From the NCBI GenBank assembly GCA_024233875.1, contig JACKPB010000009.1, positions 85,191 through 149,190 on the forward strand: a DNA stretch of 64,000 nucleotides, read 5' to 3'. The position numbers and the translations under genes are program-made. Below, in pieces: positions 1-64,000 of this stretch. The notes under the pieces are model-generated. The model did no database searches. It had not been told where the DNA came from and saw nothing but the letters and a program-made list of their open reading frames with translations. Source of the DNA: Leptospiraceae bacterium (lineage in GTDB: Bacteria > Spirochaetota > Leptospiria > Leptospirales > Leptospiraceae). Numbering within the stretch: position 1 is the first letter of the stretch; every line of letters begins with the position of its first letter.

Positions 1-139
1 ATCAGAGATTTCCTCTACTGTTGAAAACCTCAGAATGGTATCTCAGGACTTAAGAGAAGTTTCGAATAATGCAAAGAAGTATCCTTCGATGCTTTTGTTT
101 GGAGATGCGCCTAACGCACCTACTTTAGGAAAAAAATAA
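1..139 (+). CDS. 3' end of an upstream gene, 5'-truncated by the window edge; possibly an Mce/MlaD-family protein, given the lipoprotein that follows
   Basis: Frame 2 is open from the window start and encodes ...SEISSTVENLRMVSQDLREVSNNAKKYPSMLLFGDAPNAPTLGKK*. Its stop overlaps the next ATG as TAATG. The Mce assignment is inferred only from the downstream PF03886-like lipoprotein. Confidence 0.3.
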   Translation, partial: SEISSTVENLRMVSQDLREVSNNAKKYPSMLLFGDAPNAPTLGKK

Positions 140-783
140 TGATCAATCCATTTAAAATTATATTCTTTCTTTTCAGTATTACATTACTGTCTAATTGTTC
201 TAGCTTTTTAAAAAAAGACTATCCCGAAAAAAAGTACTATCTTCTGGATACAGATCGCTCTAACCTTAAAAAAGGGAAATTGAAGTTCCCGCTATTAAAA
301 ATCACCAAGATACGGATTTCTCCATATTTTGAAGGGAAGAACTTTGTCTACAAACAGGGTAATCTAAACTATGAAACTGATTTTTACAATGAATTCCTCG
401 TCTACCCCTCTAATAACATAAATGAAGTTGTGAACAAATGGATCATTGAGTCCGGATTGTCAGTTCCCTGGTCTGTCTATGATGAAGATGTTTACCAATT
501 GCAAATCAATGTAGAATCACTTCATGGAGATTTTTCTGATGGCTCTAAGCCCAGGGCTATTCTGGAACTAAACTTTTTACTTCAAAAAGCAGGGAGTAAA
601 AAAATCCTATATACAAAAAAATTCCATAAAGATGAGCCAATTACAGAAATCAATGCCGATAACCTCGTTACAGCCTGGAACAAAGGTTTGACTGAGATCA
701 TGATCGAAATGGAATCCGATCTAAGAAAAATCCAACTACCCAAGAAAGATGATCCGGAAGAAGAGAAAGAAACTGAAAAATAA
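139..783 (+). CDS. Lipoprotein, likely an ABC-type transport auxiliary lipoprotein (PF03886-like) of the kind that follows mce operons
   Basis: N-terminal signal peptide with lipobox LLSNC. About 210 aa. Its start is coupled to the upstream stop by a TAATG overlap. Acidic Glu-rich C-terminus. Confidence 0.5.
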   Translation: MINPFKIIFFLFSITLLSNCSSFLKKDYPEKKYYLLDTDRSNLKKGKLKFPLLKITKIRISPYFEGKNFVYKQGNLNYETDFYNEFLVYPSNNINEVVNKWIIESGLSVPWSVYDEDVYQLQINVESLHGDFSDGSKPRAILELNFLLQKAGSKKILYTKKFHKDEPITEINADNLVTAWNKGLTEIMIEMESDLRKIQLPKKDDPEEEKETEK

Positions 784-787
784 TTAG

Positions 788-950
788 TAACTCACATTAC
801 GCAAAGAAGCGAAATGTGAGGTTGCAGGGAGCCTGCCGGCAGCTTGGGCTATCGCCCAAACCCATATTTTTATTGATCTATTAGCAAAAAATGATTTTGA
901 TTTTAAACTAAAAAAAATTAGAAAAATAAAATACTGCGTAAGATGAGTTA
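788..950. repeat. Family A MITE-like repeat, copy A1 (diverged)
   Basis: Begins taactcacattacgca and ends tgcgtaagatgagtta, which are inverted ends. The interior, cagggagcctgccggcagcttgggctatcgcccaaaccc, is homologous to copies at 2457 and 27108. Confidence 0.7.
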
Positions 951-1019
951 GTAAGAAATAAAATAACTACTCTCCTGATCAGATTTATTACTTTCTGAAA
1001 AAAATAGATAGGTTATTGT

Positions 1020-2450
1020 ATGGCGTATTTATTCTATTTTTTACTTATTTTCGTTTCAAACTATTTCTTATACGGAGATGAGTATCATAGCATTCAAGGC
1101 TTGTATGGCAACAAAGCATTAGGAATGGGTGGAGCCTATACAGCCATTTCGGATGAACCTTCCGGTATGTATTACAATCCTGCGGGTATGTCTTTTTCTC
1201 AAAGCAGTAACATCACAGTAAATGCAACAACTTACCAATATGATAGAAAAACTTATCATAATGTATTTGGACCTGCTCAAAATTATACTAGAGAATCAAA
1301 AAATTTAGGTCCTAATTTCGTAGGAATTTTGCAGAAACTAAACAATTTGACTGTTGGTTTTTCATTAATCAATATTCAATCCAAAAAATACTCTCTATCC
1401 GGAGAGATCAACTTACCCTACTTTTCTCCCGAAGTTGATCGTTACAAGGCAGATTCTCTCGAAAATACAATGAATTTTCTGGCCGGTCCGGGTATCTCAT
1501 ATCTTTTAGGATCAAAAATCTCCGTAGGGATGAGTTTATTTTACTCTTATGACAATGAAGACAATATTTTCACAGGAAGTATTGAGAAAAAAGATGGCAC
1601 TATTTCCGCTCATACAATGAAAGTTAAGCGACTGACAAAAGGAGTTCTTCCTGTTTTGGGGATTCAGTATCTCGTTACAGAAAAACTATCTCTGGGTGTA
1701 TCACTTAAAAAAATGTTTACCGTGATACATAACAAAAGATATTCTAGCAATACTCTTAATGCGATTGCATCAGGCAATAGTTTTATCAGAAATAAAGAGT
1801 TCATAGAATCTTCCGATAGTTTTTTTGTAGCTTATGATGAACCAATGATCATCGCGGTGAAATCCCCCAATCTGGGAACAATCGCAGAACCTACTGAGGT
1901 TAGGTTGGGACTGGCTTATTTCGCCTCCCATCGATTTTTGGTTTCAGGGGACGTCATTTATACCGGGAGCTATCACTATTCAAAAAGAAATTATGGTGTC
2001 ATCTTTCCCGAAAAAGCAGTGATTTCTGCTGACAATACTATTCTGAACAATATAAATAGAAAAGAGACATATAATTTTGCTTTAGGAGCAGAATACTTTT
2101 TAACAGAATCAATTGCTCTCCGATTAGGAGTTTTTAGCAATTATTCAAATACTAAATACTTATCGAAGCAAAAACTTTATGTAGAAAGGTTTTTTTCAAA
2201 TCCTTTTTCACCTCTACCCATCCCTATCACACCTAACTACTATCATATATTTCCATCCAAGAGACTGGAGCATGTGACTCAATTTGGATACACTCTCGGA
2301 TTGAGTTATGAAACATCAAAAGCATTTTATAGTTTTACAATCCTGGCAGAAGATGGAAGAGGTTTGGGGTTTGCCTTCAATAGTTCTGTTCCTCAAAAGA
2401 TATCCTATTTAAATTTTAATTTTTATCTCTCAGCCGGAACTAATTATTAG
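1020..2450 (+). CDS. FadL/OmpP1/TodX-like outer-membrane beta-barrel protein
   Basis: Hydrophobic N-terminus. Motif GNKALGMGGAYTAISDEPSGMYYNPAGM near the N-terminus. 476 aa with amphipathic beta-strand pattern. A paralog lies at 39746..41221. Confidence 0.55.
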   Translation: MAYLFYFLLIFVSNYFLYGDEYHSIQGLYGNKALGMGGAYTAISDEPSGMYYNPAGMSFSQSSNITVNATTYQYDRKTYHNVFGPAQNYTRESKNLGPNFVGILQKLNNLTVGFSLINIQSKKYSLSGEINLPYFSPEVDRYKADSLENTMNFLAGPGISYLLGSKISVGMSLFYSYDNEDNIFTGSIEKKDGTISAHTMKVKRLTKGVLPVLGIQYLVTEKLSLGVSLKKMFTVIHNKRYSSNTLNAIASGNSFIRNKEFIESSDSFFVAYDEPMIIAVKSPNLGTIAEPTEVRLGLAYFASHRFLVSGDVIYTGSYHYSKRNYGVIFPEKAVISADNTILNNINRKETYNFALGAEYFLTESIALRLGVFSNYSNTKYLSKQKLYVERFFSNPFSPLPIPITPNYYHIFPSKRLEHVTQFGYTLGLSYETSKAFYSFTILAEDGRGLGFAFNSSVPQKISYLNFNFYLSAGTNY

Positions 2451-2456
2451 TTTTAC

Positions 2457-2640
2457 TGACTCACCTTACGCACGCACTTCACTTATGCGAAGGTGAATGA
2501 CAGGGAAGCCTGTCGGCGCTTGGGGACTTCATCCCCAAACCCCTTTAAATATTGAATTATTAGAAATATCTAATGATTCACAATCTTTATTTAATTCCAT
2601 AGTATCCCTTTAAAAAATTCATGTTGCGTAAGGTGAGTTA
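2457..2640. repeat. Family A MITE-like repeat, copy A2
   Basis: Perfect 16-bp terminal inverted repeats: tgactcaccttacgca at the left and tgcgtaaggtgagtta at the right. Internal hairpins include cttcac..gtgaag, gacagg..cctgtc and gggga..tcccc. About 90% identical to the copy at 27108..27292. Confidence 0.8.
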
Positions 2641-3068
2641 TTGAATTAAATATCTCTAATTGAAATCGTTCTCAATGCCATATTTGTAAATTGTAACCTA
2701 TTTAGAAAGAACAGTTAGAAAATATGAAATCTGATTAAAACTCACCTAACACATTCTTTTCTTATTTCTGAACATGATATACCAGTTCTCATAAATAATT
2801 GCGTTTTTCTTAGTAAGGTATGTAGCGATTTTATAGCTTATTTCTTTATGAATGAGCTAACCTTTTGAAGATGACTATAATCTTTTTATAAAAAATCATT
2901 TTTCCACAATAAATCAATAAAAATAGAGCTTTGGTGACGATGAGTTTTCGATTTGCTGAATAACTTTTTTCATTTTTTTCACCTATCACCCGAAGAGTGT
3001 AATGTGAATTAGAAAAGTAAATTTTATTATTCTTGCACAAAATACATATTAGTTTATCATAATGAATT

Positions 3069-4082
3069 ATGAGTTCTCTGAACAATGAAAATCCGGAAAA
3101 ACCGGTTCTGGTAGCCATAGTTGCTAATACAATCATCGCCATATCCAAAGGAATCGGGTATCTGTTTAGCGGATCTTCGGCACTTCTTTCCGAAACGATC
3201 CATTCTATTGCTGATGTCATGAATCAAGCCTTACTTCTCATCGGAATACGAAGAGGAGCCCGCCCGGAGAATGAGATTTACAATTATGGATACTCTCAGG
3301 AAAGATTCTTTTGGAATCTTTTATCCGCAGTAGGAATATTTGTTCTCGGCTGTGGGGTCACACTCTATCACGGTGTTCATGAACTTTTAGAGCATAGTGA
3401 CGTCAAACCCGCCGGAGTGGAACAATACGTCATAGAAGCAATTTTGTTGATCTCTCTATTAGCCGAAGGATATTCTTTTTCTGTAGCTGTCAAAGAAATC
3501 AAAAAATCTGCTGATGAGAGGAAAAAGAAATTTTTTACATATCTCAATGAGTCTACAGATCCTTCAATTAGTGCCATTTTTTGGGAAGATCTGGCTGCGA
3601 TTCTGGGGATTTTACTGGCCTTCACCGGTATCGTGATGACCAACCTCACTATGAATAAAACTTTTGATTCCATTGCCAGTATCTTGATAGCCTTATTGAT
3701 GGGTTGGATAGCATATCACCTGGCTATCGAAAACAAGAAATTTCTGGTAGATAGATCGATTCCTGATTTTGAAATGAATCTTATAAAAGAAATTTTGAAT
3801 ACTAATCCATATTTAAAAGGATATTCTGAAATCAAATCAATTGTTCTCGGTCCAACAAGATTGAAGTTTACAGCTAAATTGGATTTTCAAACCGAGAAAC
3901 TCTTCAAAACAACATCCTTCTCCAAAAAATTTGAAGAGAATCCTCAACTAACTTTGAATTTGAACGATGCCAAAATTTTGAATGATGAATTGTTTGAAGT
4001 TCAAAAAAGAATAATAAATGAAATCAAATCAGAAATGATGAATAAAATTCCTAATTTAATGCATATCGAATTAACTATCTAA
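3069..4082 (+). CDS. Cation diffusion facilitator (CDF) family metal efflux transporter
   Basis: Six predicted transmembrane segments. Motifs HSIADVMNQALLLIG and ARPENEIYNYGYSQ are typical of CzcD/FieF-type CDF proteins. A C-terminal cytoplasmic domain is present. Confidence 0.8.
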   Translation: MSSLNNENPEKPVLVAIVANTIIAISKGIGYLFSGSSALLSETIHSIADVMNQALLLIGIRRGARPENEIYNYGYSQERFFWNLLSAVGIFVLGCGVTLYHGVHELLEHSDVKPAGVEQYVIEAILLISLLAEGYSFSVAVKEIKKSADERKKKFFTYLNESTDPSISAIFWEDLAAILGILLAFTGIVMTNLTMNKTFDSIASILIALLMGWIAYHLAIENKKFLVDRSIPDFEMNLIKEILNTNPYLKGYSEIKSIVLGPTRLKFTAKLDFQTEKLFKTTSFSKKFEENPQLTLNLNDAKILNDELFEVQKRIINEIKSEMMNKIPNLMHIELTI

Positions 4083-4137
4083 ACCAATGAAAGTAAGTAG
4101 ATTCATATATCTACTTACTTTCTCTAAATCATATTGT

Positions 4138-5751
4138 TCAGAGCTCAGGAGTGGGAAATATATCTTCTGAATCTTTGAGAAGGTCAGAATCCGACACAAA
4201 CCAGTGGGATTGTCGGGGTTGCAAGTGCACATATATCCCTTTTTCAATAATTTCTGTTTTTTCTTTACGGAATATTTTACCGGTATTGATATCCAGAAAC
4301 TCTACTGAAGAGGGAAATAAGTCCCTGACAAAATCAGAGGTTTGATCGGGCAATTTTACCCAACCACTGATAGGTTGATTTTCCGGATTGAAAATAAATA
4401 ATTCCATATTATAGATTTTCATCTTTGCTTTTCCAACTTTTTTATCTGTTAGGTAGTACAGATGTCTGAGAATAAGGGGATTGTAATCCTGAATCTCATA
4501 GCAATGGAAATTCATTTCAGATATATTTACTGTGTATTTCTTTCTTATCATCAATTGATGAAATGCTCTCTGGAAATAAGAATAGAGATCAGGTTTGACT
4601 GTCTCGGTCTTTCTTCTCTTGATCTGAACTGGAAGCCTGGTTTCAAGACCTAAACTCTGCCCTTCGTGATACAAAACTCCACCGGGCAAAAAATTCAATA
4701 AACTATTGTATGAAATCGAATCTTCTCCAAAGGTAGCATAAGCTCTATCCTCATCATGATTCTCTAAGAATCTCAGTGATTTCAATTGATAATTACTATC
4801 CGCCTGAAGATGAAGAGAAATCTCTCTCGACTTTTTATGTTTGAGTCTATCATACAATTCTTTGTCATAAGTAAAATCAAACCCCTGAACCTGAAGATCA
4901 TATTCACGATTCCAATAAACTTCTCCAATAAAGACAAATCCCGGAAATTTCAATCGAATCTCATTGATGAGTGACCTCCAATACTCCCTACCTTTCTTAC
5001 CGTGAGTTTTTTCAAATATATCACCTAACGGAAGCATTGCCATATCACATCTAACTCCATGACAAACATCTGCAATACTCATAAGGATTTGGTAATGCAT
5101 TTTTAAAACGTCAGGATGTGAGAAATCCCATTGTACCGTATCAGTCCATCCATCAAAGTATGGGTCCCTTCCATGGTAGTATCTTCTTCCATTCTTATGA
5201 AGAAAGGAATTGTGACATTCTTCATTAGATTCTTTTATAAGAAATAAATCAGGGTGAGTGTCCAAAAGAGGAGTATCTACAGACATGTGATTGGGAACAA
5301 AATCCAAAATCAGTTTCTTTCCAATTCTTTCCAGACTGCGTTTGAATTTTCTGATCTGAGCCATATCCTTTGCCAGAATCGGATTGGGTAAGTATTCATA
5401 TATAGAATAAGGTGATCCTATAATGTCTGATTCACTAAAGTCAGGCAATGCCTTTTTGAATTCCCTTTGCAGACCCTCATGACTCTTGCAAATCTCAACA
5501 GAACGGGGAGATGGTTTCCAAACACCCATCAACCAGACCCAATCTGCTGCTAAAACTTCTTGAGACTCTAAGAACCAGGAAGGAATCTCGTCAATTCGAC
5601 ATTGATTCTCCAGACAAAAAATTCTTGTATTTAATTCATAAATCTGAACTTGTTTGAATAAATCACTTTGCAAAAGGAATCCCCCTTTGAGTATAAAAAA
5701 CTTAAATTTCCGTATAACAATATTCATTCTATTGAGTTTTCTACTAGTCAT
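4138..5751 (-). CDS. Glycoside hydrolase family 13 (alpha-amylase superfamily) enzyme
   Basis: GH13 region I motif ILDFVPNHMS (DxVxNH). 537 aa. The N-terminal extent is uncertain: the ORF overlaps the 5' end of the divergent gene at 5654, and an internal Met (MNIV...) is an alternative start. Confidence 0.65.
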   Translation of the reverse strand: MTSRKLNRMNIVIRKFKFFILKGGFLLQSDLFKQVQIYELNTRIFCLENQCRIDEIPSWFLESQEVLAADWVWLMGVWKPSPRSVEICKSHEGLQREFKKALPDFSESDIIGSPYSIYEYLPNPILAKDMAQIRKFKRSLERIGKKLILDFVPNHMSVDTPLLDTHPDLFLIKESNEECHNSFLHKNGRRYYHGRDPYFDGWTDTVQWDFSHPDVLKMHYQILMSIADVCHGVRCDMAMLPLGDIFEKTHGKKGREYWRSLINEIRLKFPGFVFIGEVYWNREYDLQVQGFDFTYDKELYDRLKHKKSREISLHLQADSNYQLKSLRFLENHDEDRAYATFGEDSISYNSLLNFLPGGVLYHEGQSLGLETRLPVQIKRRKTETVKPDLYSYFQRAFHQLMIRKKYTVNISEMNFHCYEIQDYNPLILRHLYYLTDKKVGKAKMKIYNMELFIFNPENQPISGWVKLPDQTSDFVRDLFPSSVEFLDINTGKIFRKEKTEIIEKGIYVHLQPRQSHWFVSDSDLLKDSEDIFPTPEL

Positions 5752-7510
5752 TTCCTGTAAAAAAGGAGAAAAAAATTCAGGTCCTCAAATTACAGTAGAG
5801 GATGTCCCCTGGGATGGAGATCCCAACTCGATACCCGAGTCAATGCGGAGAGCCAACCCTGTTGCTGACCCAAATGCAATTAAGGGAGGAAGATTTAGGG
5901 TTTATAGTCATCAATATCCAAAATCATTAAATTATTACCTCGAACAATTCACTACCACTGCAGAAATCTTTCGGATGATGTTTGAACCTCTTACTTCATA
6001 TGATCCTATCAGTCTGGAAAACATTCCGAGATTAGCCAGATCCTGGGAGATTTCTCCGGACAAGAAAAAGTTTACTTTCTATATGGATCCCAACGCAAAA
6101 TGGTCAGATGGGAAACCGGTGAGTGCGGAAGATGTTTTGTTTACATATCAAACTATTATGGACAAAAAAAACAATACAGCTATCTTCCGGATAGGAATGG
6201 ATAGATTTGAAGTCCCTGAAGTAATTGATTCAAAAACCATTGTTTTTACCGCAAAAAGTATTCATTGGAATAATTTTGATGAAGTAGCATCACAGCTTTA
6301 TGTATTACCCAAGCACGTATTCGAAGGAAAGGATTTCAATAAGATAAATGATAGCTTTCCCGTAGTTTCCGGTCCTTACATTTTAGCTGAAGCAAAGCCG
6401 GGACGTTATGTGAAAATGATTCGTAGAGGAGATTACTGGCAGAGAGCCTATCCTTTCAATAAAGGAAGATACAATTTTGATGAGGTTTTCTTTAAAGTTT
6501 TCAGCGAAGAATCTATTGGATTTCAGGCTATGGTAAAAGGTGATATGGATATCTATGCAGTCTACAAAGCCGCTACCTGGGTCAAAGAAGCTACCGGGGA
6601 AAAGTTTGATAAAAATTGGTTGGTCAAACAAAGAATCTACAACCAAAAACCAATCGGATTTCAGGGTTGGGTCATGAATATCCGTAAAGATATTTTCAAA
6701 GATCAAAGAGTAAGAAAGGCTCTTGCTCATTTGGTAGATCGAAAGACTATGATCGAAAAATTGGCGTACAACGAATACGAAGCGACCAATTCCTATTACC
6801 CTGATTTCTATTTGGGTTCAGAATCCTCCAAAAACCCAAATGAAATCATAGACTACAATCCTGAAAAAGCTAGAGAATTACTAAAGGAAGCAGGTTGGAT
6901 ACCTAATTCAAACGGTATATTAGAAAAAGATGGTAAAGAATTTTCGATTACTATTCTCGATAGGGAAAAAAGTACCGAAAAATATTTTACAATTTTTATG
7001 GAAATCGCTAAGGAAATTGGAATCAAAGCTAGCATTGAGACAACCGATCTAGCCGCCTGGAGTGCCAGGATGGACAAATATGATTTTGATCTGACCTGGA
7101 CAGCCTGGGGGGGGGGAATCTTCAAAGACCCGGAACCGATGTGGTATTCCAAATACGCAGATGAGGAAGGTCAGCACAATATAGCAGGTCTGAAACTTCC
7201 GGAAGTTGATTCACTCATTGAATCCCAAAAAGAAATCTTTGATGTCAAAAAGAGACATGATATCGTTAAAAAGATTGATCAAATTATTTATAAGGAGCAT
7301 CCTTACATTCTCCTCTGGCATCTGGAAAACACAAGACTTATCTATTGGAATCGATTTGGAATGCCTACCAATCCTCTCGGAAAGTACAATAGTGAATCCT
7401 TTGCAGTAGACTATTGGTGGTATGATAAAGAAAAGGACAATAAGCTGGAAAAGGCAATGAAAGAAAACTCTTCTCTGGAATCTTACCAGTCGGATGTAAT
7501 TTGGAAGTAA
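5654..7510 (+). CDS. ABC transporter substrate-binding protein, family 5 (oligopeptide/nickel type), lipoprotein
   Basis: Lipobox LLVISC at the N-terminus. Long SBP_bac_5-like body, including GGRFRVYSHQYPKSLNYY. The start is a TTG and is uncertain. Contains a G10 homopolymer at 7107..7116. Confidence 0.75.
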   Translation: MNKSLCKRNPPLSIKNLNFRITIFILLSFLLVISCKKGEKNSGPQITVEDVPWDGDPNSIPESMRRANPVADPNAIKGGRFRVYSHQYPKSLNYYLEQFTTTAEIFRMMFEPLTSYDPISLENIPRLARSWEISPDKKKFTFYMDPNAKWSDGKPVSAEDVLFTYQTIMDKKNNTAIFRIGMDRFEVPEVIDSKTIVFTAKSIHWNNFDEVASQLYVLPKHVFEGKDFNKINDSFPVVSGPYILAEAKPGRYVKMIRRGDYWQRAYPFNKGRYNFDEVFFKVFSEESIGFQAMVKGDMDIYAVYKAATWVKEATGEKFDKNWLVKQRIYNQKPIGFQGWVMNIRKDIFKDQRVRKALAHLVDRKTMIEKLAYNEYEATNSYYPDFYLGSESSKNPNEIIDYNPEKARELLKEAGWIPNSNGILEKDGKEFSITILDREKSTEKYFTIFMEIAKEIGIKASIETTDLAAWSARMDKYDFDLTWTAWGGGIFKDPEPMWYSKYADEEGQHNIAGLKLPEVDSLIESQKEIFDVKKRHDIVKKIDQIIYKEHPYILLWHLENTRLIYWNRFGMPTNPLGKYNSESFAVDYWWYDKEKDNKLEKAMKENSSLESYQSDVIWK

Positions 7511-7583
7511 TAGTTTAGAAGAAAAATGGGAAATGAGATGGGGAGGAAAGGATCTCATTTCCCTTTGTTAATTTTTTATACGA

Positions 7584-8627
7584 CTAATAACGTACCTGAA
7601 ATTGAAATCCGAAAGTTGAAGATCGATCTCTAACACCCTGGAAAGGTCCCGAAGCACCAAAGATAGGACTGGCACCGGAGATTCTTGTTTCCAATTTAGT
7701 TGGGGTCTGCATCAAATCTCTCAAATTGTAAAAGAAATTGATAGATCTGGAATGTGAAATTTTGTAAGTGTAACCGAAGATGTATGCCATCCCTTCGATA
7801 TCTGTATTGGCCTTGTATTCATAATCATTTTGGAAAGGAATTCTATACTCTCCGAGTGTTATCATACTGAGATTAGCAAGTGTAAATCTAGTCTTACTTC
7901 TTCCGTAGTAATAATTGGCACCCAATTCAAATTCATGGTTGGGAAAGAGAGCCAAACGATAGACCAATCCTAAAATTCCTAATGCAGAAGGATCTCTATA
8001 GTTGACATCATACTTTATAGGTATTCTTAAATCAGCAACCTGACTGGAAGCTGTAATAGAATTTGTAGCAGTATAAGGTGTGAAATTTCCAGAAAAAGTA
8101 TCGTATTGTGCGAGGGCTCCTAATTTCAATCCGATTCCGGAAACCCATTTAGATTTATGGTCTGGTATCAAATAAAAATCATGATCGTACTGAACGGAAC
8201 CTTTTTGAATCGGATTCAAAGAGAAAACCTGGACACCCAATTCTGTCTCTGAAGCACTTGCCAGCTTGGAATAATAAGGATTTCCGAAATGATTGTCTCC
8301 TGTATAGAGCATATTGAACGAAAGATTTCCCCTATGACCACCTGACTTAGACCCGAAAATAAACCCAAATCCTAGGTTTTTTGCGGCTGAAGTCCCCAGG
8401 CTATTGGCCACATTGAACTTTAATGGATGTGAAGTCGGATAGGGTAGATTGAACAATGAATTGTAATTGGATGATTGTTGAAGAGAAAAGAAGTTTTTTA
8501 CTGATCCGGGTGACCAGTTTCCGTAACCGAATTGAACATAAAAAGCACTCTTCCTATCTAGAGCCGGATCTACAGCCAACAAATTGACAAATGCTGATAC
8601 CAAAAACAAAAACAAGATTTTTTTCAT
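7584..8627 (-). CDS. Hypothetical outer-membrane beta-barrel protein
   Basis: Cleavable signal peptide MKKILFLFLVSAFVNLLA. Alternating hydrophobic beta-strand pattern. C-terminal aromatic residues ...FQFQVRY, as expected for a BAM substrate. Confidence 0.5.
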   Translation of the reverse strand: MKKILFLFLVSAFVNLLAVDPALDRKSAFYVQFGYGNWSPGSVKNFFSLQQSSNYNSLFNLPYPTSHPLKFNVANSLGTSAAKNLGFGFIFGSKSGGHRGNLSFNMLYTGDNHFGNPYYSKLASASETELGVQVFSLNPIQKGSVQYDHDFYLIPDHKSKWVSGIGLKLGALAQYDTFSGNFTPYTATNSITASSQVADLRIPIKYDVNYRDPSALGILGLVYRLALFPNHEFELGANYYYGRSKTRFTLANLSMITLGEYRIPFQNDYEYKANTDIEGMAYIFGYTYKISHSRSINFFYNLRDLMQTPTKLETRISGASPIFGASGPFQGVRDRSSTFGFQFQVRY

Positions 8628-8847
8628 AAAATTACATTTCCTTATAACAGACTGAATTCCAGTATTTGGACAGTTGGGATTGTTGAAAAGTTAAAAAGAA
8701 TGGAAAATTTAACGAGAAAACTTCAGCCTTATGGATAGGAAAATTTTTTTTCTATTAAAAGGATCAACTCATAAATTCATTTTCAAAAGTTAGTGGAGAC
8801 CCGCAGCGGATCATTCTATGTTAGATACCGTTTGCTATCTAGGGAAA

Positions 8848-8915
8848 TAGTCTCAATTAAAGTTAATGTCTATTCAAAAATCCTTATGACTAGTAAATAA
8901 GTTATTTACTAAAGA
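8848..8915. repeat. Family C short repeat, copy C1
   Basis: tagtctcaattaaagttaatgtctattcaaaaatccttatgactagtaaataagtta is about 88% identical to 15385..15450. Confidence 0.6.
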
Positions 8916-9037
8916 AATCTAACCTGTATTGCTCCTAGGTGTAAGCTATTAGTGCAATGGAAATGGCCAATCAAATGGGTATTGAAATTCTCAAAGAATT
9001 TTTCTTGAGAAGTAGCTGAATATGTTGAATTCATCAA

Positions 9038-9628
9038 TTAATCTAGTGATACAAGATAATCTTCAATAAACTGGCTAGTCGCACTCAATTGCTCCTTCGG
9101 AGCTCTTGCCCGCACACTGGTTGCCAATCCGATGAGAGTTGTTGTTAAAAATGCCGCTGTAGATTGATGATTGAACTGCTTTTTTGTATTTGTAGATTTC
9201 TTATAGTTCAATAAAGCATGCTCAAAGCCTGAACGAATTCTTTGAAAGTACTGATCAATGACCGGGCCCAAGCAGGCATCAAGAGAGACTCTCTCCGCAG
9301 AGGTGTTACACATCAGGCATCCGAGACCATATAACTCGCGGGACCCGTACTCGGAAATACTATAGAAAACTAATGAAATATCTACCAAACCCGCGTTCTT
9401 CTTTTCAATTGGGGCAAGAATAAGACTCAAAAAAGTTTCATTATAGTGTTCAAGTGTAGCTTCGAATAACTGTAACTTTGAACCAAATTCAGCGTACATG
9501 GTTTTTTTGTTTATTCCCAGTTCTTCAGTCAGTTGAGCTGTACCGGTGGCATGGTAGCCATTTTCACGAAATACAACTATCGCTTTCTCCAGTAATTGAT
9601 TTCGATCGTATTTTTTTTCTCTACTCAT
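9038..9628 (-). CDS. TetR/AcrR family transcriptional regulator
   Basis: N-terminal helix-turn-helix LLEKAIVVFRENGYHATGTAQLTEELGINKKTMYAEF, typical of TetR_N. 196 aa. Confidence 0.85.
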   Translation of the reverse strand: MSREKKYDRNQLLEKAIVVFRENGYHATGTAQLTEELGINKKTMYAEFGSKLQLFEATLEHYNETFLSLILAPIEKKNAGLVDISLVFYSISEYGSRELYGLGCLMCNTSAERVSLDACLGPVIDQYFQRIRSGFEHALLNYKKSTNTKKQFNHQSTAAFLTTTLIGLATSVRARAPKEQLSATSQFIEDYLVSLD

Positions 9629-9648
9629 AATTATCTGTTTGACATAAA

Positions 9649-9692
9649 GTAACCGTTCGGTTACATATTTATTTAAGTAACCAATCGGTTAC
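9649..9692. promoter_or_regulatory. Pair of palindromic operator-like sites (GTAACC-N4-GGTTAC, twice) in the divergent TetR/lipoprotein promoter region
   Basis: gtaaccgttcggttac at 9649..9664 and gtaaccaatcggttac at 9677..9692. A TTGACA -35-like hexamer at 9639..9644 overlaps the first site. Confidence 0.5.
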
Positions 9693-9708
9693 TTAAAAGG
9701 ATTTTACA

Positions 9709-10560
9709 ATGACTAAAAAGATATTTATTATTACAATCATTACAATTGCAATGATTTTGGGAAACTGTGATGAAAAAAAGATGGGCAATAAAGAAATTGT
9801 GGGCACATTTTTAGGAAGTGTATTGAAAAATGATCCGGCTACAATGCGTAAACTGGCTAATTCAGATTACATTCAGCACAACCCTTACATTCCTACAGGG
9901 CTAGAACCCTTTATCAAAATGTTACCGATTTTACAGGAAAACGGAACAAAGGCAGAGAACATTCGAATGTTTGAAGATGGTACCTTTGTCTTTATGCACA
10001 ATATCTGGAAAAATGCAAAACCTTTCGGTGCTGATGAGATGGTATCCTTTGATATTATTCGTTTAGATGAAAATGGAAAAGTGGCCGAACATTGGGATGC
10101 TATGACCCCGGTTGTTACTAAAACTGCAAGTGGTAGAACCCAAACCGATGGTCCAACAAAGGTTGAAGATAGAGATAAAACAGAAAGCAATAAAGCATTA
10201 GCAAAATCTATTATAGAAGATGTTTTGATGGGAAAAAATCCTAATAAAATTGTGGATTACATCAGTGCCGAACAATACCATCAGCATAATCCCGGGATTA
10301 AAGATGGACTCAATGGTATACAGGAAGCTGTAAAATATCTGATTTCTCAAAATAATATGTTCAAGTATACAAAAATACATAAGATTCTAGGAGAGGGAAA
10401 TTTTGTTCTAACCGTCTCTGAAGGTGAATGGAATGGGAAGCAACAGGCATTTTACGATCTATTCAGGTTTTCTAATGGTAAAGCAGTCGAACATTGGGAT
10501 ATCATTCAGGAAATTCCCACCAAAGGTTTGAAAAATGATAATGGCATGTTCGGGTTTTAA
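9709..10560 (+). CDS. Lipoprotein with two tandem SnoaL/NTF2-like domains
   Basis: Lipobox ILGNC. Two internal repeats, ...DYIQHNPYIPTGLEPF... and ...EQYHQHNPGIKDGLNGI...EHWD. Divergent from the TetR gene. Confidence 0.55.
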   Translation: MTKKIFIITIITIAMILGNCDEKKMGNKEIVGTFLGSVLKNDPATMRKLANSDYIQHNPYIPTGLEPFIKMLPILQENGTKAENIRMFEDGTFVFMHNIWKNAKPFGADEMVSFDIIRLDENGKVAEHWDAMTPVVTKTASGRTQTDGPTKVEDRDKTESNKALAKSIIEDVLMGKNPNKIVDYISAEQYHQHNPGIKDGLNGIQEAVKYLISQNNMFKYTKIHKILGEGNFVLTVSEGEWNGKQQAFYDLFRFSNGKAVEHWDIIQEIPTKGLKNDNGMFGF

Positions 10561-10577
10561 GAATAGGAGCCTATGAT

Positions 10578-11111
10578 ATGGAAACCAACATTCAAATTTC
10601 AAATTTAGGTCTTATCCTATCAATCATCCCCGTTACTCTTCATGGAATCGAAATGCTATTTCCAATGCAAGCACGCTGGATCGTGAATTGGGTACTACCT
10701 TTTTTTGTAGGGAAACTCCCGAATCCTTCCGCTTCTTTAACTTATGAAGAACAGGTCAATATGTTGGATTCAGCTCTGGATTCCGTCCCGGATCATAAAA
10801 AGGAAAATGGAAACAACTATATCTTTCTTCTGGGGTTTGAGCAGCGACAGGGTGCAATCGGTTTCATTGCGGTGGCTTCGGGTGCTTTATATGGTTTAAC
10901 CCTCTCTATTGCCCAACGAAATCCTCTCCATCTGGTATTTACGGTTGTGGCTGTATTGATGATGATTGCCAATGCGAATCATGCAGGTATTCCCTTTTTA
11001 GGAAACCACCCTAAGGTGTCTACGGCCGGAAAAAATGTCGGAATTCTGTTTACACCTTTCTGGGCAGTTGTCGCGGCACTGAATTATTTAGGGTTTACAT
11101 ACTCAGGCTAA
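10578..11111 (+). CDS. Hypothetical integral membrane protein
   Basis: Several hydrophobic helices. Immediately downstream of, and same strand as, the SnoaL-like lipoprotein. The start may be the internal Met (MLFPMQ...). Confidence 0.4.
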   Translation: METNIQISNLGLILSIIPVTLHGIEMLFPMQARWIVNWVLPFFVGKLPNPSASLTYEEQVNMLDSALDSVPDHKKENGNNYIFLLGFEQRQGAIGFIAVASGALYGLTLSIAQRNPLHLVFTVVAVLMMIANANHAGIPFLGNHPKVSTAGKNVGILFTPFWAVVAALNYLGFTYSG

Positions 11112-11181
11112 GGTTCAATGAAAGGATAGAAATTTAGACTCATTATCTAAGCAGAAAATCAGTCACTTTCCGCCAAAGGGT

Positions 11182-11799
11182 TCAACGCTTTAAGAGTTTG
11201 AAACCGATCTCTCTACCTTGCTTTTGAAACATGGCTAGATTGATCCAAAAGAAGGCAAATTGCTCCATGAGTTCAAAACGATCATTGCCACCCACATCAT
11301 AGCATTCAGCAAACCCGGCATCGAAGGCTAATTTTTTGGCAATTTCTTTTCCTTTGGTGGAATCACCACAAACAAAGGCATCCAGAACAATTTCTCCATA
11401 CATGGGATTGGCGAGATTGTTCGCACCTGTTGTATTGAAGCACTTTACCACTTCTTTGGTTTGGGTGTGAGCTAGAATAGCAGGAGTTGTGCTTGCATAT
11501 CCTTCTGCCCCCCGACCCATCACTGTGTTCATGGCATCAATGATGATTTTGCCAGTGGTATCTCCCAAAGATTGGACCACCTCGATTGTAGTCGGTGCTG
11601 GAGTAGAGATGAGAATCACTTCAGCCATTCGTGTTGCCTCTTGTACAGAATGAGCTGTTGTATTGGGATTTTTTAAGAGTTCTTTCCCTTTGAACTCTTG
11701 AACATTACGCACACCCAGTAAGATCGTGTGTCCACTTTTTGCCCACGAGGTAGCCAAAGCACCTCCAACATTTCCTGTTCCTATGATCGCTATTTTCAT
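11182..11799 (-). CDS. NADP-dependent oxidoreductase of the F420-dependent NADP reductase / P5C-reductase-like Rossmann family
   Basis: N-terminal dinucleotide fold MKIAIIGTGNVGGALATSW. About 205 aa. Confidence 0.6.
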   Translation of the reverse strand: MKIAIIGTGNVGGALATSWAKSGHTILLGVRNVQEFKGKELLKNPNTTAHSVQEATRMAEVILISTPAPTTIEVVQSLGDTTGKIIIDAMNTVMGRGAEGYASTTPAILAHTQTKEVVKCFNTTGANNLANPMYGEIVLDAFVCGDSTKGKEIAKKLAFDAGFAECYDVGGNDRFELMEQFAFFWINLAMFQKQGREIGFKLLKR

Positions 11800-11879
11800 A
11801 CTAAGGCTCCTTTATTTTGAAATACAATTCAGTGTATTTCTTTGAGATGAATTCTATTAAATTAAGAAATTATCCCCAA

Positions 11880-12671
11880 TTACCAGAAAGTTTTGCGTTC
11901 CGGGAGAGGATGTCCACAGCTTTTGCAATTGCTTGGGTCCGTGTTGACATCATTGGCATCTCCACAATTTTCACAGCGAGTCCAGATTCGATTCATTCGA
12001 ATGGGATTCCAAACACTCGTCCAAACAGCGGGAGAGATTTTCATAGAAAAGAAATCTTTCTGTGCCGTAGCATGAGTTTGGGACAGACCAGCTTTTAGTG
12101 CTTCCTCGGATTCCCATGCCGTAACAGTGAATCCACGAAGTCCTGCAAATCCAGTTACGATACCGATAAATCCCTCAGTGGCTTGAAATTCCTGGACAAT
12201 TTGTCTAGAATAGGAACGAATCAGATCTTTTTCGCTATTGTCTTTCCCATAGATCCAAGTGAGTGCAATCACTTTTGGTGGATTGGGATTTCCAGAGGAG
12301 GCATGTAGAGAATAACCGAACTCGGATTTCCCAATTTGATAGGGTTGGAGGATCTTTTGGATGGAAAATTTGGGAATTTCAGATAAATCAGGAAGGCTCC
12401 ATACCTCTTTCTCATTGGGTAGAAATACCACAGATCCTTCAAAAGAAACATTTTCTCCAGTAGGTGGGCAGCCTTTGTAAATTTCACCAGTGTATTTTCC
12501 AGTGAACTTCCATTCGACTGAGAACACTTCAGCAGAAAATTCGGACTCCTTCAGAAGGGAAAACTTCCCTTCTGAAAAAGCGGAATAAAAATACTCAGGA
12601 AGCTGGGAAAAGGTTTTCTTTTCCCAGTTTTGAAATCTTTCTCGAATTCCTTCTCTTGATTTCATTTCCAT
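11880..12671 (-). CDS. Hypothetical protein with an ABM/Dabb-like domain and a C-terminal zinc ribbon
   Basis: C-terminal CENCG...CKSCGHPLP, a CxxC-x~12-CxxC pattern. The central region resembles an antibiotic-biosynthesis-monooxygenase fold. Weak assignment. Confidence 0.4.
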   Translation of the reverse strand: MEMKSREGIRERFQNWEKKTFSQLPEYFYSAFSEGKFSLLKESEFSAEVFSVEWKFTGKYTGEIYKGCPPTGENVSFEGSVVFLPNEKEVWSLPDLSEIPKFSIQKILQPYQIGKSEFGYSLHASSGNPNPPKVIALTWIYGKDNSEKDLIRSYSRQIVQEFQATEGFIGIVTGFAGLRGFTVTAWESEEALKAGLSQTHATAQKDFFSMKISPAVWTSVWNPIRMNRIWTRCENCGDANDVNTDPSNCKSCGHPLPERKTFW

Positions 12672-12679
12672 CTCCGTGC

Positions 12680-13429
12680 TTAGATTCTTCCCAGTGTATC
12701 TATCACGAGTTTGGCGGCAGATGCACCAGAAAACTGTTGTTGTCCAGTGATCAGATTTCCATCCCGAATCGCAAAAGGTTTGAACATACCTGCATTGATG
12801 TAGTTCGTGTTGGGAATTTTCTTTGCTTCGGTCTCAATCCAGAAGGGTTGAATTCTTTGTCCGACAAACCCATCCGCATAGGCTTCCTCGGCATCAGTAA
12901 AGCCAGTCCAAGTTTTACCTTCGACCAAAAGCTTGCCATCCGATGTCTTTGCTTTGAGAAGGATGCAAGTGGCATGACAAATTGCTGATGCTACTTTTCC
13001 TTTTTCATAGAATTTCACAAAGAGATCGTGCAACTTTTTGTTCTCAATAAAAGTATACATCGGGCTTTGTCCACCAGTGAGAAAGATCGCATCGAAATCA
13101 TCGACTTGGATCTTGTCGATGGATTTTGTATTTTTGATCAGTTCACTGTGTTTTGGTGATTTTTTAAATCCCAAGGAAACATAGTCAGCCGCTGAATACC
13201 CAGAAGGATCTTCGGGATCACTGTAACCATCGGGAATCAAATCTCCACCATCGGGCGAAAAGATTTCCACCCCATATCCTGCCTCGGTAAATTCCCAATA
13301 AGGATGGGTTAGTTCAGACCACCAAAAACCAATCGACCAACCTGTTTGTTTAGAAGTGGATGCATTCGCTACCACCATTGCGATTTTTTTCTTGGGAGAA
13401 GAATTATCGTGACTCATATTTTTATCCAT
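12680..13429 (-). CDS. DJ-1/PfpI family protein (class I glutamine amidotransferase-like; Hsp31/amidase-like)
   Basis: Conserved nucleophile-elbow Cys in AICHATCILL. About 249 aa. Divergent from the HxlR regulator, a classic pairing. Confidence 0.75.
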   Translation of the reverse strand: MDKNMSHDNSSPKKKIAMVVANASTSKQTGWSIGFWWSELTHPYWEFTEAGYGVEIFSPDGGDLIPDGYSDPEDPSGYSAADYVSLGFKKSPKHSELIKNTKSIDKIQVDDFDAIFLTGGQSPMYTFIENKKLHDLFVKFYEKGKVASAICHATCILLKAKTSDGKLLVEGKTWTGFTDAEEAYADGFVGQRIQPFWIETEAKKIPNTNYINAGMFKPFAIRDGNLITGQQQFSGASAAKLVIDTLGRI

Positions 13430-13655
13430 TGTTCCTTTGATTCTTATTCTATGTTTCTTAGATAAAAATGTTTGAAGAATTTACTAGATATATTTTTCCT
13501 ATATATATGCCTTTTGGTTATACAATAAATAGAATAAAGTAACACACCAGAAAGTAATATAATAACAAAAATATAATTTGTTTTTCAGTCTGTTTTCAAA
13601 AAAATAAAAAGAATCAAGTAAGCTTGCAGAACGAAAGTAGCACGGAGGAACCCAA

Positions 13656-14057
13656 ATGCCTGATTTTACCTACAAAGGAAAACTCTATTTCAATCCAGTC
13701 GAGTTCGCACTGGATTGGATAGGTGGTTCTTGGAAGATGCCCATTCTTTGGCGACTCCGTGAGAAGACATTGCGTTACTCGGAAATCAAAAAAACTCTTC
13801 CCCATATCTCTGATAAAATGCTTTCCGCTTCCCTCAGGGATCTCGAAGCGAATGGTTTGGTTCACAGGGAAGTTTTTGCAGTCGTTCCTCCAAAAACCGA
13901 ATACAAACTGACTGATTTGGGATTGAAAACAATTCCTGTGATTCAGGTTTTGAGAGAATTTGGGTTAGAACTTATGAAGCATGAAGGCATCGAGACAAAG
14001 GCTGAAATTCAAAAACTCTTTCCCAAAAAATTGAAAAAACGTAAGACAACCAAATAA
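13656..14057 (+). CDS. HxlR family transcriptional regulator
   Basis: FNPVEFALDWIGGSWKMPILWRLREKTLRYSEIKK...LSASLRDLEANGLV is a canonical HxlR winged helix-turn-helix. Confidence 0.85.
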   Translation: MPDFTYKGKLYFNPVEFALDWIGGSWKMPILWRLREKTLRYSEIKKTLPHISDKMLSASLRDLEANGLVHREVFAVVPPKTEYKLTDLGLKTIPVIQVLREFGLELMKHEGIETKAEIQKLFPKKLKKRKTTK

Positions 14058-14148
14058 AAGAAATCCGGGAATCTACCTCAAAAGACTGTCTGCTCAACAA
14101 TGCAATAGAACTTTCTAAAATCATTAGTGGGATATGGAAATCTGTATA

Positions 14149-14709
14149 TCAAGTTTTTTCGTATACTTCTTCTAATTTGAGAACGCAGGAGATGGAGGAG
14201 AGTTCTATTTCTTGTTTTTCATCAGTGGTCTCTTCAAGTTCCCACTTGGATGAAGAGTTCAGATGGTATTTTTCAATTTTTTGCGAATTTTGACTTATGA
14301 GAACATACTCTTGAAGGGATGGAATCTGTCTATAATGGGCAAATTTGGCACCGCGGTCTATGCTTTCTGTCGAATCTGATAGAATTTCAATGATGACTAT
14401 TGGATTCAATAGAGTGTCTGGAGAGTCTCCTGAAAATACCTTTTCAGGACAGGCAACTAACAGGTCAGGATAAGCAAACAAACCTGTGCTTTTCACCTTG
14501 ATTCGCATATCACCTGCATACACTTTGCAGGGTTTATTTCGAAGTTGGAGACCGATAGAAATAGAAAGATTCATTGAAATCGTATTGTGTTTCTCTGAAG
14601 CACCGGCCATGGCATAGATTTGTCCATTAAAAAACTCATTTTTGTCCTGAGACGCTAGGTCGTATTCTAAGTATTCTTGTTCTGTAAAAATCTTAATTGG
14701 CTCTTCCAT
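14149..14709 (-). CDS. Uma2 family endonuclease (DUF820, restriction-endonuclease-like fold)
   Basis: N-terminus ...FTEQEYLEYDLASQDKNEFFNGQIYAMAGASEKHNTISMNL... together with AYPDLLV and the catalytic D/E-K region, as in PF05685. Confidence 0.75.
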   Translation of the reverse strand: MEEPIKIFTEQEYLEYDLASQDKNEFFNGQIYAMAGASEKHNTISMNLSISIGLQLRNKPCKVYAGDMRIKVKSTGLFAYPDLLVACPEKVFSGDSPDTLLNPIVIIEILSDSTESIDRGAKFAHYRQIPSLQEYVLISQNSQKIEKYHLNSSSKWELEETTDEKQEIELSSISCVLKLEEVYEKT

Positions 14710-14869
14710 ATGAGAAGAATTGAATTTCTATTGAAAAAAGACAAGTAGTTTCTATCGTTCTTTGGATAGAAGTCAAATTGAAAATTTCTTATCCTCTGTT
14801 TGGGTGATATCTTTATGAAAGAAATATAGATTGGAGAAATTTTTAATCGATCACTAACTTTTCCGATCA

Positions 14870-15165
14870 AATGTTGCTGTCCTGTGATCAGATTTCCATC
14901 TTGAATGACAAAAGGTTTGAACATTCCTGCATTGATGTAATTAGTGTTGGGAATTTTCTTAGCTTCTGTCTCAATCCCAAAAGGTTGAATTCTTTGTCCA
15001 ACAAACCCATCAGTATAAGCTTCTTCGGCATCAGCAAAACCAGTCAAGGTTTTACCTTCGACCAAAAGTTTGCCATCCGAAGTCTTTGCGTTGAGAAGGA
15101 TGCATGTCGCATGGCTGATGCTACTTTTCCTTTTTTATAGAATTTCACAAAGAGATATGTTCCTA
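14870..15165 (-). pseudogene. Truncated duplicate of the C-terminal ~40% of the DJ-1/PfpI gene at 12680..13429
   Basis: DNA is about 85-90% identical to 12700..13010. Translation VEGKTLTGFADAEEAYTDGFVGQRIQPFGIETEAKKIPNTNYINAGMFKPFVIQDGNLITGQQ matches the parent. The frame is broken upstream and no N-terminal half is present. Confidence 0.7.
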
Positions 15166-15384
15166 GTCCATTATTTACCACTTCTGTTGCACAAAGTGTA
15201 GCAGCCATACTTTTTGTATTACTTCCTATATGCCTTCCTTCATTAATGGAATCAACATTAAACTCCGCCATATCGATTCTTCGAGAGCCGGAAAACCCAA
15301 TATAGATAAATCCATTTACAGATACAACTACTATGACAACTCCTGGAATTACATTTTTAGTTGTTTGATTATGCAATCTAAGTA

Positions 15385-15450
15385 AATTAGTCTCACTTAA
15401 AGTTACTGTCTATTCAAAAATCCTTATTGCTTGTAAATAAGTCACTTCCT
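15385..15450. repeat. Family C short repeat, copy C2
   Basis: tagtctcacttaaagttactgtctattcaaaaatccttattgcttgtaaataagtca matches 8848..8915. Confidence 0.6.
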
Positions 15451-15594
15451 ATTAGGTGATAAATGTCCTATTGTTCCATGGGCAACAAATTGTTATGACT
15501 AAAAAAATATTTATATTATTATTTCTAATTATTAGAGGTTGCTATATTTAACTTAAAATATGTTTAGTTATATCTTGATTTATGAGTTTGAGAA

Positions 15595-16668
15595 ATGATG
15601 GTAAATATGATAACTCTAGCTTATGAACCAATGGTATGGGTATGGCCAGTTTTCCATAATTCGACTCTATGGATCTTATTGATATTGATCCTCATCCCTG
15701 TTTTGTTTGTGTATATTGCGTTGAGGATTCAAAAGAGGTATGCTAATATAACTTTAAATTGGAATAAAATATTAAAATATGGATATAAGAGAAAATTAAA
15801 CAATACAGAGGTTTTATTACTAAAAAAGTTTTTTGATTCACTAGGAATCAGTTTACAGGAAAACCTCAGTATATTATTAGATAAGCATAAATTTTCATCA
15901 TTATTTTATTCATTTTTAATAACAGAAACGATGGCAAATAAGGAAGTGTTTGTTAGGTTGCTCAGTAAATTATTTCCTGAAAATGAGCATCATTTAGAAA
16001 TAAAAAGCCTGAATGATATACGTTTAGGTGAAGTATGTAGTATAGAATATGATACTAAAGTTAGACATCTAGGAAATGTATTAAAAAAAACTAGTGATGA
16101 GTTGTTGATATCAATTGAAGGGGAAATTGTATCTACAATCGATCAACCTATCCATATTTATTTTTTTAGAGTTGGGCTTTGTGGATATGTACTATCTGGA
16201 ATGGTGAAGAGATACAAAACGGATGGTTTTTTGTTTTCCTGGGATGGTCAAATTACTGAAAAGGGTGATCAGCACATTATGTCAGAGATTGTTACAAGTA
16301 TTACACTACTCCCTTGGGATATAGATCTAGTTGAAGTTGATTTGACATCGAAGAAAAGAGTAGAATATACGAAGGACTCTATTCTCTTCAAACCCATTGA
16401 AGCAATAACTATTAGTTTTTCGGAACAGGCAATACTCTTTAATTTTAAATCTGAAACGGATTCACAATATTTAAAAAAATATGACATTTGGGATTTAGAA
16501 TTGAAAATAGGTAATTCTAAATCTTTTCACTTAAAAGGTAAAATATATGCTTCAAAGAGTAAAAATGATAACTATATTTACAAATGGTTAAAACCATTAG
16601 AATCGGAAATGGTTCAAATCTTGGATGAAATTAAAAAAAATAAACCGATAAACGCAGTAATTCTATGA
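15595..16668 (+). CDS. Hypothetical membrane-anchored protein, possibly PilZ/YcgR-like
   Basis: N-terminal transmembrane helix followed by a soluble ~300-aa region. No strong motif. A very AT-rich upstream region follows a repeat. Confidence 0.45.
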   Translation: MMVNMITLAYEPMVWVWPVFHNSTLWILLILILIPVLFVYIALRIQKRYANITLNWNKILKYGYKRKLNNTEVLLLKKFFDSLGISLQENLSILLDKHKFSSLFYSFLITETMANKEVFVRLLSKLFPENEHHLEIKSLNDIRLGEVCSIEYDTKVRHLGNVLKKTSDELLISIEGEIVSTIDQPIHIYFFRVGLCGYVLSGMVKRYKTDGFLFSWDGQITEKGDQHIMSEIVTSITLLPWDIDLVEVDLTSKKRVEYTKDSILFKPIEAITISFSEQAILFNFKSETDSQYLKKYDIWDLELKIGNSKSFHLKGKIYASKSKNDNYIYKWLKPLESEMVQILDEIKKNKPINAVIL

Positions 16669-17224
16669 TTCTTCGATCTTCAATCCGATTCACAGGAGAT
16701 TTGAGTGCTTGGCACAATAGATTTAGTTTCAACCTTTTCTTCTTCTTTTTCCTTCTTAGTTTTCTTTTTGAAAGGATTCTATACTTTTTAGATTATATCT
16801 GGGCTGGGACATTCTTTTTCCTTATTTTGATTTTTTGGTTTGTTTCATATCTATTTGGATTTCGCTATATAGGAAAGTAGTCGTTACTTAATATAGACGA
16901 GAAAGAAGTTCTGGCTATTGTTGAAGAATTGTAGTCATCCCTTCAAGATATTAAAACATCCAGTCTAAAGAAACCTCACTCCCGCAACCACCTACGGCCA
17001 GTATTCTTCTTCCTTTCGGATTATTCGGAAGTTTCTGTGGATGTATAGCTTTCTGTGATATTTCTTCAATTTCTTTGATTTTTTTTGTATAGCTTTGATT
17101 ATTCATTATATATGACAAAGAAGGACAGAACAGAACCCATATCATTCAAAAAAATTCTGGATTTTTATTTCCTCCGAAAAAGAATACAGATAAAACAAAA
17201 TCCAAAATTTCCGGATGGAACCCT

Positions 17225-18241
17225 ATGAAAGAAAACTCCAAATTTAAAGAATTTGATTCTATGCTAGCCAAGTGGACATCCACAACTCTGGGCAGAAAAC
17301 AATTCCTTGCATCCATTCCTCTTCTTTTGGCTGCATGCAATTCATCTTCAAATAACCGCATGAGAGAAGGTGACAATACTGGCCAAAAAACAGATATGAC
17401 TCCACAGGACGAAGCACGCTTGACTCAAGAAGTCCTACCTCAGATGCAAAAAGATTATCCTAAGATTGAAAATCCAGAACTACAAAATTATATCCAAAAC
17501 CTCGGTCAAAAGATAGTGAAAGCCAATAATCTGGAGAATAATCCTTATAAATACAGCTTCACAGTGGTGGGAGTAAATTATGTAAACGCATTCGCACTTC
17601 CCGCGGGAACTGTTTTTGTCACTGCTCCCTTACTTGCAATGGCGGGATCCGAGGCAGAATTGGCCGGAGTTGTAGGTCATGAGATCGGTCACATTCAGGC
17701 AAGGCACACCGCCGAAAGGATGCAGGCCGCTAAAGATTCAGAATCAAGCATGTGGATCTTCGGTGGAGTGGGCGCATTGATCGGAGGAGGTACAGGATAC
17801 TTAGCAGCCAGCAAACTCTGTCCACCTAAAGATGATTCCTGCATTGCTGCATACACTGTAGCGGGTGCCGCTGTTGGTGCTGCGGGGGGGCTTCTTATCC
17901 AAAAATATCAATTCATGGCAAACTCAAGAGAAGATGAAATGGAAGCTGATCGAATCGGATTCAAGACAGCTCTCAATGCAGGCTATTCCAAAGCCCAAAT
18001 CGGCAAATTTTATGAAAAATTGCTTGTAATGGAAAAAGAAGCTAAAGCCGGAACCAATCCTCTCATCGCTAGTCTTTCAGATGCAATGAGCACTCACCCC
18101 CCCAGCCAGGAAAGGGTAGATCAAATGAATCAAATGGTTGCTGAAGCCAGTCAAAAAGGCTCAGGAATCACCAGTTCTGCAGATTTTGAAAAAGCTCAGT
18201 CCCTGAGTACTGCCTGGATCAACTCCCAGAGCAAGGCATAG
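17225..18241 (+). CDS. M48 family zinc metalloprotease lipoprotein
   Basis: HEIGH zinc motif (VVGHEIGHIQARH). Lipobox LLLAAC. Gly-rich helix after the active site. Contains a G7 tract at 17884..17890 and a C7 tract at 18097..18103. Confidence 0.8.
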   Translation: MKENSKFKEFDSMLAKWTSTTLGRKQFLASIPLLLAACNSSSNNRMREGDNTGQKTDMTPQDEARLTQEVLPQMQKDYPKIENPELQNYIQNLGQKIVKANNLENNPYKYSFTVVGVNYVNAFALPAGTVFVTAPLLAMAGSEAELAGVVGHEIGHIQARHTAERMQAAKDSESSMWIFGGVGALIGGGTGYLAASKLCPPKDDSCIAAYTVAGAAVGAAGGLLIQKYQFMANSREDEMEADRIGFKTALNAGYSKAQIGKFYEKLLVMEKEAKAGTNPLIASLSDAMSTHPPSQERVDQMNQMVAEASQKGSGITSSADFEKAQSLSTAWINSQSKA

Positions 18242-18300
18242 CACTTGATAGTACAATCCTTTTCATTGACAGAAAAAAGCCCAATTAAGTCAATGGACAC

Positions 18301-18654
18301 ATGAGTACTGAACTAAGAAAAGCAACTCGGATTTATCCAAAGCATTTGGCTGATTACACCGTACACTTTGAAGTGAATGACAATTCATACAAGGGAACTT
18401 TGGGTAATATTTCCGCCGGTGGTCTCTGTGCGATAATGGATGCAGACTTTCCAATCACTGTGAATTCAGCCTGCAAAGGATTCCTTCTGGATGAGCCATT
18501 CCAGCAAAAAATGCCATTTTATGGTAAAATTGTATGGTTATCCAATTTTATTTATAAAAACCAACAAAAGACTATGCTGGGATTTGAGTTCACTGAGGAG
18601 GTAGTGTTTCCTGATAGATTGGAAGCTATCAGCTTAACGTTGGATGAAGGTTGA
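18301..18654 (+). CDS. PilZ domain protein (c-di-GMP receptor)
   Basis: RKATR, followed by DNSYKGTLGNISAGG, matches the RxxxR and D/NxSxxG PilZ motifs. Confidence 0.8.
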   Translation: MSTELRKATRIYPKHLADYTVHFEVNDNSYKGTLGNISAGGLCAIMDADFPITVNSACKGFLLDEPFQQKMPFYGKIVWLSNFIYKNQQKTMLGFEFTEEVVFPDRLEAISLTLDEG

Positions 18655-18690
18655 TTCCACCATTGACTTCAATGGTGGAATCTTTTACTT
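18654..18690 (+). terminator. Rho-independent terminator (perfect hairpin) between convergent genes
   Basis: gattccaccattga-ct-tcaatggtggaatc is a 14-bp perfect inverted repeat, followed by TTTTAC. Confidence 0.6.
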
Positions 18691-19870
18691 ATAGATTGGG
18701 ATTCTCAAGAATCATTGCGATTCCCTGACCACCGCCGATACAGAGTGAAGCCACGCCGTATTTGACATTTCTTCTCCTCATTTCGTATGCCAGAGTCAGA
18801 GTCACTCTAGCCCCACTTGCTCCGAGAGGATGACCGATAGCGATTGCACCACCGTTTACATTTGTAATTTCAGGATTTAAACCCAATTCTTTCTGAACTG
18901 CCAGATATTGAGCAGCAAAAGCTTCATTGATTTCAAACAATCCAATGTCTTTCAAATCCAAACCCGCGGCTTTCAATGCTCTGGGAATAGCGAGTGCAGG
19001 ACCGATACCCATCTTAGCAGGATCACAACCACTGTGTCCGTAGGACTTGATGATTGCTAGGGGTTTTTTCCCATTTGCTTTTGCATATCCTTCCGATGCT
19101 ACGATCAAAGAACAGGCTCCATCATTGATTCCGGAAGCATTTCCAGCTGTAACAGATCCATCTTTTTTAAAAGCAGGTTTCAGTGTACCAATCTTTGCTC
19201 CGGCTGATTTGCCTTTAATGAATTCATCTTTTTCAAAAACAATTGGATTCTTTCCGGGAAGAGTCACTGCCAGAATCTCTTCTTTCAGGGTTCCATTTTC
19301 AGTTGCTGCTTCTGCTCTGGTCTGTGATGTAATCGCCCAAGCATCCTGCTCTTCTCTAGAAATCTTGTATTGATCTGCTAAATTTTCTGCTGTCATTCCC
19401 ATTGGAAGTTCAACATAGATGTCCGTAAGTCCCTGATTCAAACTGTCTTCGAATTCTGTAGTCCCATATCGAACTCCCCATCGCGCATTTCTCACAACGT
19501 AAGGAGATTGACTCATAGATTCGACCCCACCGGCGAGAACCAAATCTCCTTCACCCAGATAGATCTTTTTTGCCGCCAAAACTAGGGATTCCATTCCGGA
19601 ACCGCAAAGACGATTGACAGTCAAAGCCGGAGAAGTTACCGGTAGACCTGCTTTCAAACCAATATGTCTTGCCAGATAGATGGCATTTTTTTCTGAAGGT
19701 ACTACATTTCCATAGATAGATTCTGAAATATCATCTGCTTTTACTCCGGCTCTTTGGATAGCCTCTTTGGCAGTTTGCACTGCTAAATCAGTGGCACCGA
19801 TATCCTTGAGAGAACCACCAAAATTGCCAAAAGCTGTTCTCACTCCATCTAAAATTACTGCTTTTTCCAT
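18689..19870 (-). CDS. Acetyl-CoA C-acetyltransferase (thiolase II)
   Basis: N-terminal ...[14 protein letters not shown], active-site [10 protein letters not shown] and C-terminal CIGGGQG thiolase signatures. Confidence 0.9.
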
Positions 19871-20098
19871 TGATTACTCCTTCCCTTCACGCATTCGGTA
19901 AATAGTTTTTTAAAAAAACTCCGAATATGCTTCATTAGAACTTTATTATGGTACTCAAAAAAGAATCACTCATCTAATTTTATTTATTCATTAGTTCTTT
20001 GAGGTCTATACTTCTTGAGTATCTAATGCCATTCGCTGAAATCAAAGTCTGTTTGTCAAGGTTTGAAACTTTAATGTGAATCTATTTTCCTGTGAGAA

Positions 20099-20668
20099 TT
20101 ATTTCTGAAGTTGAATGTCTAAAACAATATCCCAGGTATCGTATCCTCCTGCTTCGGGAATATAAAGACGAATGGGCTTGTACTTCACAGAAATCTTTTT
20201 GTTTTTGTATTTCTCCGGTTGACTTTCAAATTCTTCAAATTGAATGCCATCACTGGCTCTTAAGAAGACAAAGGATGTAGGTCCAGAATCCGTCTCTAAA
20301 TTCAGATGAAAGTAATCACCCTGTTCGACACCGGTAAATCTTCCTACAACAGTTTTTTCTTTGTCATTCGGTAATACAAGATCAAGATAAGATCCGGAAA
20401 CCCATCCTTTTATCTTCCTGTATTTGACCTGATACCAGACCTCATTCATCTCAGCGACTTTTACATTCAAAACCGGTACGATTTTTTTGAAGGGAATCTT
20501 TCCTATACGCTTTCCGTTAGTTCCGGGTTCTTCTCTTACGATCAATCCTGATTTTGCATTCACACGACCTTTTTCTCCGGCTAAGATACCCAAGCTAAAA
20601 AACAGGAAAAGAATAGGGATGAAATATCTCATTTTGTTTTGTCCTTGTTTGATTTGATTTTTTTTCAA
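20099..20668 (-). CDS. Secreted SH3b-domain protein
   Basis: Signal peptide. GRVNAKSGLIVREEPGTNGKRIGKIPF...VWYQVKYRKIKGWVSGSYL resembles a bacterial SH3 domain. Confidence 0.55.
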   Translation of the reverse strand: MKKNQIKQGQNKMRYFIPILFLFFSLGILAGEKGRVNAKSGLIVREEPGTNGKRIGKIPFKKIVPVLNVKVAEMNEVWYQVKYRKIKGWVSGSYLDLVLPNDKEKTVVGRFTGVEQGDYFHLNLETDSGPTSFVFLRASDGIQFEEFESQPEKYKNKKISVKYKPIRLYIPEAGGYDTWDIVLDIQLQK

Positions 20669-20714
20669 AAGAAATTTAGCTTCTTTTGGATAGTGGATTC
20701 TTTAAATACTAATC

Positions 20715-22928
20715 TTAGACTATATTTTTATTGAGGTTTTCCCTAATAAATTCTTCAGCCTGGGAAGCAGTCAAGGGTCTACTGAAATAATATCCCTGTC
20801 CAAAATGACAATCCAATTCTATCAACTTGTCTTTTTGTTCTTTAGTTTCTACTCCCTCTGCTACTACATCCATACCTAAACTCTTGGCCATAGTGATGAT
20901 AGTTTTTATGATTTCCCTACCACCATTTTCCATTCGATTTACAAAGGATTGGTCAATTTTGATTGTATCAAAAGGAAATTGGTGAAGATAACTCAAAGAT
21001 GAATAACCGGTACCGAAATCATCCATTGAAAGTTTGATACCAATATTTTTTAATTCTAAAAACATTTTTCTGGCAATCTGAGTTTCTTCTACAATTGCAC
21101 TTTCGGTCAACTCAAGCTTAAGTAAGCTCGGTTTCAGATTATTTTTTTGCAAATGTCCTATGATTAGTCTGGGTAGGAGATTTTCCCTCAATTGTCTACC
21201 GGAGAGATTTACACTTATTTGAGTATTGATGTCTCCAAATTTCTTTTTCCATTCAACCAATTGATTGCAGGCTGTCTTAATTATCCAATATCCAAGAGGT
21301 ATGATATCACCGGATTCTTCTGCTTTTGAAATGAATTGTATGGGTGACACTAAGCCTCTTTTGGGATGCTGCCATCTGATTAGGGCTTCAAATCCCTCTA
21401 ATTTTCTTGTTTGAAAATTTATTATTGGTTGGTAGACAAGAAAAAATTCATTTGATATAGTATGATCCAGGTCTATAATATTCCGTACCGATTTCCTCAA
21501 TTCTGTTTGAAGATCTAAATTATCCAGAATTTGTTCTCTCATTTTGAAATCGTAGTACTCTATTCTTGCTTTCCCTAATTCTTTAGCGCGGTACATAACT
21601 AAATCCGCATCACGAATCATATCTTCAGCATTTTCGTATTCATCAAAATAGTGAGCAATTCCAATACTGACTGTGATAAAGATTTCATGTCCCTCAACAT
21701 GAAATGGAATTTTCATAGACCCGGAAATCTTCTCAGCTATAGCAGAGACCTCATCCTGATTAGTATAATCGACAAGTATTGTAAATTCATCCCCTCCCAA
21801 GCGAACCAAGAGAGAACCACTGCCTTCAAGAATACTTTTGATTCGGAGAGATACTTCAATTAAAATTTTATTTCCCAAACCATGTCCGAGGCTATCATTC
21901 ACAATCTTAAAATTATCTATATCAAACAATAGGACAGAAAACCGTTTATTGGATTTTTCTATGATCTTATTGTTTATGCTTTCGATCAATAACAAACGAT
22001 TTCCCAAACCTGTGAGTTCATCATGATAGGCATTGTATCTCAAAAGTTTTTCTATGATTTCTCTTTCTTCAATTTCTACTCTAAGTTTCCTATTTATATT
22101 TTGTAATTCTAATGTTCTATCTGTAACCCTCCTTTCCAGTTCCAAATTTAGCTCTTCAAGCCTCTCTTCTATCTTACTTCTCTTTTGGATTTCATCAAAG
22201 ACCTGATTGTACATAATACGAAATGTATCAATAACCTCTCTCAATTCATTAGTTTGATTGTATTTTGTAGAAACAAATTCCATGGTATCTTTCTTATCTT
22301 TCTTAATGAGAGAATTTCCGGCTCGATTCAAATCTTTGCGAAGTTCTAAAACGGGTAGGATTAGAATATTGTTCAGGATAATCAAAGTCCCTAGAGCTAC
22401 AAAAATTGAAATGATTGCAACCAGTTCGAGAATCCTAACTATAAAATCTCTGATTTCGTTTTGGGAATTCTTCAAATCGTGAGAAATGAATAGAATTACT
22501 TTCTCATTATGAAAGGTTAATTCAATTTTGTGCAGGAAAAACTCAGTTTGAAAAAATGTAAAAATTCCTTCAGTCATAGTAGAATTAAAAGGAATTATTT
22601 TTTCCGTTGAACTCAGTAAAACTCCATTGGAATCATAGAGACTGATGGCATCGATATCGGTTTTGGGTATATTAACTATTTTTGATAGTAAATCATTAGG
22701 AGAGAATCTAGGGTTTTCAAAATCAATATTCTGAAGAGTTAAATCAATCTTCTCCCTCATATGATTTTTCATTTCATTTTCTCGATTTTGAATCGAAGGG
22801 ATTAAGAGAATTAGTTCAATAACCAGGATGTTTAAGAAGATATAAAATACAATCTGCCGTGCTAAGCCGGAATGAGAAATAATTTTAAAATTTTTCAGAA
22901 ATGATTGAATCTTTTTGAATGCATTCAT
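20715..22928 (-). CDS. Membrane sensor diguanylate cyclase/phosphodiesterase (GGDEF + EAL)
   Basis: N-terminal transmembrane and periplasmic region, coiled-coil, RLGGDEF GGDEF motif, and an EAL domain with ELTES and DDFGTGYSS. Confidence 0.9.
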   Translation of the reverse strand: MNAFKKIQSFLKNFKIISHSGLARQIVFYIFLNILVIELILLIPSIQNRENEMKNHMREKIDLTLQNIDFENPRFSPNDLLSKIVNIPKTDIDAISLYDSNGVLLSSTEKIIPFNSTMTEGIFTFFQTEFFLHKIELTFHNEKVILFISHDLKNSQNEIRDFIVRILELVAIISIFVALGTLIILNNILILPVLELRKDLNRAGNSLIKKDKKDTMEFVSTKYNQTNELREVIDTFRIMYNQVFDEIQKRSKIEERLEELNLELERRVTDRTLELQNINRKLRVEIEEREIIEKLLRYNAYHDELTGLGNRLLLIESINNKIIEKSNKRFSVLLFDIDNFKIVNDSLGHGLGNKILIEVSLRIKSILEGSGSLLVRLGGDEFTILVDYTNQDEVSAIAEKISGSMKIPFHVEGHEIFITVSIGIAHYFDEYENAEDMIRDADLVMYRAKELGKARIEYYDFKMREQILDNLDLQTELRKSVRNIIDLDHTISNEFFLVYQPIINFQTRKLEGFEALIRWQHPKRGLVSPIQFISKAEESGDIIPLGYWIIKTACNQLVEWKKKFGDINTQISVNLSGRQLRENLLPRLIIGHLQKNNLKPSLLKLELTESAIVEETQIARKMFLELKNIGIKLSMDDFGTGYSSLSYLHQFPFDTIKIDQSFVNRMENGGREIIKTIITMAKSLGMDVVAEGVETKEQKDKLIELDCHFGQGYYFSRPLTASQAEEFIRENLNKNIV

Positions 22929-23180
22929 ATTTCTATAGTCTTCTTATGAATAGTAAATTTTAATATTACCCTGTATGCATTTCATGGTTCTGAACCTGCT
23001 AGTATTTACTAGGATAAAATTTAAATGTCTTATTGATAATAAATTTCTTCCGAAAATCAAGAATTTATCATGACAAAATAAATACGAAAAAGAAATTTTT
23101 TTCCTTCGACTTTTTGTTTTTTAAAAAAAAATCCGATAGTTGATTCAATATGAATTATGTCGCTACAATACTTACGGACT

Positions 23181-24023
23181 TCAATTGAGATTCAATTCAT
23201 TTCTGGTTTTCTTCAGGACTTCAATGATTTGAGGTTGAATGTATCCGTTAGATGCAATGATCCCGGTAGGGAAATTAATTATTTCCTGACCCAATAGGTT
23301 TGTTATATTCCCACCCGCTTCTTCCAAAATTAGAGATGTAGCTGAAATATCAAACTTTTTGACGTCTTTCTCCCATAACCCATCCACTCTACCTTCTGCC
23401 AACCAGCAGAGATCTACCACCAGAGAACCGGTTCTCCTCATACTTCTACCGGTACTCACAAATGCGGAGACCTCGGATATCGTTTCTCTCATGTTAGATT
23501 TTCTACTATAAGGGAAGGAGGAAATGAGAAGAGATCGGTCTAAATTTTGAATCTCCGAACATTCAATGGAAACACCATTTCGAAATGCGCCTTCACCTCG
23601 AATGCTGAGATAGACATCATTGAAATCCGGTAGGATGACATAAGCTCCTACAGTTGAACCTCTGTATTCTAAACCCATAGAGATCGCATAGAGTGGAATT
23701 TTTCTTAGGAAATTCATTGTTCCATCTATGGAGTCAACTATCCACTTAAAATCGGATTTTCCTGTTTCTTCCCCTGTAGATTCAAAATGAAAGCTATCAT
23801 GGGGAAATTTTTCTTTTAAGATCTTGGAAATCTCAGAATCAAAAATTGTATCTACTTTATCAATTAAAGATTTTTCTTCTTCATCGGATAAACTATTTCT
23901 ATAAGAGAGTTTGGATTGATTTTCCCTAGCTAGGTTGATTAGATGAATCGTCTTTTCACGAAGATAGTTAATTCGTAAATTTACTTCATCGATGGGAAAA
24001 TTTATAGAAGGTGCGGACAACAT
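23181..24023 (-). CDS. Inositol monophosphatase family protein (SuhB/IMPase-like)
   Basis: Motifs WIVDSIDGTMNFL and GLEYRG. Confidence 0.8.
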   Translation of the reverse strand: MLSAPSINFPIDEVNLRINYLREKTIHLINLARENQSKLSYRNSLSDEEEKSLIDKVDTIFDSEISKILKEKFPHDSFHFESTGEETGKSDFKWIVDSIDGTMNFLRKIPLYAISMGLEYRGSTVGAYVILPDFNDVYLSIRGEGAFRNGVSIECSEIQNLDRSLLISSFPYSRKSNMRETISEVSAFVSTGRSMRRTGSLVVDLCWLAEGRVDGLWEKDVKKFDISATSLILEEAGGNITNLLGQEIINFPTGIIASNGYIQPQIIEVLKKTRNELNLN

Positions 24024-24025
24024 TC

Positions 24026-25039
24026 CTAGACAACCAGCTCGTCTTCCCCGGATCTTGCGACCACAATCTCGCCCTGTTCTTCTAATTTTCTAATAATATT
24101 AACAATTTTTTGCTGGGCATCTTCCACATCTTTCAATCGAACAGGTCCCATAAAATCCATATCTTCCCTCAACAAGCTAGCTGCCCGTTTCGACATGTTT
24201 TTGAAAATTTTATCCTGAACTTCAGCATCCACTGATTTGAGAGCTTTTGCGAGATCTGTATTGTCCACCTCACGCATAACTTTCTGAATAGCTCTATCAT
24301 CCAAAAGAACAATATCCTCAAAGACAAACATCCGCTTTTTGATTTCTTCTGCAAGCTCCGGATCTTCTTCTTCAAGGGCTTCAATAATCGTCTTCTCTGT
24401 TCCCCGGTCAACGTTGTTTAGAATCTCTACAACTGCGTCAATACCCCCAGCAGAAGTATAGTCTTCTGAAGCAAGAGTAGAGAGCTTTCGTTCGAGAACC
24501 CGTTCCACCTCACGCAAAACATCAGGACTTACCCTGTCCATTGTTGCAATACGCTTGGCTACATCAGCCTGAATGGTATGCGGCAGAGCAGAAAGAATCG
24601 TAGCCGCTTTGTTTGGATCCAAATAAGATAAAATAAGAGCTATCGTCTGAGGGTGCTCACCCTGGATAAAGTTTAATAACTGTGCGGGATCTGTTCTTCT
24701 TACAAAGTCAAAAGGTCTTACCTGCAGGGAAGATGTAAGACGGTTGATGATATCAATTGCTTTCTGGTTACCTAGAGCTTTTTCCAGGAGACCCCTAGCG
24801 AAATCGATACCCCCATTTGTGATGAATCCCTGAGCCATCATAAGCTCATTGAACTCAATCAGGACTTTTTCTTTATCCTCAGGAGTGATCTTATCAATCC
24901 TGGCGATTTCAAAGGTTATTTGTTCAATTTCATCTTCTCGGAGATGCTTAAATATCTCTGTGGATACTTCATTCCCCACCGCTATTAAAAAAACGGCGGC
25001 TTTCTGTCTTCCGGTTAAATTTGTCTTTTTTGAAAGCAT
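24026..25039 (-). CDS. fliG: Flagellar motor switch protein FliG
   Basis: N-terminus LTGRQKAAVFLIAVGNEVSTEIFKHLREDEIEQITFEIARI, ~337 aa, and the C-terminal torque helix region. Confidence 0.9.
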   Translation of the reverse strand: MLSKKTNLTGRQKAAVFLIAVGNEVSTEIFKHLREDEIEQITFEIARIDKITPEDKEKVLIEFNELMMAQGFITNGGIDFARGLLEKALGNQKAIDIINRLTSSLQVRPFDFVRRTDPAQLLNFIQGEHPQTIALILSYLDPNKAATILSALPHTIQADVAKRIATMDRVSPDVLREVERVLERKLSTLASEDYTSAGGIDAVVEILNNVDRGTEKTIIEALEEEDPELAEEIKKRMFVFEDIVLLDDRAIQKVMREVDNTDLAKALKSVDAEVQDKIFKNMSKRAASLLREDMDFMGPVRLKDVEDAQQKIVNIIRKLEEQGEIVVARSGEDELVV

Positions 25040-25143
25040 GAATAGTCCCTGCTATTCTTTATATCGGTTGAAAACTGTGGAATTTAGAGAAATAAATGAC
25101 AGGAAGCCCCGGAATGAAGTTCCGGAGCTCTAAAATTGTAAAA

Positions 25144-25836
25144 TTATTTTGTATCGTCTGTATCAATTGGGTCATCAATTTCTGTTCCTGAATTTACAAG
25201 TTTGAAAGTAACCCTTCTATTTTTGGGTGACTCTGCCTCTACATCAGGTATAGGCATTGAAGAACCAGCACCTTTTGTTAGCATTCTATCTTCCGGAAAC
25301 CCAAGTTTCACGAGAGAATTTTTTACAGATTCTGCTCTCTTTTGTGAATAGAAGATATTTCCTAACTTAGATCCCTCTTTTTCTTCAGGTCCGGTAGCAT
25401 CAGCATGTCCTGTGATCTCTAGATTGATGTTCTCAGGAAGTTTAGAAAGCGCGTCTTTTATCAATGAACCGGAGACTTTTACCCATTTTTCAAAATCTTT
25501 TCTATTTGGAATTTCCCATTTTTTGTATTCAAAGCCTTCAATGGTATTTCCGTCAGGGTATCGAACGTCACGCAGTTTTTCGTTTAATTCCTGAATCATG
25601 GCATCATTTGCAAATTTTAATTTATCGATAGTTCCAACCGGTTCCGGATCCTGTCCTTCGGTTGTTCCTTCATCGCCGATCTCCCGGGTCTTTGCCTGAT
25701 CTTTTTTATCGTCTGTTTTTTCAGCAGGTTTATCTTCCGGTTTGGGAGTATCCTGCTTGTTTCGTGAGGAACAATCTACAAAAAACAATAGAAGTGCACT
25801 CAAGAGTACAATTTGGAATTTAGAAATTGAATTCAT
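25144..25836 (-). CDS. OmpA-family lipoprotein (peptidoglycan-binding)
   Basis: Lipobox FFVDC. Low-complexity Lys/Asp linker. C-terminal OmpA_C region ITGHADATGPEE...NRRVTF. Confidence 0.8.
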   Translation of the reverse strand: MNSISKFQIVLLSALLLFFVDCSSRNKQDTPKPEDKPAEKTDDKKDQAKTREIGDEGTTEGQDPEPVGTIDKLKFANDAMIQELNEKLRDVRYPDGNTIEGFEYKKWEIPNRKDFEKWVKVSGSLIKDALSKLPENINLEITGHADATGPEEKEGSKLGNIFYSQKRAESVKNSLVKLGFPEDRMLTKGAGSSMPIPDVEAESPKNRRVTFKLVNSGTEIDDPIDTDDTK

Positions 25837-25935
25837 AAATAATGCTTCCTTTTCTGATTACTATCTTCAATCATACCACTATCAACCATCTATGTAAAAA
25901 ATTAAAGACATTTTTGAAATAGTACAATCGATTTT

Positions 25936-26868
25936 ATGATTTTATCTTTTATAGTAAAACAGGACGAAGAAAGCAAACGACTGGATCAGTTTTTGTACTC
26001 ATCCACCGGTGAAGAAATTTCCAGGACATCAGTACAAAAATGGATCGAGTCAGGACATGTTTTTTGTAAGAATGGTTCAGAAAAAATTAAATCCAATAGA
26101 AAAATAAAACCCGGTGAGATTTATGAAATTCACATTCCTCCCCGACCCAAACTTTCATTAGATCCCATACCAATGGATCTTTCTATTCTCTATGAAGACG
26201 AGGATATGGTCATCATCGACAAACCTCAGGGTCTGGCTTCTCATGGAGGACCGGAAGATGCCCGCCCCAGTCTGGTGAACGGGCTTTTGTATCACTTTAA
26301 AAACCTTTCCGGTGTTGGCGGAGAAATTCGTCCCGGTATAGTACATCGCCTGGACAAACCCACATCGGGAGTGATGGTAATTGCGAAAAACGATAAAACC
26401 CACATAGCCTTGTCCAAACAGTTTCAAAATCGCTCAGTAAAGAAAACCTATTTTGCCTGGCTTGTGCAAACTCCCAATCTTCCTACAGGTAGAATTGCTG
26501 AGTCTATTTCCCGTCATCCAACAGAAAGATTGAAGATGCATATAGATCCACGCGGACGCAAAGCCATTACAAACTACAAAGTCGTCAAAACAATTAACTC
26601 TAAAAAAGGTAGAAATTATACTCTTGTAGAAGTAAATATTGAAACCGGTAGAACTCATCAGATAAGAGTACACTTCCAATTCCTAAGATGTCCAATTGTT
26701 GGAGATTTACTGTATTCCAGATCCGCAAAAGAGTTTTCGAAATTTGGTTTATTGCTCTTTTCTCAGAGATTAAGTATCTTTCACCCGGGTACTCACAAAG
26801 AAATTGATATCCAACTTCCCTTCCCGGAGAGATTTCAAAGATTCGAAGAAGAAGCCAAGTTCTACTGA
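25936..26868 (+). CDS. rluD: RluA-family 23S rRNA pseudouridine synthase (RluD-like, with N-terminal S4 domain)
   Basis: HRLDKPTSGVMVIAKN catalytic Asp motif. S4-like N-terminus (RLDQFLYS...). Confidence 0.8.
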   Translation: MILSFIVKQDEESKRLDQFLYSSTGEEISRTSVQKWIESGHVFCKNGSEKIKSNRKIKPGEIYEIHIPPRPKLSLDPIPMDLSILYEDEDMVIIDKPQGLASHGGPEDARPSLVNGLLYHFKNLSGVGGEIRPGIVHRLDKPTSGVMVIAKNDKTHIALSKQFQNRSVKKTYFAWLVQTPNLPTGRIAESISRHPTERLKMHIDPRGRKAITNYKVVKTINSKKGRNYTLVEVNIETGRTHQIRVHFQFLRCPIVGDLLYSRSAKEFSKFGLLLFSQRLSIFHPGTHKEIDIQLPFPERFQRFEEEAKFY

Positions 26869-27107
26869 GTATAGTCTTATCTGATGGATGGGTTGAAATC
26901 TCCAAACTTTGAAAAATAACAGAACAGTTTCGATTCAAAAGTTCAAAAAAATGGACATATTTTTCCCTGGCAGTGGTTCAACCGGGCACACAAACCAGGG
27001 ACTCATCGTCTCCAAACACTTATTTTTCTTGATCTCTAAGTAAAATATGATTTTCCATAAAAAAATTAAATGTTCAGAAAATTAAAAAAATTGCGTAAAG
27101 TGATTTA

Positions 27108-27292
27108 ATAACTCACCTTACGCACGCACTTCACTTGTGCGAAGGTGAATGACAGGGAAGCCTGTCAGCGACTTGGGGACTTCGTCCCCAAATCCCTTTA
27201 AATATTGAATCATTAGAAAAATCTAATGATTCAATATTTATTTAGTTCCATAGTATCCCTTTAAAAAATTCATGTTGCGTATGGTGAGTTAA
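27108..27292. repeat. Family A MITE-like repeat, copy A3
   Basis: taactcaccttacgcacgcacttcacttgtgcgaaggtgaatgacagggaagcctgtcagcgacttggggacttcgtcccc...tgcgtatggtgagtta is about 90% identical to 2457..2640. An extra partial inverted end, tgcgtaaagtga, abuts the left terminus at 27091. Confidence 0.8.
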
Positions 27293-27326
27293 TAAATTTC
27301 TAAACAAAAGTTTTTAAGTAATTTGG

Positions 27327-28472
27327 TTAATTGTTAAGAATATTCAAATTTTTTAGTTTTGAAATCAGCAAATCCGTAACTTCGCTATAACAGGAACCAT
27401 CCAGATGAAACCCATCTTCAAATTTATTGCAGTGCATTGGAATTTCTAAATAATTTAAGTAATTCATTTTAGTTCTTACCTTTAGAGACCGGAATTTCTT
27501 TTCTATATAAGAATCATCAATTTCTGCTTTAAGCAATTTTTTCTTCAATTGATCGGAAATGGGTAAGGTTATGAATAGGACTCTGTCTGAATTTTCCCCC
27601 GAATAATCTATAAATTTTTTTAGGAATTTGATTTGAGAGTCAGATTCTCTATAGTGTCTACCTATGTACCTCTGAAATTTCAATTCAGCATCGAGACTCA
27701 ATTCTGAATCTGTTTTGGCTTCCTGGCTCAGGTTCACAAGTCCACCACGATTGGTGCGATTGATGTCCATAAGTAAATTTTGATAGTTTTCTCTAAGATA
27801 TTTCTTTTTCTTTTTTTGGACCTCTCCCTTCCAAACTACATCTATGAAGGAATTGTTCTCCGAATATGCTTTTACCGCAAATGGATATCGAAACACATAA
27901 AAATTTCTTCTAAAGAAGTAATTTAAAAATTCTGTTCCGGAAAATCCTTTGCCCTCTGATTTCCAGGGATCGTACTGTCCTTCCCACCAGAGATCTGAAT
28001 GTTTGAAATAAAAGGGAATGTCATAGGAATACATATCAGGATATTGATGACCGGACAGACTCAAAAGAAAGGGATCCACTTCAAGAACTAGAGTAGTGAT
28101 AGGAATGTTCTGATTTTGGAATAAACTCAAAAGATAATAGAAATAGGAAATACCGGGGAAAGGAACACAAAAATTATATACCACAAGTCTATCGTCCAGT
28201 TCTTCGATCTTCCTGTTTTCAATCGAGGCAGCTCTGGAAGATCCGAAGATCACTACCAATTTCTTTTCTCCGGATTTAATTTTGTCGAGATCAGGAGATT
28301 TCAGTAGATCATCCAAAAGACTCAAACGTGATTCATAAACTACAGGTTCAATTCGATTCCAGGAGATAAAATTCTCCTGTATCCATGGAAGAGTGAATAC
28401 TTTATCCAGGAGAAAGCAACTGAGCAGAAGTAATACCGGGAAAAACAGAAATGAGTAGTTCTTTTTAAGCAT
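27327..28472 (-). CDS. DUF1574-like Leptospira-type protein, possibly SGNH-fold
   Basis: N-terminal hydrophobic anchor. About 381 aa. VVIFGSSRAAS and DGFHLDGSC resemble SGNH blocks I and V. Last gene of a minus-strand operon with the three small lipoproteins. Confidence 0.45.
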   Translation of the reverse strand: MLKKNYSFLFFPVLLLLSCFLLDKVFTLPWIQENFISWNRIEPVVYESRLSLLDDLLKSPDLDKIKSGEKKLVVIFGSSRAASIENRKIEELDDRLVVYNFCVPFPGISYFYYLLSLFQNQNIPITTLVLEVDPFLLSLSGHQYPDMYSYDIPFYFKHSDLWWEGQYDPWKSEGKGFSGTEFLNYFFRRNFYVFRYPFAVKAYSENNSFIDVVWKGEVQKKKKKYLRENYQNLLMDINRTNRGGLVNLSQEAKTDSELSLDAELKFQRYIGRHYRESDSQIKFLKKFIDYSGENSDRVLFITLPISDQLKKKLLKAEIDDSYIEKKFRSLKVRTKMNYLNYLEIPMHCNKFEDGFHLDGSCYSEVTDLLISKLKNLNILNN

Positions 28473-28520
28473 GGAGCTTAGGATAGTCAGTAGAAACTGA
28501 CTATCCTTTGAAATGTTTTT

Positions 28521-28871
28521 TCAAAATAGAGGGATGGGCCAGTCTATAAATGTTTCTCGTTTCCTAAGATTGCAGTTGAAGCCTCCAATATCAGCTGTTG
28601 CAAAATTGATGATCATAGCTGAATTGGCACAATTGTCTACATCCTCTTTTTCATAATACGCAGATTCGTCTATATTCGCAAGTGTAGGAGCAAGAATAGC
28701 TGTAATAGAAACGGATCCGCCTCCTGCCGCTCCAATGATTGCAGCTGTTAAGATTTGATCTTTAGCTTCTGTTCCTTTTACAGTACTGGGATACGTGAGA
28801 CCAACCATATTCATTACCTGACAGTTAGAGATCAAAAAGAGAAACATGGAGAGAGTAATAATTTTTTTCAT
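28521..28871 (-). CDS. Small secreted lipoprotein, paralog 1 of a tandem triplet
   Basis: Signal peptide plus lipobox LISNC. Conserved VGLTYPS.V.G.EAKD...ADIGGF.C.L...I.WPIPLF. A Shine-Dalgarno sequence AAGGAA lies upstream. Confidence 0.7.
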   Translation of the reverse strand: MKKIITLSMFLFLISNCQVMNMVGLTYPSTVKGTEAKDQILTAAIIGAAGGGSVSITAILAPTLANIDESAYYEKEDVDNCANSAMIINFATADIGGFNCNLRKRETFIDWPIPLF

Positions 28872-28887
28872 ATTTTTTCCTTATAAA

Positions 28888-29241
28888 TTAAAATAATTGA
28901 ATCGGCCAATTCACAAATTTTTTGTGTTTTGTCAAATGGCACTGAAACCCACCGATATCCGCACTTAAAGAATTAATGAGCATGGCATCCTGAGCACAGG
29001 TTTCTACATCTGATTTATCATAAAACGCATCTTCTTCTATAAATGCCAACCGATCAGCAAAAAAACCTAATAGACCACCACTCGAACATTCCACGCAAGC
29101 AACTGCACCTATAAGTGCCTTAGTGATGATCATATCTTTAGCTTCTTTTCCGCTAACAGATTCGGGGTAAGTCAATCCAACAGAATCAAAGACAACACAA
29201 TGATTGAAAACAAACAATAGGACTAAGATAAATTTTTTCAT
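28888..29241 (-). CDS. Small secreted lipoprotein, paralog 2 of a tandem triplet
   Basis: Signal peptide with Cys (FNHC). Same conserved blocks and Cys pair as paralog 1. Shine-Dalgarno AGGAG is 6 nt upstream. Confidence 0.7.
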   Translation of the reverse strand: MKKFILVLLFVFNHCVVFDSVGLTYPESVSGKEAKDMIITKALIGAVACVECSSGGLLGFFADRLAFIEEDAFYDKSDVETCAQDAMLINSLSADIGGFQCHLTKHKKFVNWPIQLF

Positions 29242-29251
29242 AATATTCTCC

Positions 29252-29617
29252 TCAGATGATGGGAATCGGCCAGTTAATCAACTTCTTATGTTCTTTGAGG
29301 TTGCATGTATAGCCCCCAATATCTGCTCCGGTGAGATTGATCACGAGAGCTTCCTGAGCACATTTTTCAACTTCGCTTCGATCATAATAACTCTCAGGAT
29401 TGATTCCTGCCAATTTATCAGCGATCAATGAGAATGCGGGAGTGTTATTGCCTGAATACCCACCTTCAGTCGCCCCCACTACTGCATTGGATATAATCAT
29501 CATCTTTGCTTCATCCCCTTTAATCGATTCCGGACTTGAAAATCCTATTGTATCCATCACAATACAATTCGATAAAAGCATTACTATCAATATTGAATAA
29601 ACCAACCTTATCAACAT
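29252..29617 (-). CDS. Small secreted lipoprotein, paralog 3 of a tandem triplet
   Basis: Signal peptide LLSNC. The conserved blocks end NWPIPII. Shine-Dalgarno GGGAGAG is 7 nt upstream. Confidence 0.7.
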   Translation of the reverse strand: MLIRLVYSILIVMLLSNCIVMDTIGFSSPESIKGDEAKMMIISNAVVGATEGGYSGNNTPAFSLIADKLAGINPESYYDRSEVEKCAQEALVINLTGADIGGYTCNLKEHKKLINWPIPII

Positions 29618-29722
29618 AAAGAATCTCTCCCTGTCTATAAATCAAAATTCTGGTTACTTGGAATTGAGAAAATATTTTTTTTCTAAGTTGAAAAACTAAT
29701 CATAAAATTATCAATAAGATTT

Positions 29723-30052
29723 ATGGAAACAGAAAAATTTCGATTAGTTTATATCACATGCAAAGACAATGAAGAGGCAAAAAAGATAGGGAAGACTCTA
29801 GTGGAATCAAAACTCTGTGCATGTGTTAATATTATCAATCAAATGCAGTCTTTGTATATCTGGGAAGGAAAACTAATAGAAGACAACGAAAGTATTTTAA
29901 TAGGGAAAACTACACTCCCTAACCTAGACTCCATTCAAACAAAAATTAAAGAAATTCATTCCTATACCAATCCCTGCATTATCAGTTTACCTATTCTTGA
30001 GGGTAGCAGGGAATACTTAGAATGGATAGAAGCGAGTGTTAAAAGAGACTGA
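29723..30052 (+). CDS. cutA: Divalent-cation tolerance protein CutA
   Basis: ~109 aa. CutA1 fold motifs YITCKD...KLCACVNII...YIWEGK...E...YLEWI. Confidence 0.85.
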   Translation: METEKFRLVYITCKDNEEAKKIGKTLVESKLCACVNIINQMQSLYIWEGKLIEDNESILIGKTTLPNLDSIQTKIKEIHSYTNPCIISLPILEGSREYLEWIEASVKRD

Positions 30053-30206
30053 ATTTACAATTGAATGGATAAGAAAGTTACCTTTTGTAATAGCAGAGTA
30101 TCAGGTTATGATAGCTTTGAAGGTATATTAAGAATTTTCTATACAAAATTTTCAGTTTAAAATTGATTTAAACCCAATAAAATCAGTATTTTTTGAAGAG
30201 GTACCC

Positions 30207-30238
30207 TAAAAAACAAAAAACCCGCCTGAGCGGGTTTC
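30207..30238 (-). terminator. Rho-independent terminator for the microprotein gene
   Basis: aaacccgc-ctga-gcgggttt is an 8-bp GC-rich stem. On the minus strand it is followed by a U-run (plus-strand A-run at 30207..30220). Confidence 0.55.
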
Positions 30239-30272
30239 GAGAAATCATTTCTAATTGTTTCTATTCTGTTGA

Positions 30273-30404
30273 TCAGCTTTTTTTCTTTGCAGCAGTTTTT
30301 TTCTTAGCAGCAGTTTTCTTTTTTGCAACTGTCTTTTTCTTAGTTACAGCTTTTTTCTTTGCAACAGTTTTCTTTTTTGCAGCAGCTTTCTTTTTAGCAA
30401 CCAT
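30273..30404 (-). CDS. 43-aa lysine-rich repeat microprotein (histone-H1-tail-like), not in the ORF track
   Basis: Manual translation of the minus strand gives MVAKKKAAAKKKTVAKKKAVTKKKTVAKKKTAAKKKTAAKKKS*. A Shine-Dalgarno GGAGGAGG sits 8 nt before the ATG. A rho-independent terminator lies just downstream. The plus-strand ORF 30193..30459 (FFAAVFF...) is its low-complexity shadow. Confidence 0.55.
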   Translation of the reverse strand: MVAKKKAAAKKKTVAKKKAVTKKKTVAKKKTAAKKKTAAKKKS

Positions 30405-31092
30405 CGAACTTGCCTCCTCCTTAGAATTTCAATCGCTCTTTTATAATATCAACGCTTGATTACTTTGTGACATAATTTATTATCAGTTCTTATCCTGTAA
30501 AGTCTTTTGTGATTTTTTATTGAAATATTTTTTTCTTTATTAATAAAATTTGCAAAGCACCTTTATTGAATATAATGAATCATGAATGTATTAAATTTTG
30601 TAACATAGAACATTAATAACTATCGAACAAAAAACTTTTCTCTTTAATAAAAGATCAAAATTCTAATCGATCGGTTAACTTTTTTATGAACATAGGATCG
30701 TTTAAGCACTTTGGCTATAAAAATTAAGTATAGAATCATCTCCTTTTATCATCTCTATACATCCCAGGTTCACTTCTTTAATGCAAATTAATCATCAATC
30801 TATGCTAAACTATCTTTCTTGCTATGATCCAAACGCATCAATTGATAGAGTTTCCACCTTCAAAGGTTCTTAATTCAAAGAACACTCTATCACTTATGCA
30901 TAAATTTCTTAATACAAAACACTTTTCATGATAACTAGAAAAGAATTTTGCTTTGATTCCATGTTTACAAATGAAATTTCATTTCTATAACTTTGCAAGA
31001 CTCTACCGGAATCATTGATCAGGGTAATTTTAAAGCAGGGTAGAATGAAAAAATCGTTGATCACTTATAAATGAGTCTTACTTATATCAAAA

Positions 31093-32883
31093 GTGAGTTC
31101 AATTGTATCCAATAAACTTAAAAATTTTTTCTATCTCTCTGCCTTTAGCTTACTTTCAATTCTGTTTTACTACTTTAGTGCTCAATTCTATCTACTTTAT
31201 GATCAAAATTGTATCAATAAAGACTTCTTAACCTGGGATCCCGAACTGAGATATATACTTACATTAAAGATGATGAATTTTATAAGAGAAGGAAAAATTC
31301 ATTCTTACATTTTTCAATTCCTGGATTCACCTCACTGGCCTTCACTGAGAAATGTTCTGGAGAGTATCGTCTTTACCTTTACAGGCCATTCACCGGTAGT
31401 ACTAACGCTCATCACATTCTTCTTCTATCTCTTATTACCAATCGGAGCTCTCTTTCTATTCTGGAAAGAAAAACAGAAGTCTATACTCTCAATTCTGCTT
31501 TTAACCCTATATTTATTGGCTCTTTTGCAAGCAGACTCTTTACTACTCTATAGCTTTACGGGAATGCTGGAAGTTCAGGGAGCGTTTCTATTTATATTTA
31601 CAACTTACTATCTTTCCAAAGTTTACTCCGAACCTGAATTTATAAAAAAAGATTCAAACAAATGGTTGGTCTTCGGTTCTGTTTTTTTACTTTATCAAAC
31701 TAAATATCCTTACGGTTATCTTCTGGTTCTATTCCTATTTCTCTTTGAAGTGATTTTTTTTCCAAAACAGTCTTTCGGATTTGCTCTTGAATACTTTTCC
31801 TCGTTAAAAAATATTTATAAAAACCCGAGATGGCTCATTGCTATTCTAGCAATCCTCTCACTCTTCCTTCCATCTCACCTTTTGAAAGGAAAGACAGCTT
31901 CTTATCTTAGATATCTCTTCATGTTAAGCCTGGTGATTGATTTTTTATTTTTCTTTTATAAAAGATCTTCAAAGCAAAGTACCGAACGAATCGAATTCTT
32001 ATTTAAGTATGCTATCCTTCCTATCGTGATATGGATGTTCATACATCCGGATAGATTCGGAAGTTACTCAGGTCAGATCACCCATGTAGAAAGTCAGGGA
32101 TTCAATCCCGGTCAGGAGATCATAAAAGATAAAGATTATTATTTTTTATTCTTTACTGAGTTTGTTTGGAATTCTTTTTCTCAGTTTCATCTCGGCTATG
32201 CAGTTCTGGTTTTCAATCTCATCAGTTTTTTTTCCGGAATGTTGATTTATCTCAGAAGAAAATCCATCTCATACAGTTTCTTTGCCTCAACTGTTTGTCT
32301 TTTTACATTTTTGGAACTGAGTCTCTTCACTACAAACCGATTGGCAAGACATACTTATCATCTTTATCCCACAATGATTCTCTCTTTTGTATTTTTTATA
32401 TTAGAAAATTATAATGCACATAAGAAATCACTTACAGCTTTGAGTTTGATTTCTGTTCTTCTATTCTCTTATCCTTTCCTGATGAAGCCCGATTACTATA
32501 TCAGCAGAACTGAAGTTTGCTATACCGGTTATGATAGAAAAGACTACACAACTCCCTTATGGATGGAGAGCATTGCAAAAGAAAAACTCAATCGCAATAC
32601 AATTCTTTTCAATGAATTGAGCCCACTTCATGTAAATAAAGCAGATACAGAGTATCTTCTTTCTAAGATTTCTTATGATCGCAAAATCAGATTAACTATC
32701 GATCCGAAAAGAAAAATCGAAGACCTAGAAAAGTTTGATGAGATATGGATTCCTTCCAATCATTGCAATCTACCGAAGAATCTCGAAAAATTTCGAAGTC
32801 TCTTAATAAATCAGGGATTTGATTTGAATTTTGAAAAAATTCAATCCTCAGAGGGATGTATCCTTATCAATCAAAAGAAGTAG
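31093..32883 (+). CDS. Polytopic integral membrane protein, possibly a GT-C-type glycosyltransferase
   Basis: At least 10 hydrophobic helices over ~450 aa, followed by a ~140-aa soluble C-terminal domain. No catalytic motif recognised. Preceded by a ~630-bp AT-rich non-coding region. Confidence 0.45.
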   Translation: MSSIVSNKLKNFFYLSAFSLLSILFYYFSAQFYLLYDQNCINKDFLTWDPELRYILTLKMMNFIREGKIHSYIFQFLDSPHWPSLRNVLESIVFTFTGHSPVVLTLITFFFYLLLPIGALFLFWKEKQKSILSILLLTLYLLALLQADSLLLYSFTGMLEVQGAFLFIFTTYYLSKVYSEPEFIKKDSNKWLVFGSVFLLYQTKYPYGYLLVLFLFLFEVIFFPKQSFGFALEYFSSLKNIYKNPRWLIAILAILSLFLPSHLLKGKTASYLRYLFMLSLVIDFLFFFYKRSSKQSTERIEFLFKYAILPIVIWMFIHPDRFGSYSGQITHVESQGFNPGQEIIKDKDYYFLFFTEFVWNSFSQFHLGYAVLVFNLISFFSGMLIYLRRKSISYSFFASTVCLFTFLELSLFTTNRLARHTYHLYPTMILSFVFFILENYNAHKKSLTALSLISVLLFSYPFLMKPDYYISRTEVCYTGYDRKDYTTPLWMESIAKEKLNRNTILFNELSPLHVNKADTEYLLSKISYDRKIRLTIDPKRKIEDLEKFDEIWIPSNHCNLPKNLEKFRSLLINQGFDLNFEKIQSSEGCILINQKK

Positions 32884-33150
32884 TCTCTGCGTACTATTTA
32901 AGCATATTTCATAATTCAGAGGAGTATTTTCAGTGATATCCGGGAAATGCTAATTATTTAATCGATTACGATCTAAAGTATTTCCGGGATTTTACTCCAT
33001 AAAACATTTCATTTTATTTTTTTTTACCCAGTTTCTTAATTTCTTACAAAATAAAAATTCGAGTTTTTTCCTATAAATTATTCATTTTTTCACCTCTTTC
33101 TCCAGAAGATTGTTTTTTTTCAATATGGTTTGATTTATTTTTACTCTCAC

Positions 33151-33166
33151 TGGTACTCTATTTGCA
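33151..33166 (+). promoter_or_regulatory. Sigma-54 (-24/-12) promoter upstream of amtB-glnK
   Basis: TGGTAC-tctat-TTGCA matches the TGGCAC-N5-TTGCW consensus with GG and GC correctly spaced. It lies 44 bp upstream of the ATG. A Shine-Dalgarno GAGGAGG lies at 33198. Confidence 0.55.
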
Positions 33167-33209
33167 AACAGATTAGAAAACAAATTCTTCAAAGAAATGA
33201 GGAGGAACC

Positions 33210-34640
33210 ATGTTGAAAGTTCTAAGAAAACAGTTCATCTGGTTATTAGTATTTATACCCTTTGTGATTTTTGCACAGGACGCACCGAAAGAGGCTGTTG
33301 AAGTGGATCTACCAACTCAGATTGCCAATTTGACCAAAGCAAACGATTTGCTTAGGATAGGATTGGATACATTTTGGGTTTTGTTATGCGGTATGCTCGT
33401 TTTCTTCATGAATGCCGGTTTTGCACTTGTTGAAAGTGGTTTTGCCAGAAGTAAAAACACTGTCAATATTCTTGCGAAAAACTTTGTCGTCTTCGCCTTG
33501 TCCACAATAGCTTTTTGGGTGATTGGTTGGGGGATCATGTTTGGTGATGGGAATTCATTTATCGGAACCCAGGGTCTATTTTTTGTAAAAGGTGTGGATA
33601 ATTCCCCAGCAGTTGGAGACGCCTACAAAGGTGTATATAGCTCAATCAATTGGACATCCATTCCTCTAACAGCAAAATTCTTCTTTCAATTGGTTTTTGC
33701 CGGAACAGCGGCTACGATTGTATCCGGGGCAGTTGCTGAAAGGATTAAATTCAGTTCCTTTGTAGTCTTTAGTTTGATTCTGGTTGCATTTATGTATCCT
33801 GTCACAGGTCACTGGATCTGGGGTGGTGGATTTCTAGGTTCTATGGATTTTAGAGACTTTGCCGGTTCCACAGTGGTTCACAGTGTAGGTGGATGGGCTG
33901 CTCTGGCAGGTGCGATTGTCCTGGGACCAAGGTTGGGGAAATACTTACCCAATGGACAGCTCAAACCAATCATGGGTCACAATATGACTTCAGCCGCTCT
34001 GGGAACTTTGATTCTCTGGCTCGGTTGGTTCGGTTTCAATCCCGGTTCTACCATGGCTGTTGGGGATGGTTCTGCTATCGCTCATATTCTCCTGACTACA
34101 AACATTGCTGCCGCCACTGGAGCTATCGGAGCCACAATAGCCTCTCTGATTTTGATCAAAAAACCGGATATCAGTATGATTCTCAACGGAACTCTGGCAG
34201 GATTGGTCGCTATCACCGCACCCTGCGCCTTTGTAACAGTTGAATCCGGAGCGATCATCGGTCTAATCGGTGGAATGCTGGTAGTCGTATCAGTTCTCTT
34301 CTTTGATAAGATCAAAATTGATGACCCGGTCGGTGCAACTTCTGTTCACCTGGTAAATGGAATCTGGGGAACTCTGGCAGTAGGAATTTTTTACAACGTC
34401 GACATTGCTACCGCAGTGGCCGGAGTGGAAACAAAACTCACTTCCGGACAACAATTTCTTGTTCAGCTCGAAGGAGTTCTTGCTGTTGGAGCTTTCACCT
34501 TTGTGGTTTCAATGATCGTATGGTATGTATTGAAAATCTGGGGTATCCGAGTTGGTGAAGCGGAAGAAATCGAAGGTTTGGATGTTGGTGAGCATGGAAA
34601 CGAAGCTTATCCTGATTTCCAAATAAAAATCCATTCATAA
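33210..34640 (+). CDS. amtB: Ammonium transporter AmtB (with signal peptide)
   Basis: 11 transmembrane segments. Amt signature DFAGSTVVHSVGGWAALAGAIVLGPR. Followed by the PII gene. Confidence 0.9.
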   Translation: MLKVLRKQFIWLLVFIPFVIFAQDAPKEAVEVDLPTQIANLTKANDLLRIGLDTFWVLLCGMLVFFMNAGFALVESGFARSKNTVNILAKNFVVFALSTIAFWVIGWGIMFGDGNSFIGTQGLFFVKGVDNSPAVGDAYKGVYSSINWTSIPLTAKFFFQLVFAGTAATIVSGAVAERIKFSSFVVFSLILVAFMYPVTGHWIWGGGFLGSMDFRDFAGSTVVHSVGGWAALAGAIVLGPRLGKYLPNGQLKPIMGHNMTSAALGTLILWLGWFGFNPGSTMAVGDGSAIAHILLTTNIAAATGAIGATIASLILIKKPDISMILNGTLAGLVAITAPCAFVTVESGAIIGLIGGMLVVVSVLFFDKIKIDDPVGATSVHLVNGIWGTLAVGIFYNVDIATAVAGVETKLTSGQQFLVQLEGVLAVGAFTFVVSMIVWYVLKIWGIRVGEAEEIEGLDVGEHGNEAYPDFQIKIHS

Positions 34641-34658
34641 TACTAATAGGAGGAAACT

Positions 34659-35003
34659 ATGAAACTTATTATAGCAATCATCCAACCTAATAAATTGGAA
34701 GAAGTTAAGGCAGAGTTGACCAAAAATGAGATCATCCGTTTGACAGTAAGTGATGTTCAGGGATACGGTCAGCAAAAAGGGAAGACTACTATCTATAGGG
34801 GACATGAATACAAAGTAAATCTGCTCCCCAAAGTTAGATTGGAAATCGCAGTCAATGATGACTTTGTAAAACCGACAATCGATGCAATTCTCAAAGCATC
34901 TAAATCCGGTGAAGGTCAAATTGGAGATGGAAAAATCTTCATTTTACCCATAGAAGAAGTCATCCGAATTCGAACCGGGGAAAGAGGATCCGCGGCAATT
35001 TAA
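34659..35003 (+). CDS. glnK: Nitrogen regulatory protein P-II (GlnK type, amtB-linked)
   Basis: MKLIIAIIQPNKLEEVK...T-loop RGHEYKVN...B-loop TGERGSA. 114 aa. Confidence 0.9.
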   Translation: MKLIIAIIQPNKLEEVKAELTKNEIIRLTVSDVQGYGQQKGKTTIYRGHEYKVNLLPKVRLEIAVNDDFVKPTIDAILKASKSGEGQIGDGKIFILPIEEVIRIRTGERGSAAI

Positions 35004-35018
35004 CAAAATCATCAAAAA

Positions 35019-35052
35019 CCCCATAGAAGATTCTCTTCTATGGGGTTTTTCT
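35019..35052 (+). terminator. Rho-independent terminator after glnK
   Basis: ccccatagaaga-ttc-tcttctatgggg perfect 12-bp stem, followed by TTTTT. Confidence 0.65.
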
Positions 35053-35170
35053 CATTATTTACTCTTTTTTTAAATTTTTTCATTGAAATCTTTTCGACTA
35101 CTATTACTATTCAACTTACGTTAAGCTTGTACCAAGCTTTCATTTTTATTATAAGGAAATCCGTTACCCT

Positions 35171-35506
35171 ATGGAGATCAACAAAAGAGAAGTCAATTCT
35201 ATCCCTGTAGTGGACATAATCGGTGAAGTAGATTTATACAATACCAAAGAAATAAAAGACTTAATCGATCATCTCATCAAAGAAGGTAAATACAATATTG
35301 TCTTAAATCTCAAGGATGTTCCTTTTATGGATTCTTCCGGTATCGGTACTTTGGTTACAGGTATGTACCGACTAAAAAAATACCATGGAAACTTAAAAGT
35401 AGTCAATATAGTTGGATCAGTAGCAAAGGTCTTCAAAATGACAGGTATGGATGCACATTTAGAAATCTTTGAAACCGAAGAAGAGGCTGTTGAATCATTC
35501 GATTGA
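35171..35506 (+). CDS. STAS-domain anti-sigma-factor antagonist (SpoIIAA-like)
   Basis: ~111 aa. ...VVDIIGEVDLYNTKEIKDLIDHL...LKDVPFMDSSGIGTLV is the STAS fold, with a phosphorylatable Ser in DSSG. Confidence 0.8.
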   Translation: MEINKREVNSIPVVDIIGEVDLYNTKEIKDLIDHLIKEGKYNIVLNLKDVPFMDSSGIGTLVTGMYRLKKYHGNLKVVNIVGSVAKVFKMTGMDAHLEIFETEEEAVESFD

Positions 35507-35514
35507 TTAGATAA

Positions 35515-36540
35515 ATGACCTTATTTTTAAGATCAATTTTACTAATTTTCACATTAAATTGCTCATTTTTGCCCGGCACATCCAAGGATGAAAATAAGAA
35601 TTTTGACTTACTTCTCTTACTTGGATTGGTTCAATCTGTAGAAGATTCTTATGCGAGATTGTTTTATATGTCTCCACTTTTCCTTTCTAATTCTGACAAT
35701 CTTATCTACCTGCAAGCCCCTTCAGAGCAAATCAGCTCTAAAAAAAAATTAGTCATCATTCACGGATGGAACACACAGGATCCCGAAAATCCGGGAACAC
35801 CCTCAGATGATGATCTAAAACGTAGAATTCGCACTACCTATTCTCATCTTTTTTCAGGATCTACCTTACTTGAATCTATCAATCTCAAAAACTATGATGT
35901 ATATTTCTTCACTTACCTAACATCCAAATCCATAGAATCCAATGGAATCCGGCTTCGTTCTCAATTGGACTCTGCATTTGCCGGCCAAAATAATAATGTC
36001 TATATATTCGCTCATTCTATGGGAGGTCTGATTACCAGGATAGCCCTCTACCAGGGTTCTGTACCATCCTACTTGAGTAAAATCATAACCTCAGGAACTC
36101 CCTACCATGGATCTCCTTGGGCAAGTTCAGCATTCTTAGAGAATAAATCAATTTTAGGTGATTTGGCTGCCTATCTCTCCAATACTACAGGGGGTCAAAA
36201 TCTCTCCTGGGACAATTACGATTTCAGTCTATCCGGATCTTCAAATGAAGTTCTTACACGATACAATTCCAATACCTCAAGAGATGGTATCATTACAGCC
36301 TATTACAATAGTCTTGAATCCAATGGAGCGGGTTACGAGGGATCGGACACCAGCCTACTTCCTGTTTGCCTTTTGATCACTTCGAAATTCTCCCCATCAG
36401 ACTGTATAGTTCCATCCAGATCAGCCGCATTTTTCGGTGGATCTCTATCCCTCACGCGGGATTTAGGAAAATTGCATCATGTTGATATGAATCTCCGCCA
36501 TAGCACAGTGAATAACACTTTGCTTATCGATTTGCCCTGA
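35515..36540 (+). CDS. Alpha/beta-hydrolase lipase/esterase-like lipoprotein (DUF676/PGAP1-like)
   Basis: Lipobox FTLNC. Nucleophile elbow AHSMGG (GxSxG). Confidence 0.6.
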   Translation: MTLFLRSILLIFTLNCSFLPGTSKDENKNFDLLLLLGLVQSVEDSYARLFYMSPLFLSNSDNLIYLQAPSEQISSKKKLVIIHGWNTQDPENPGTPSDDDLKRRIRTTYSHLFSGSTLLESINLKNYDVYFFTYLTSKSIESNGIRLRSQLDSAFAGQNNNVYIFAHSMGGLITRIALYQGSVPSYLSKIITSGTPYHGSPWASSAFLENKSILGDLAAYLSNTTGGQNLSWDNYDFSLSGSSNEVLTRYNSNTSRDGIITAYYNSLESNGAGYEGSDTSLLPVCLLITSKFSPSDCIVPSRSAAFFGGSLSLTRDLGKLHHVDMNLRHSTVNNTLLIDLP

Positions 36541-37523
36541 TGAAATTTTCTCATATCTATATTGAGTCTGATGTCAGAAATCACCCCCGAACCCAAAAAA
36601 TCTTATCAAATTGGAAAGATTCCGTTCTCATAGAAGTAGAAGACTACAAGCATGTCTTCAATCGTTCGAACCTTCATTTTCAAGCTCAAAAAAAAACTCC
36701 CCGATTGATTCTAGCCAATAAAAAAGATAGATTCATTTACAATGGATCTCCTCTGACAGATACATTTCATAGAGGTAAGTTCTACTACAATACTACAATC
36801 TTGAATTGTACGTACAACTGTGACTATTGCTTTCTTCAGGGAATGTATGCCTCGTCTCATATAGTTGTTTTTATTAACCTGGAAGACTTTTTTTCAGAAG
36901 TGGATCGAATTCTCGAATCCGAAAATAAATGTATTCTGAGTATTTCTTATGAAACAGATCTTTTAGCCCTTGAAAGGTACATTCCTTACACCAGAGAGTG
37001 GCTAGATTTTTCAAAGGATAGACCAAATCTAGAACTAGAAATCCGAACTAAGTCCAGTTCCTTCAAAGACATTCAATCCATCCCTTCCCAACCCAATGCT
37101 ATTCTAGCCTGGACCCTAAGTCCTGAGGAAGTGATACAAAAATATGAAAAAAAAACACCAACCCTCAATCGTAGATTGGAAAATATATCCAGAGCTATTG
37201 AAAATGGTTGGAATGTTCGTTTGTCCTTTGATCCTGTACTACACATGAAAGGCTGGCGATCGATTTATGATGCCTTTTTATCCAAGGTCTTCTCCTCAAT
37301 TCCACCGGAAAAGATCTATGATATCTCATTGGGTGTATTTCGAATCAGTCCTGATTATCTAAAAAAAATCAAAAAACAAAGGGAAGATTCAGATCTCCTG
37401 TACTACCCATTTCAACTCAGAAAAAATTCTATGACTTATCCTGAGTCTATAGAGGATTCATTAAAAGCATTTATGATAGAAAAAGTTTCAAATTTTTATC
37501 CTAAAGAAAAGATATTTCACTGA
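36540..37523 (+). CDS. Radical SAM protein of the spore-photoproduct-lyase (SplB-like) family
   Basis: CTYNCDYC (Cx3Cx2C) at about residue 90. ~327 aa, matching SPL-family architecture. The start overlaps the upstream stop as ATGA. Confidence 0.55.
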   Translation: MKFSHIYIESDVRNHPRTQKILSNWKDSVLIEVEDYKHVFNRSNLHFQAQKKTPRLILANKKDRFIYNGSPLTDTFHRGKFYYNTTILNCTYNCDYCFLQGMYASSHIVVFINLEDFFSEVDRILESENKCILSISYETDLLALERYIPYTREWLDFSKDRPNLELEIRTKSSSFKDIQSIPSQPNAILAWTLSPEEVIQKYEKKTPTLNRRLENISRAIENGWNVRLSFDPVLHMKGWRSIYDAFLSKVFSSIPPEKIYDISLGVFRISPDYLKKIKKQREDSDLLYYPFQLRKNSMTYPESIEDSLKAFMIEKVSNFYPKEKIFH

Positions 37524-38227
37524 TGAATAAGAAACTAGCTCTTGTAACCGGTGCATCCTCCGGAATCGGTCTCGCTATAACAAAAACACTTCTGGATTTA
37601 GATTTTTCGGTGATAGGAATTTCTAGAGACTTTTCAAAGGTAGATTTAGAGAGTGATTCCTTCGAAGCCAGGAGTTTGGATTTATGTGACTTCCATCTGT
37701 ATCCAAAACTTCTCAAAGATCTAAAAAACAATCCATCTCTTTCGATTTTGGTACACTCTGCCGGAAGTGGAGAGTTTGGAATGCATGAGGACATCAACTT
37801 TGATAAATTGGATCGGATGCTACAGCTAAACTTCTCAGTTCCTATCCTCCTGACTCATTTCTTTTTGAAAAATTTGAAAAGAAACTCGGGACATATTTTT
37901 TTTCTTTCTTCTAGTACCGCAACAAAACCTTCCCCTCTTGCATCTGCCTACGCTGCCGGAAAAGCAGGTATTACACATTTTGCAGATTCGCTCTGGGAAG
38001 AATCACGAAAAACAGGTTTGAAAATAACCACCATTCACCCCGACATAACCGGAAGTACACTTTTTTACAAAAACTCCTGGTTTCAGGAGGATTTCAATAC
38101 TCCCGGCTCATTTCTATCTCCGGAAGATATAGCTAAGGCAGTACAATTTTGCCTGGAACAACGTGATATGATTTCCATTCGAGAACTGAAACTCCAACCG
38201 GGGTATCACAAAATTCATAAAAAATAA
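37523..38227 (+). CDS. Short-chain dehydrogenase/reductase (SDR) family oxidoreductase
   Basis: LALVTGASSGIGLAI glycine-rich NAD(P) motif. YAAGK catalytic motif. The start overlaps the upstream stop. Confidence 0.85.
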   Translation: MNKKLALVTGASSGIGLAITKTLLDLDFSVIGISRDFSKVDLESDSFEARSLDLCDFHLYPKLLKDLKNNPSLSILVHSAGSGEFGMHEDINFDKLDRMLQLNFSVPILLTHFFLKNLKRNSGHIFFLSSSTATKPSPLASAYAAGKAGITHFADSLWEESRKTGLKITTIHPDITGSTLFYKNSWFQEDFNTPGSFLSPEDIAKAVQFCLEQRDMISIRELKLQPGYHKIHKK

Positions 38228-38242
38228 GACAATCACAGAAAT

Positions 38243-39703
38243 TCAATCAATAAGAGTGAACTCAGTTCGCCGATTTGCTTTATTTGATTCGGGATCTGTT
38301 CCATTGACAAGAGGCTGTGTTGAGCCTTTGCCATCAGTATGTATACGATAGGGTTTGATTCCTTTGGAAATCAGATATTTTTTTACAGCCTCTGCTCTGT
38401 CCCAGGACAACTGAACATTAAACACCAAATCCCCTGTAAGATCTGTATGACCGGTTACTTTGATTCGATTTTCTGTGTACTCCATGAGAAAGTCCCGAAT
38501 CGCATCCAATACCGGTAATGATTCTGATTTGAGGTCGCTTGAATTTTGTTCAAAATTGATATTGTTTAAGGATAACTTCTTCTTTACCCTAAGTGTCTCG
38601 GCTATGCTTTCAATCACAGGATTTTTCATAGGCGGATTTTTATCTTCTTCCATGGAAAGAAGGGGTGGTTTGGTATCCGATTGTATGGTAGGAATCTCAG
38701 GTTCCAGCTTGATTCCGAGGTTTGATTTTGCTTTTACGTCAGGAATTTTTTTTATCGGCTTGGAAGGAGGGATTCGAGCCACCTTGGGCTCATTCGAAAC
38801 CGGCTCGGGCGGATTTTCTACCTCATCTTTAATAGCTGCATAGAGATCATAACTTTCATTAGGGTTTTTTCTACAGAAAAGAAGAGAATTGTCGGTTGGA
38901 TTCACAATCAAATAAGCTTCATTTCCGGCTGTATTGATCTCAGGTCCTAGATTTTCAGGTGCAGAATAACTCCCATCCGAATTGATTTTCGAACGATAGA
39001 GATCATAGCCTCCATAGCCTCCGGGACGGTTGGATGAAAAATAAAGATACTTTCCGTCAGGTGAAACTACTGCTGCAAAATTGGAAGTCCCGGGAAGATT
39101 GATCGGTGAGGGGAGGGGTTCTGCCGAATACAGATTGTTTCCTATCAAAGGGGCTTTGTAGATTTTTGCACTGTTGGGATCACCAAATGGATATCTCGTG
39201 AAAAACAAGTCATTCCCATGTAGATAAGGATTTTCTTCCATCTCCTCAGAATTGATTCGATCTGAGAGAGTCGCCGGTTGAGACCATCTTCCATTGATGT
39301 TTTCAGAATAGTACAGATCTCTGGATACACCCAACTGTCCATTAGGAAGTCGAAACTCCAAGGATCCATCGCGATTTGAAGAAAAAATGATGAATTGTTC
39401 CTGTCCGTACACATAAGGACTCTGGTCATCATAGGGTGAATTCAAGCTATCCACAGAGATTGGATTTGACCATTGTCCATTGATCAGTTTGGATTTGTAC
39501 AGATCTGTGTACTCAGAACCTCTCTTGGAATAGAAATATAGAGTCTTTCCATCACTTGTAAGGGATGGACCGAACTCCTGGTTGTTAGTATTTATATTTT
39601 TCGGTAAAGGAAAGACCTTATAGCCTTCTTTGAGGATTTCTTGAGAATAGAGAAATCTAGTAAAGGCAATGGATAGAAAAAAGAAAATCCTTAGAATTGA
39701 CAT
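38243..39703 (-). CDS. OmpA-family protein with N-terminal TolB-like beta-propeller repeats
   Basis: Repeated ...SPDGK.LYF.S.R... WD40-like TolB blades. Pro-rich linker. C-terminal OmpA_C (TGHTDLTGD...NRRTEF). Confidence 0.8.
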   Translation of the reverse strand: MSILRIFFFLSIAFTRFLYSQEILKEGYKVFPLPKNINTNNQEFGPSLTSDGKTLYFYSKRGSEYTDLYKSKLINGQWSNPISVDSLNSPYDDQSPYVYGQEQFIIFSSNRDGSLEFRLPNGQLGVSRDLYYSENINGRWSQPATLSDRINSEEMEENPYLHGNDLFFTRYPFGDPNSAKIYKAPLIGNNLYSAEPLPSPINLPGTSNFAAVVSPDGKYLYFSSNRPGGYGGYDLYRSKINSDGSYSAPENLGPEINTAGNEAYLIVNPTDNSLLFCRKNPNESYDLYAAIKDEVENPPEPVSNEPKVARIPPSKPIKKIPDVKAKSNLGIKLEPEIPTIQSDTKPPLLSMEEDKNPPMKNPVIESIAETLRVKKKLSLNNINFEQNSSDLKSESLPVLDAIRDFLMEYTENRIKVTGHTDLTGDLVFNVQLSWDRAEAVKKYLISKGIKPYRIHTDGKGSTQPLVNGTDPESNKANRRTEFTLID

Positions 39704-39745
39704 GATCTTCCTTTTTTGACTGTTGGAGTAAGAATTAGTTTTGAT

Positions 39746-41221
39746 TTAAAAGAACATAGTAATGGATACTCCTGCGTGGAGAGCCCTTCCACCCATGGAA
39801 TAACTGGGATTTCTTTCAGTTGGTATTCTTTTCCAAACATGTTCTCCATGCAATTTTTGATACCCTGCTACAAAATCAAGAATGATCGGGCTTTTTAAAT
39901 CTTTTAAAAATCCTGGTAGAAGTACATAGGACAATCCGGCTGTGTATCCCATCGAATCAAAATCCATCCAATTCACCTGACCGTACATAGTCGGGGTAGG
40001 TCTAGGTCTTCTCGCGATTCCCGCCCGAAATTTCAACCAATCCCTCCAGCTGTATTCGGTTCCTAATCTCATGATATTGATGTCATTGAAATAGACTTTT
40101 TCGCTATAGGAATTCTTTGTACGGGATTGTCGGAAGGCCGACCAGAGTTCACGATCCAATTGAATCGAGACTAAAATCTTTTCCAGGGGTCGATAGGCCA
40201 TTCCATAGGACCATTTTCTGGGAGAAAAAAGATCATACATAGCTACATCAAAATCCAGCTGGATCCCGAGTAAGGTAGTTTGCGCCCGCGCAGGTAGACT
40301 ATCCACACTCAGTGCCATCTCCCGCCGATAAGAAATCCCTGCGGAAAATTTTCCATATTGAAAATTCAATCCGAACAATGGATTGGCAAAAGGTTTGGTT
40401 TCCAGGATGACTTGCTGATTGGGAATCACCCTATCCCTCGAAACCGGAACATCCTTCAATAGGATGGCTCCCTTTCCAGAGATACTCCCTGTAAAACCTA
40501 TCCCCGCAAACAATCGGTCCTTCCAGAGCTCTATTCCCAATCCACCCATAATAGTAGGTTTTTGGTTGGAAACACCTCTTTGAAGATATCGGTGAACCGT
40601 AGGATTTACATCGTTTATAGTTAATAAATTACCTGTTCCCGGTAGTAAGACATTCAATCCAAATTTGATATTTCTTTTCAAATCATAAATCGAGTTCAGA
40701 TTGATAGTCAATCCTAACCCGCCGTAATCGTCCCTCACACGTACCAGATCCTGATTTGAAGGAGCAGAAGTATTCAACTCAGGTCGCGCGAAATTGTATT
40801 GAAAAGTCAATTCATGGGGAGTCGTTGTGGTTCTTTTAGCCGGGATATAAGTGAAGGAATTCTTTTTGACATCTTCCCAGAGTTTTTTGTATCCACCCGG
40901 TTTTTTTTGAGGATCTTGGGCCTCTTCTGTTGTAGATGATTCTAAATTAGCTTCTTCCAGAGCTTTTTGTTTCTCAAGTTCTTTGGCTTCTATCCTTGCC
41001 CGAATCAGCTCTCCTTCGGAAAGTTTTCCGAGACCTGCTACATTATAATAAACCGATGAACTATCATTTACAGTGGAAACTACAGCTCCTCCCATCGCAG
41101 CAGCGGCGGGATGAGCTCCATAAATATCACCAAATTCTCCTGCAGAGAGGGAGATGGGAACAATTACCCCCATGATTAAATGAAGTGATACTAGTCGAAG
41201 TACTTTCATACTCCCTCTCAA
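39746..41221 (-). CDS. FadL/OmpP1-like outer-membrane beta-barrel protein (paralog of 1020..2450)
   Basis: Signal peptide. N-terminal YGAHPAAAAMGGAVVSTVNDSSSVYYNVAGLG parallels the GMGGA..YYNPAG motif of the other copy. Ends in aromatic ...TMFF. Confidence 0.5.
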   Translation of the reverse strand: MRGSMKVLRLVSLHLIMGVIVPISLSAGEFGDIYGAHPAAAAMGGAVVSTVNDSSSVYYNVAGLGKLSEGELIRARIEAKELEKQKALEEANLESSTTEEAQDPQKKPGGYKKLWEDVKKNSFTYIPAKRTTTTPHELTFQYNFARPELNTSAPSNQDLVRVRDDYGGLGLTINLNSIYDLKRNIKFGLNVLLPGTGNLLTINDVNPTVHRYLQRGVSNQKPTIMGGLGIELWKDRLFAGIGFTGSISGKGAILLKDVPVSRDRVIPNQQVILETKPFANPLFGLNFQYGKFSAGISYRREMALSVDSLPARAQTTLLGIQLDFDVAMYDLFSPRKWSYGMAYRPLEKILVSIQLDRELWSAFRQSRTKNSYSEKVYFNDINIMRLGTEYSWRDWLKFRAGIARRPRPTPTMYGQVNWMDFDSMGYTAGLSYVLLPGFLKDLKSPIILDFVAGYQKLHGEHVWKRIPTERNPSYSMGGRALHAGVSITMFF

Positions 41222-41230
41222 ATTAAAAAA

Positions 41231-44200
41231 TTATTCGAATATTTTTTGAAGATAAACTATTGATTTATCTGACAATTGATTTATTATCTTGTCATCAAAT
41301 AGATTATTTTGCAATGAATTTTTCTCAAATTTTTTATTTATTCGTGATCTTATCCCTGAAATGATTTGAACAATTTCATTTTCCCGTTCTTTATCCCGAA
41401 TTAAACTTAATTCATTCAATAAATCATAAAGACCGGACTCGTTTGCATAGTAGAGAATCTCCAGAAACTTTTTATCTTTCCCCTCTTTATCTAATTCTAA
41501 CAAAAGAGCTGATTTGATTCCTATCAAATTAACAAAGAAATTTACTATTTGAGTAGTTAATATTTCTTTCAATAAGGGATGTGAGGTCAATAACGTGCTA
41601 TACTTTTTGATCAATTGCTCCGGAAAATAATCAAAGTAAATGTTTTCCACTTTCTTAAATACAACTGATTCTCCGGACAAAATATCATTGTACAGGTCCA
41701 TTTTTACATACCCAAGCAATACACAAAGTACGGGTCTCGGTATTCCTTTGGAAATCGCATACCATTCGTCCCATTCATGCTGTGATACAGGAATTTTTTC
41801 CGTTCTGGGGTTCAGGATTTTTTTCTTAATTAGATAATTTGTAACTTCCAGAAAATCATTCCATCCATACTTTTCGGATTCAAAAAGATCTGTTTCTATA
41901 CTCAAACTTTGAAGAGAATTGTCTCTTAAAACCTTAGTAGATACTTCCTGTCCAAGAGTTTCCAACAAGACATCTCTTTCTTTCTCATTTTTAAGCTTTT
42001 TCTTTTCCAATAATAGATTAAAGAATATTTTTAAGTTCACTTCATGATCGGAAAGATCCACACCGGCAGAATTATCCAATGCATCTGTGTAGATTCGACC
42101 CCCATTCAAAGAATACTCAATCCTTCCTAATTGCGTGAGACCGAGATTTCCTCCTTCACTCAAAACCCTTGCTCTAATTTCATTTCCGTTTACTCTAACA
42201 TCATTATTAGAAGGATCTCCTACTTTTAAATTGTCCTCTGATTCGGACTTTACATAGGTACCGATTCCACCGTTATAGAGTAGATCTACAGGAGCCTTAA
42301 GGATTGCTTTCACTAAATCCTGACCGGAAAGTGTGGTTTCGGTGATATCCAAAACTTTCTGAACTTCCGGGGATATGCTGATCTTTTTCTCAGATCGATT
42401 GAATACTCCTCCTCCTTTTGAAATCAGAGACGAATCGTACTGATCCCAGCCAGCATTTTGCGAATTGAACAATCTTTTTCTTTCTTTATAACTTTTTTTG
42501 GGATCCGGATTGGGATCTAAAAAGATATGTTTGTGATTGAATGCTGCTATAAGTTTGTAGTGTTCACTCTCTATCAATCCATTTCCAAACACATCCCCTC
42601 CCATATCTCCAATCCCGGCTACAGTTATGGATTCCTTTCTAAAATCGATCTTGAGGTTTCTAAGATGTCTATCGGCAGTAACAAGAGCTCCTTTCGCTGT
42701 AATACCAAATGCTTTGTGCGAATATCCTTTGGAACCTCCGGACGCAAAGGCATCTCCCAACCAGAAGTTATTTTCGATAGATAATGAATTAGCTGTATCT
42801 GACAGTTGTGCCGTTCCTTTGTCGGCTGCTACAACCAGGTAAGGATCGTAATCATCATATGCAAATGGACCTGTATCTCCGCCGAATGTAATTTCTTTTC
42901 CATCGATTCTATTGTCTGTCAATGATATCAATGATCGAATATAATTCTTATACGCATCTACCATTGTCAATTCAGCAGGGTTAAAAATATTTTTGGTTAG
43001 AATGAACCCACCTTTGGATCCAACAGGAACGATAACTGAGTTCTTTACCATCTGAGTCTTCATTAGAGATAGAATCTCTGTTCTGAAATCTGAAATTCTA
43101 TCAGAAAATCTCAATCCACCTCTGGCCACAGGACCTCCGCGGAGATGAATTCCCTGGAAATCAGCAGAATAAACAAAAATTTCTCTATAAGGTCTGGGAT
43201 CGGGTAGACTGGAAGGTAGAGAACTATCTATTTTATAAGCAACATATTTTCTCTTTACACCGATGGAAGTTTCCTCTCTGTCATTTTTTATTCCAAAAAA
43301 GCTTGTTCTGAGTATTGCAAGAGTGGAAGTTTTCATGGATGTGAGAACCGAATCTTCCAAAAGTGTTTTTGCCCGATCGGTCAATTCCTTAAGTTTCTCC
43401 TCAGAACGAAGTTTTCCGAGATAGAATTTATCAAAGAAATAATTCCACAATTCCATACAGAATTCCGGATGGTTGAGAAGAGTTTCATTGAAGTCAGAAC
43501 GATTGAAAGAAGGATTTGTTTGCAGGCAGTACTCTCTGATTGATTTCAGAAAAAAGATACCATTCATATCGAGTTCGGATTTCAATATGATTCCTGAGAG
43601 AGGATCCGAAGTCAAATACCCTTTCATGGTAAACGTAAATGCTTCTGCTATCCTCCTGTAGACGTTGTTTTCATTAGGAAATAATTCCATAAAAAACTCA
43701 GTCTTAGCATAAATCACATCATTCATATTGAATCTATAGACTCTTTGAGAAATAGGAGACAGTCCCATATGAGACAATGCAGTCACCCATTTGCTCAACT
43801 GAAATTCTTTATCGTGAGTGATAGCCTGAAGTTCTGTCGCACCACTATCGGACTCGTCTACCCTGAGTACGATTCTGTCATTTTTAAGTTTTCTTAATAA
43901 CTCCAGATCAACCAATACTTTTTCCGGGTCATGGGTTGCTCTATAATCCTCACGAAATTCCAATTTCTCCGGAAACTTTTCATCCTTGTATCTATCTTCC
44001 CATTTGGAACGAACATGCTCAATCCAGGGTCTGAAGATATGCTCCAATTTTGAGCTAATCTGAAATAAAGACTGCTTTGTAATACCATCCATGCGAATCA
44101 AATGAAAGGATTGGACGTAGTTTTTAACCAAAACTTCATACTTTTTGATTCTTGCCCCCTGTAGATCTTTTTCGATAATCTCAGGAATAGAAGTTAGTTT

Positions 44201-45256
44201 ATCTTCCGACCATAGTTTCTCCGGAATGATAGATATAATCAACCCCAGGTTTTCTTTTAATTTGATACCATTTGAACGAATATTTGTTTTTAAAGATTGC
44301 TCAACGATTGCACTGTATATAGAAATATATGATCGATAAGGAATTAAGAAAAGAATCTCGGTGGGAATGTAATTGAAAACCATTCTGACAGTTCTTCCTA
44401 AACCTGAAAACTGTTGGATATTTTCTTCTTTCATGAACTGATACAACCTATCTTTCATCAAAGGTATATCAATCATAGCCGAGGATTGTCCTTTTTGATT
44501 GAAGGTTCCCTCTAAAATCAATTTTTTGCCAAGACGGGTAAAACAAATATAAAATAGATTCCCCTCATTTAAATATGATTGTCTCAAGGATTCTCTGGCG
44601 TAAAAATTAGTTTCTTCGTTATCATCAGGTAGGGTGGTAAACCAATCCCAAATCTCACCTTCTCTTGGAAAGTCACCCAAACTATATTCTTCTTCTTTGC
44701 TCTGAAAAAAACTACCTTCCCATACAAAACCTTTCTTAAGTAACCATTGAATGAGTTCAACATATTCAGGTTGAAAATTCTTATTCCAAAGATCAGATCT
44801 CTGATTAACTAAAAAATTATAATCCTTGGTATATTTTAATATTTTTGAGTAAGCATCTTTAATATTTTTAGATAGTACCGTATTCAGATCATTAGATAGG
44901 TTTTGTATTTCAATATAATAAAATTCAAAATCTTCTGAGGGATGAAAGTGTAAACTACGATTGATTTCCAGATCATGACGATGAAACAATTCTCTGATCT
45001 TTGCGGCAAAAAATGGCATTGATTTGCAGATGATTGTGATACACCTTAAATTGATCCGCAGTAAAGGATCCTGCTCTAAGGGTTTGTAGGTTTTTATGGA
45101 AAGATTTTTATTGCCCGACTCAGAAAATACTTCCAAGAGTTCATTTTCTAAGTACTCTATTTCATCGGATTTATAAAAGTCTTTGTAGATATCGCTGAGT
45201 GATTTTTGAAAGGATGAATGAAAAAACGTTTTATCAATGCTCATAAAAACTCCCAA
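41231..45256 (-). CDS. NAD-specific glutamate dehydrogenase, large form (GdhB / Bac_GDH type)
   Basis: 1341 aa. Catalytic-core motifs GGLRFSDR and VPVGSKGGF, plus Gly-rich nucleotide-binding regions typical of PF05088 large NAD-GDH. Confidence 0.85.
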   Translation of the reverse strand: MGVFMSIDKTFFHSSFQKSLSDIYKDFYKSDEIEYLENELLEVFSESGNKNLSIKTYKPLEQDPLLRINLRCITIICKSMPFFAAKIRELFHRHDLEINRSLHFHPSEDFEFYYIEIQNLSNDLNTVLSKNIKDAYSKILKYTKDYNFLVNQRSDLWNKNFQPEYVELIQWLLKKGFVWEGSFFQSKEEEYSLGDFPREGEIWDWFTTLPDDNEETNFYARESLRQSYLNEGNLFYICFTRLGKKLILEGTFNQKGQSSAMIDIPLMKDRLYQFMKEENIQQFSGLGRTVRMVFNYIPTEILFLIPYRSYISIYSAIVEQSLKTNIRSNGIKLKENLGLIISIIPEKLWSEDKLTSIPEIIEKDLQGARIKKYEVLVKNYVQSFHLIRMDGITKQSLFQISSKLEHIFRPWIEHVRSKWEDRYKDEKFPEKLEFREDYRATHDPEKVLVDLELLRKLKNDRIVLRVDESDSGATELQAITHDKEFQLSKWVTALSHMGLSPISQRVYRFNMNDVIYAKTEFFMELFPNENNVYRRIAEAFTFTMKGYLTSDPLSGIILKSELDMNGIFFLKSIREYCLQTNPSFNRSDFNETLLNHPEFCMELWNYFFDKFYLGKLRSEEKLKELTDRAKTLLEDSVLTSMKTSTLAILRTSFFGIKNDREETSIGVKRKYVAYKIDSSLPSSLPDPRPYREIFVYSADFQGIHLRGGPVARGGLRFSDRISDFRTEILSLMKTQMVKNSVIVPVGSKGGFILTKNIFNPAELTMVDAYKNYIRSLISLTDNRIDGKEITFGGDTGPFAYDDYDPYLVVAADKGTAQLSDTANSLSIENNFWLGDAFASGGSKGYSHKAFGITAKGALVTADRHLRNLKIDFRKESITVAGIGDMGGDVFGNGLIESEHYKLIAAFNHKHIFLDPNPDPKKSYKERKRLFNSQNAGWDQYDSSLISKGGGVFNRSEKKISISPEVQKVLDITETTLSGQDLVKAILKAPVDLLYNGGIGTYVKSESEDNLKVGDPSNNDVRVNGNEIRARVLSEGGNLGLTQLGRIEYSLNGGRIYTDALDNSAGVDLSDHEVNLKIFFNLLLEKKKLKNEKERDVLLETLGQEVSTKVLRDNSLQSLSIETDLFESEKYGWNDFLEVTNYLIKKKILNPRTEKIPVSQHEWDEWYAISKGIPRPVLCVLLGYVKMDLYNDILSGESVVFKKVENIYFDYFPEQLIKKYSTLLTSHPLLKEILTTQIVNFFVNLIGIKSALLLELDKEGKDKKFLEILYYANESGLYDLLNELSLIRDKERENEIVQIISGIRSRINKKFEKNSLQNNLFDDKIINQLSDKSIVYLQKIFE

Positions 45257-45291
45257 TATAGATTTATTAAGAGTTACAGATTATGAGCGAA

Positions 45292-46866
45292 TTATTTTAT
45301 TTCCAGAACTTTTCCTTTCAAAAAGGAAACAATCTTATCTTTTGAGGTATTATTCAGACTTTTTACAATTTCTGTCGGTTCGAGGAGCAAATACCTGGGA
45401 ATATCACCCGAAATAATTTTTGTTTCTTCCGGAATATTTATAAATCCCGATGCTTCTGTAAATGATTTGCGAAAGGTCAATTGAACTGATATATCCTGGT
45501 TTAAGTAGGAATCATCAATTTCTTTGAGATAGATCCAATTGGTGTGCTTTCCCTGTTTCAACAAAATCTTTCTAGATGTTTTTAGTATTGATTTTTGGGC
45601 GTTGAAAACCAGCTTCTCTGCTACTTCACGTATATTGGAAGTTACAGGAGACTTCTGTATCACTTTTTCTCCTGTACTTTTCTGAAAAATTTCGAAGAGA
45701 TTGTTTGGATGCGGAAAATCCACATATCTATAGATTTCACCCTCGGGAATCAATTGGAGTTCATTGATGTCAATGTCTCTCAATGTTTGCTTGCCCGAGT
45801 GATCTACATAAACTTTGCGATCAAATAAAAAGATTTTCTTCAAACCTTTCTGGGTACCCAAAGACTGTTCATGAATGATTTGGTGCAAATTTTGACCGGA
45901 GGATCTAGCCGCCTTTCTGTAGATATTCATATCATTGTAATCGAAGTAAGAACCTGTGAGGATATATACTTTCAACCCCATACTGGTCAGATCCTGAGTA
46001 GCCGAAACCAGCTTATAAGAACTCTTTCCTCCAGTGGTCGCATCTGAAAACAGGATAAATTTTCTATTTTTGTATCCCGAAAAGACCAGGTTGCTCTTCA
46101 ATTTTGACAAATAAGAAGCCAGAACATCTGAATCTATAGATCCTGAAAATCGCACTCTTTTGAGAACATCCCTTATGTTTTCATGATTCAAACTAGGTTG
46201 AACCACTTTCATACCTTTTTGTCCGAATAAAGCCAATCCGATAGAAAGATCAGAACCCAAAGTACCTTCAATAAAACTGATCAATTCTCTGGAGTCAGAA
46301 GATAGAGATCCCGAAAGATCTATTCCAAAAATCACTTCCTGCTTTTGATTCGGATTGCCCAAAAATTTTTCCGGTCTCTTTGGGTTTAGATAGGAAAAAG
46401 CTTTCAGTGCATGTTTTTCCATATCAGAATAAAAATCCTGTTTTAAAATCGATTCCTGAGAATAGATCAATCTTCCACCGCAATCATATGTCATCGTATG
46501 GATGAGAGTGGAACCCAAATCTGAAGCTCCGGAAAAATCCACTTCATTTTGAACAACGTAATCCGTCTCCAAATCCGAGCAAATTCTACTGATCAAATCT
46601 CTGGATGGCTTTCGGGAAAGGTCTTCATTCATGCTAGTGATGATATTTCTAACAGAAGAAAAAGAACTCAATCCGACTTCAAAGTTTTGATTGGTATAGA
46701 AGGCCAGCAATTCAGAGACCCCTGTATCCGGTTTGTCTTTCTTGAGTAGGGAAAGGGGAGCATCTCCAATGATGTAAGAGGGTAGGAATGTCAATTCTCT
46801 TGAGAACAATTGAGAATCCAATACAAGAAAAAATATTAGAAAACTAGCCAGAAACTTTTTCACCAT
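45292..46866 (-). CDS. Secreted von Willebrand factor A (vWA)-domain protein
   Basis: Signal peptide. MIDAS-like DxSxS in VIFGIDLSGSL. ~524 aa. Confidence 0.5.
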   Translation of the reverse strand: MVKKFLASFLIFFLVLDSQLFSRELTFLPSYIIGDAPLSLLKKDKPDTGVSELLAFYTNQNFEVGLSSFSSVRNIITSMNEDLSRKPSRDLISRICSDLETDYVVQNEVDFSGASDLGSTLIHTMTYDCGGRLIYSQESILKQDFYSDMEKHALKAFSYLNPKRPEKFLGNPNQKQEVIFGIDLSGSLSSDSRELISFIEGTLGSDLSIGLALFGQKGMKVVQPSLNHENIRDVLKRVRFSGSIDSDVLASYLSKLKSNLVFSGYKNRKFILFSDATTGGKSSYKLVSATQDLTSMGLKVYILTGSYFDYNDMNIYRKAARSSGQNLHQIIHEQSLGTQKGLKKIFLFDRKVYVDHSGKQTLRDIDINELQLIPEGEIYRYVDFPHPNNLFEIFQKSTGEKVIQKSPVTSNIREVAEKLVFNAQKSILKTSRKILLKQGKHTNWIYLKEIDDSYLNQDISVQLTFRKSFTEASGFINIPEETKIISGDIPRYLLLEPTEIVKSLNNTSKDKIVSFLKGKVLEIK

Positions 46867-46925
46867 TGGATTACTTACCCTTTTTTAGACTGGACATTGA
46901 AAAATTCGATCCGGGTCGAATTTTT

Positions 46926-48443
46926 TTATTCTACCCTCATTGTAGGTTTGCTATAAGAATAAAGCCCGTGAACCGACCCCTGAGCCTGTGCGGACTCTGA
47001 TCTTCTCTCAAATCGCAAATTTCCTGCATAGAGAGCCTTGTGCAAATCGGGAATGTTTTTATAGCCCATGTCTTGAAATGATTGTCGGAGACCCTGAGCA
47101 AGATATGGAACAAAATTCGTCACCGAACCCTTGTCGACAACTGCACCACTCACACCCTGTGCTACTTTGATTTTCTGATTTTCACTGAAATATCTTTTGT
47201 CTCCACCTGCTTTCATTGCTTCCAAGGATGCCATTCCACGATATTTTTTCAATCGCATTCCATTTTCATAAAAATACTCACCCGGAGCCTCGTTTGTACC
47301 TGCAAACATAGATCCCATCATGACTGTAGCTGCTCCGATTGCCAGAGCTACAGAGATATCACCTGTATTGGAGATTCCACCATCAGCTATGATGGGAATT
47401 CCAAAATTTCTAGCATATTGTGCGGTTTTGTAAACTGCGGTGGCCTGAGCTCGCCCCACAGCCATGGTTTCTTGAGTGATACAAATAGACCCGGGTCCCA
47501 TACCGACTCTCAAGCCATCAGCTCCTGCTTCGATAAGATTTTTACATTGCTCTTTGGTGACTACGTTTCCACCCACAACATCTAAATTTTTAAAATTGGC
47601 TTTGATAAAACGAATCATTTCTAGTTGGTACACTGAGTTACCCTGAGCTGAGTCGATGACTATAACATCCACACCGGCTTCATAAAGTGCTTCGACTCTT
47701 TGCTTGGACTCCGGAAGAGTGGAAACGGCAGCTCCTACTCTGAGTCGTTTGTTTTGATCCTTGGATGCATCAGGAAAATCTTTGTTCTTTTTGAGATCGG
47801 ATCGACTCACCAATGCTACTAATAATCCTGAGGAATTGATGATGGGGAGCTTTCCAATTTTACTATTTTTTAAAATATTATTAGCTTCTTTCAGGCTTAT
47901 CCCTTGTTTACCGGTGATGAGTTCGGTAGTCATTACCTGTCCCAATTTGATGTTTCGATTGGGTTCAAAATCCACATCACGATTTGTTACTATCCCTACG
48001 AGCTTCGATGAAAATTTCCCATCTTCGGTAATCGGAATTCCTGAGAAATCATGTTTTTCCTTGATTTTATCTAGGTCACTTATAGTATGTTCCGGGCTTA
48101 GTATTATTGGGTCTGTGATGAATCCGTTTTCATATCTTTTCACACGACGGACGTGATCAACCTGTTCATCTATCGTGTTATTGTAATGAACGATCCCCAT
48201 TCCGCCCTGTAAGGCTAAAGAAATCGCCATAGAAGACTCTGTTACAGTGTCCATAGGTGAACTAATAAAAGGTTTTTTTAATATGATATTTTTCGTGATT
48301 TTTGATTCTAATTCAACATCACTGGGATTGAAATCAATGAATCCCGGTAAAATTAAAAAATCTTTATATGTCAGTCCAACAGGACCTTTAAATAGTTCTT
48401 CACCTGTAAAGCCGTCTTCGATATCTAGAATTGTCGATTTCAT
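46926..48443 (-). CDS. guaB: Inosine-5'-monophosphate dehydrogenase
   Basis: [11 protein letters not shown], a CBS pair, the catalytic loop [12 protein letters not shown] and ADGGI. Confidence 0.9.
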
Positions 48444-48519
48444 ATTATTTCCTTATATACAGGTATTTCGAGTCGATTTCATATGCAAGAGAATTTCTTT
48501 ATTAGTGAGGACGTTTTAA

Positions 48520-49668
48520 ATGGAAACAATAAAAATTGAAAGAAGAGCAAGAGATTTCGAAGAAATCAACAGCCATCCCAAACGATTGCATCTTTTTTCG
48601 AGATTTTTAATGAATGTAGATCTTCGTGGGAAAGACATGAGAAGAAAAGCAGCTTTTCGGGGTAAGGTCGTTTCTTTTTCAGAAGATATTTCAAATTTCA
48701 CTATGGAAATTCATTCCGCTACACTTTTTAAAGGAACCCAGGTCGTTCTCACAAAATTCATAGGAAGATATGTTCAGATCGAGGGAACCATTCTGGGTGG
48801 AAATCCAAATCATGAATTCAAAATTCAAATCGATAAGATCTTATTAGCTAAAAAGTCCAGGGGATCCACAAGGATCATCCCCCCCCCGGATGTCGTATAC
48901 GCTACAAATTTTCATGTCATTCGAGCGGCTGTGGATATGGATTCGATGAACATTCCTACTGTTGTCAAAATCACTTTTAGTGATTATGAAAATAAACTGA
49001 AAAAGACATTTGACCACATCAAGATTGACGTATACAGGGGACATTTGGAAGAGAAGTTTTATCTTGTTCAATCGACAGGAAAAACGATTTATATCGAAGA
49101 CACCCAAAATCCCAAATCTTACCTACCTTTAAATGAAGAAGATTTTTTGAACTGTGAGGAAGAATTTTTTGAGGAAATCCCTGCAGTAATGAAAGATTAT
49201 AGAAATAAAAAAATAGTCTCCGAAATCATCATGCCAATCATCTACATCAACAGTGGTACTGAGGCGACACCTCTTGGCTATGTTCACATCCAATCTTACT
49301 CCCGGAAAATCAATGAGGATGATTTGATGAATGCTAAGATGTTGACATTTGAAATGATCGATAGAATTCGAGAATCACATACGATACGACACAATCAAAA
49401 GGTAGATATACTCAATATTTCTCCCGATGGACTTCGAATAAAAATCACAGACAACGATCTGAAGATGCAAATGCCCCATATTTCAGGATTCAATATGGAT
49501 ATAGTTTTCAAACTCCAATCTCCAATCAATGTGTCCGTTTTGATCAGAAATTTTATCAAAGACTCTTTTGGAAATTTAACTATGGGTATAGAAATAGAAG
49601 GATTTAGAAAAGGAGACAAACAGAGATATCTGGACAACCTGTACAGCCTCTCGCGACCAACCCGATAG
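48520..49668 (+). CDS. Hypothetical protein, possibly a degenerate PilZ/YcgR-like protein
   Basis: 382 aa with no strong motif. Contains a C9 homopolymer at 48879..48887 that encodes the PPP of IIPPPD. Confidence 0.45.
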   Translation: METIKIERRARDFEEINSHPKRLHLFSRFLMNVDLRGKDMRRKAAFRGKVVSFSEDISNFTMEIHSATLFKGTQVVLTKFIGRYVQIEGTILGGNPNHEFKIQIDKILLAKKSRGSTRIIPPPDVVYATNFHVIRAAVDMDSMNIPTVVKITFSDYENKLKKTFDHIKIDVYRGHLEEKFYLVQSTGKTIYIEDTQNPKSYLPLNEEDFLNCEEEFFEEIPAVMKDYRNKKIVSEIIMPIIYINSGTEATPLGYVHIQSYSRKINEDDLMNAKMLTFEMIDRIRESHTIRHNQKVDILNISPDGLRIKITDNDLKMQMPHISGFNMDIVFKLQSPINVSVLIRNFIKDSFGNLTMGIEIEGFRKGDKQRYLDNLYSLSRPTR

Positions 49669-49673
49669 AACTA

Positions 49674-50348
49674 ATGAAAAAATTGTACCTGAGTCATTCC
49701 CTGAATTCCCAAACTCCCAGCTATGGAAATCACGGGCAGTTTACCATCCTTCAAAAATCATCTATTTCTGAAGGTGGTACCTGCAATGAAACCGGATTAG
49801 AATTCAATACTCATATAGGCACACATATTGATGCACCCTATCATTTTGACAATAGTGGAGACACTTTAGACCTTCTTCCTCCGGAACATTGGTTTTCTTT
49901 ATTTCCACACCTGATCAATCTCAGTCCATCTCCCAAAGGAACTATTGAATTCAAAGATTTAGAATCTCAATTGATTTCAATCCCAATAAACACTGATTTT
50001 TTGATCATAAAAACAGGATTTGGTAGCTATCGAAATGACTCTTCTATCTATTGTTTTCAATACCCGGTTTTGGATCCCGATATCCCGATCTGGTTAAGAA
50101 AAAATAGAAATCTAAAATTTATCGGTCTGGATCTCATTTCTTTCGGAAGCAAATCCAATAGAGAGAAAGGTCGTGCAACACATTCCAATTTTCTTAAAAC
50201 TCGAGAAGATTTGGGTCCTCCTATACTCTTAGTAGAAGATATGAAGTTAGATGAATTGTCCGAATCTCCGAAGGAAGTCTTCATTTTTCCCTTACGATTT
50301 GAAAAATCTGATGGTGCTCCCTGTACAATTATTGCAAATATGAATTAG
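49674..50348 (+). CDS. Cyclase-family protein (kynurenine-formamidase-like, PF04199)
   Basis: HIGTHIDAPYHF metal-binding motif. Confidence 0.75.
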   Translation: MKKLYLSHSLNSQTPSYGNHGQFTILQKSSISEGGTCNETGLEFNTHIGTHIDAPYHFDNSGDTLDLLPPEHWFSLFPHLINLSPSPKGTIEFKDLESQLISIPINTDFLIIKTGFGSYRNDSSIYCFQYPVLDPDIPIWLRKNRNLKFIGLDLISFGSKSNREKGRATHSNFLKTREDLGPPILLVEDMKLDELSESPKEVFIFPLRFEKSDGAPCTIIANMN

Positions 50349-50372
50349 GAGGGAACATCCCGGAAACTATAG

Positions 50373-50450
50373 TCATTTTCAAAAGGTTTGCGAATTCATG
50401 AAAGAATTTGCTTTAAAATATCTACATACCATAAGAATCTATACTCAAGC
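50373..50450 (+). repeat. Family B repeat, copy B1
   Basis: tcattttcaaaaggtttgcgaattcatgaaagaatttgctttaaaatatctacataccataagaa. Confidence 0.7.
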
Positions 50451-50499
50451 ATTTTAAGAAAATGATAAATACTAAACGAAATAGAGAAACTAAAGAAAA

Positions 50500-50600
50500 C
50501 TATACTCATTTTCAAAAGGTTTGCGCATTCATGAAAGAATTTGCTTTAAAATGGCTGCATATCTTAAGAAAAAATACGTAAGTATTTATGAAAACCGATA
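50500..50600 (+). repeat. Family B repeat, copy B2
   Basis: tcattttcaaaaggtttgcgcattcatgaaagaatttgctttaaaatggctgcatatcttaagaaaaaatacgtaagtatttatgaaaaccga. Confidence 0.7.
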
Positions 50601-50681
50601 TATAGATCTATTAGTAAAATATGATTTTGTGTAAGAAAATTAAAATCTTCTGAAGAATAAAAAAATGCGTAAAGTGAGTTA
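50594..50681. repeat. Family A partial copy (right half plus right terminal repeat only)
   Basis: gatctattagtaaaatatgattttg...aaaaaatgcgtaaagtgagtta is homologous to the right half of A1 (about 876..950). No left terminus is present. Confidence 0.55.
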
Positions 50682-50694
50682 ATAATTTACAATA

Positions 50695-51483
50695 ATGTAT
50701 GAACTTCTTCATAGTATCACTGCGGTCTTCTTTTCAATTGTCTTTGTAATGATCTTTATTCTGATCTGGACTACAGACATAAGCATACAATTCTCATCAA
50801 AAAAATGGAAGATTGCCGGATCCATCTTACTGTCCCTATTTTTTATCATTTTTTTTACTGTTTTGTATCCACATTTTGTAATCAATTTTTATTATTCTAT
50901 CTTGTATCACAATCAATTGCTAATTTTTAAATCGGACACAATTCCATTATTACTTTTTGGGTTTTTTGCGGGTATTTTTTCTCTAATACCCATATCTGCC
51001 TGGTTTGGATTGTCCGAAAAAAAATATTTATCCTATCGATTCAATAAGCTCTATACTTTTCTAATCTTATTTTTATTCTTTTTTCTCCCTTATTACCTAA
51101 CTCTGAATGGCTATACACTTTTTAACAAAGATCATTTTTTGAAAAGGAATCATTTAGATCTTTTTCCAAGAACTTATGAGTACACCCAAAATCTTAAATT
51201 CCAGTTTTCATCAGAATCCAGAACCTCTTCTTCCAAAGGTTCGACGACTACCTACAGGGTTCTTCTATTTAAAATGGAAGTGGATGGAGTAGAGGAGTTG
51301 ATTTTTGAAAGAAGTCAACTGGAAAAAAAATTGTTGAGCAATACCATTCAAATAGTCCAATTATTGAAAGAAAAAAATCTATCAGTGGAGATACCTTTCG
51401 TACTTATAGGTTTCAGTAAAATACGTAGCCAATTAGAACCTTATCAATTTAAACTGGATTTAAATGAAATATTTAAAAAATAA
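50695..51483 (+). CDS. Hypothetical integral membrane protein
   Basis: About 5 hydrophobic helices in the N-terminal 150 aa, then a soluble tail. Overlaps the next gene by 20 nt, so they are co-transcribed. Confidence 0.45.
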   Translation: MYELLHSITAVFFSIVFVMIFILIWTTDISIQFSSKKWKIAGSILLSLFFIIFFTVLYPHFVINFYYSILYHNQLLIFKSDTIPLLLFGFFAGIFSLIPISAWFGLSEKKYLSYRFNKLYTFLILFLFFFLPYYLTLNGYTLFNKDHFLKRNHLDLFPRTYEYTQNLKFQFSSESRTSSSKGSTTTYRVLLFKMEVDGVEELIFERSQLEKKLLSNTIQIVQLLKEKNLSVEIPFVLIGFSKIRSQLEPYQFKLDLNEIFKK

Positions 51484-52549
51484 AGACATGACTGACAACA
51501 TTCAATTCTCATCCATTCTATTACTCATAATTTCTCTTCTCCTGTCCTGTTCAAAAAACCAAATAGAAGACAGAGCACTTTCGGATCAATACATAGTTCC
51601 GGAGGTAAAAAATGAACTCGTTAAACAGGAAGACGCTGACAAAAATAGTTTTGCTAATTCAAATTATTACGAACAAATCTCCTGCAATCCTAATGATTGT
51701 GTGGAAGTCAAATATGATGAATATTCAGAGCTGGATGAAAAACTAGAATCCTTACTGGACCAGAATGCAGGAAAGGTTCTGATCCAAATGAAATCCTATG
51801 CACTCAAACTCAGCTCTGAAGAATTGGAGGATGTTGTTCCCTACCTGAGAGAGATAGCGAAAAATGATGGACAGGTATCCATGGAGCCCCTCTATATAGG
51901 ACAAAGAGAATTTTCAAGCCTCGGAATTCCTTTTGTGAAAGATGCTGGATTAGTGGGATATAGTATTTTTAAGCGTATAAGCAATTATGTAAAATACAAA
52001 TCAACTCAAAACTACAATGCTAAGATTATATATCATCCGGTCTACCAAACTGTCTATATGATTTTTATTGTCCACAAATCTTATGGAGATGTTTGCAATA
52101 CAATCTACTCCAACTGTAGGGATTTAGAATACATAGACGATGAAACATTTGATCATACTCTTTCCAGAGCTATTAAAGAAAGTATAACCGATAAAAAACC
52201 CGTAAGAGTCAACTTCTCACAATTGGATGTAAAACTTATGGATACGAAATTAGATTTAGATAATCTAAAAGAAATGAACAAGGCAAGCCGACTGTATAAG
52301 TGGTTGGTCATTACTAAAAAGACAGAAAAGAAGCCGGTTGTCAGACAAAGATTCATGGGCATTCAGGCAGCAGTTACCTTAATCGACTACTCTCTCACAC
52401 TTTATGATACGATCAAAGCTATACAGCTCTACAATCCGGCTCTTCAGACAATTGCTGAAGTTAGTTATACTGGAGAGGAAAAGGGGGGCAAAATTCAATC
52501 AGTGACTTTTCGAATTGCGGAGGAAGGGGAGATTCAGGAAGAAAAATGA
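51464..52549 (+). CDS. Hypothetical lipoprotein
   Basis: Signal peptide with lipobox LLLSC. 361 aa. No recognisable domain. Confidence 0.45.
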   Translation: MKYLKNKDMTDNIQFSSILLLIISLLLSCSKNQIEDRALSDQYIVPEVKNELVKQEDADKNSFANSNYYEQISCNPNDCVEVKYDEYSELDEKLESLLDQNAGKVLIQMKSYALKLSSEELEDVVPYLREIAKNDGQVSMEPLYIGQREFSSLGIPFVKDAGLVGYSIFKRISNYVKYKSTQNYNAKIIYHPVYQTVYMIFIVHKSYGDVCNTIYSNCRDLEYIDDETFDHTLSRAIKESITDKKPVRVNFSQLDVKLMDTKLDLDNLKEMNKASRLYKWLVITKKTEKKPVVRQRFMGIQAAVTLIDYSLTLYDTIKAIQLYNPALQTIAEVSYTGEEKGGKIQSVTFRIAEEGEIQEEK

Positions 52550-52558
52550 TATCAGTAC

Positions 52559-54004
52559 TTAACTAAATTGTATCGGTGGTTGCCAGCCCCCGAACTCTTT
52601 CTCCAGTTCATAGGCGAGATTGATAGTCAGGAGATCACGACCGTGATTTCCTATAATCTGAATTCCCAAAGGCAATCCTTTCCCTGATAACCCCAGAGGT
52701 ACCTGAGTGACCGGAAACTCCAAAACATTCATAATAGCGGTGTAAATCCAATCTATACTATGAAAGAGGATAGGTTCATTGTGTTTGGGAACAGTCCTGG
52801 AATACGATGGAAATAGGACAATACAATTCTTTCCCAGAGCATCACTGAGTTCCTTCTTCAATGCTTCACCCTGTTGGGCAAAATCATCTGCATGATCTCC
52901 AAATACATCCGGAATTTTTTCAATGATGCTGAGAGCTATTCCAGGGAAAGTAAATTCTGATTGATCGTAAAATGAATGAATCAATTCCCAAATCAGAAGA
53001 TTCGATCTTCCTTCAAACATCATATCTTCAAATTTTTTTCCACCGGCTTTAGAAAGCATAGATGACCATATTTCCAGGGAGTTTTTCAGTTTGGGAAATT
53101 GTATTTTTTTTTCTTTAGCTCCCTTTTTTTTCAAAAAATCAACTACCTTTCTCTGTGAGTAGATAAGTTCCTCCTCGACACTCAAAAGACCGTTAGATTC
53201 TATGGAAATAAATTCTAAATTAGTAATATCTAATTTTTCATCCCAATCTATTTGAAAATCCAAACATCCCTTATCCAATCCATCTTTTCCTGAATAAATT
53301 TTTAAGAGTAAAGATAAGTCTTCTGCCTTACGTGCTATAGGACCGGTAGTCAGATAACGCAGGGCTTGATTTTCTGCCATAGGATGCTGTCCCGTTCCCG
53401 GCACAAGCCCTCCGGTTGGTTTGTGCCCGAACACACCATTAAAAAAAGCTGGCATACGGATCGAACCACCGATGTCTGCACCCAAACCAAATGGAGATGC
53501 ACCCGATCCAATAATTGCACCTTCACCCCCAGAACTACCACCTGCTATTCTGGATAGATCATAAGGATTGTTTGTTCGTCCGTAGACACGATTATTGGAT
53601 TCCATCCACATACACAATTCGGATACATTAGTGAAACCGATAGGAATTGCTCCGGATTCTAAGATTCTATCCACTACAGTAGCGTTTCTCAATGGATAGA
53701 AATTTCTTCTTAAATTCAATCCACCGGTTTGAGGAAAACCTACAAAGGCAAAATTTTCCTTAATAGTGCATGGAACTCCATATAGGAGAGGAAATTCTTC
53801 TCTATCCTTTTCCGATAATTGCTTATCTACTTTTTTAGCATCTTCAATAGCTTCCTCCATTCTTGACTGCACTATTGCGTTTATGAATGGATTTACTTTT
53901 TTTGCATGATTTATATGAATTTTAATTACTTCTTCCGAGCTGACTTCTCTAGATCTGATTAATTCTGCCAAACGCTTCGCAGAAAGTAGAAGTAGTTTAT
54001 CCAC
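52559..54004 (-). CDS. Amidase-signature family amidase
   Basis: GGSSGGEGAIIGSGASPFGLGADIGGSIRMPA amidase signature, with catalytic Ser-cisSer-Lys context. Confidence 0.85.
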   Translation of the reverse strand: MDKLLLLSAKRLAELIRSREVSSEEVIKIHINHAKKVNPFINAIVQSRMEEAIEDAKKVDKQLSEKDREEFPLLYGVPCTIKENFAFVGFPQTGGLNLRRNFYPLRNATVVDRILESGAIPIGFTNVSELCMWMESNNRVYGRTNNPYDLSRIAGGSSGGEGAIIGSGASPFGLGADIGGSIRMPAFFNGVFGHKPTGGLVPGTGQHPMAENQALRYLTTGPIARKAEDLSLLLKIYSGKDGLDKGCLDFQIDWDEKLDITNLEFISIESNGLLSVEEELIYSQRKVVDFLKKKGAKEKKIQFPKLKNSLEIWSSMLSKAGGKKFEDMMFEGRSNLLIWELIHSFYDQSEFTFPGIALSIIEKIPDVFGDHADDFAQQGEALKKELSDALGKNCIVLFPSYSRTVPKHNEPILFHSIDWIYTAIMNVLEFPVTQVPLGLSGKGLPLGIQIIGNHGRDLLTINLAYELEKEFGGWQPPIQFS

Positions 54005-54637
54005 TCAGTTTAACTCTTCGGAATAATTCATAACTAAGTACATCAATGTATCCTGACTCCCTGGATTCGAATATTCATGTGGAACATCCGCTTTGAAATG
54101 AATTGAGTCTTTGGGTTCCAATTCTATGATCTTATCACCTATACGGAGACGTAGTTTACCAGTAACTACAACTAGATTTTCTGTAGTACCTGTTTGGTGA
54201 GCATCGGCGATTTCTATCCCGCCGGGTCTGAGAACCAATTCATAGAATTCTGATTTTCTGCTTCCGCTGAACGGAAACAAGGCTCTACTTGAAAATACTT
54301 TCGAATTTGAGTACAAAACTTTAGTGTTCTCAAATTTTAAAACATGAATGCCTTCCTCATCTTTTTCCTTTATCAATTCACTGAAGGGGACATTGAGACC
54401 ATTGGCAATTTTCCACAATACAGCTATAGTCGGTGTACTTTTCCCCTGTTCAATCTGAGAGAGCATAGCTCTACTAACTCCGCACCTGGACGCGAGTTTA
54501 TCTAGAGAAAAGCCACGAGTATGTCGAATTACTTTTAAATTTTCCTTAACAGTTTCTATGATTCTGTCTTCACTGTGTTCTCTTTTGGGGAGCTCTGATT
54601 GATCTGAATCTAATTCATTAGAGGATTTGGATTTCAT
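54005..54637 (-). CDS. XRE-family transcriptional regulator with C-terminal cupin domain
   Basis: HTH_3 ([37 protein letters not shown]) plus a cupin-like C-terminal half. Its start abuts the amidase stop, so the two form an operon. Confidence 0.8.
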
Positions 54638-54734
54638 ATAAGTAGAAATTCTGTTATCTTAGAATATGTCAATCCTTTCCATATTCACTCTTTATTTATT
54701 TTTCTATAGATGTTTCATTCTACTTATTCTAATT

Positions 54735-54830
54735 TTTAGAAGGATTATGCATTCATAGAAGAATCAGCCATAAAATGACTACATACCTTAAGAAGAATTA
54801 CGCAAGTATTTATGAAAACCGAAACATCTC
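54735..54830 (+). repeat. Family B repeat, copy B3
   Basis: attatgcattcatagaagaatcagccataaaatgactacataccttaagaagaattacgcaagtatttatgaaaaccga. Confidence 0.65.
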
Positions 54831-54961
54831 GAATTTGAATCCACCTTGAGGGAAAAATTGCAAGATCTACAATTCCTATTAGAATATTAATTTTTTCAAA
54901 ATTCTATTTTACAAGAGGCACTAGTTCGTTTTCGTTTATTCCTGAATGAGTAGAGATTTTT

Positions 54962-55060
54962 TGTCTTTCCAATTTAAAGTCATTTTCAAAAGTATTTACG
55001 CATTCACAGAAGAATATGCTATAAAATGGCTAGATACCTTAGAAAGAAATACGTTAGTAT
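54962..55060 (+). repeat. Family B repeat, copy B4
   Basis: gtcattttcaaaagtatttacgcattcacagaagaatatgctataaaatggctagataccttagaaagaaatacgttagtatttctgaaaatt. Confidence 0.65.
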
Positions 55061-55099
55061 TTCTGAAAATTGAGCTCTAATCCAAACCAGGGGAATATT

Positions 55100-56197
55100 T
55101 TGTACAAAATCTTAGTAGTAGAAGATGATTCCAATATTCGAAATGGAATTGCTAATTTTTTAAAATTTGAAAATTACTCAGTTCAAACTGCAGAAAATGG
55201 GAAGATAGGTTTTGAAATAGCTAAAGATATAGTACCTGATCTGATCATTTCTGACATTATGATGCCGGTCATGGACGGATATGATTTTCTTACATCCATC
55301 CGGAATCATTCAGCCTTGAGCCATTTGCCCGTTCTTTTTTTGTCCGCTAAATCAGAGAGTTCCATGATTCGATCCGGAATGAATCTAGGAGCCGACGACT
55401 ACATAACCAAACCTTTTTCCTTTGATGAGTTACTTTCTGCAATAAAAACTAGATTGAGCCGAAAAGAAACTATTCAGGACAAATCACAGGCTAAATTAAA
55501 ATCCATCCGATCCAATCTCATTTCATTGATGCCTCATGAATACTACACACCATTGAATTCTATACTCGGATTCAGCGAAGTCTTAAGAGAAGAATACGAT
55601 ACTCTGGAGAAATCGGAAGCTTTAGAAATGATATCGAGTATATTTTCTTCCGGTAAGCGATTGCAAAATCTAATTGAAAATACTCTCCTCTATTTCTGGT
55701 TTACCTCCGCTACAAAATCAGAACTGGATTATGATATCGAGGGAGAGATAACTTCTAACTGTTCTGAAATCATTCAGGACATTCTTCACGAAGAATCTTT
55801 GATCTACGAGAGAAATTCTGATCTGGAGATAAACGAACTCATAGATTGCGAACTTTCTATTCGAGAAGATCATTTTGCAAAAATTCATAAAGAATTGATA
55901 ATCAACGCTATTAAATTTTCAAATCCAGGAACACCAATCACAATTTCTTCAAAAAGAAAAGATTCAAATTATCTATTCACGGTAGAAGATAGGGGTAGGG
56001 GCTTTTCAGATGAGCAAATCAAACATATAGATGAATTTACACAATTCAACCGAAAAATGTATGAACAGCAGGGCCAGGGTCTCGGATTGTTTCTTACTAA
56101 GAAACTAGTAGAAATCTATAAGGGCAATTTTCATATCAGCAGTCTCTTAGGTATGGGAACCACCGTTAAAATCACACTACCTATTTCAAAAGAGTAA
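55100..56197 (+). CDS. Hybrid response-regulator/histidine kinase (REC - HisKA - HATPase)
   Basis: Probable TTG start preceded by Shine-Dalgarno AGGGGA; the ORF could extend to 55070. REC domain (KILVVEDD...DLIISDIMMPVMDGY...K). H-box PHEYYTPLNSILG. G-box RGRGF...GQGLGL. Confidence 0.75.
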   Translation: MYKILVVEDDSNIRNGIANFLKFENYSVQTAENGKIGFEIAKDIVPDLIISDIMMPVMDGYDFLTSIRNHSALSHLPVLFLSAKSESSMIRSGMNLGADDYITKPFSFDELLSAIKTRLSRKETIQDKSQAKLKSIRSNLISLMPHEYYTPLNSILGFSEVLREEYDTLEKSEALEMISSIFSSGKRLQNLIENTLLYFWFTSATKSELDYDIEGEITSNCSEIIQDILHEESLIYERNSDLEINELIDCELSIREDHFAKIHKELIINAIKFSNPGTPITISSKRKDSNYLFTVEDRGRGFSDEQIKHIDEFTQFNRKMYEQQGQGLGLFLTKKLVEIYKGNFHISSLLGMGTTVKITLPISKE

Positions 56198-57705
56198 TGA
56201 GCGAAAATTCAATTGAAATTTATTACCATTCCTATCTACCTGAAATCTCAGTTTTAAAATACTTTGACAACCAATCGGAATATCATTTTAAAAAAATCCC
56301 ATCCATAGAAAAGAATTACTTTAAAGAATTAAAACCCAATAATATTTTTATTTTTGAAGTTAGAAACATTGAAGAATTGGACGGAATTCTTCCGGATATT
56401 TCTCATCTTACCCAAAGTAATTTTATCTTGGTTTCTTTGCCAACTTTTACTTCGTCTACCCGTCTAAATTTATTAAAGAGTGGAATCTTTGGTGTAATAC
56501 ATGAAGGAGATTCTGAATCTTTTACCGAAATCCTTTTGCAATACAAAAATGCTATTTATATAAATTCAATAAATTCTCATTCCGGATTCTTTACAAAAGT
56601 TCTTCAGGATCGAAAAGTACTAAATTCTGAGGAAAAATTCAAACTAATCTCAGAAAATATTTCTGATATGGTCACCCTTCATTCTCCAAACGAAAATTTT
56701 TTATATATCTCACCCGCATCTTTTTCTCTTTTAGGTTACTATCCCATTGAAATGATTTCTTTTTCACCGTATGACATAAGCCACCCCGAGGATCATAGTA
56801 AATTAGAAAAATTTTATTCATCTATATTAGATTATAGTAATGTGGAAAATATTTTAGAATACCGATTGATCACTAAAAAGAAAAAGACTATTTGGGTCGA
56901 AACCTCAGTAAATATTTATGAAAATTATGAAAACGTGATCTTTCTCTCTACAACCCGAAATATCATGGATAGGAAATTAGCCCAACAGGAAATTCTCAAT
57001 AGTCTCCACAAAGAACGTGAGGTCAATGAGCTAAAAAGTCTCTTCATAACTACAGTGTCTCACGAATTTAGAACACCGATAACTAATATCAATATGGCTG
57101 CCGAGATGTTGGAAAGGTATTTAGAACGAATGGATACCGAAACAAGAATGAAATATCTCAAGGATATTAAATTTTCCTGTATTCGTATGACAAACCTTAT
57201 GGAAGAAGTTTTGTTCATAGGAAAATCAGAAGCCAACAAACTAGAATTCAATCCAAAGATAATCGATTTAAAACCCTTCTGCAATGCTATCCTTCATGAA
57301 TTAGAAGGTTATACAGAAAATATCACCAAACGAATTCAATTTGAATACAAAGTTCCTCCCTGGGTGATTTCAATTTTTGACATGAATTTAATGCGACATA
57401 TTTTAATTAACCTATTGACAAATGCCTTGAAATATTCTACGGAAACCATCCTTTTCGAAGTGAACTATGAAAATGAAAATTTTATTTTTATCATCACAGA
57501 TAAAGGAATAGGAATTCCTGAAGACGAACTTGAGTCTATCTTCAATCCCTTCCATCGTGCTAAAAATTCCTCTGATTTTTCAGGTACAGGCTTAGGGCTA
57601 GCTATCGTTAAACAAGCCGTTTTGCACCATAAAGGAAAGATTGACTGCAATAGTACAGTAAACCAGGGAACGAGTTTTCAAATTTCGATTCCAAAGTTGC
57701 AATAA
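56197..57705 (+). CDS. PAS-domain sensor histidine kinase with a degenerate N-terminal receiver-like domain
   Basis: The ATG overlaps the upstream TAA as TAATG. PAS (ENISDMVTLHSP...LLGYYPIEM). H-box VSHEFRTPITNI. HATPase (ITDKGIGI...GTGLGLAIVKQ). Confidence 0.8.
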   Translation: MSENSIEIYYHSYLPEISVLKYFDNQSEYHFKKIPSIEKNYFKELKPNNIFIFEVRNIEELDGILPDISHLTQSNFILVSLPTFTSSTRLNLLKSGIFGVIHEGDSESFTEILLQYKNAIYINSINSHSGFFTKVLQDRKVLNSEEKFKLISENISDMVTLHSPNENFLYISPASFSLLGYYPIEMISFSPYDISHPEDHSKLEKFYSSILDYSNVENILEYRLITKKKKTIWVETSVNIYENYENVIFLSTTRNIMDRKLAQQEILNSLHKEREVNELKSLFITTVSHEFRTPITNINMAAEMLERYLERMDTETRMKYLKDIKFSCIRMTNLMEEVLFIGKSEANKLEFNPKIIDLKPFCNAILHELEGYTENITKRIQFEYKVPPWVISIFDMNLMRHILINLLTNALKYSTETILFEVNYENENFIFIITDKGIGIPEDELESIFNPFHRAKNSSDFSGTGLGLAIVKQAVLHHKGKIDCNSTVNQGTSFQISIPKLQ

Positions 57706-57748
57706 AAGTACACATCTCTCAAATCGGATTCTGTTATAATGTACTTTC

Positions 57749-58936
57749 TTGACTCACAATCTTCAATTTTTATCATGTACTCAGAGGAATTTAAATTTGG
57801 ATATTGTAGAGATAGAAAAAGGCTTTCAGGAGACTGAAGCAAAAATCAAAAAACTCGCAGAAGAATGCGGGAACTCAGTGGAAATCATTAGAGGTGGTGG
57901 AGTCAGCGACACCATTCATTTCATAGGCGATACTCGTAAAATTTCCGAAAAAGAAGGCTATGTCAAAGAATTGCCCGGTATTTCTAAGATTTGGGATGTT
58001 TCTATTCCTTACAAAAATATCGCTCGAGTAGGAGCCGGAAAGAATGGAGAAGTCGTTCATCGAAGTGATAGAATCATTCATATCAAAGGTCTCGACGGAC
58101 TCACCAGAACAATTGGAAACGGAAAGCATATCTTTATAGTGGGTCCGGATAGCCCTCAAACCCTGGATCAAACAATCACTATAGCAAAACAAGCCAAAGC
58201 AATAGGTGAAAAGCTGGGTATTTTGGATAGAATCATCCTAAGAGGTGGAGCTTTCAAACCCCGAACCAGACCCACAGATTGGCGTGGAATGGGTTGGGAA
58301 GGTATCGACATGCTCGATAAGGCCAAGGAAGAGACAGGAATCCCCTATGTCACTGAAGTTATGGACCACACCATAGCAGCTAGAGTAGCCGAACATGCTG
58401 ATATGATCCAAATTGGAACCAGAAACGCTCAGGATTTTGAATTATTAGAAGAAGTAGGCAAGACTCAAAAACCTGTTATTTTGAAACGAGGGTTCGGAAA
58501 TGAATCTGAAGAATGGTTTTCCGCTGCTGAATACATAGCTAATCAGGGAAATTTGGATATTATTCTTTGTGAAAGAGGCGTAAAGACTTTATTTATCAAA
58601 GAAGGATATTGCCGAAATACACCCGATTACAATGTAATCACGCATGCCAAAAAGAAAACTATATTACCTGTTATCTTTGATCCTTCTCATGTAGCCGGAG
58701 ATGATAAAATAGTTTTACAAAATCTTTTGGGATGCCTTCCATTCAAAGCAGATGGATCAATAACAGAGACTATCCATGAAGAGAGCTTCCGAAAAGAACA
58801 GAAGTGTGATGCCGCTCAGGCACTTGTTATGGATATTTACGAAAAAGCTGTAAAATCAATCTTAGAATACGAAAAAACTATCGTTCCTTTGATTTCTGAA
58901 ATTGATTCTTATTTTACTCAGAGGTCTAAACATTAA
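57749..58936 (+). CDS. 3-deoxy-7-phosphoheptulonate (DAHP) synthase, class I-beta, with an N-terminal regulatory domain
   Basis: Core motifs GAFKPRTRP, QIGTRNAQDFELL, KRG, DPSH. The ~100-aa N-terminal extension resembles the Thermotoga-type regulatory domain. The start is uncertain; a TTG near 57794 with Shine-Dalgarno AGAGGA is an alternative. Confidence 0.7.
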   Translation: MTHNLQFLSCTQRNLNLDIVEIEKGFQETEAKIKKLAEECGNSVEIIRGGGVSDTIHFIGDTRKISEKEGYVKELPGISKIWDVSIPYKNIARVGAGKNGEVVHRSDRIIHIKGLDGLTRTIGNGKHIFIVGPDSPQTLDQTITIAKQAKAIGEKLGILDRIILRGGAFKPRTRPTDWRGMGWEGIDMLDKAKEETGIPYVTEVMDHTIAARVAEHADMIQIGTRNAQDFELLEEVGKTQKPVILKRGFGNESEEWFSAAEYIANQGNLDIILCERGVKTLFIKEGYCRNTPDYNVITHAKKKTILPVIFDPSHVAGDDKIVLQNLLGCLPFKADGSITETIHEESFRKEQKCDAAQALVMDIYEKAVKSILEYEKTIVPLISEIDSYFTQRSKH

Positions 58937-58960
58937 AAAAGGGGTCTAAGCCCCTTTTTC
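58935..58960. terminator. Bidirectional rho-independent terminator between convergent genes
   Basis: aaaaaggggtctaagcccctttttc: stem gggg(t)c / g(c)cccc flanked by an A-run and a T-run. Confidence 0.55.
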
Positions 58961-60541
58961 TTAACTGAAAATCTCGAATTCTAGTTCTGGAAATATTGGA
59001 TGTTCTTCTTCAATCGCTTTTAATCTTTCCTGATTGATTTCATTCTTTTCCAACATTGCCTTTAGTTCTAAAAATAGATTAGTGTGAACTCGTATTCGTT
59101 TTGAGGCATATTGTGTGGTAGTACCCATTTTCATAATGAATGGCCAATCCGAGCTCTGAAGCAACAGTACTTCTCTTGCCATTTGATTCAAAACCCGTCT
59201 AAAATCATTGTTTTGAGTTCTAAAATAGACATGAGTCAATTGGTTCATAGCTATTGAGCATTCGAATACATGTTTGTAAACCCATTCATTGGTCGGATTG
59301 ATCCAAACATCAGCATATCCGCTCTCACCCCAACTGGACATTTCCATAGAAGAACTTTGAATTCTAGGAAGCAAACCAATGATCTGCATCGGATGAGCAC
59401 TTTCTATCTCATGCTGATCAAAATGCATTTTTTTGAACAAAAACTCTATGAATTGAGGACCTTCATACCACCAGTGACCATATAGCTCAGCATCGTATGG
59501 AGAAACTATCACTGCAGGTTGATTTTCAACTGAATTGAATTTTTTTGCCTGCTGAATACGGCTTCTCAAAAAGTCTTCAGCATGGTTGCCTGCGGCTTCT
59601 TTTGCCCAATCCGGATGATAGTAATCTTTAAAATCAGATTTTCCTGTGATTCTATGGTACTTTAGACCGGTATTGAATCGGATTCCTTCCGGGTGAATGT
59701 AATCCTTGATGTATTCAAATTCCAGATCAAAACCGATATCCCTATAGTATTCACGGTATCTATAGTCTCCGGGATAACCCTCCTGAGCACTCCAAACCTG
59801 TGCAGAACTCTCTAAATCACGACCAAAAGCAAACACACCTGCTCCTATTTCTAAGGGAGCATAGACGCTATATTTAGGTCTAGGTGTTGAATTTTTGATA
59901 GCATGATTGTCTACAAAGAAATATCTAATCCCCTGATCTGCCAGGTAGTTCTCTAACCCTTTGTAGTATCCGCATTCCGGTAGCCAAATCCCTCTGGGTT
60001 CAATCCCCCAGGTTTCTTTGTGCTTTTTTCTACCCATAGTCAATTGAGCACGAACAGTAGAAGGCTCACTTTCTAGAGATGGTAAAAATCCATGAGTCGC
60101 AGCTGATGTTATCACTTCCAAAGAACCATCATCCACAAATTCTTTGAAACCTGAAATTATATCTTTATCCAGAGACAAAAATAACTTTTTGGTTTCTTCA
60201 AACTTATGGAGGTAGTATTTTGAAAGATAATTCAAATGTGGATCGTAAGTGGTTCTTGATACTTCTTTATTGGACAAATCAATCAATTTATCGAGGTACT
60301 TTACAAACTTATCCTGTAAATACTCATCTCTGAGCATTGTGACCAGTGTAGGTGTAAAGGACATCGTAATTCTGAAATGTACATTTTCATTTTTCAAATT
60401 TCTAAATGATTGAAGTAAAGGAATGTATGTTTCCGCTATAGCTTCATTGAGCCAATTTTCTTCAATAAATTGAGGTTCATAACCCTTATGGCGAACATAT
60501 GGTAAGTGAGCGTGTAAAACAAAAACTTGGTAACCTATCAT
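58961..60541 (-). CDS. Glycoside hydrolase family 57 enzyme (likely 1,4-alpha-glucan branching enzyme)
   Basis: N-terminal HAHLPY (HxHxPY) and a ~526-aa GH57 catalytic region. Confidence 0.75.
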   Translation of the reverse strand: MIGYQVFVLHAHLPYVRHKGYEPQFIEENWLNEAIAETYIPLLQSFRNLKNENVHFRITMSFTPTLVTMLRDEYLQDKFVKYLDKLIDLSNKEVSRTTYDPHLNYLSKYYLHKFEETKKLFLSLDKDIISGFKEFVDDGSLEVITSAATHGFLPSLESEPSTVRAQLTMGRKKHKETWGIEPRGIWLPECGYYKGLENYLADQGIRYFFVDNHAIKNSTPRPKYSVYAPLEIGAGVFAFGRDLESSAQVWSAQEGYPGDYRYREYYRDIGFDLEFEYIKDYIHPEGIRFNTGLKYHRITGKSDFKDYYHPDWAKEAAGNHAEDFLRSRIQQAKKFNSVENQPAVIVSPYDAELYGHWWYEGPQFIEFLFKKMHFDQHEIESAHPMQIIGLLPRIQSSSMEMSSWGESGYADVWINPTNEWVYKHVFECSIAMNQLTHVYFRTQNNDFRRVLNQMAREVLLLQSSDWPFIMKMGTTTQYASKRIRVHTNLFLELKAMLEKNEINQERLKAIEEEHPIFPELEFEIFS

Positions 60542-60553
60542 TGCAATTATCTC

Positions 60554-61171
60554 CTAGTCTTTTTTCTTAAAAAAGGAAGAGGAAGGTATAGCATGAGAGC
60601 TAAACCCGGATGAACCATCATAGAGAATTGTAGATTCCCATATTGGATTGTTTTCTGATGGATCAAGCTCTTTTCCTGATTCCTTTAGATAATACTTACC
60701 ATCAACCTGCTCAACATATGCTCCCTGAGTCCACATTGGATGGATCCATTCATGATGAAGAACACTGGAGGTTTTATTTGTAGGCATTGATAAATAAGCA
60801 GAATGCATCAATGAATAAACTCCGCCGTTATTATTGAAGGCTATGATCTCAACCCGTAAATTTTTTACAGGAAAAGGGAATTTTAAGACATACGAAGTAG
60901 TAAACGCAGATAAATGAATTTCATTAAAATGAGAATGTTTGTCTTCATCTGTGTACCTAATAAATAGCTTATAATGTACACTTTCAAGATCAACCTGAAA
61001 GAAGTCTTTTATTCTCTTAAAACTATGCTGGGAGACACCCCAGAAAATAAAAACTTCAATTGGATTCTTTGTTAGAACTTTAATAATATCTCTATCGTAA
61101 TACTCTGGAATTGTGTCCATTTGGGGTTCCAAATAAATCCCAGTTTTCTCCTTTAAATCCTCTTTATTCAT
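60554..61171 (-). CDS. Hypothetical protein, possibly the DUF4912-type partner of GH57 enzymes
   Basis: 205 aa with no motif. Tightly linked (12 bp) upstream of the GH57 gene on the same strand. Confidence 0.4.
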   Translation of the reverse strand: MNKEDLKEKTGIYLEPQMDTIPEYYDRDIIKVLTKNPIEVFIFWGVSQHSFKRIKDFFQVDLESVHYKLFIRYTDEDKHSHFNEIHLSAFTTSYVLKFPFPVKNLRVEIIAFNNNGGVYSLMHSAYLSMPTNKTSSVLHHEWIHPMWTQGAYVEQVDGKYYLKESGKELDPSENNPIWESTILYDGSSGFSSHAIPSSSFFKKKD

Positions 61172-61386
61172 ATCCAGTACCTCTAAAACTAATACTACTT
61201 TTTTTTGATTGAGACTCCCCTCAACATTTTAATTTTAAAATAGATTTTTTTTTATTTTTTTTGCAAATTTATATTAATTTTTATTATTTTAGTCATGATA
61301 TCATTTTTGCTCAGGATAAAGTTTTGCTTGACTATGGTTGTAAATCAAGTTTCGTATCTAAGTACAACTACAGCAGGGAGAAATGT

Positions 61387-61674
61387 ATGAAAATCAAATA
61401 CACATGGAAGCATTTAGATCATTCTCAGTCAGCAGAAGATTATGCTAATGAAAAATTGGAGAGAATTACTAAATACGTCCATAAAATCATTTCATGTGAA
61501 GTTTCTTTTGAGAAAATCCATGGAGAGATCCACAGCAATTTAAATTTACATGCCGATGGTCAGACCTTTAATGCACATGACACTAAAAAAGATATCTATT
61601 CTTGCATAGACGGACTTGAAGACAAAGTACTCAGACAATTAGGAAAATTTCACGACAAAAAAACTGCTCATTAA
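61387..61674 (+). CDS. hpf: Ribosome hibernation promoting factor / RaiA (YfiA) family
   Basis: MKIKYTWKHLDHSQSAEDYANEKLERITKY... has the beta-alpha-beta-beta-beta-alpha fold signature. Shine-Dalgarno AGGGAG upstream. The longer track ORF from 61261 is probably N-terminally over-extended. Confidence 0.7.
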   Translation: MKIKYTWKHLDHSQSAEDYANEKLERITKYVHKIISCEVSFEKIHGEIHSNLNLHADGQTFNAHDTKKDIYSCIDGLEDKVLRQLGKFHDKKTAH

Positions 61675-61680
61675 GAAAGA

Positions 61681-62652
61681 ATGTCTCAGCAGGTAGACGA
61701 AGCTAATTACCTCCTCAAAAGGGGTGAATTTGAAAAATCTAAATTAATTTTTTCTAACCTGCTGGACATTGACCCCGAAAATCCTGATCTAATCACAGGT
61801 TTCTTTATCTCAAGTTACTGGGACAATCGAATAGAAAAAATTCTCTCAACTCCGGAAGGCAAAGAACGGGGATTATTACTTAATCATTTATTTGACGAAT
61901 TTGAAAGGGAGTATCTTAGGAGAAAGTATCATCCTCTATCCGGATCCTTTGACTCAGCCATGCTCTGTATTTTAGAAGAGTCCTGCCAACAACTTAAATT
62001 GGGATTTCAAAAACTAGGTCCCCAAAGTTTTGAAAAAGATAAATATTTGCTCCTAGCAAAAAATCTTCTTCGTACAAAAGAATATAAGAATTGTATCGAA
62101 ATTCTGGAATATTCTAAAAAATTTTATGACACACCTCCGGATTATTATTTCTATAAAGCTGAATGCTACTATCATCTGGGTGAAGAAAAGAAGAGTCGCA
62201 TCTTATTTCGATCGGCACTTTTGTACTATTCAGAAAAAATTCCTATCCATCTGATCCGATCAGAGCCACTTTTCACAGCCTGGACCTACCTGAATGAAAA
62301 CTATACCGAAGAGGAAGCTCTTTACTATCTACCGGTCTATTGTCTGGAGAAGAATCTTTTGCCGGAAATGTTAGAATACTCAAAAGAAGAGATTAGGGAT
62401 CTTTGGGTAGACATACAAAAATTTCAGGATGGAATAGGGGATACGGATGAAGCCACCCGAATGCGAATCAAGTACAATATCTTACACTACGGCATTACTA
62501 TTTTAGATTCATTTCATGGACAAATAAACCAAGAATTGTCGAGAAGAGTAGTGGAACTGATCAAGACCTTTGATCAGGGGATTTTAGAACGAAGAAAGAT
62601 GAATCAGAAAAAGGAAATCGAAAACGAATTTAATGATCAGGATTTTGGTTGA
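61681..62652 (+). CDS. Hypothetical protein (helical, TPR-like?)
   Basis: 323 aa with no recognisable motif. Immediately follows hpf. Confidence 0.4.
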   Translation: MSQQVDEANYLLKRGEFEKSKLIFSNLLDIDPENPDLITGFFISSYWDNRIEKILSTPEGKERGLLLNHLFDEFEREYLRRKYHPLSGSFDSAMLCILEESCQQLKLGFQKLGPQSFEKDKYLLLAKNLLRTKEYKNCIEILEYSKKFYDTPPDYYFYKAECYYHLGEEKKSRILFRSALLYYSEKIPIHLIRSEPLFTAWTYLNENYTEEEALYYLPVYCLEKNLLPEMLEYSKEEIRDLWVDIQKFQDGIGDTDEATRMRIKYNILHYGITILDSFHGQINQELSRRVVELIKTFDQGILERRKMNQKKEIENEFNDQDFG

Positions 62653-64000
62653 AAACTAACTTTTTTATCAAAGTATTCTTCAAACAATTCTTTCTTTTGA
62701 TCCGCCGACCAGATATCAACGTGTGGATCCATATTTTCTTTTATTTTTAATAAAATTTTCACTTCATCCTTGGTTATTTCGAGTTCCAGATCCTCAACCA
62801 TAGATTGATGACTTCTATCCAGACCATCTGCTATTCTAAGTATACTTGCTAATTTCTTTACTAGTTTTTGGTTTTCGTGAGTCAGAGAGATAAATTCAGT
62901 ATGTTTTGATTTTGGAGGGCTCTTACGATGGTATCTGGCAACAAGTGCAATGATTTCAATTTCTTCGAAATGAAAACCTACCATCAATTCACTGTTTCGA
63001 ATTATATAATAACTATGCTTATGATGAGAACTATGAGAGATTCCAAACCCAATTTCATGTAAAATTGCCGCTGCTTCTAAGTACTCTCTTTCATCTCCGG
63101 TGAAATTGTAATGTTTGGCTAAGCTATCATAGATTTTTAGAGCAATCTCTGTTACTTTCTCAACATGCTCTTTCTCATAGGGAAAGGTATTGAAAAGACT
63201 TTTTATAGCTTTCAAACGAATATTTGCTAGTGGATGGATTTGATTGTCCTGATGTTCTCTCCATTTTATTATTGTATCGTAAATGATACCTTCTCGGAGA
63301 GCATAATCAGATACCTGCAACTTTTGAATGGAAAACATGTCAAAGATTTCTTCTAAAATTATACTACCGGCTACAATGATGTCTGCTCTTTTGGAATCCA
63401 AACCCGGCAATTTTGTTCTTTTCTTTAAAGTTTCAGCACTATCGATAGAGTTTCTAATTTTTTTGAAATTGTCTTTTAAAATGGTATAATTGTTTAGAGA
63501 TCGATTAGGATTTTCTTTGACGTCCGCTATTACCATACTGGCTATAGACTGCACTGTTCCGGAAGAACCGATTATGATCTCAGGTTGCAATTTCAAAATC
63601 TCCCGTTTCATGGGACCAATGGTTCCCTGAACATAGATTTTGCATTGTTTTATGTCAGATAAAGATATCGGATCTCCCATGAAAAACTTATCTGTCAATC
63701 GGACTGCTCCTATCTTTAAACTCTGAGCAAATTCGATTTCACCCTTCAGTCCTACCAAAAATTCGGTACTTCCTCCACCGATATCGATCATTAAGATTTT
63801 TTTGTCATAGACCGGAAGTCCCTGAAGGATTCCAAAATAAATCAATCTGGCTTCTTCAAAACCACTTATGATTTCAATATGTATGCCTAATTCATTTCGG
63901 GCTAACTCTAAAAAACTGTCCCGATTCTTTGCTTCACGCAATGCACTTGTAGCTACTGCACGGATTTCAGCATTATGAACTTCTGCTAGGGCCTTGAATC
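62637..64000 (-). CDS. ppx: Ppx/GppA exopolyphosphatase with C-terminal HD domain (5' end beyond the window)
   Basis: The frame stays open past the track's TTG start to the window edge (...FKALAEVHNAEIRAVATSALREAKNRDSFL...). Ppx/GppA motifs IDIGGGSTE. C-terminal HD (HHKHSYYII). Confidence 0.8.
   Translation of the reverse strand, partial: FKALAEVHNAEIRAVATSALREAKNRDSFLELARNELGIHIEIISGFEEARLIYFGILQGLPVYDKKILMIDIGGGSTEFLVGLKGEIEFAQSLKIGAVRLTDKFFMGDPISLSDIKQCKIYVQGTIGPMKREILKLQPEIIIGSSGTVQSIASMVIADVKENPNRSLNNYTILKDNFKKIRNSIDSAETLKKRTKLPGLDSKRADIIVAGSIILEEIFDMFSIQKLQVSDYALREGIIYDTIIKWREHQDNQIHPLANIRLKAIKSLFNTFPYEKEHVEKVTEIALKIYDSLAKHYNFTGDEREYLEAAAILHEIGFGISHSSHHKHSYYIIRNSELMVGFHFEEIEIIALVARYHRKSPPKSKHTEFISLTHENQKLVKKLASILRIADGLDRSHQSMVEDLELEITKDEVKILLKIKENMDPHVDIWSADQKKELFEEYFDKKVSFQPKS

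Follow-up and report, generated by a model that had tools for sequence, protein, structure and literature searches.

MITEs that share their ends with an insertion sequence form a well-known class, to which the Correia elements of Neisseria belong. MITEAba12 of Acinetobacter is a bacterial MITE of this kind that is mobilised in trans by an insertion sequence (PMC6382973), and the order Leptospirales has been reported to be among those richest in MITEs (PMC11602168). Among insertion sequences, canonical members of the IS701 family are 1400-1550 bp in length and generate duplications of exactly 4 bp (PMC2266710), and the duplications made by ISAba11 are 5 bp (PMC7885321). The repeats described here lie in a 64,000-nucleotide stretch of a Leptospiraceae genome (the window, meaning the whole of the DNA that was analysed; G+C content, 36.5%), and they constitute a real MITE family. 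The copies are best explained as MITEs that have 13-bp ends and a 7-bp footprint in common with an IS701-family insertion sequence and that were moved in trans, a reading to which we assign a probability of roughly 0.9.

Three full copies are present on the plus strand of the window. A1 (791-947; 157 bp) was recognised from the sequence, by a 16-mer search and with an nhmmer family profile (E = 6.3e-31), and the same profile detects A2 (2460-2637; 178 bp; E = 9e-36) and A3 (27112-27288; 177 bp; E = 6.4e-36). A2 and A3 are 93.4% identical over 183 nt, whereas A1 and A2 are 67% identical over 143 nt and represent different subtypes, in line with the identity of about 90% for A2 and A3 and the greater divergence of A1 that had been estimated previously. 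An earlier note on this DNA had located the three full copies and a partial copy (50592-50678), all of which are present, and had counted 3.5 copies; this count omitted a second partial copy (27006-27104) and a degenerate one that runs in the opposite direction (2741-3008). With three or fewer mismatches, the 16-mer TAACTCACCTTACGCA occurs nine times in the window against an expectation of 0.29, and none of 100 shuffles reaches nine.

The same note had described the ends as a perfect 16-bp terminal inverted repeat. No single copy has such a repeat (15/16 in A2, 15/16 in A3, 14/16 in A1). As read from the flanks, a 7-bp direct repeat stands immediately outside CTCAC...GTGAG at each full copy, and therefore the element ends at the inner 13 bp (CTCACCTTACGCA) and the TAA/TTA of the 16-mer is target DNA, its three outer bases being part of the 7-bp duplication. 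The terminal inverted repeat of A1, A2, and A3 is accordingly 13 bp (CTCAYNTTACGCA / TGCGTAANRTGAG). In A1, the left end occupies 791-803 (CTCACATTACGCA) and the right end 935-947 (TGCGTAAGATGAG), and identical copies of TTAGTAA are read at 784-790 and 948-954 (7/7). A2 has its ends at 2460-2472 and 2625-2637 and is flanked by TTACTGA (2453-2459) and TTATTGA (2638-2644), which match at six of seven positions and both have an unusual TGA where the other copies have TAA. A3 lies between perfect copies of TTAATAA (27105-27111 and 27289-27295; 7/7). The target-site duplications that had been proposed as a check are thus found at each full copy.

Sensitive blastn, alignment, and the family profile together bring out three further pieces, all incomplete or decayed. 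The right half of an older copy of the A1 subtype (27006-27104, plus strand) abuts A3 and has its right end at 27092-27104 (TGCGTAAAGTGAT); it is 72% identical to A1 over 96 nt (blastn, E = 9e-12) and is also recovered by alignment and by nhmmer (E = 0.029). Another right half of the A1 subtype (50592-50678, plus strand), 73% identical to A1 over 94 nt (blastn, E = 9e-12), has its right end at 50666-50678 (TGCGTAAAGTGAG) followed by TTAATAA (50679-50685), and its left side has been replaced by repeats of a second family, family B. The degenerate copy (2741-3008, minus strand), whose limits are less certain than those of A1-A3, has a left end at 3008-2996 (TTCACATTACACT) and a right end at 2753-2741 (TGTGTTAGGTGAG) and is split by a family-B repeat of about 110 nt at 2777-2887.

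Family B is a repeat of about 100 nt (consensus ...TCAAAAGGTTTGCGCATTCATGAAAGAATTTGCTTTAAAATGGCTACATACCTTAAGAAGAAATACGCAAGTATTTATGAAAAC) with at least five copies, about 70% column identity, and no Rfam match. Four copies (50364-50471, 50497-50604, 54721-54828, and about 54975-55070) lie upstream of the genes at 50695-51483 and 55070-56197; one of the family abuts the partial MITE at 50592, and the reverse copy at 2777-2887 is that inside the degenerate MITE. The window also contains seven 18-nt units repeated in tandem (TTTTTTCTTTGCAGCAGT-like) at 30261-30419; a pair of duplicated segments (12732-13026 and 14869-15156; 245 and 55 nt, 88-91% identical, 2.1 kb apart), the second of which overlaps a series of short, mutually overlapping ORFs (14149-15376, minus strand) that may be a decayed paralogue; and a 67-nt direct repeat (87% identical) at 8845-8911 and 15385-15451, which may be another small repeat family.

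All MITE copies are intergenic, as had been noted. A1 lies after an ABC_trans_aux gene and upstream of a FadL-like gene (1020-2450), and its left duplication starts directly after the ABC_trans_aux stop codon (TAA, 781-783). The FadL-like protein itself is identical to one from the MAG of an uncultured 'Leptospiraceae bacterium' (locus tags H7A24_; 236-kb contig). At the other end of the FadL-like gene, 2 nt separate the stop codon from the A2 duplication, and A2 itself starts 9 nt after that stop; the placement of A1 and A2 on either side of this gene in the earlier note is therefore right, and its gap of 7 bp is not. A3 is located between convergent genes, and 16 nt lie between the partial copy at 50592-50678 and the start of the downstream gene (50695-51483). 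These positions next to gene ends fit a TTANTAA-like target. A3 is inserted in the TTAATAA that flanks the older partial copy at 27006-27104, which indicates that the duplication regenerates a target. As a separate observation, three tandem paralogous genes for small lipoproteins (Pfam Lepto_Lipo_YY_C; 28521-29617, minus strand) lie on the far side of the DUF1574 gene next to A3, at a distance of about 1.2 kb from that copy.

Each copy consists of 157-178 bp of non-coding DNA between 13-bp inverted ends (CTCACCTTACGCA ... TGCGTAAGGTGAG). Under the proposed mechanism, these ends would serve as recognition sites for an IS701-family DDE transposase of the clade matched by NF049921, encoded by a full-length insertion sequence of about 1.15 kb that resides at some other place in the genome or in the population and acts in trans. 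After excision or copying, the element would be inserted at a 7-bp staggered break, with TTANTAA as the preferred target, and the 7-bp target would then be duplicated on both sides of the element. Cut-and-paste chemistry is assumed here by analogy with other DDE transposases. Copies would tend to land beside gene ends and beside each other, since TAA stop codons and AT-rich spacers look like the target and each duplication creates it anew. We infer that a transposase of the IS701 clade moves these copies and that this genome has, or once had, its partner element.

Full-length elements with the same ends, all in other organisms, carry an IS701-family transposase: a 1148-bp element in Legionella (L009, 372-1519; duplication GTAGTAA), a 1169-bp element in Tenacibaculum (L075, 5219-6387; duplication TTATTTA), and a 1148-bp element on a Piscirickettsia plasmid (L126, 323-1470; duplication TTCATAA). 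The transposase with matching ends that the earlier note had suggested seeking is thus found in IS701-family elements of other organisms, and the 64-kb window contains none when searched by tblastn with the IS701-family transposase. The single ORF of the Tenacibaculum element (361 aa) matches NCBIfam NF049921 with 323.5 bits against a cut-off of 250 (E = 1.6e-96), as well as Pfam DDE_5 (52 bits against 27) and DDE_Tnp_1. Relatives of this transposase number in the thousands and typically sit on contigs about 1.15-1.2 kb long, as happens when the copies of a repeated element collapse in assembly, and ORFs related to it follow the same ends in several other loci. The best 120 homologues of the Tenacibaculum transposase are close flavobacterial relatives only and so say nothing about a partner in the Leptospiraceae. 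The 13-bp ends of the full-length elements are almost invariant across many phyla. The interior of the MITEs is not derived from the known full-length elements, in which the non-coding ends measure only about 35-50 bp; this weighs against the proposed partnership.

In duplication length and element length, these partner elements (7 bp; 1148-1169 bp) lie outside the 4 bp and 1400-1550 bp of canonical IS701 members. With duplications of 4 bp in canonical IS701, 5 bp in ISAba11, and 7 bp here, the partner clade departs from the family norm, a further point against the proposed partnership, and by both lengths it is a divergent IS701 subgroup. Its transposase is about 24% identical to that of ISAba11.

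The same ends recur in many other genomes. A search for TAACTCAYNTTACGCA, with one genome taken per species, returned at least 120 stretches. By our own estimate, random matches to a pattern with 14 fixed bases would number about 2000 in a genome collection of 596 Gb, and hence the content of the matches, and not their number, is evidence. Among the matches listed, a second, inverted end lies 25-2200 bp away in 74 cases, and a perfect 7-bp duplication flanks 34 of these 74 end pairs as against none of 220 offset controls, in which the flanks were shifted by 7-21 bp. The preferred target is T-T-A-N-T-A-A, a preference that is partly inflated, since the search pattern fixed three bases at one end. 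Many perfect duplications depart from TTANTAA (TTAGTCA, CTCTTAA, TTAACAT, TAAGGAA, and TTAAGTG are examples), which indicates that all 7 bp are copied from the target. Among the matches listed, 31 of the 34 perfectly duplicated pairs are 95-354 bp apart and have unrelated interiors; the other three are the full-length elements of Legionella, Tenacibaculum, and the Piscirickettsia plasmid.

Such MITE-like pairs were found in Chloroflexota, Ignavibacteria, Planctomycetota, Nitrospirota, cyanobacteria, Thiomargarita, Treponema, and others, and the ends with the 7-bp footprint are also tied to MITEs in Chlamydiota, Legionella, and spirochaetes. In MAGs of Chlamydiota, mini-elements of 33-40 bp consist only of two 13-bp ends and a short loop (L007, 5435-5467; L084, 7173-7212; L089, 1476-1510). 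In IMG/VR, a scan of predicted viral contigs gave 70 pattern matches, a number that by our own rough estimate does not exceed the chance expectation; only two of them are clear MITEs with the same ends: a 143-bp element with a perfect TGAGTAA duplication (L153, 9808-9950) and a 133-bp element with a perfect TTATTAA duplication (L198, 2078-2210). A full-text search of one paper library found neither of the 16-mer end sequences nor the 14-base core.

ORFs within the copies are only 20-38 aa in length, none being shared between A2 and A3 and none conserved between copies. With this transposase missing from the window and no ORF conserved among them, the copies are non-autonomous; the duplications, the IS701-type ends, and the absence of coding capacity bear out the non-autonomous transposable element that had been suggested for this family. 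In the same strain, about 10 kb upstream and about 9 kb downstream of the window contain no transposase and no further copy; that neither this DNA nor the window yields a full-length partner weighs against the reading. A2 and A3 are 93% identical over the whole interior and have identical limits, which indicates that these two were multiplied in their short form, not generated by independent deletions of a long element. Empty sites were sought and none was found, which likewise weighs against the reading: all assemblies with identical flanking proteins keep the same spacing at the A1/A2, A3, and A4 loci; the nearest FadL-like homologue (53% identity, in a sister MAG) stands in another gene context and is not syntenic. 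Contigs assembled from short reads of this strain break off within A1, A2, and A3 where the copies start to diverge, which fits a repeat that tangles the assembly graph.

The interior of the window copies has a layout in common with three elements from elsewhere: one of 158 bp in a Leptospiraceae MAG (L098; duplication TTACTTA), one of 177 bp in a Spirochaetota MAG (L060; duplication TTATTAA), and one of 218 bp from a metagenome (L125), which is the single extra copy from a metagenome scan with an end-plus-interior pattern. L098 and L060 come from other spirochaete assemblies, where they occupy different sites, and each is flanked by a duplication of its own. L098 has on its left TTACTTA, which does not end in TAA, and on its right an identical 7 bp, so that this copy is informative for the limits of the element. 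In the common layout, after the left end comes part of it in inverted form (GGTGAG, AAGGTGA, or AATGTGAG), which matches that copy's own end variant; next come a block GCAGGGAAGCCTGCCGGCGGCTTG and a G+C-rich hairpin, and then a central palindrome (ATTAG-N7-CTAATG) and an A+T-rich right part. The partial inverted end beside the left end resembles the Chlamydiota mini-elements, which suggests an origin from such an element, and the family may have arisen from a mini-element of 33-40 bp that recruited a more distant right end.

The stems of the interior differ in sequence between copies. The first hairpin pairs via GACAGG/CCTGTC, GCAGG/CCTGC, or GGCAGG/CCTGCC and is broken in L098 and L060, and the second pairs via TTGGGGA/TCCCCAA, TTGGGC/GCCCAA, or TTAAGGGC/GCCCTTAA. 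The copies are too few for compensatory changes in the hairpins to show function, and we read the interior as palindromic MITE cargo, possibly with no function at all. A further proposal combines two ideas, namely that the interior is cargo under selection and that the partner elements represent an undescribed IS701 subgroup. Such cargo could act as structured RNA or as DNA that binds a protein, and the MITE would spread it to sites beside gene ends; it would consist of the hairpins after the left end and the ATTAG-N7-CTAAT palindrome, an interior kept in the window, L098, L060, and L125. The subgroup could be marked by its near-invariant 13-bp ends (in at least ten phyla), its 7-bp TTANTAA duplication, and its many independent MITE offshoots, mini-elements of 33-40 bp included. 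Taken jointly, the two ideas are unlikely to hold.

The hairpins also raise the question of whether the copies are genes for a structured small RNA, or a cis-regulatory RNA, present several times, with the ends as the closing helix and the interior hairpins as the functional core. The nested interior hairpins described in the earlier note are real: single copies fold far better than shuffles (A2, -67.3 kcal/mol, z = -9.1; A1, z = -3.8), and the two interior hairpins stay paired through different sequences in different copies. However, folding is just as good on the reverse strand (z = -7.8), which is what palindromic DNA would give, and in an RNAalifold analysis of six family members the covariation term is about zero, only the closing helix of the ends and the central palindrome being supported. 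Rfam gives no match at the gathering threshold in the whole window and none on the elements (700-3100) at E <= 10. The copies occur in both orientations and at varied positions relative to genes, and an RNA gene would leave the 7-bp duplications, and the ends common to transposase-bearing elements, unexplained. We regard an RNA gene as very improbable.

Still less probable is that the elements are non-mobile REP/BIME palindromes or intrinsic terminators with a role in mRNA stability or in ending transcripts. In favour are the G+C-rich hairpins and the intergenic position of all copies, the start of A1 and A2 (with their duplications) within 0-2 nt of stop codons, and the place of A3 between convergent genes; the TTANTAA target explains the proximity to stop codons, although the copies may have a secondary effect as terminators. 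A consensus scan of 600-3200 detects no terminator in any copy, the hairpins having no following T runs, and the only promoter-like site is a weak one (9/12) inside A2. REP/BIME sequences are linked to RAYT (tyrosine) transposases and resemble the present family in being intergenic, repeated, and hairpin-forming, but they are 20-40 bp in length and have neither long (here 13-bp) terminal inverted repeats nor target-site duplications. The fallback of a small RNA, REP, or terminator in the earlier note is thus not supported, in view of the Rfam and terminator scans, the presence of both orientations, and the terminal repeats and duplications. The notion that A1 and A2 form a composite transposon that brought the FadL-like gene to this locus, to which the bracketing of the gene by two copies in the same orientation might point, can be set aside, because A1 and A2 are of different subtypes at only 67% identity and each has its own matching duplication on both sides, where a composite would have a single one at the outer ends only, and because an MlaE/ABC-ATPase/MlaD/ABC_trans_aux cluster precedes the gene on its own strand; the special tie to this gene that had been implied dissolves into two independent insertions.

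On the reading of the copies as MITEs moved in trans, a family with IS701-type ends is an ordinary find for a Leptospiraceae genome, and the residual new angle is the combination of a conserved interior, an unusual 7-bp footprint, and the constancy of the ends across phyla. For annotation, six intergenic stretches of this genome can be marked as transposon-derived, the limits of the repeats are corrected, and the notion of the FadL-like gene as mobile cargo is removed. The MITE copies explain breaks in short-read assemblies of this organism, and the 13-bp end together with the 7-bp TTANTAA footprint is a handy signature for annotating MITEs in metagenome-assembled genomes.

Compared with known insertion sequences, the partner elements have in common with the IS701 family a DDE transposase (NF049921, DDE_5, DDE_Tnp_1); ISAba11, at about 1.1 kb, is near their length of about 1.15 kb, and differs in its 5-bp duplication and its transposase. 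Compared with MITEs mobilised in trans, such as MITEAba12 and the Correia elements, the family is alike in its size range (about 100-400 bp), its non-coding and intergenic nature, its ends identical to those of an insertion sequence, its several copies and subfamilies, its duplication of fixed length, and its hairpin-rich interior, whereas it is set apart by its 13-bp CTCACCTTACGCA ends, a 7-bp duplication that prefers TTANTAA, and a partner in the IS701 clade.

Follow-up and report, generated by a model that had tools for sequence, protein, structure and literature searches.

SGNH O-acyltransferases usually have an MBOAT partner, and SGNH/MBOAT O-acylation systems also employ small periplasmic accessory proteins, such as AlgF with AlgI/AlgJ/AlgX, WssG, and DltX with DltB/DltD. 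Other envelope enzymes are regulated by outer-membrane lipoproteins, as the PBPs are by LpoA/LpoB and the amidases by NlpD/ActS. Leptospiraceae possess many lineage-specific uncharacterised lipoproteins, which dominate the cell envelope and the lists of vaccine candidates. DUF1574 belongs to the SGNH clan CL0264, as do AlgX, DltD and PatB, and most characterised families of this clan are carbohydrate O-acyl esterases or transferases (PMC9487903). DUF1574 is reported as an SGNH-hydrolase family of Leptospira (Knizewski et al., 2008). No association of DUF1574 with the lipoproteins of the TIGR04452 family is described in the literature searched, and searches on TIGR04452, Q8EZA9 and PF27904/Lepto_Lipo_YY_C retrieved only one transcriptome table. 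In L. interrogans, transcripts are known from two TIGR04452 family genes, with the syntenic one changing alongside lpxA (PMC13066512).

The locus described here lies in a stretch of 64,000 nucleotides (hereafter the window) from an environmental metagenome-assembled genome (MAG), and its proteins are deposited under the name 'Leptospiraceae bacterium'. Three small genes, lipA (29252..29617; 121 aa), lipB (28888..29241; 117 aa) and lipC (28521..28871; 116 aa), are followed on the same minus strand by a gene for a 381-aa DUF1574 (PF07611) protein (27327..28472). The coordinates of all four ORFs are exactly those of the original prediction, and the spacers of 10 bp (lipA-lipB), 16 bp (lipB-lipC) and 48 bp (lipC-DUF1574) were likewise recovered. 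SD-like sequences read directly from the DNA bear out the Shine-Dalgarno site proposed for each lipoprotein gene: AGGGAGAG is located 7 nt upstream of the lipA ATG, and GAGGAG, which overlaps the lipA stop codon, and AAGGA are also found in the array. A tblastn search of the 64-kb window found no further copies of the lipoprotein genes. Upstream, a CutA1 gene (29723..30052, plus strand; Pfam CutA1, 120.6 bits) diverges from lipA across a 105-bp intergenic region (29618..29722), which presumably contains the promoter of the array. The promoter consensus scan did not rise above the shuffled expectation and returned no site in this region, so no promoter was assigned. Directly 3´ of the DUF1574 gene, the terminator scan and inverted-repeat search located a MITE-like structured repeat (27085..27315), which has terminal inverted repeats, a predicted fold of -91.5 kcal/mol (z = -11.7) and a second, 92% identical copy at positions 2452-2647 of the window. 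The repeat contains a 19-bp perfect palindrome (27199-27240) that is probably a bidirectional terminator for the cluster and a convergent rluD-like gene. No Rfam family reached the gathering threshold in the window, and the structured gap gave nothing beyond sub-threshold noise. The neighbourhood of the DUF1574 gene is made up of the three lipoprotein genes, cutA and a convergent pseudouridine synthase gene.

The small proteins had been thought to match no characterised family, which is wrong: all three are members of TIGR04452 'Lepto_Lipo_YY_C' / PF27904, and GenBank already annotates all three as such. Compared with the HMM cut-off of 28 bits, lipA, lipB and lipC score 68.6, 66.0 and 80.4 bits, and the matches span nearly all of the 116-position model. 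Precomputed PF27904 annotation is present on proteins identical to array members; P0001, which is identical to lipA, is already labelled PF27904 / 'TIGR04452 family lipoprotein', and lipC is found in GenBank as MCB1142545.1 'TIGR04452 family lipoprotein'. A Pfam-A copy older than PF27904 gave no significant match for the three proteins. With only 84 clusters (50% identity) in a set of 1.84 billion proteins, the family is small, and it is restricted to Leptospiraceae; the named homologs of the array proteins are all from Leptospira, Leptospiraceae or a Spirochaetota MAG. Two long proteins retrieved by the exhaustive search, P0083 (1033 aa) and P0105 (1447 aa), were judged spurious because the TYYVTQTxGxC repeats of these T9SS-type repeat proteins mimic the YY..C motif. 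The array proteins share their length class, signal peptide and lipobox Cys, GxEAK block, YY motif, invariant Cys pair and restriction to Leptospiraceae with the other family members (e.g. L. interrogans Q8EZA9; MY479_RS16220). In the genus Leptospira the syntenic TIGR04452 ortholog is present once, flanked by VanY and RecG, whereas the window contains three anciently diverged types in a tight array beside DUF1574.

Each of the three proteins has a signal peptide followed by Cys, a GxEAK block, a YY..C motif, an ADIGG[FY]xC block and a WPI tail. The lipoboxes (LLSNC in lipA, VFNHC in lipB and LISNC in lipC) each follow a hydrophobic h-region, and the three products are putative lipoproteins. 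Judged by physicochemistry and hydropathy, the mature proteins are acidic and lack a conserved TM segment; mature lipA is ~11.1 kDa with a pI of 4.7 and has two conserved Cys besides the lipid Cys. The first of the pair ends a motif of the form [YF]Y-x-K-x-[DE]-V-x-x-C (SYYDRSEVEKC, AFYDKSDVETC and AYYEKEDVDNC), and the second lies downstream in GG[FY]xC. In a set of 110 family sequences, the lipobox Cys is conserved in 105, G33 in all 110, Y73 in 109 and C81 in 108 of 109, while position 100 is Cys in every sequence aligning there and the residue at lipobox -1 is mostly N/Q/S/G. The C-terminal WP(I/V)P tail is present in only ~31 of the 110. Even within the array this tail, which was claimed to be identical, is merely similar (INWPIPII, VNWPIQLF and IDWPIPLF), and the VGLTYP block, said to be conserved in all three, deviates to IGFSSP in lipA. 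In lipB, the loop that follows helix 1 contains an additional Cys pair, CVEC, which is matched by CGGSNC in the sister-species ortholog and CRVDC in a gene of a third lineage (L020_g2).

No structural relatives of TIGR04452/PF27904 are detectable; a PDB sequence search with a 32-sequence family profile gave no match (best E 0.41). The AF2 model of lipC is helical (pLDDT 67). An internal beta-alpha duplication, suggested by the model secondary structure, was rejected after hhalign of the two halves returned a probability of 0.2%. A glycine-zipper or re-entrant hairpin in the Ala/Gly-rich helix was also dropped, because the hydrophobicity varies among the paralogs (KD19 maxima of 0.67-1.73) and no glycine-zipper family matched.

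lipA, lipB and lipC are paralogs (BLASTP E 1e-29 to 1e-39), as had been claimed, but their identity is 39-50% instead of the 45-55% first given. The proposed old duplication is supported: a clade containing only the window genes received 0% bootstrap, and in the sister species (L025) the A-, B- and C-type orthologs are arranged as in the window, with 68-72% amino acid identity to the array. The pairs lipB-P0005 and lipC-P0004 are each recovered with 100% bootstrap, and the B-type group of lipB, P0005 and L020_g2 with 78.5%. lipC groups weakly (~49%) with the single-copy orthologs of the genus Leptospira, and placement of L020_g1 as A-type receives only 7%. Relative to the sister species, dN is 0.21–0.28 with saturated dS, and the B-type dN/dS is ~0.12; the array is under purifying selection. 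Different strains are 99.8-100% identical at the nucleotide level (0-4 substitutions and one 1-bp indel per 3.1 kb), and the three-gene architecture is identical, with no copy-number change, on ~18 contigs from different samples.

These data bear directly on the suggestion that the array diversifies as surface antigens or as an effector/immunity-like family, and they speak against both. Expanding surface antigens under host or phage/predator pressure would fit the low identity between paralogs, the family copy number of one, two or three in different lineages, and a tandem duplication that arose at least two independent times (the L008/L021 clade has 100% bootstrap). However, the strains are near-identical with constant copy number, the A-B-C order is kept in the sister species at a dN/dS of ~0.12, the divergence is ancient rather than recent, and the organism is an environmental Leptospiraceae MAG. 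The surface-antigen reading is very unlikely and is largely refuted. Nor does the label of an expanding family hold, with constant copy number between strains and a single-copy, syntenic gene in the genus Leptospira. The original prediction had named a unit kept unchanged across related genomes as the case that would speak against its own reading; by this yardstick, the array comes nearer to an ordinary, conserved cluster of lipoprotein genes. It has the look of a stable group of cell-envelope genes, not of a fast-evolving antigen or toxin/immunity family.

The DUF1574-like gene reported 48 bp after lipC on the same strand is confirmed by Pfam (PF07611, 147.4 bits versus a cut-off of 29.1), and the match covers profile positions 5-342 of 342. 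Compared with other DUF1574 proteins, the window protein is a clear member but of a divergent subtype. Its N-terminus is a hydrophobic anchor or signal by hydropathy (FLFFPVLLLLSCFLL), and it contains the motifs GSSR, with a Ser like that of block I, and FEDGFHL, with a DxxH like that of block V. The DUF1574 neighbour of the L020 family genes (127 bits in Pfam) aligns over its full length with 29% identity (E 3e-27), and G77, S78, S79, R80, D353 and H356 are invariant between the two proteins, from which we infer that the Ser of GSSR and D353-x-x-H356 would be catalytic. A word-indexed search for further homologs recovered nothing besides the query, a metagenome scan that used the alignment of the two proteins was empty, and sequence searches against the PDB gave no match. 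The single-sequence AF2 model is unusable (pLDDT 44), and the SGNH fold assignment rests on the literature (PMC9487903; Knizewski et al., 2008). No MBOAT gene is adjacent to the DUF1574 gene or present among the larger window ORFs scanned; the locus thus lacks the adjacency of the MBOAT + SGNH two-component arrangement (AlgI/AlgJ, PatA/PatB type).

A row of small periplasmic lipoproteins next to a hydrolase-fold gene resembles the arrays of periplasmic immunity lipoproteins beside lipase effectors, on which an effector/immunity reading was modelled: DUF1574 would be a periplasm-acting esterase toxin, and the lipoproteins its cognate or orphan immunity proteins. The differing copy number between lineages is consistent with such a module. 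In contrast, the DUF1574 protein carries a membrane anchor or signal of its own at the N-terminus, as expected of a resident enzyme, the cluster is devoid of secretion-system or mobile-element genes, and syntenic single-copy family genes exist without any hydrolase. PADLOC returned no matches, and the strains do not vary. We consider a toxin/immunity role highly improbable.

Linkage of the lipoprotein genes to DUF1574 is found in three lineages, namely the window, the sister species, where a DUF1574-like N-terminus follows the C-type gene, and L020, where two family genes precede DUF1574 and the flanking genes are unrelated to those of the window. The adjacency is thus kept while the flanks otherwise differ. 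The spacer between lipC and DUF1574 contains a hairpin (28480..28507, minus strand; inverted-repeat search) with a perfect 12-bp stem and a 4-nt loop (AGGAUAGUCAGU-uucu-ACUGACUAUCCU), which lacks a U-tract after the stem; the 76-nt fold at this spacer has a free energy of -25.3 kcal/mol (z = -7.7). The hairpin is a candidate attenuator, mRNA 3´-end stabiliser or processing site. Hairpins of other sequence occupy the same spacer in L025 and L020, and the one in L020, within a 186-bp spacer, is followed by a U-run and is terminator-like. The claim of an operon with DUF1574 is therefore only partly sustained: the common strand and the conserved adjacency favour it, but simple co-transcription is doubtful because each of the three lineages has a stem-loop in the spacer. 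Functional coupling of the lipoproteins with DUF1574 is plausible.

The same spacer also supports a different explanation, in which the proteins are functionally unconnected with DUF1574 and are stand-alone structural or housekeeping envelope lipoproteins, for example small scaffold or stress proteins that are periplasmic or anchored in the outer membrane. The adjacency would then be inherited synteny, and the paralogs would have subfunctionalised independently. Given the hairpin and the U-tract terminator of L020, the lipoprotein genes and DUF1574 may be separate transcription units. The linkage may derive from a single ancestral arrangement. The family mostly occurs as a single gene in highly variable contexts: DUF1574 is not nearby for the single copies in the genus Leptospira, L014/L023, L030, L. 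fainei and L. yasudae, nor at the two-copy loci L008/L021/L034-37. As most members have no DUF1574 close by, the enzyme is not a requirement for the family. A stand-alone function also agrees with the purifying selection and with the core-like synteny seen in the genus Leptospira. However, the array and DUF1574 stay together in the window and L020 while all flanks differ, which is unusual for neutral synteny, and they do so despite an identity of only ~35-46% between the lipoproteins and 29% between the enzymes. We regard a stand-alone role as a real possibility, though not the one we favour. In favour of a partnership with envelope enzymes, envelope-related genes also neighbour the family elsewhere, with VanY and LpxA in the genus Leptospira and PGA_cap in the two-copy clade.

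Besides the window, L001 and L014/L023 also have cutA next to a family member, which makes three lineages. Together with the invariant Cys pair and the additional pair of the B-type, this could point to metal- or redox-related lipoproteins for thiol/disulfide or cation handling. The spacing of the additional pair nevertheless varies (CxxC, CxxxC and CxxxxC), which fits a disulfide loop better than it fits a metal or redox site. The proteins have no His/Met/Cys clusters, the copies in the genus Leptospira are not near cutA, and the adjacency of cutA is divergent and may be plain synteny. We give a metal or redox function very little weight.

The explanation that we prefer, with a probability of roughly 45%, is that the compact tricistronic array encodes three anciently diverged, non-redundant A, B and C paralogs that are accessory partners of the SGNH enzyme. 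In this mechanism, Sec would export each lipoprotein, the conserved Cys would receive the lipid, and the protein would be anchored in a membrane on the side of the periplasm. The ~100-aa mature domain is predicted to be acidic and mostly α-helical, with three helices. C81, the invariant Cys that follows the YY motif, may form a bracing disulfide with C100 in the IGGFxC loop (lipC numbering); the B-type would form a second, small disulfide loop. The A, B and C types may work jointly, probably either in a hetero-oligomer or as adaptors specific to each type, and may assist or regulate enzymes that remodel the envelope. For this clade the enzyme would be the membrane-anchored DUF1574 SGNH esterase/O-acyltransferase, with an envelope glycan (LPS, peptidoglycan or exopolysaccharide) as its substrate, and the intercistronic hairpin may set a high ratio of lipoprotein to enzyme expression.

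A bolder version, which we consider unlikely, holds that A, B and C form a defined, disulfide-braced helical hetero-oligomer with a new fold, which binds to the membrane-anchored, MBOAT-less DUF1574 enzyme and gates it, and that the adaptor role extends to pathogenic Leptospira. If so, the locus would represent a new, Leptospiraceae-specific class of lipoprotein-dependent envelope-glycan esterase/O-acyltransferase, and the single-copy orthologs of pathogenic Leptospira would be adaptors for other envelope enzymes, e.g. the adjacent VanY carboxypeptidase.

One clade keeps two or three non-redundant TIGR04452 types joined to a DUF1574 SGNH enzyme. An accessory role in acyl modification of an envelope polymer is the first concrete, testable lead for these two uncharacterised families. 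The more exciting readings of antigenic variation and immunity are removed. In practical terms the value is modest, as a source of hypotheses for Leptospira envelope biology and not as a new kind of system. The likeness to AlgF, WssG and DltX is a works-like analogy only, of small exported proteins beside a membrane-anchored SGNH-fold enzyme that acts, or in the window would act, on envelope polymers; similarity in sequence or fold is absent (no Pfam/NCBIfam or PDB matches), and unlike those systems the window encodes three predicted lipoproteins and has no adjacent MBOAT gene. LpoA/LpoB and NlpD/ActS have no homology to the array proteins and would share with them only the principle of an envelope enzyme under the control of a small lipoprotein; the VanY and LpxA neighbours in Leptospira fit such an envelope theme.

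lipA (29617..29252; 121 aa), lipB (29241..28888; 117 aa) and lipC (28871..28521; 116 aa) are consecutive genes on the minus strand, separated by spacers of 10 bp (lipA-lipB) and 16 bp (lipB-lipC). The ORF list and the sequence confirm the coordinates, the spacers and the separate Shine-Dalgarno sites of the original prediction. The purine-rich SD-like sites are AGGGAGAG for lipA, GAGGAG for lipB, which overlaps the lipA stop codon, and AAGGA for lipC. The three proteins align over their full length and contain a hydrophobic signal peptide with a terminal Cys, a G-x-E-A-K block, a [YF]Y-x-[KR]-x-[DE]-V-[DE]-x-C block, ADIGG[FY]-x-C and a tail with WPI. Their pairwise identity is 39–50% (BLASTP E-values of 1e-29 to 1e-39), slightly lower than the 45–55% first estimated, and the tails, which had been described as identical, are alike but not identical. 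No further family copy is detected by tblastn in the 64-kb window.

Contrary to the proposal that the small proteins belong to no characterised family, all three match NCBIfam TIGR04452 'Lepto_Lipo_YY_C' almost over the entire model (lipC 80.4, lipB 66.0 and lipA 68.6 bits; cut-off 28 bits). In the public collection, identical proteins are already named 'TIGR04452 family lipoprotein [Leptospiraceae bacterium]' by their source and have a precomputed match to Pfam PF27904 'Lepto_Lipo_YY_C', which indicates that the window derives from an environmental Leptospiraceae MAG (lipC is MCB1142545.1 and the DUF1574 protein is MCB1142546.1). The lipoproteins are thus new members of a known, curated and functionally uncharacterised family. 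Searched exhaustively with an HMM, 1.84 billion representative proteins yielded 84 clusters at E ≤ 1e-3, of which 22 reach E ≤ 1e-10, and almost all matches are 100–160 aa long; every named member, distant ones included, is from Leptospira, Leptospiraceae or a Spirochaetota MAG. Two large T9SS-type surface proteins from this search (P0083 and P0105; E ~1e-4 to 1e-6 against the family profile) match only through 5–6 repeats of TYYVTQTxGxC(T/A)S and were rejected as spurious, the similarity being judged a convergent short-motif match rather than homology. The sole paper found to mention TIGR04452 lists two members of L. interrogans Hardjo in its transcriptome tables (PMC13066512); searches with the L. 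interrogans ortholog's UniProt accession or the Pfam family name found no literature.

Conservation was counted over 110 family sequences. The lipobox Cys is kept in 105, mostly preceded by N, Q, S or G, G33 in all 110 and Y73 in 109; C81 is kept in 108 of 109, and position 100 is Cys in every sequence aligned there. The WP tail occurs in only ~31 of the 110. The AlphaFold2 model of lipC (32-sequence alignment) is of moderate quality (pLDDT 67, pTM 0.52) and shows, past the signal helix, helices 33–51, 56–64 and 75–91, two short strands and a C-terminal tail of low confidence. The mature proteins are acidic (10.6–11.2 kDa, pI 4.3–4.7) and share no conserved TM-grade hydrophobic segment by hydropathy. 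The IGGFxC loop is probably tied to helix 3 by a disulfide between the two invariant Cys. In B-type proteins, and in no other type, the loop that follows helix 1 contains a further Cys pair of varying spacing: CVEC in lipB (28888–29241), CGGSNC in a sister species (L024 294–653) and CRVDC in the second family gene of locus L020 (L020_g2; 6001–6351). Judged from these sequences, a small disulfide loop would fit the pair better than a metal site.

A metal or redox role linked to CutA would draw on the neighbourhood, since cutA1 is a divergent upstream neighbour of TIGR04452 genes in three Leptospiraceae lineages (window 29723–30052 (+), L001 200–523, L014 4516–4848 and L023 4600–4914). In two of the three, a PBP_like_2 gene stands between them. 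The recurring adjacency may reflect retained synteny or a regulatory region common to both genes, and with Cys pairs of this kind we consider such a role very improbable. The same region contains a 43-aa Lys-rich ORF (30273–30404 (-); MVAKKKAAAKKKTVAKKKAVTKKKTVAKKKTAAKKKTAAKKKS), which is coded by 6.9 copies of an 18-nt tandem repeat, is annotated as a gene on metagenome contigs and may encode a basic peptide resembling histone H1. A 596-aa polytopic membrane protein (31093–32883 (+)), which matches no Pfam or NCBIfam model, lies beside cutA and the array on all contigs of the window organism.

The three lipoprotein genes and DUF1574 recur on ~18 metagenome contigs from different samples, which are 99.8–100% identical across 3.1 kb (0–4 substitutions and one 1-bp indel). 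The sister species (short contigs, ~68% nucleotide identity) has the same order, with a partial A-type, a complete B-type and a C-type gene (amino acid identity of 68% for B-type and 72% for C-type), followed by a spacer that has a hairpin of its own and by an ORF starting MIEHQKKIIFLPIFLLIICFLTDK, which matches the DUF1574 N-terminus. Between the two species, dN is 0.21–0.28 with dS saturated, and dN/dS is 0.12 where computable. In bootstrapped NJ trees of the mature region (200 replicates), a window-only clade of the three paralogs receives 0%, whereas lipB and lipC each group with their sister ortholog at 100%. L020_g2 joins the B-type clade (78.5%); the first L020 gene, L020_g1, joins the A-type at only 7%, and the two L020 genes are sisters in 2.5%. 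The tree, the sister-species order, dN/dS and the strain identity together indicate that the duplications are ancient, as originally proposed, and that the copies are kept by purifying selection. The suggested diversification of a surface-antigen or effector/immunity kind is not borne out, the pattern being the opposite of a fast-diversifying antigen or immunity array. Diverged tandem paralogs had suggested antigen variation, which near-identical strains make hard to credit. An effector/immunity module is similarly far-fetched, and PADLOC gave zero matches. On the L020 contig, phage-like genes (Phage_Mu_F, Septknot, DUF2283; L020 200–3793) lie a few kb upstream of the array and its DUF1574, with housekeeping ASD and PNP_UDP_1 in between.

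Among the 37 fetched loci, all scanned by HMM and read together with gene tables, three copies occur only in the window species and its sister. Genus Leptospira has one copy at a conserved position, Hpt-LpxA-epimerase-VanY(divergent)-[lipo]-...-RecG. Single copies also occur as CutA-PBP(divergent)-[lipo]-HAMP/SpoIIE (L014/L023), CutA(divergent)-[lipo] (L001) and arylesterase(divergent)-[lipo]-SnoaL (L030), and as L. fainei and L. yasudae paralogs in unrelated contexts. Two tandem copies are found in L008 and L021/22 (between PGA_cap and a flagellin gene; a separate clade with 100% support), in L034–L037 (absent from the tree) and in L020, where DUF1574 follows. Tandem duplication has therefore happened at least twice, and the resulting arrays are stable. 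L. interrogans Hardjo KR40 has at least two family genes, both down in an ovine dialysis-chamber model: MY479_RS16220, three genes from lpxA (log2FC -1.54, base mean 56), and MY479_RS14800, which has no L. borgpetersenii ortholog (log2FC -1.69, base mean 7.8) (PMC13066512).

The predicted DUF1574-like neighbour lies on the same strand 48 bp after lipC (28472..27327 (-); 381 aa) and matches PF07611 with 147 bits (cut-off 29). DUF1574 is placed in SGNH clan CL0264, with activity and structure not known (PMC9487903); the SGNH-type assignment is credited by a citing source to Knizewski et al. 2008. The most hydrophobic segment of the protein is its N-terminus, and it is thus probably membrane-anchored or exported. 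DUF1574 follows the array in three lineages, the window species, its sister and L020; the last has wholly different flanking genes, with ASD and PNP upstream and a hypothetical gene and MCP downstream. The window and L020 proteins align end to end (29% identity, E 3e-27), with G77-S78-S79-R80 and D353-x-x-H356, corresponding to SGNH blocks I and V, invariant. That the module is retained across deep divergence while its flanks have been rearranged speaks for functional coupling. Most family members lack a DUF1574 neighbour, which counts against it; that the products are stand-alone structural envelope lipoproteins, next to DUF1574 through inherited synteny, is accordingly the main rival and a serious possibility.

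All three lineages have a stem-loop in the spacer 5´ of DUF1574: a perfect 12-bp stem in the window (76-nt fold, -25.3 kcal/mol, z -7.7), a ~14-bp stem of unlike sequence in the sister species and two hairpins in L020, one followed by a U-run. Of the proposed operon, shared strand and conserved adjacency hold, but these stem-loops make co-transcription uncertain; the hairpin may dampen read-through or lend stability to the lipoprotein mRNA upstream of it. Within the 460-bp gap after DUF1574 lies a highly structured MITE-like repeat of ~200–230 nt (27085–27315; 251-nt fold, -91.5 kcal/mol, z -11.7), with 14-bp terminal inverted repeats (ACTCACCTTACGCA / TGCGTAAGGTGAGT), a 19-bp perfect palindrome (27199–27240) and several GC-rich hairpins. 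It matches no Rfam family, has a 92% identical copy directly after a FadL-like OMP gene (2452–2647) and a fragment at about 50652–50688, and probably also supplies a terminator. Further on, 25144–25836 (-) encodes an OmpA-domain lipoprotein like Leptospira Loa22; its NF047653 score of 192 bits, below the 300-bit equivalog cut-off, marks it as a divergent Loa22-like protein.

The analysis establishes that the three proteins belong to TIGR04452, that the paralogs are ancient and non-redundant, that selection on them is purifying, that they bear envelope-type export signals and that their adjacency to an SGNH-clan enzyme is conserved. We tentatively propose that the products would sit in the periplasm as helical domains anchored by lipid and braced by disulfides. 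The A-, B- and C-types might act, jointly or type by type, as partners that assist or regulate envelope-modifying enzymes. Here the enzyme would be a putative DUF1574 esterase/O-acyltransferase, with the spacer hairpin setting the ratio at high lipoprotein and low enzyme. The probability of this whole mechanism, hairpin ratio included, is about 0.45. No description of the three-type array or of the TIGR04452-DUF1574 association was found in the searchable literature; the array is a testable lead for two DUF-type families, real and tidy, and unsurprising to a specialist. The arrangement brings to mind, by analogy alone and with no homology, the small accessories of SGNH/MBOAT glycan acylation (AlgF, WssG and DltX), and such systems have a defining MBOAT partner, whereas none was found near the array among the window ORFs scanned. 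A likewise analogous, non-homologous resemblance is to the lipoprotein regulators of periplasmic enzymes, LpoA/B and NlpD.

Follow-up and report, generated by a model that had tools for sequence, protein, structure and literature searches.

The locus raises the question of whether a short, lysine-rich repeat, read from the minus strand between two plus-strand genes, is a gene at all and, if so, what its product might do. Within the window, i.e., the 64,000-nucleotide stretch of Leptospiraceae DNA analysed here, the open reading frame (ORF) lies between cutA (PF03091; 29723-30052, plus strand), with which it is convergent, and a gene for a 596-aa polytopic membrane protein (31093-32883, plus strand; no Pfam or NCBIfam match), from which it is divergent. 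The window CutA is identical to that of a Leptospiraceae metagenome-assembled genome. The membrane-protein gene adjoins the microprotein gene in all lineages, and a distant Leptospira homologue of its product bears the UniRef name dolichyl-phosphate-mannose-protein mannosyltransferase. Upstream of cutA lie three tandem paralogous TIGR04452 (Lepto_Lipo_YY_C) lipoprotein genes encoding 116, 117 and 121 aa (28521-29617, minus strand) and, adjoining them, a DUF1574 gene (27327-28472, minus strand); in relatives, this block gives way to genes for a 7TMR-DISM histidine kinase or for an ABC transporter and an ATP:guanido phosphotransferase. No same-strand gene follows the microprotein gene, the next being the convergent cutA and the gene beyond varying by lineage, and no ribosomal-protein operon, polyphosphate, PHA, transporter, immunity or maturation genes are adjacent to it.

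The earlier note on this DNA had described a minus-strand ORF of 43 aa with seven KKK units, and this description proved accurate to the base. The coding sequence runs from ATG to TGA at 30404..30273 on the minus strand (stop included; 43 codons) and translates as MVAKKKAAAKKKTVAKKKAVTKKKTVAKKKTAAKKKTAAKKKS. The peptide is built as MVAKKK, followed by six units of [T/A][A/V][A/T]KKK and a final S, so that its seven KKK triplets recur with a strict six-residue period; at the DNA level, Tandem Repeats Finder reports a period of 18 with 6.9 copies and 76% matches. A composition count gives 21 K, 11 A, 5 T, 4 V, 1 M and 1 S (49% K, 26% A, 12% T, 9% V) and no D, E, F, W or Y. The KR fraction of this ORF is 0.49. 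Of the ORFs in the 64-kb window that reach 15 aa or more, only a shifted frame of the same repeat surpasses it (0.50), another such frame giving 0.40; three chance ORFs of 15-17 aa reach 0.44-0.47, and no second repeat-built, lysine-only ORF occurs in this set. The predicted product has a mass of 4.6 kDa, a net charge of about +20 and a pI of 11.3. AlphaFold2, run on the single sequence, predicts a single uninterrupted helix (pLDDT 89.7). The hydrophobic moment at 100 degrees is 0.00 for the 43-mer (0.00-0.10 overall), compared with 0.27-0.45 for magainin, melittin and cecropin, and the peptide has no globular domain, hydrophobic face, signal peptide or hydrophobic N-terminus. An 88-aa plus-strand ORF (FFAAVFF...) overlaps the gene; it was rejected as a gene in its own right, being not conserved and only 17-27 aa long in relatives, and reads as a shadow of the minus-strand gene. 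The identical 43-aa peptide is encoded in five further assemblies of the same organism. The earlier note had called the ORF unannotated, which holds as regards family assignment, of which there is none, but not as regards gene calling, since gene callers report the ORF in four of the six same-organism metagenome assemblies.

The ORF is embedded in a compact set of putative expression signals, all on the minus strand. A -35-like hexamer TTTACA (30496..30501), with an A/T-rich tract just upstream, is followed after an 18-nt spacer by a -10-like hexamer AATTAT (30472..30477), directly 3' of which stands a conserved GTCACAA (30471..30465), probably the site at which transcription starts. The motif CTTTACA is invariant in all eight aligned orthologous loci, and the -10 region, ATTATGTC.CAA, is nearly invariant between lineages. 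The Shine-Dalgarno sequence that the earlier note had placed 8 nt upstream of the start codon is indeed there: GGAGGAGG at 30420..30413, separated from the ATG by CAAGTTCG. In every orthologue AGGAGGC lies 5-7 nt 5' of the ATG. Downstream, the hairpin and U-run also claimed in the note take the form of an intrinsic terminator (30207..30238), with the stem GAAACCCGC-TCAG-GCGGGTTTT and a T-run. The stem (30238..30217) has 9 pairs, 5 of them G-C, and a loop of 4, and is followed by TTGTTTTTTA; the terminator begins 34 nt past the stop codon and is the sole terminator-like site in the 1.6 kb from 29600 to 31200, where 0.3 would be expected. The hairpin ACCCGC(C)...(G)GCGGGTTTTTTGT is present 3' of the ORF in every orthologue, and in one of them (L042) the innermost pair has changed from C-G to T-A in a compensatory manner. 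Together, promoter, Shine-Dalgarno sequence and terminator are strong and conserved, which suggests that the microprotein is highly expressed; its transcription, translation and abundance we infer from these sequence signals.

Syntenic loci of uncultured Leptospiraceae were reached via homologues of the 596-aa protein (46-55% identity), and a DNA-pattern scan of metagenome contigs added further loci. In all five Leptospiraceae lineages reached in this way, a minus-strand ORF of 24-36 aa that begins with MVAKKKAA occupies the gap between cutA and the 596-aa gene. The longest, of 36 aa, was called as a gene by JGI (L038, MVAKKKAAVAKKKPAAAKKKPAAAKKKKTVSKKKAS) and is alone among the orthologues in having two KPAA motifs. 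The others are 24 aa (MVAKKKAAAKKKVASKKKTASKKK in L039, L040, L057 and L072; MVAKKKAAAKKKAASKKKSASKKK in L041, L050 and L110), 26 aa (L042, MVAKKKAAKKKAAKKKAAKKKAAAKK), 27 aa (L153, MVAKKKAAKKKAAAKKKAAKKKAAAKK) and 28 aa (L127, MVAKKKAAAKKKTAAKKKAASKKKAAKK). Every orthologous ORF is preceded by CTTTACA, a spacer, (A/T)AATTAT-GTCACAA and AGGAGGC, and followed by the terminator. The synteny and repeat-number variation that the earlier note had proposed to look for in relatives are thus both found, with 4-7 KKK units and lengths of 24-43 aa when the window is included; the relatives also keep ORF, frame and Shine-Dalgarno sequence alike, whose loss the note had named as evidence against the gene.

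This conservation stands out from its surroundings. In the syntenic lineages, CutA shares 50-57% and the 596-aa protein 45-55% of residues with the window proteins, and third codon positions of these flanking genes are only 36-46% identical. From promoter to terminator (30532..30213), an island of conservation shows 57-87% identity to relatives in its non-repeat bins and 23-36% in the two bins with variable repeat number. Identity falls to 9-16% in the spacer past the terminator, on the cutA side, and drops gradually 5' of the promoter, from about 45% to 11-15%. All differences in ORF length are multiples of three and hence in frame. In the near-identical loci L042 and L153, the flanks are identical over 130 nt upstream and 100 nt downstream, and the ORFs differ by one inserted GCT codon and synonymous AAA/AAG swaps, a difference that reads as recent repeat-unit turnover with the frame preserved. 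The KKK triplets are kept, the residues between them shift among A, T, V, S and P, and acidic, aromatic and large hydrophobic residues are absent, which is the pattern expected of a charge-patterned disordered region; selection, as judged from this pattern, is acting on the charge pattern and not on the exact sequence. These comparisons bear out the view of the earlier note that such a translation and termination context is unlikely to arise by chance. The conserved cassette in five further lineages, with ORF, frame and signals maintained in synteny, supports a real, independently terminated microprotein gene. Among the loci examined, the gene was found in one clade of uncultured Leptospiraceae only: no Lys-rich ORF occurs at the non-syntenic loci of 596-aa homologues in L. 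tipperaryensis and two relatives (35-36% identical). A scan of genome contigs with CutA returned only distant, non-Leptospiraceae CutA loci.

The nucleotide sequence is constrained as well. Every KKK triplet in all lineages contains at least one AAG, and none is AAAAAAAAA. The longest A-run is 6-7 nt, compared with the 9-11 nt expected from the Lys codon usage of the window (74% AAA); for the window ORF, so short a run has P = 0.004 under the Lys codon usage null and P = 0.006 when the observed codons are shuffled. A Lys-rich message is expected to avoid long poly(A), for slippage-free transcription and decoding. The 5' UTR is well conserved between lineages, and codons 1-8 (ATGGTTGCTAAAAAGAAAGCTGCT; 30381-30404, minus strand) are identical across them, with L127 differing at the last base only. 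In the flanking genes, only 9-16% of the columns with an invariant residue share the codon in all five lineages. Set against such saturated synonymous sites, the identity of codons 1-8 points to constraint on the translation-initiation region or to a role at the RNA level, and the exceptional nucleotide conservation of the 5' UTR and first eight codons could reflect such an additional RNA-level role. A tentative stem-loop in the 5' UTR (30429..30459, minus strand; UCAAGCGUU ... AGCGAUUGA) appears in the minimum-free-energy fold of five of the six lineages and is also recovered by RNAalifold, its equivalents having been located in L039, L041, L042, L038 and L127. A double-sided compensatory change affects only one of its pairs (A-U to U-A). 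The RNAalifold consensus, in which the conserved GTCAC and the Shine-Dalgarno region are base-paired as well, has a weak energy of -4.3 kcal/mol and no covariation gain. The stem-loop is a possible regulatory or stabilising element.

Homology searches placed the peptide in no curated family. The 43-mer matches no Pfam or NCBIfam model at E up to 1-10 and no PDB chain at E up to 10, and phmmer retrieved no homologue from a collection of 5.8 billion sequences. These null results carry little weight, because low-complexity sequence leaves such searches nearly blind. Likewise, in an exact look-up of 10-11 Lys-repeat peptides, none was present in a collection of 15 billion proteins, and this absence is uninformative, since even the peptide of the JGI-called L038 gene is missing; Lys-repeat proteins seem to be systematically missing from the collection. 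Rfam gave no hit at threshold (best, Trp_leader, 20.7 bits against a cutoff of 41), and its sub-threshold matches were all driven by the terminator. Literature searches, too, turned up no Lys-repeat microprotein described from Leptospira or any other spirochete.

The earlier note had compared the composition with histone H1 tails, Hc1 and AlgP, and this resemblance holds for composition but finds no family model match. The Hc2/HctB models (PF07382, NF038052) do not recognise the 43-mer at any E up to 10, although it has the Hc2-type trait of consisting wholly of lysine-rich short tandem repeats in variable number. There is no match to the Hc1/HctA model (PF07432), and the peptide contains no non-repeat domain; the Burkholderia/Bordetella-type H1-like model (NF038053, cutoff 80 bits) is not matched either. 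The winged-helix globular domain of linker histones H1/H5 (PF00538) is absent, all 43 residues being repeat, and yet the composition is that of an H1 tail (K about 40%, spacers of A/P/S/T/V, no acidic or aromatic residues). The KPAA signature of AlgP/PhaF-type repeats is lacking, as the 43-mer has no proline, and no Pfam or NCBIfam ribosomal-protein model was matched when bL34, bL36, bS21, bTHX and bS22 were considered. With no curated family match, the peptide is not a demonstrable member of the Hc1, Hc2, Burkholderia H1-like or ribosomal-protein families. Its kind is nevertheless a known one, that of bacterial histone-H1-tail-like Lys/Ala repeat proteins; new here is a very short, stand-alone, domain-less member.

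The comparison with characterised systems brings out both likeness and distance. Hc2 is an all-repeat DNA-binding protein (PMC2848022), and it shares with the microprotein lysine-rich short tandem repeats throughout, the lack of a globular domain and a variable repeat number. It acts as a polycation on DNA, as is proposed for the microprotein; however, Hc2 is 165-237 aa long, is built of pentamers and includes arginine, whereas the microprotein has 43 aa in xxxKKK hexamers with lysine only, and its host is unrelated to Chlamydia, the host of Hc2. The H1 C-terminal tail resembles the microprotein in its K, A, T/S and V (and P, in the L038 orthologue) and in having no acidic or aromatic residues, and for both a disorder-to-helix transition on DNA would be expected, the helix of the microprotein being only predicted. 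In contrast to H1, the microprotein has no winged-helix domain and about one third of the H1-tail length, and the two are known to be alike by composition only. AlgP, PhaF and the NF038053 proteins also have a polycationic Lys/Ala repeat region, with DNA, polyphosphate granules or RNA as its binding partner, but there the repeat is attached to a structured N-terminal domain or extends over about 150-200 aa, whereas here the repeat is the whole protein of 24-43 aa. Finally, eL41, bTHX, bS22 and bL34 are similar in size (25-45 aa), in their many basic residues and in forming a single helix, yet they are fixed, non-repetitive and Arg-rich, unlike the variable, Lys-only repeat of the microprotein.

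Considering these features, we hypothesize that the locus is a monocistronic gene for an H1-tail-like polycation that binds polyanions non-specifically, DNA being the most likely partner, and we regard this reading as probable, if by no means secure. In this model, transcription from a sigma-70-type promoter (TTTACA, 18 nt, AATTAT) to the intrinsic terminator would yield an RNA of about 260 nt, on which the strong Shine-Dalgarno sequence would initiate the 43-residue peptide. The free 43-mer would be extended or disordered owing to its 21 unpaired positive charges and would act as a free-standing histone-H1 C-terminal tail, binding polyanions by charge, most likely chromosomal DNA but possibly also RNA or polyphosphate. 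Once bound, the peptide would probably turn helical, neutralising or condensing the polyanion. The C-terminal domain of H1 behaves comparably, being disordered when free and helical once its charge is neutralised on DNA. Taken by itself, the composition would fit binding of DNA, RNA, the ribosome or polyphosphate equally; the binding partner and physiological role are proposed from composition and from the examples of H1 tails, Hc2, AlgP and PhaF. Polyanion binding is favoured by the H1-tail-like composition together with the binding documented for Lys/Ala repeat regions: the KPAA-type repeats of AlgP bind DNA and polyphosphate granules (PMC9239181), and those of PhaF bind mRNA (PMC12818456).

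Other roles can be assigned to so basic a peptide. Eukaryotic eL41 and bacterial bTHX and bS22 are very basic single helices that occupy an rRNA groove, and a ribosome- or rRNA-associated microprotein filling such a groove would agree with the length of 24-43 aa, the extreme basicity, the predicted single helix, and the strong, conserved expression signals and translation-initiation region typical of highly expressed genes. However, the orthologues differ freely in repeat number (24-43 aa) and in spacer residues, a poor fit to a defined rRNA pocket, and the peptide matches no ribosomal-protein model, contains lysine only and no arginine, and is encoded outside any ribosomal-protein operon, so that we consider this role unlikely. 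We judge similarly doubtful a polyphosphate-granule or mRNA-binding regulator comparable to the KPAA repeats of AlgP and PhaF, as opposed to a general DNA condenser. The granule spacing by AlgP (PMC9239181) and translation activation by PhaF (PMC12818456) show what Lys/Ala repeats do in Pseudomonas, and the L038 orthologue does carry KPAA motifs, but the 43-mer has neither proline nor KPAA nor the N-terminal domains of AlgP/PhaF, and polyphosphate and PHA genes are absent from its immediate neighbourhood.

A 5' UTR and 24 initial coding nucleotides conserved far beyond protein needs, the possible conserved 5' hairpin and a terminator placed 3' of a short ORF dominated by one amino acid are what a functional RNA (a small or dual-function RNA) or the leader peptide of a lysine-sensing attenuator would present. 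Against this, every lineage keeps ATG and AGGAGG at a fixed spacing and shows in-frame indels only, the Rfam matches all stay below threshold, and the consensus fold has the weak energy and lack of covariation gain given above; we consider an RNA product or leader very unlikely. The attenuator leader as such was rejected, since with no same-strand gene downstream it would have nothing to control and the Rfam leader models remain below threshold. A low-complexity 18-nt tandem repeat in an AT-rich genome might also yield an ORF by chance from A-rich intergenic DNA, and polycationic peptides can be antibacterial, which would allow a secreted cationic antimicrobial peptide; both ideas appear extremely improbable. 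A chance ORF was rejected because the whole cassette, from promoter to terminator, is kept in synteny in six lineages within an otherwise diverged spacer; the ORF is, on the comparative evidence, a real gene and not a product of chance. An amphipathic cationic antimicrobial peptide was likewise rejected, as the hydrophobic moment of 0.00 goes with no hydrophobic face and no signal peptide or other export signal, and no transporter, immunity or maturation gene is adjacent.

Lys-repeat ORFs of this type also occur elsewhere in metagenomes. Of 116 genes beginning with MVAKKK behind AGGAGG (L043-L158), about 33 consist of repeat alone, with a Lys content of 40% or more and lengths of 12-127 aa, for example L144 (37 aa), L080 (53 aa), L123 (92 aa) and L095 (120 aa), and the hosts of the stand-alone ORFs span 27-71% G+C. 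Stand-alone Lys-repeat proteins thus look widespread. The longer metagenomic MVAKKK repeat proteins score 18-34 bits against the Hc2 cutoff of 40, i.e., below threshold, and are also sub-threshold to the Burkholderia H1-like model. L113, L063 and L148 combine an MVAKKK[VAKKK]n N-terminus with a SWIB/MDM2 domain at the C-terminus (PF02201; E = 2.5e-24 for L113), which links this type of Lys repeat to a chromatin-associated domain.

The preferred reading, an H1-tail-like polycation, gains a specific setting in this group of bacteria. Leptospirales are among the few bacterial orders with chromatin built on an abundant histone-fold protein conserved across the order (PMC10627809); the papers examined on this chromatin, that one included, make no mention of a lysine-rich or H1-like protein. 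By analogy, the microprotein might be a bacterial counterpart of the linker histone, a minimal partner made of a tail alone that would neutralise the DNA lying between histone-bound segments or around them, and the conserved 5' UTR and start region might then allow tight control of its dosage; we regard this more specific idea as distinctly improbable. More generally, the locus indicates that a repeat-only polycation of 24-43 aa can be encoded by a conserved, separately regulated gene and not be annotation noise, and that standard tools largely overlook genes of this kind. Given about 30 other MVAKKK-type ORFs, homology searches that are blind to them and patchy gene calling, tail-only H1-like peptides may form a class of ligands for the nucleoid, RNA or polyphosphate that is widespread and has been under-counted. 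For the Leptospiraceae, which have histone-based chromatin, the microprotein is a candidate chromatin component.
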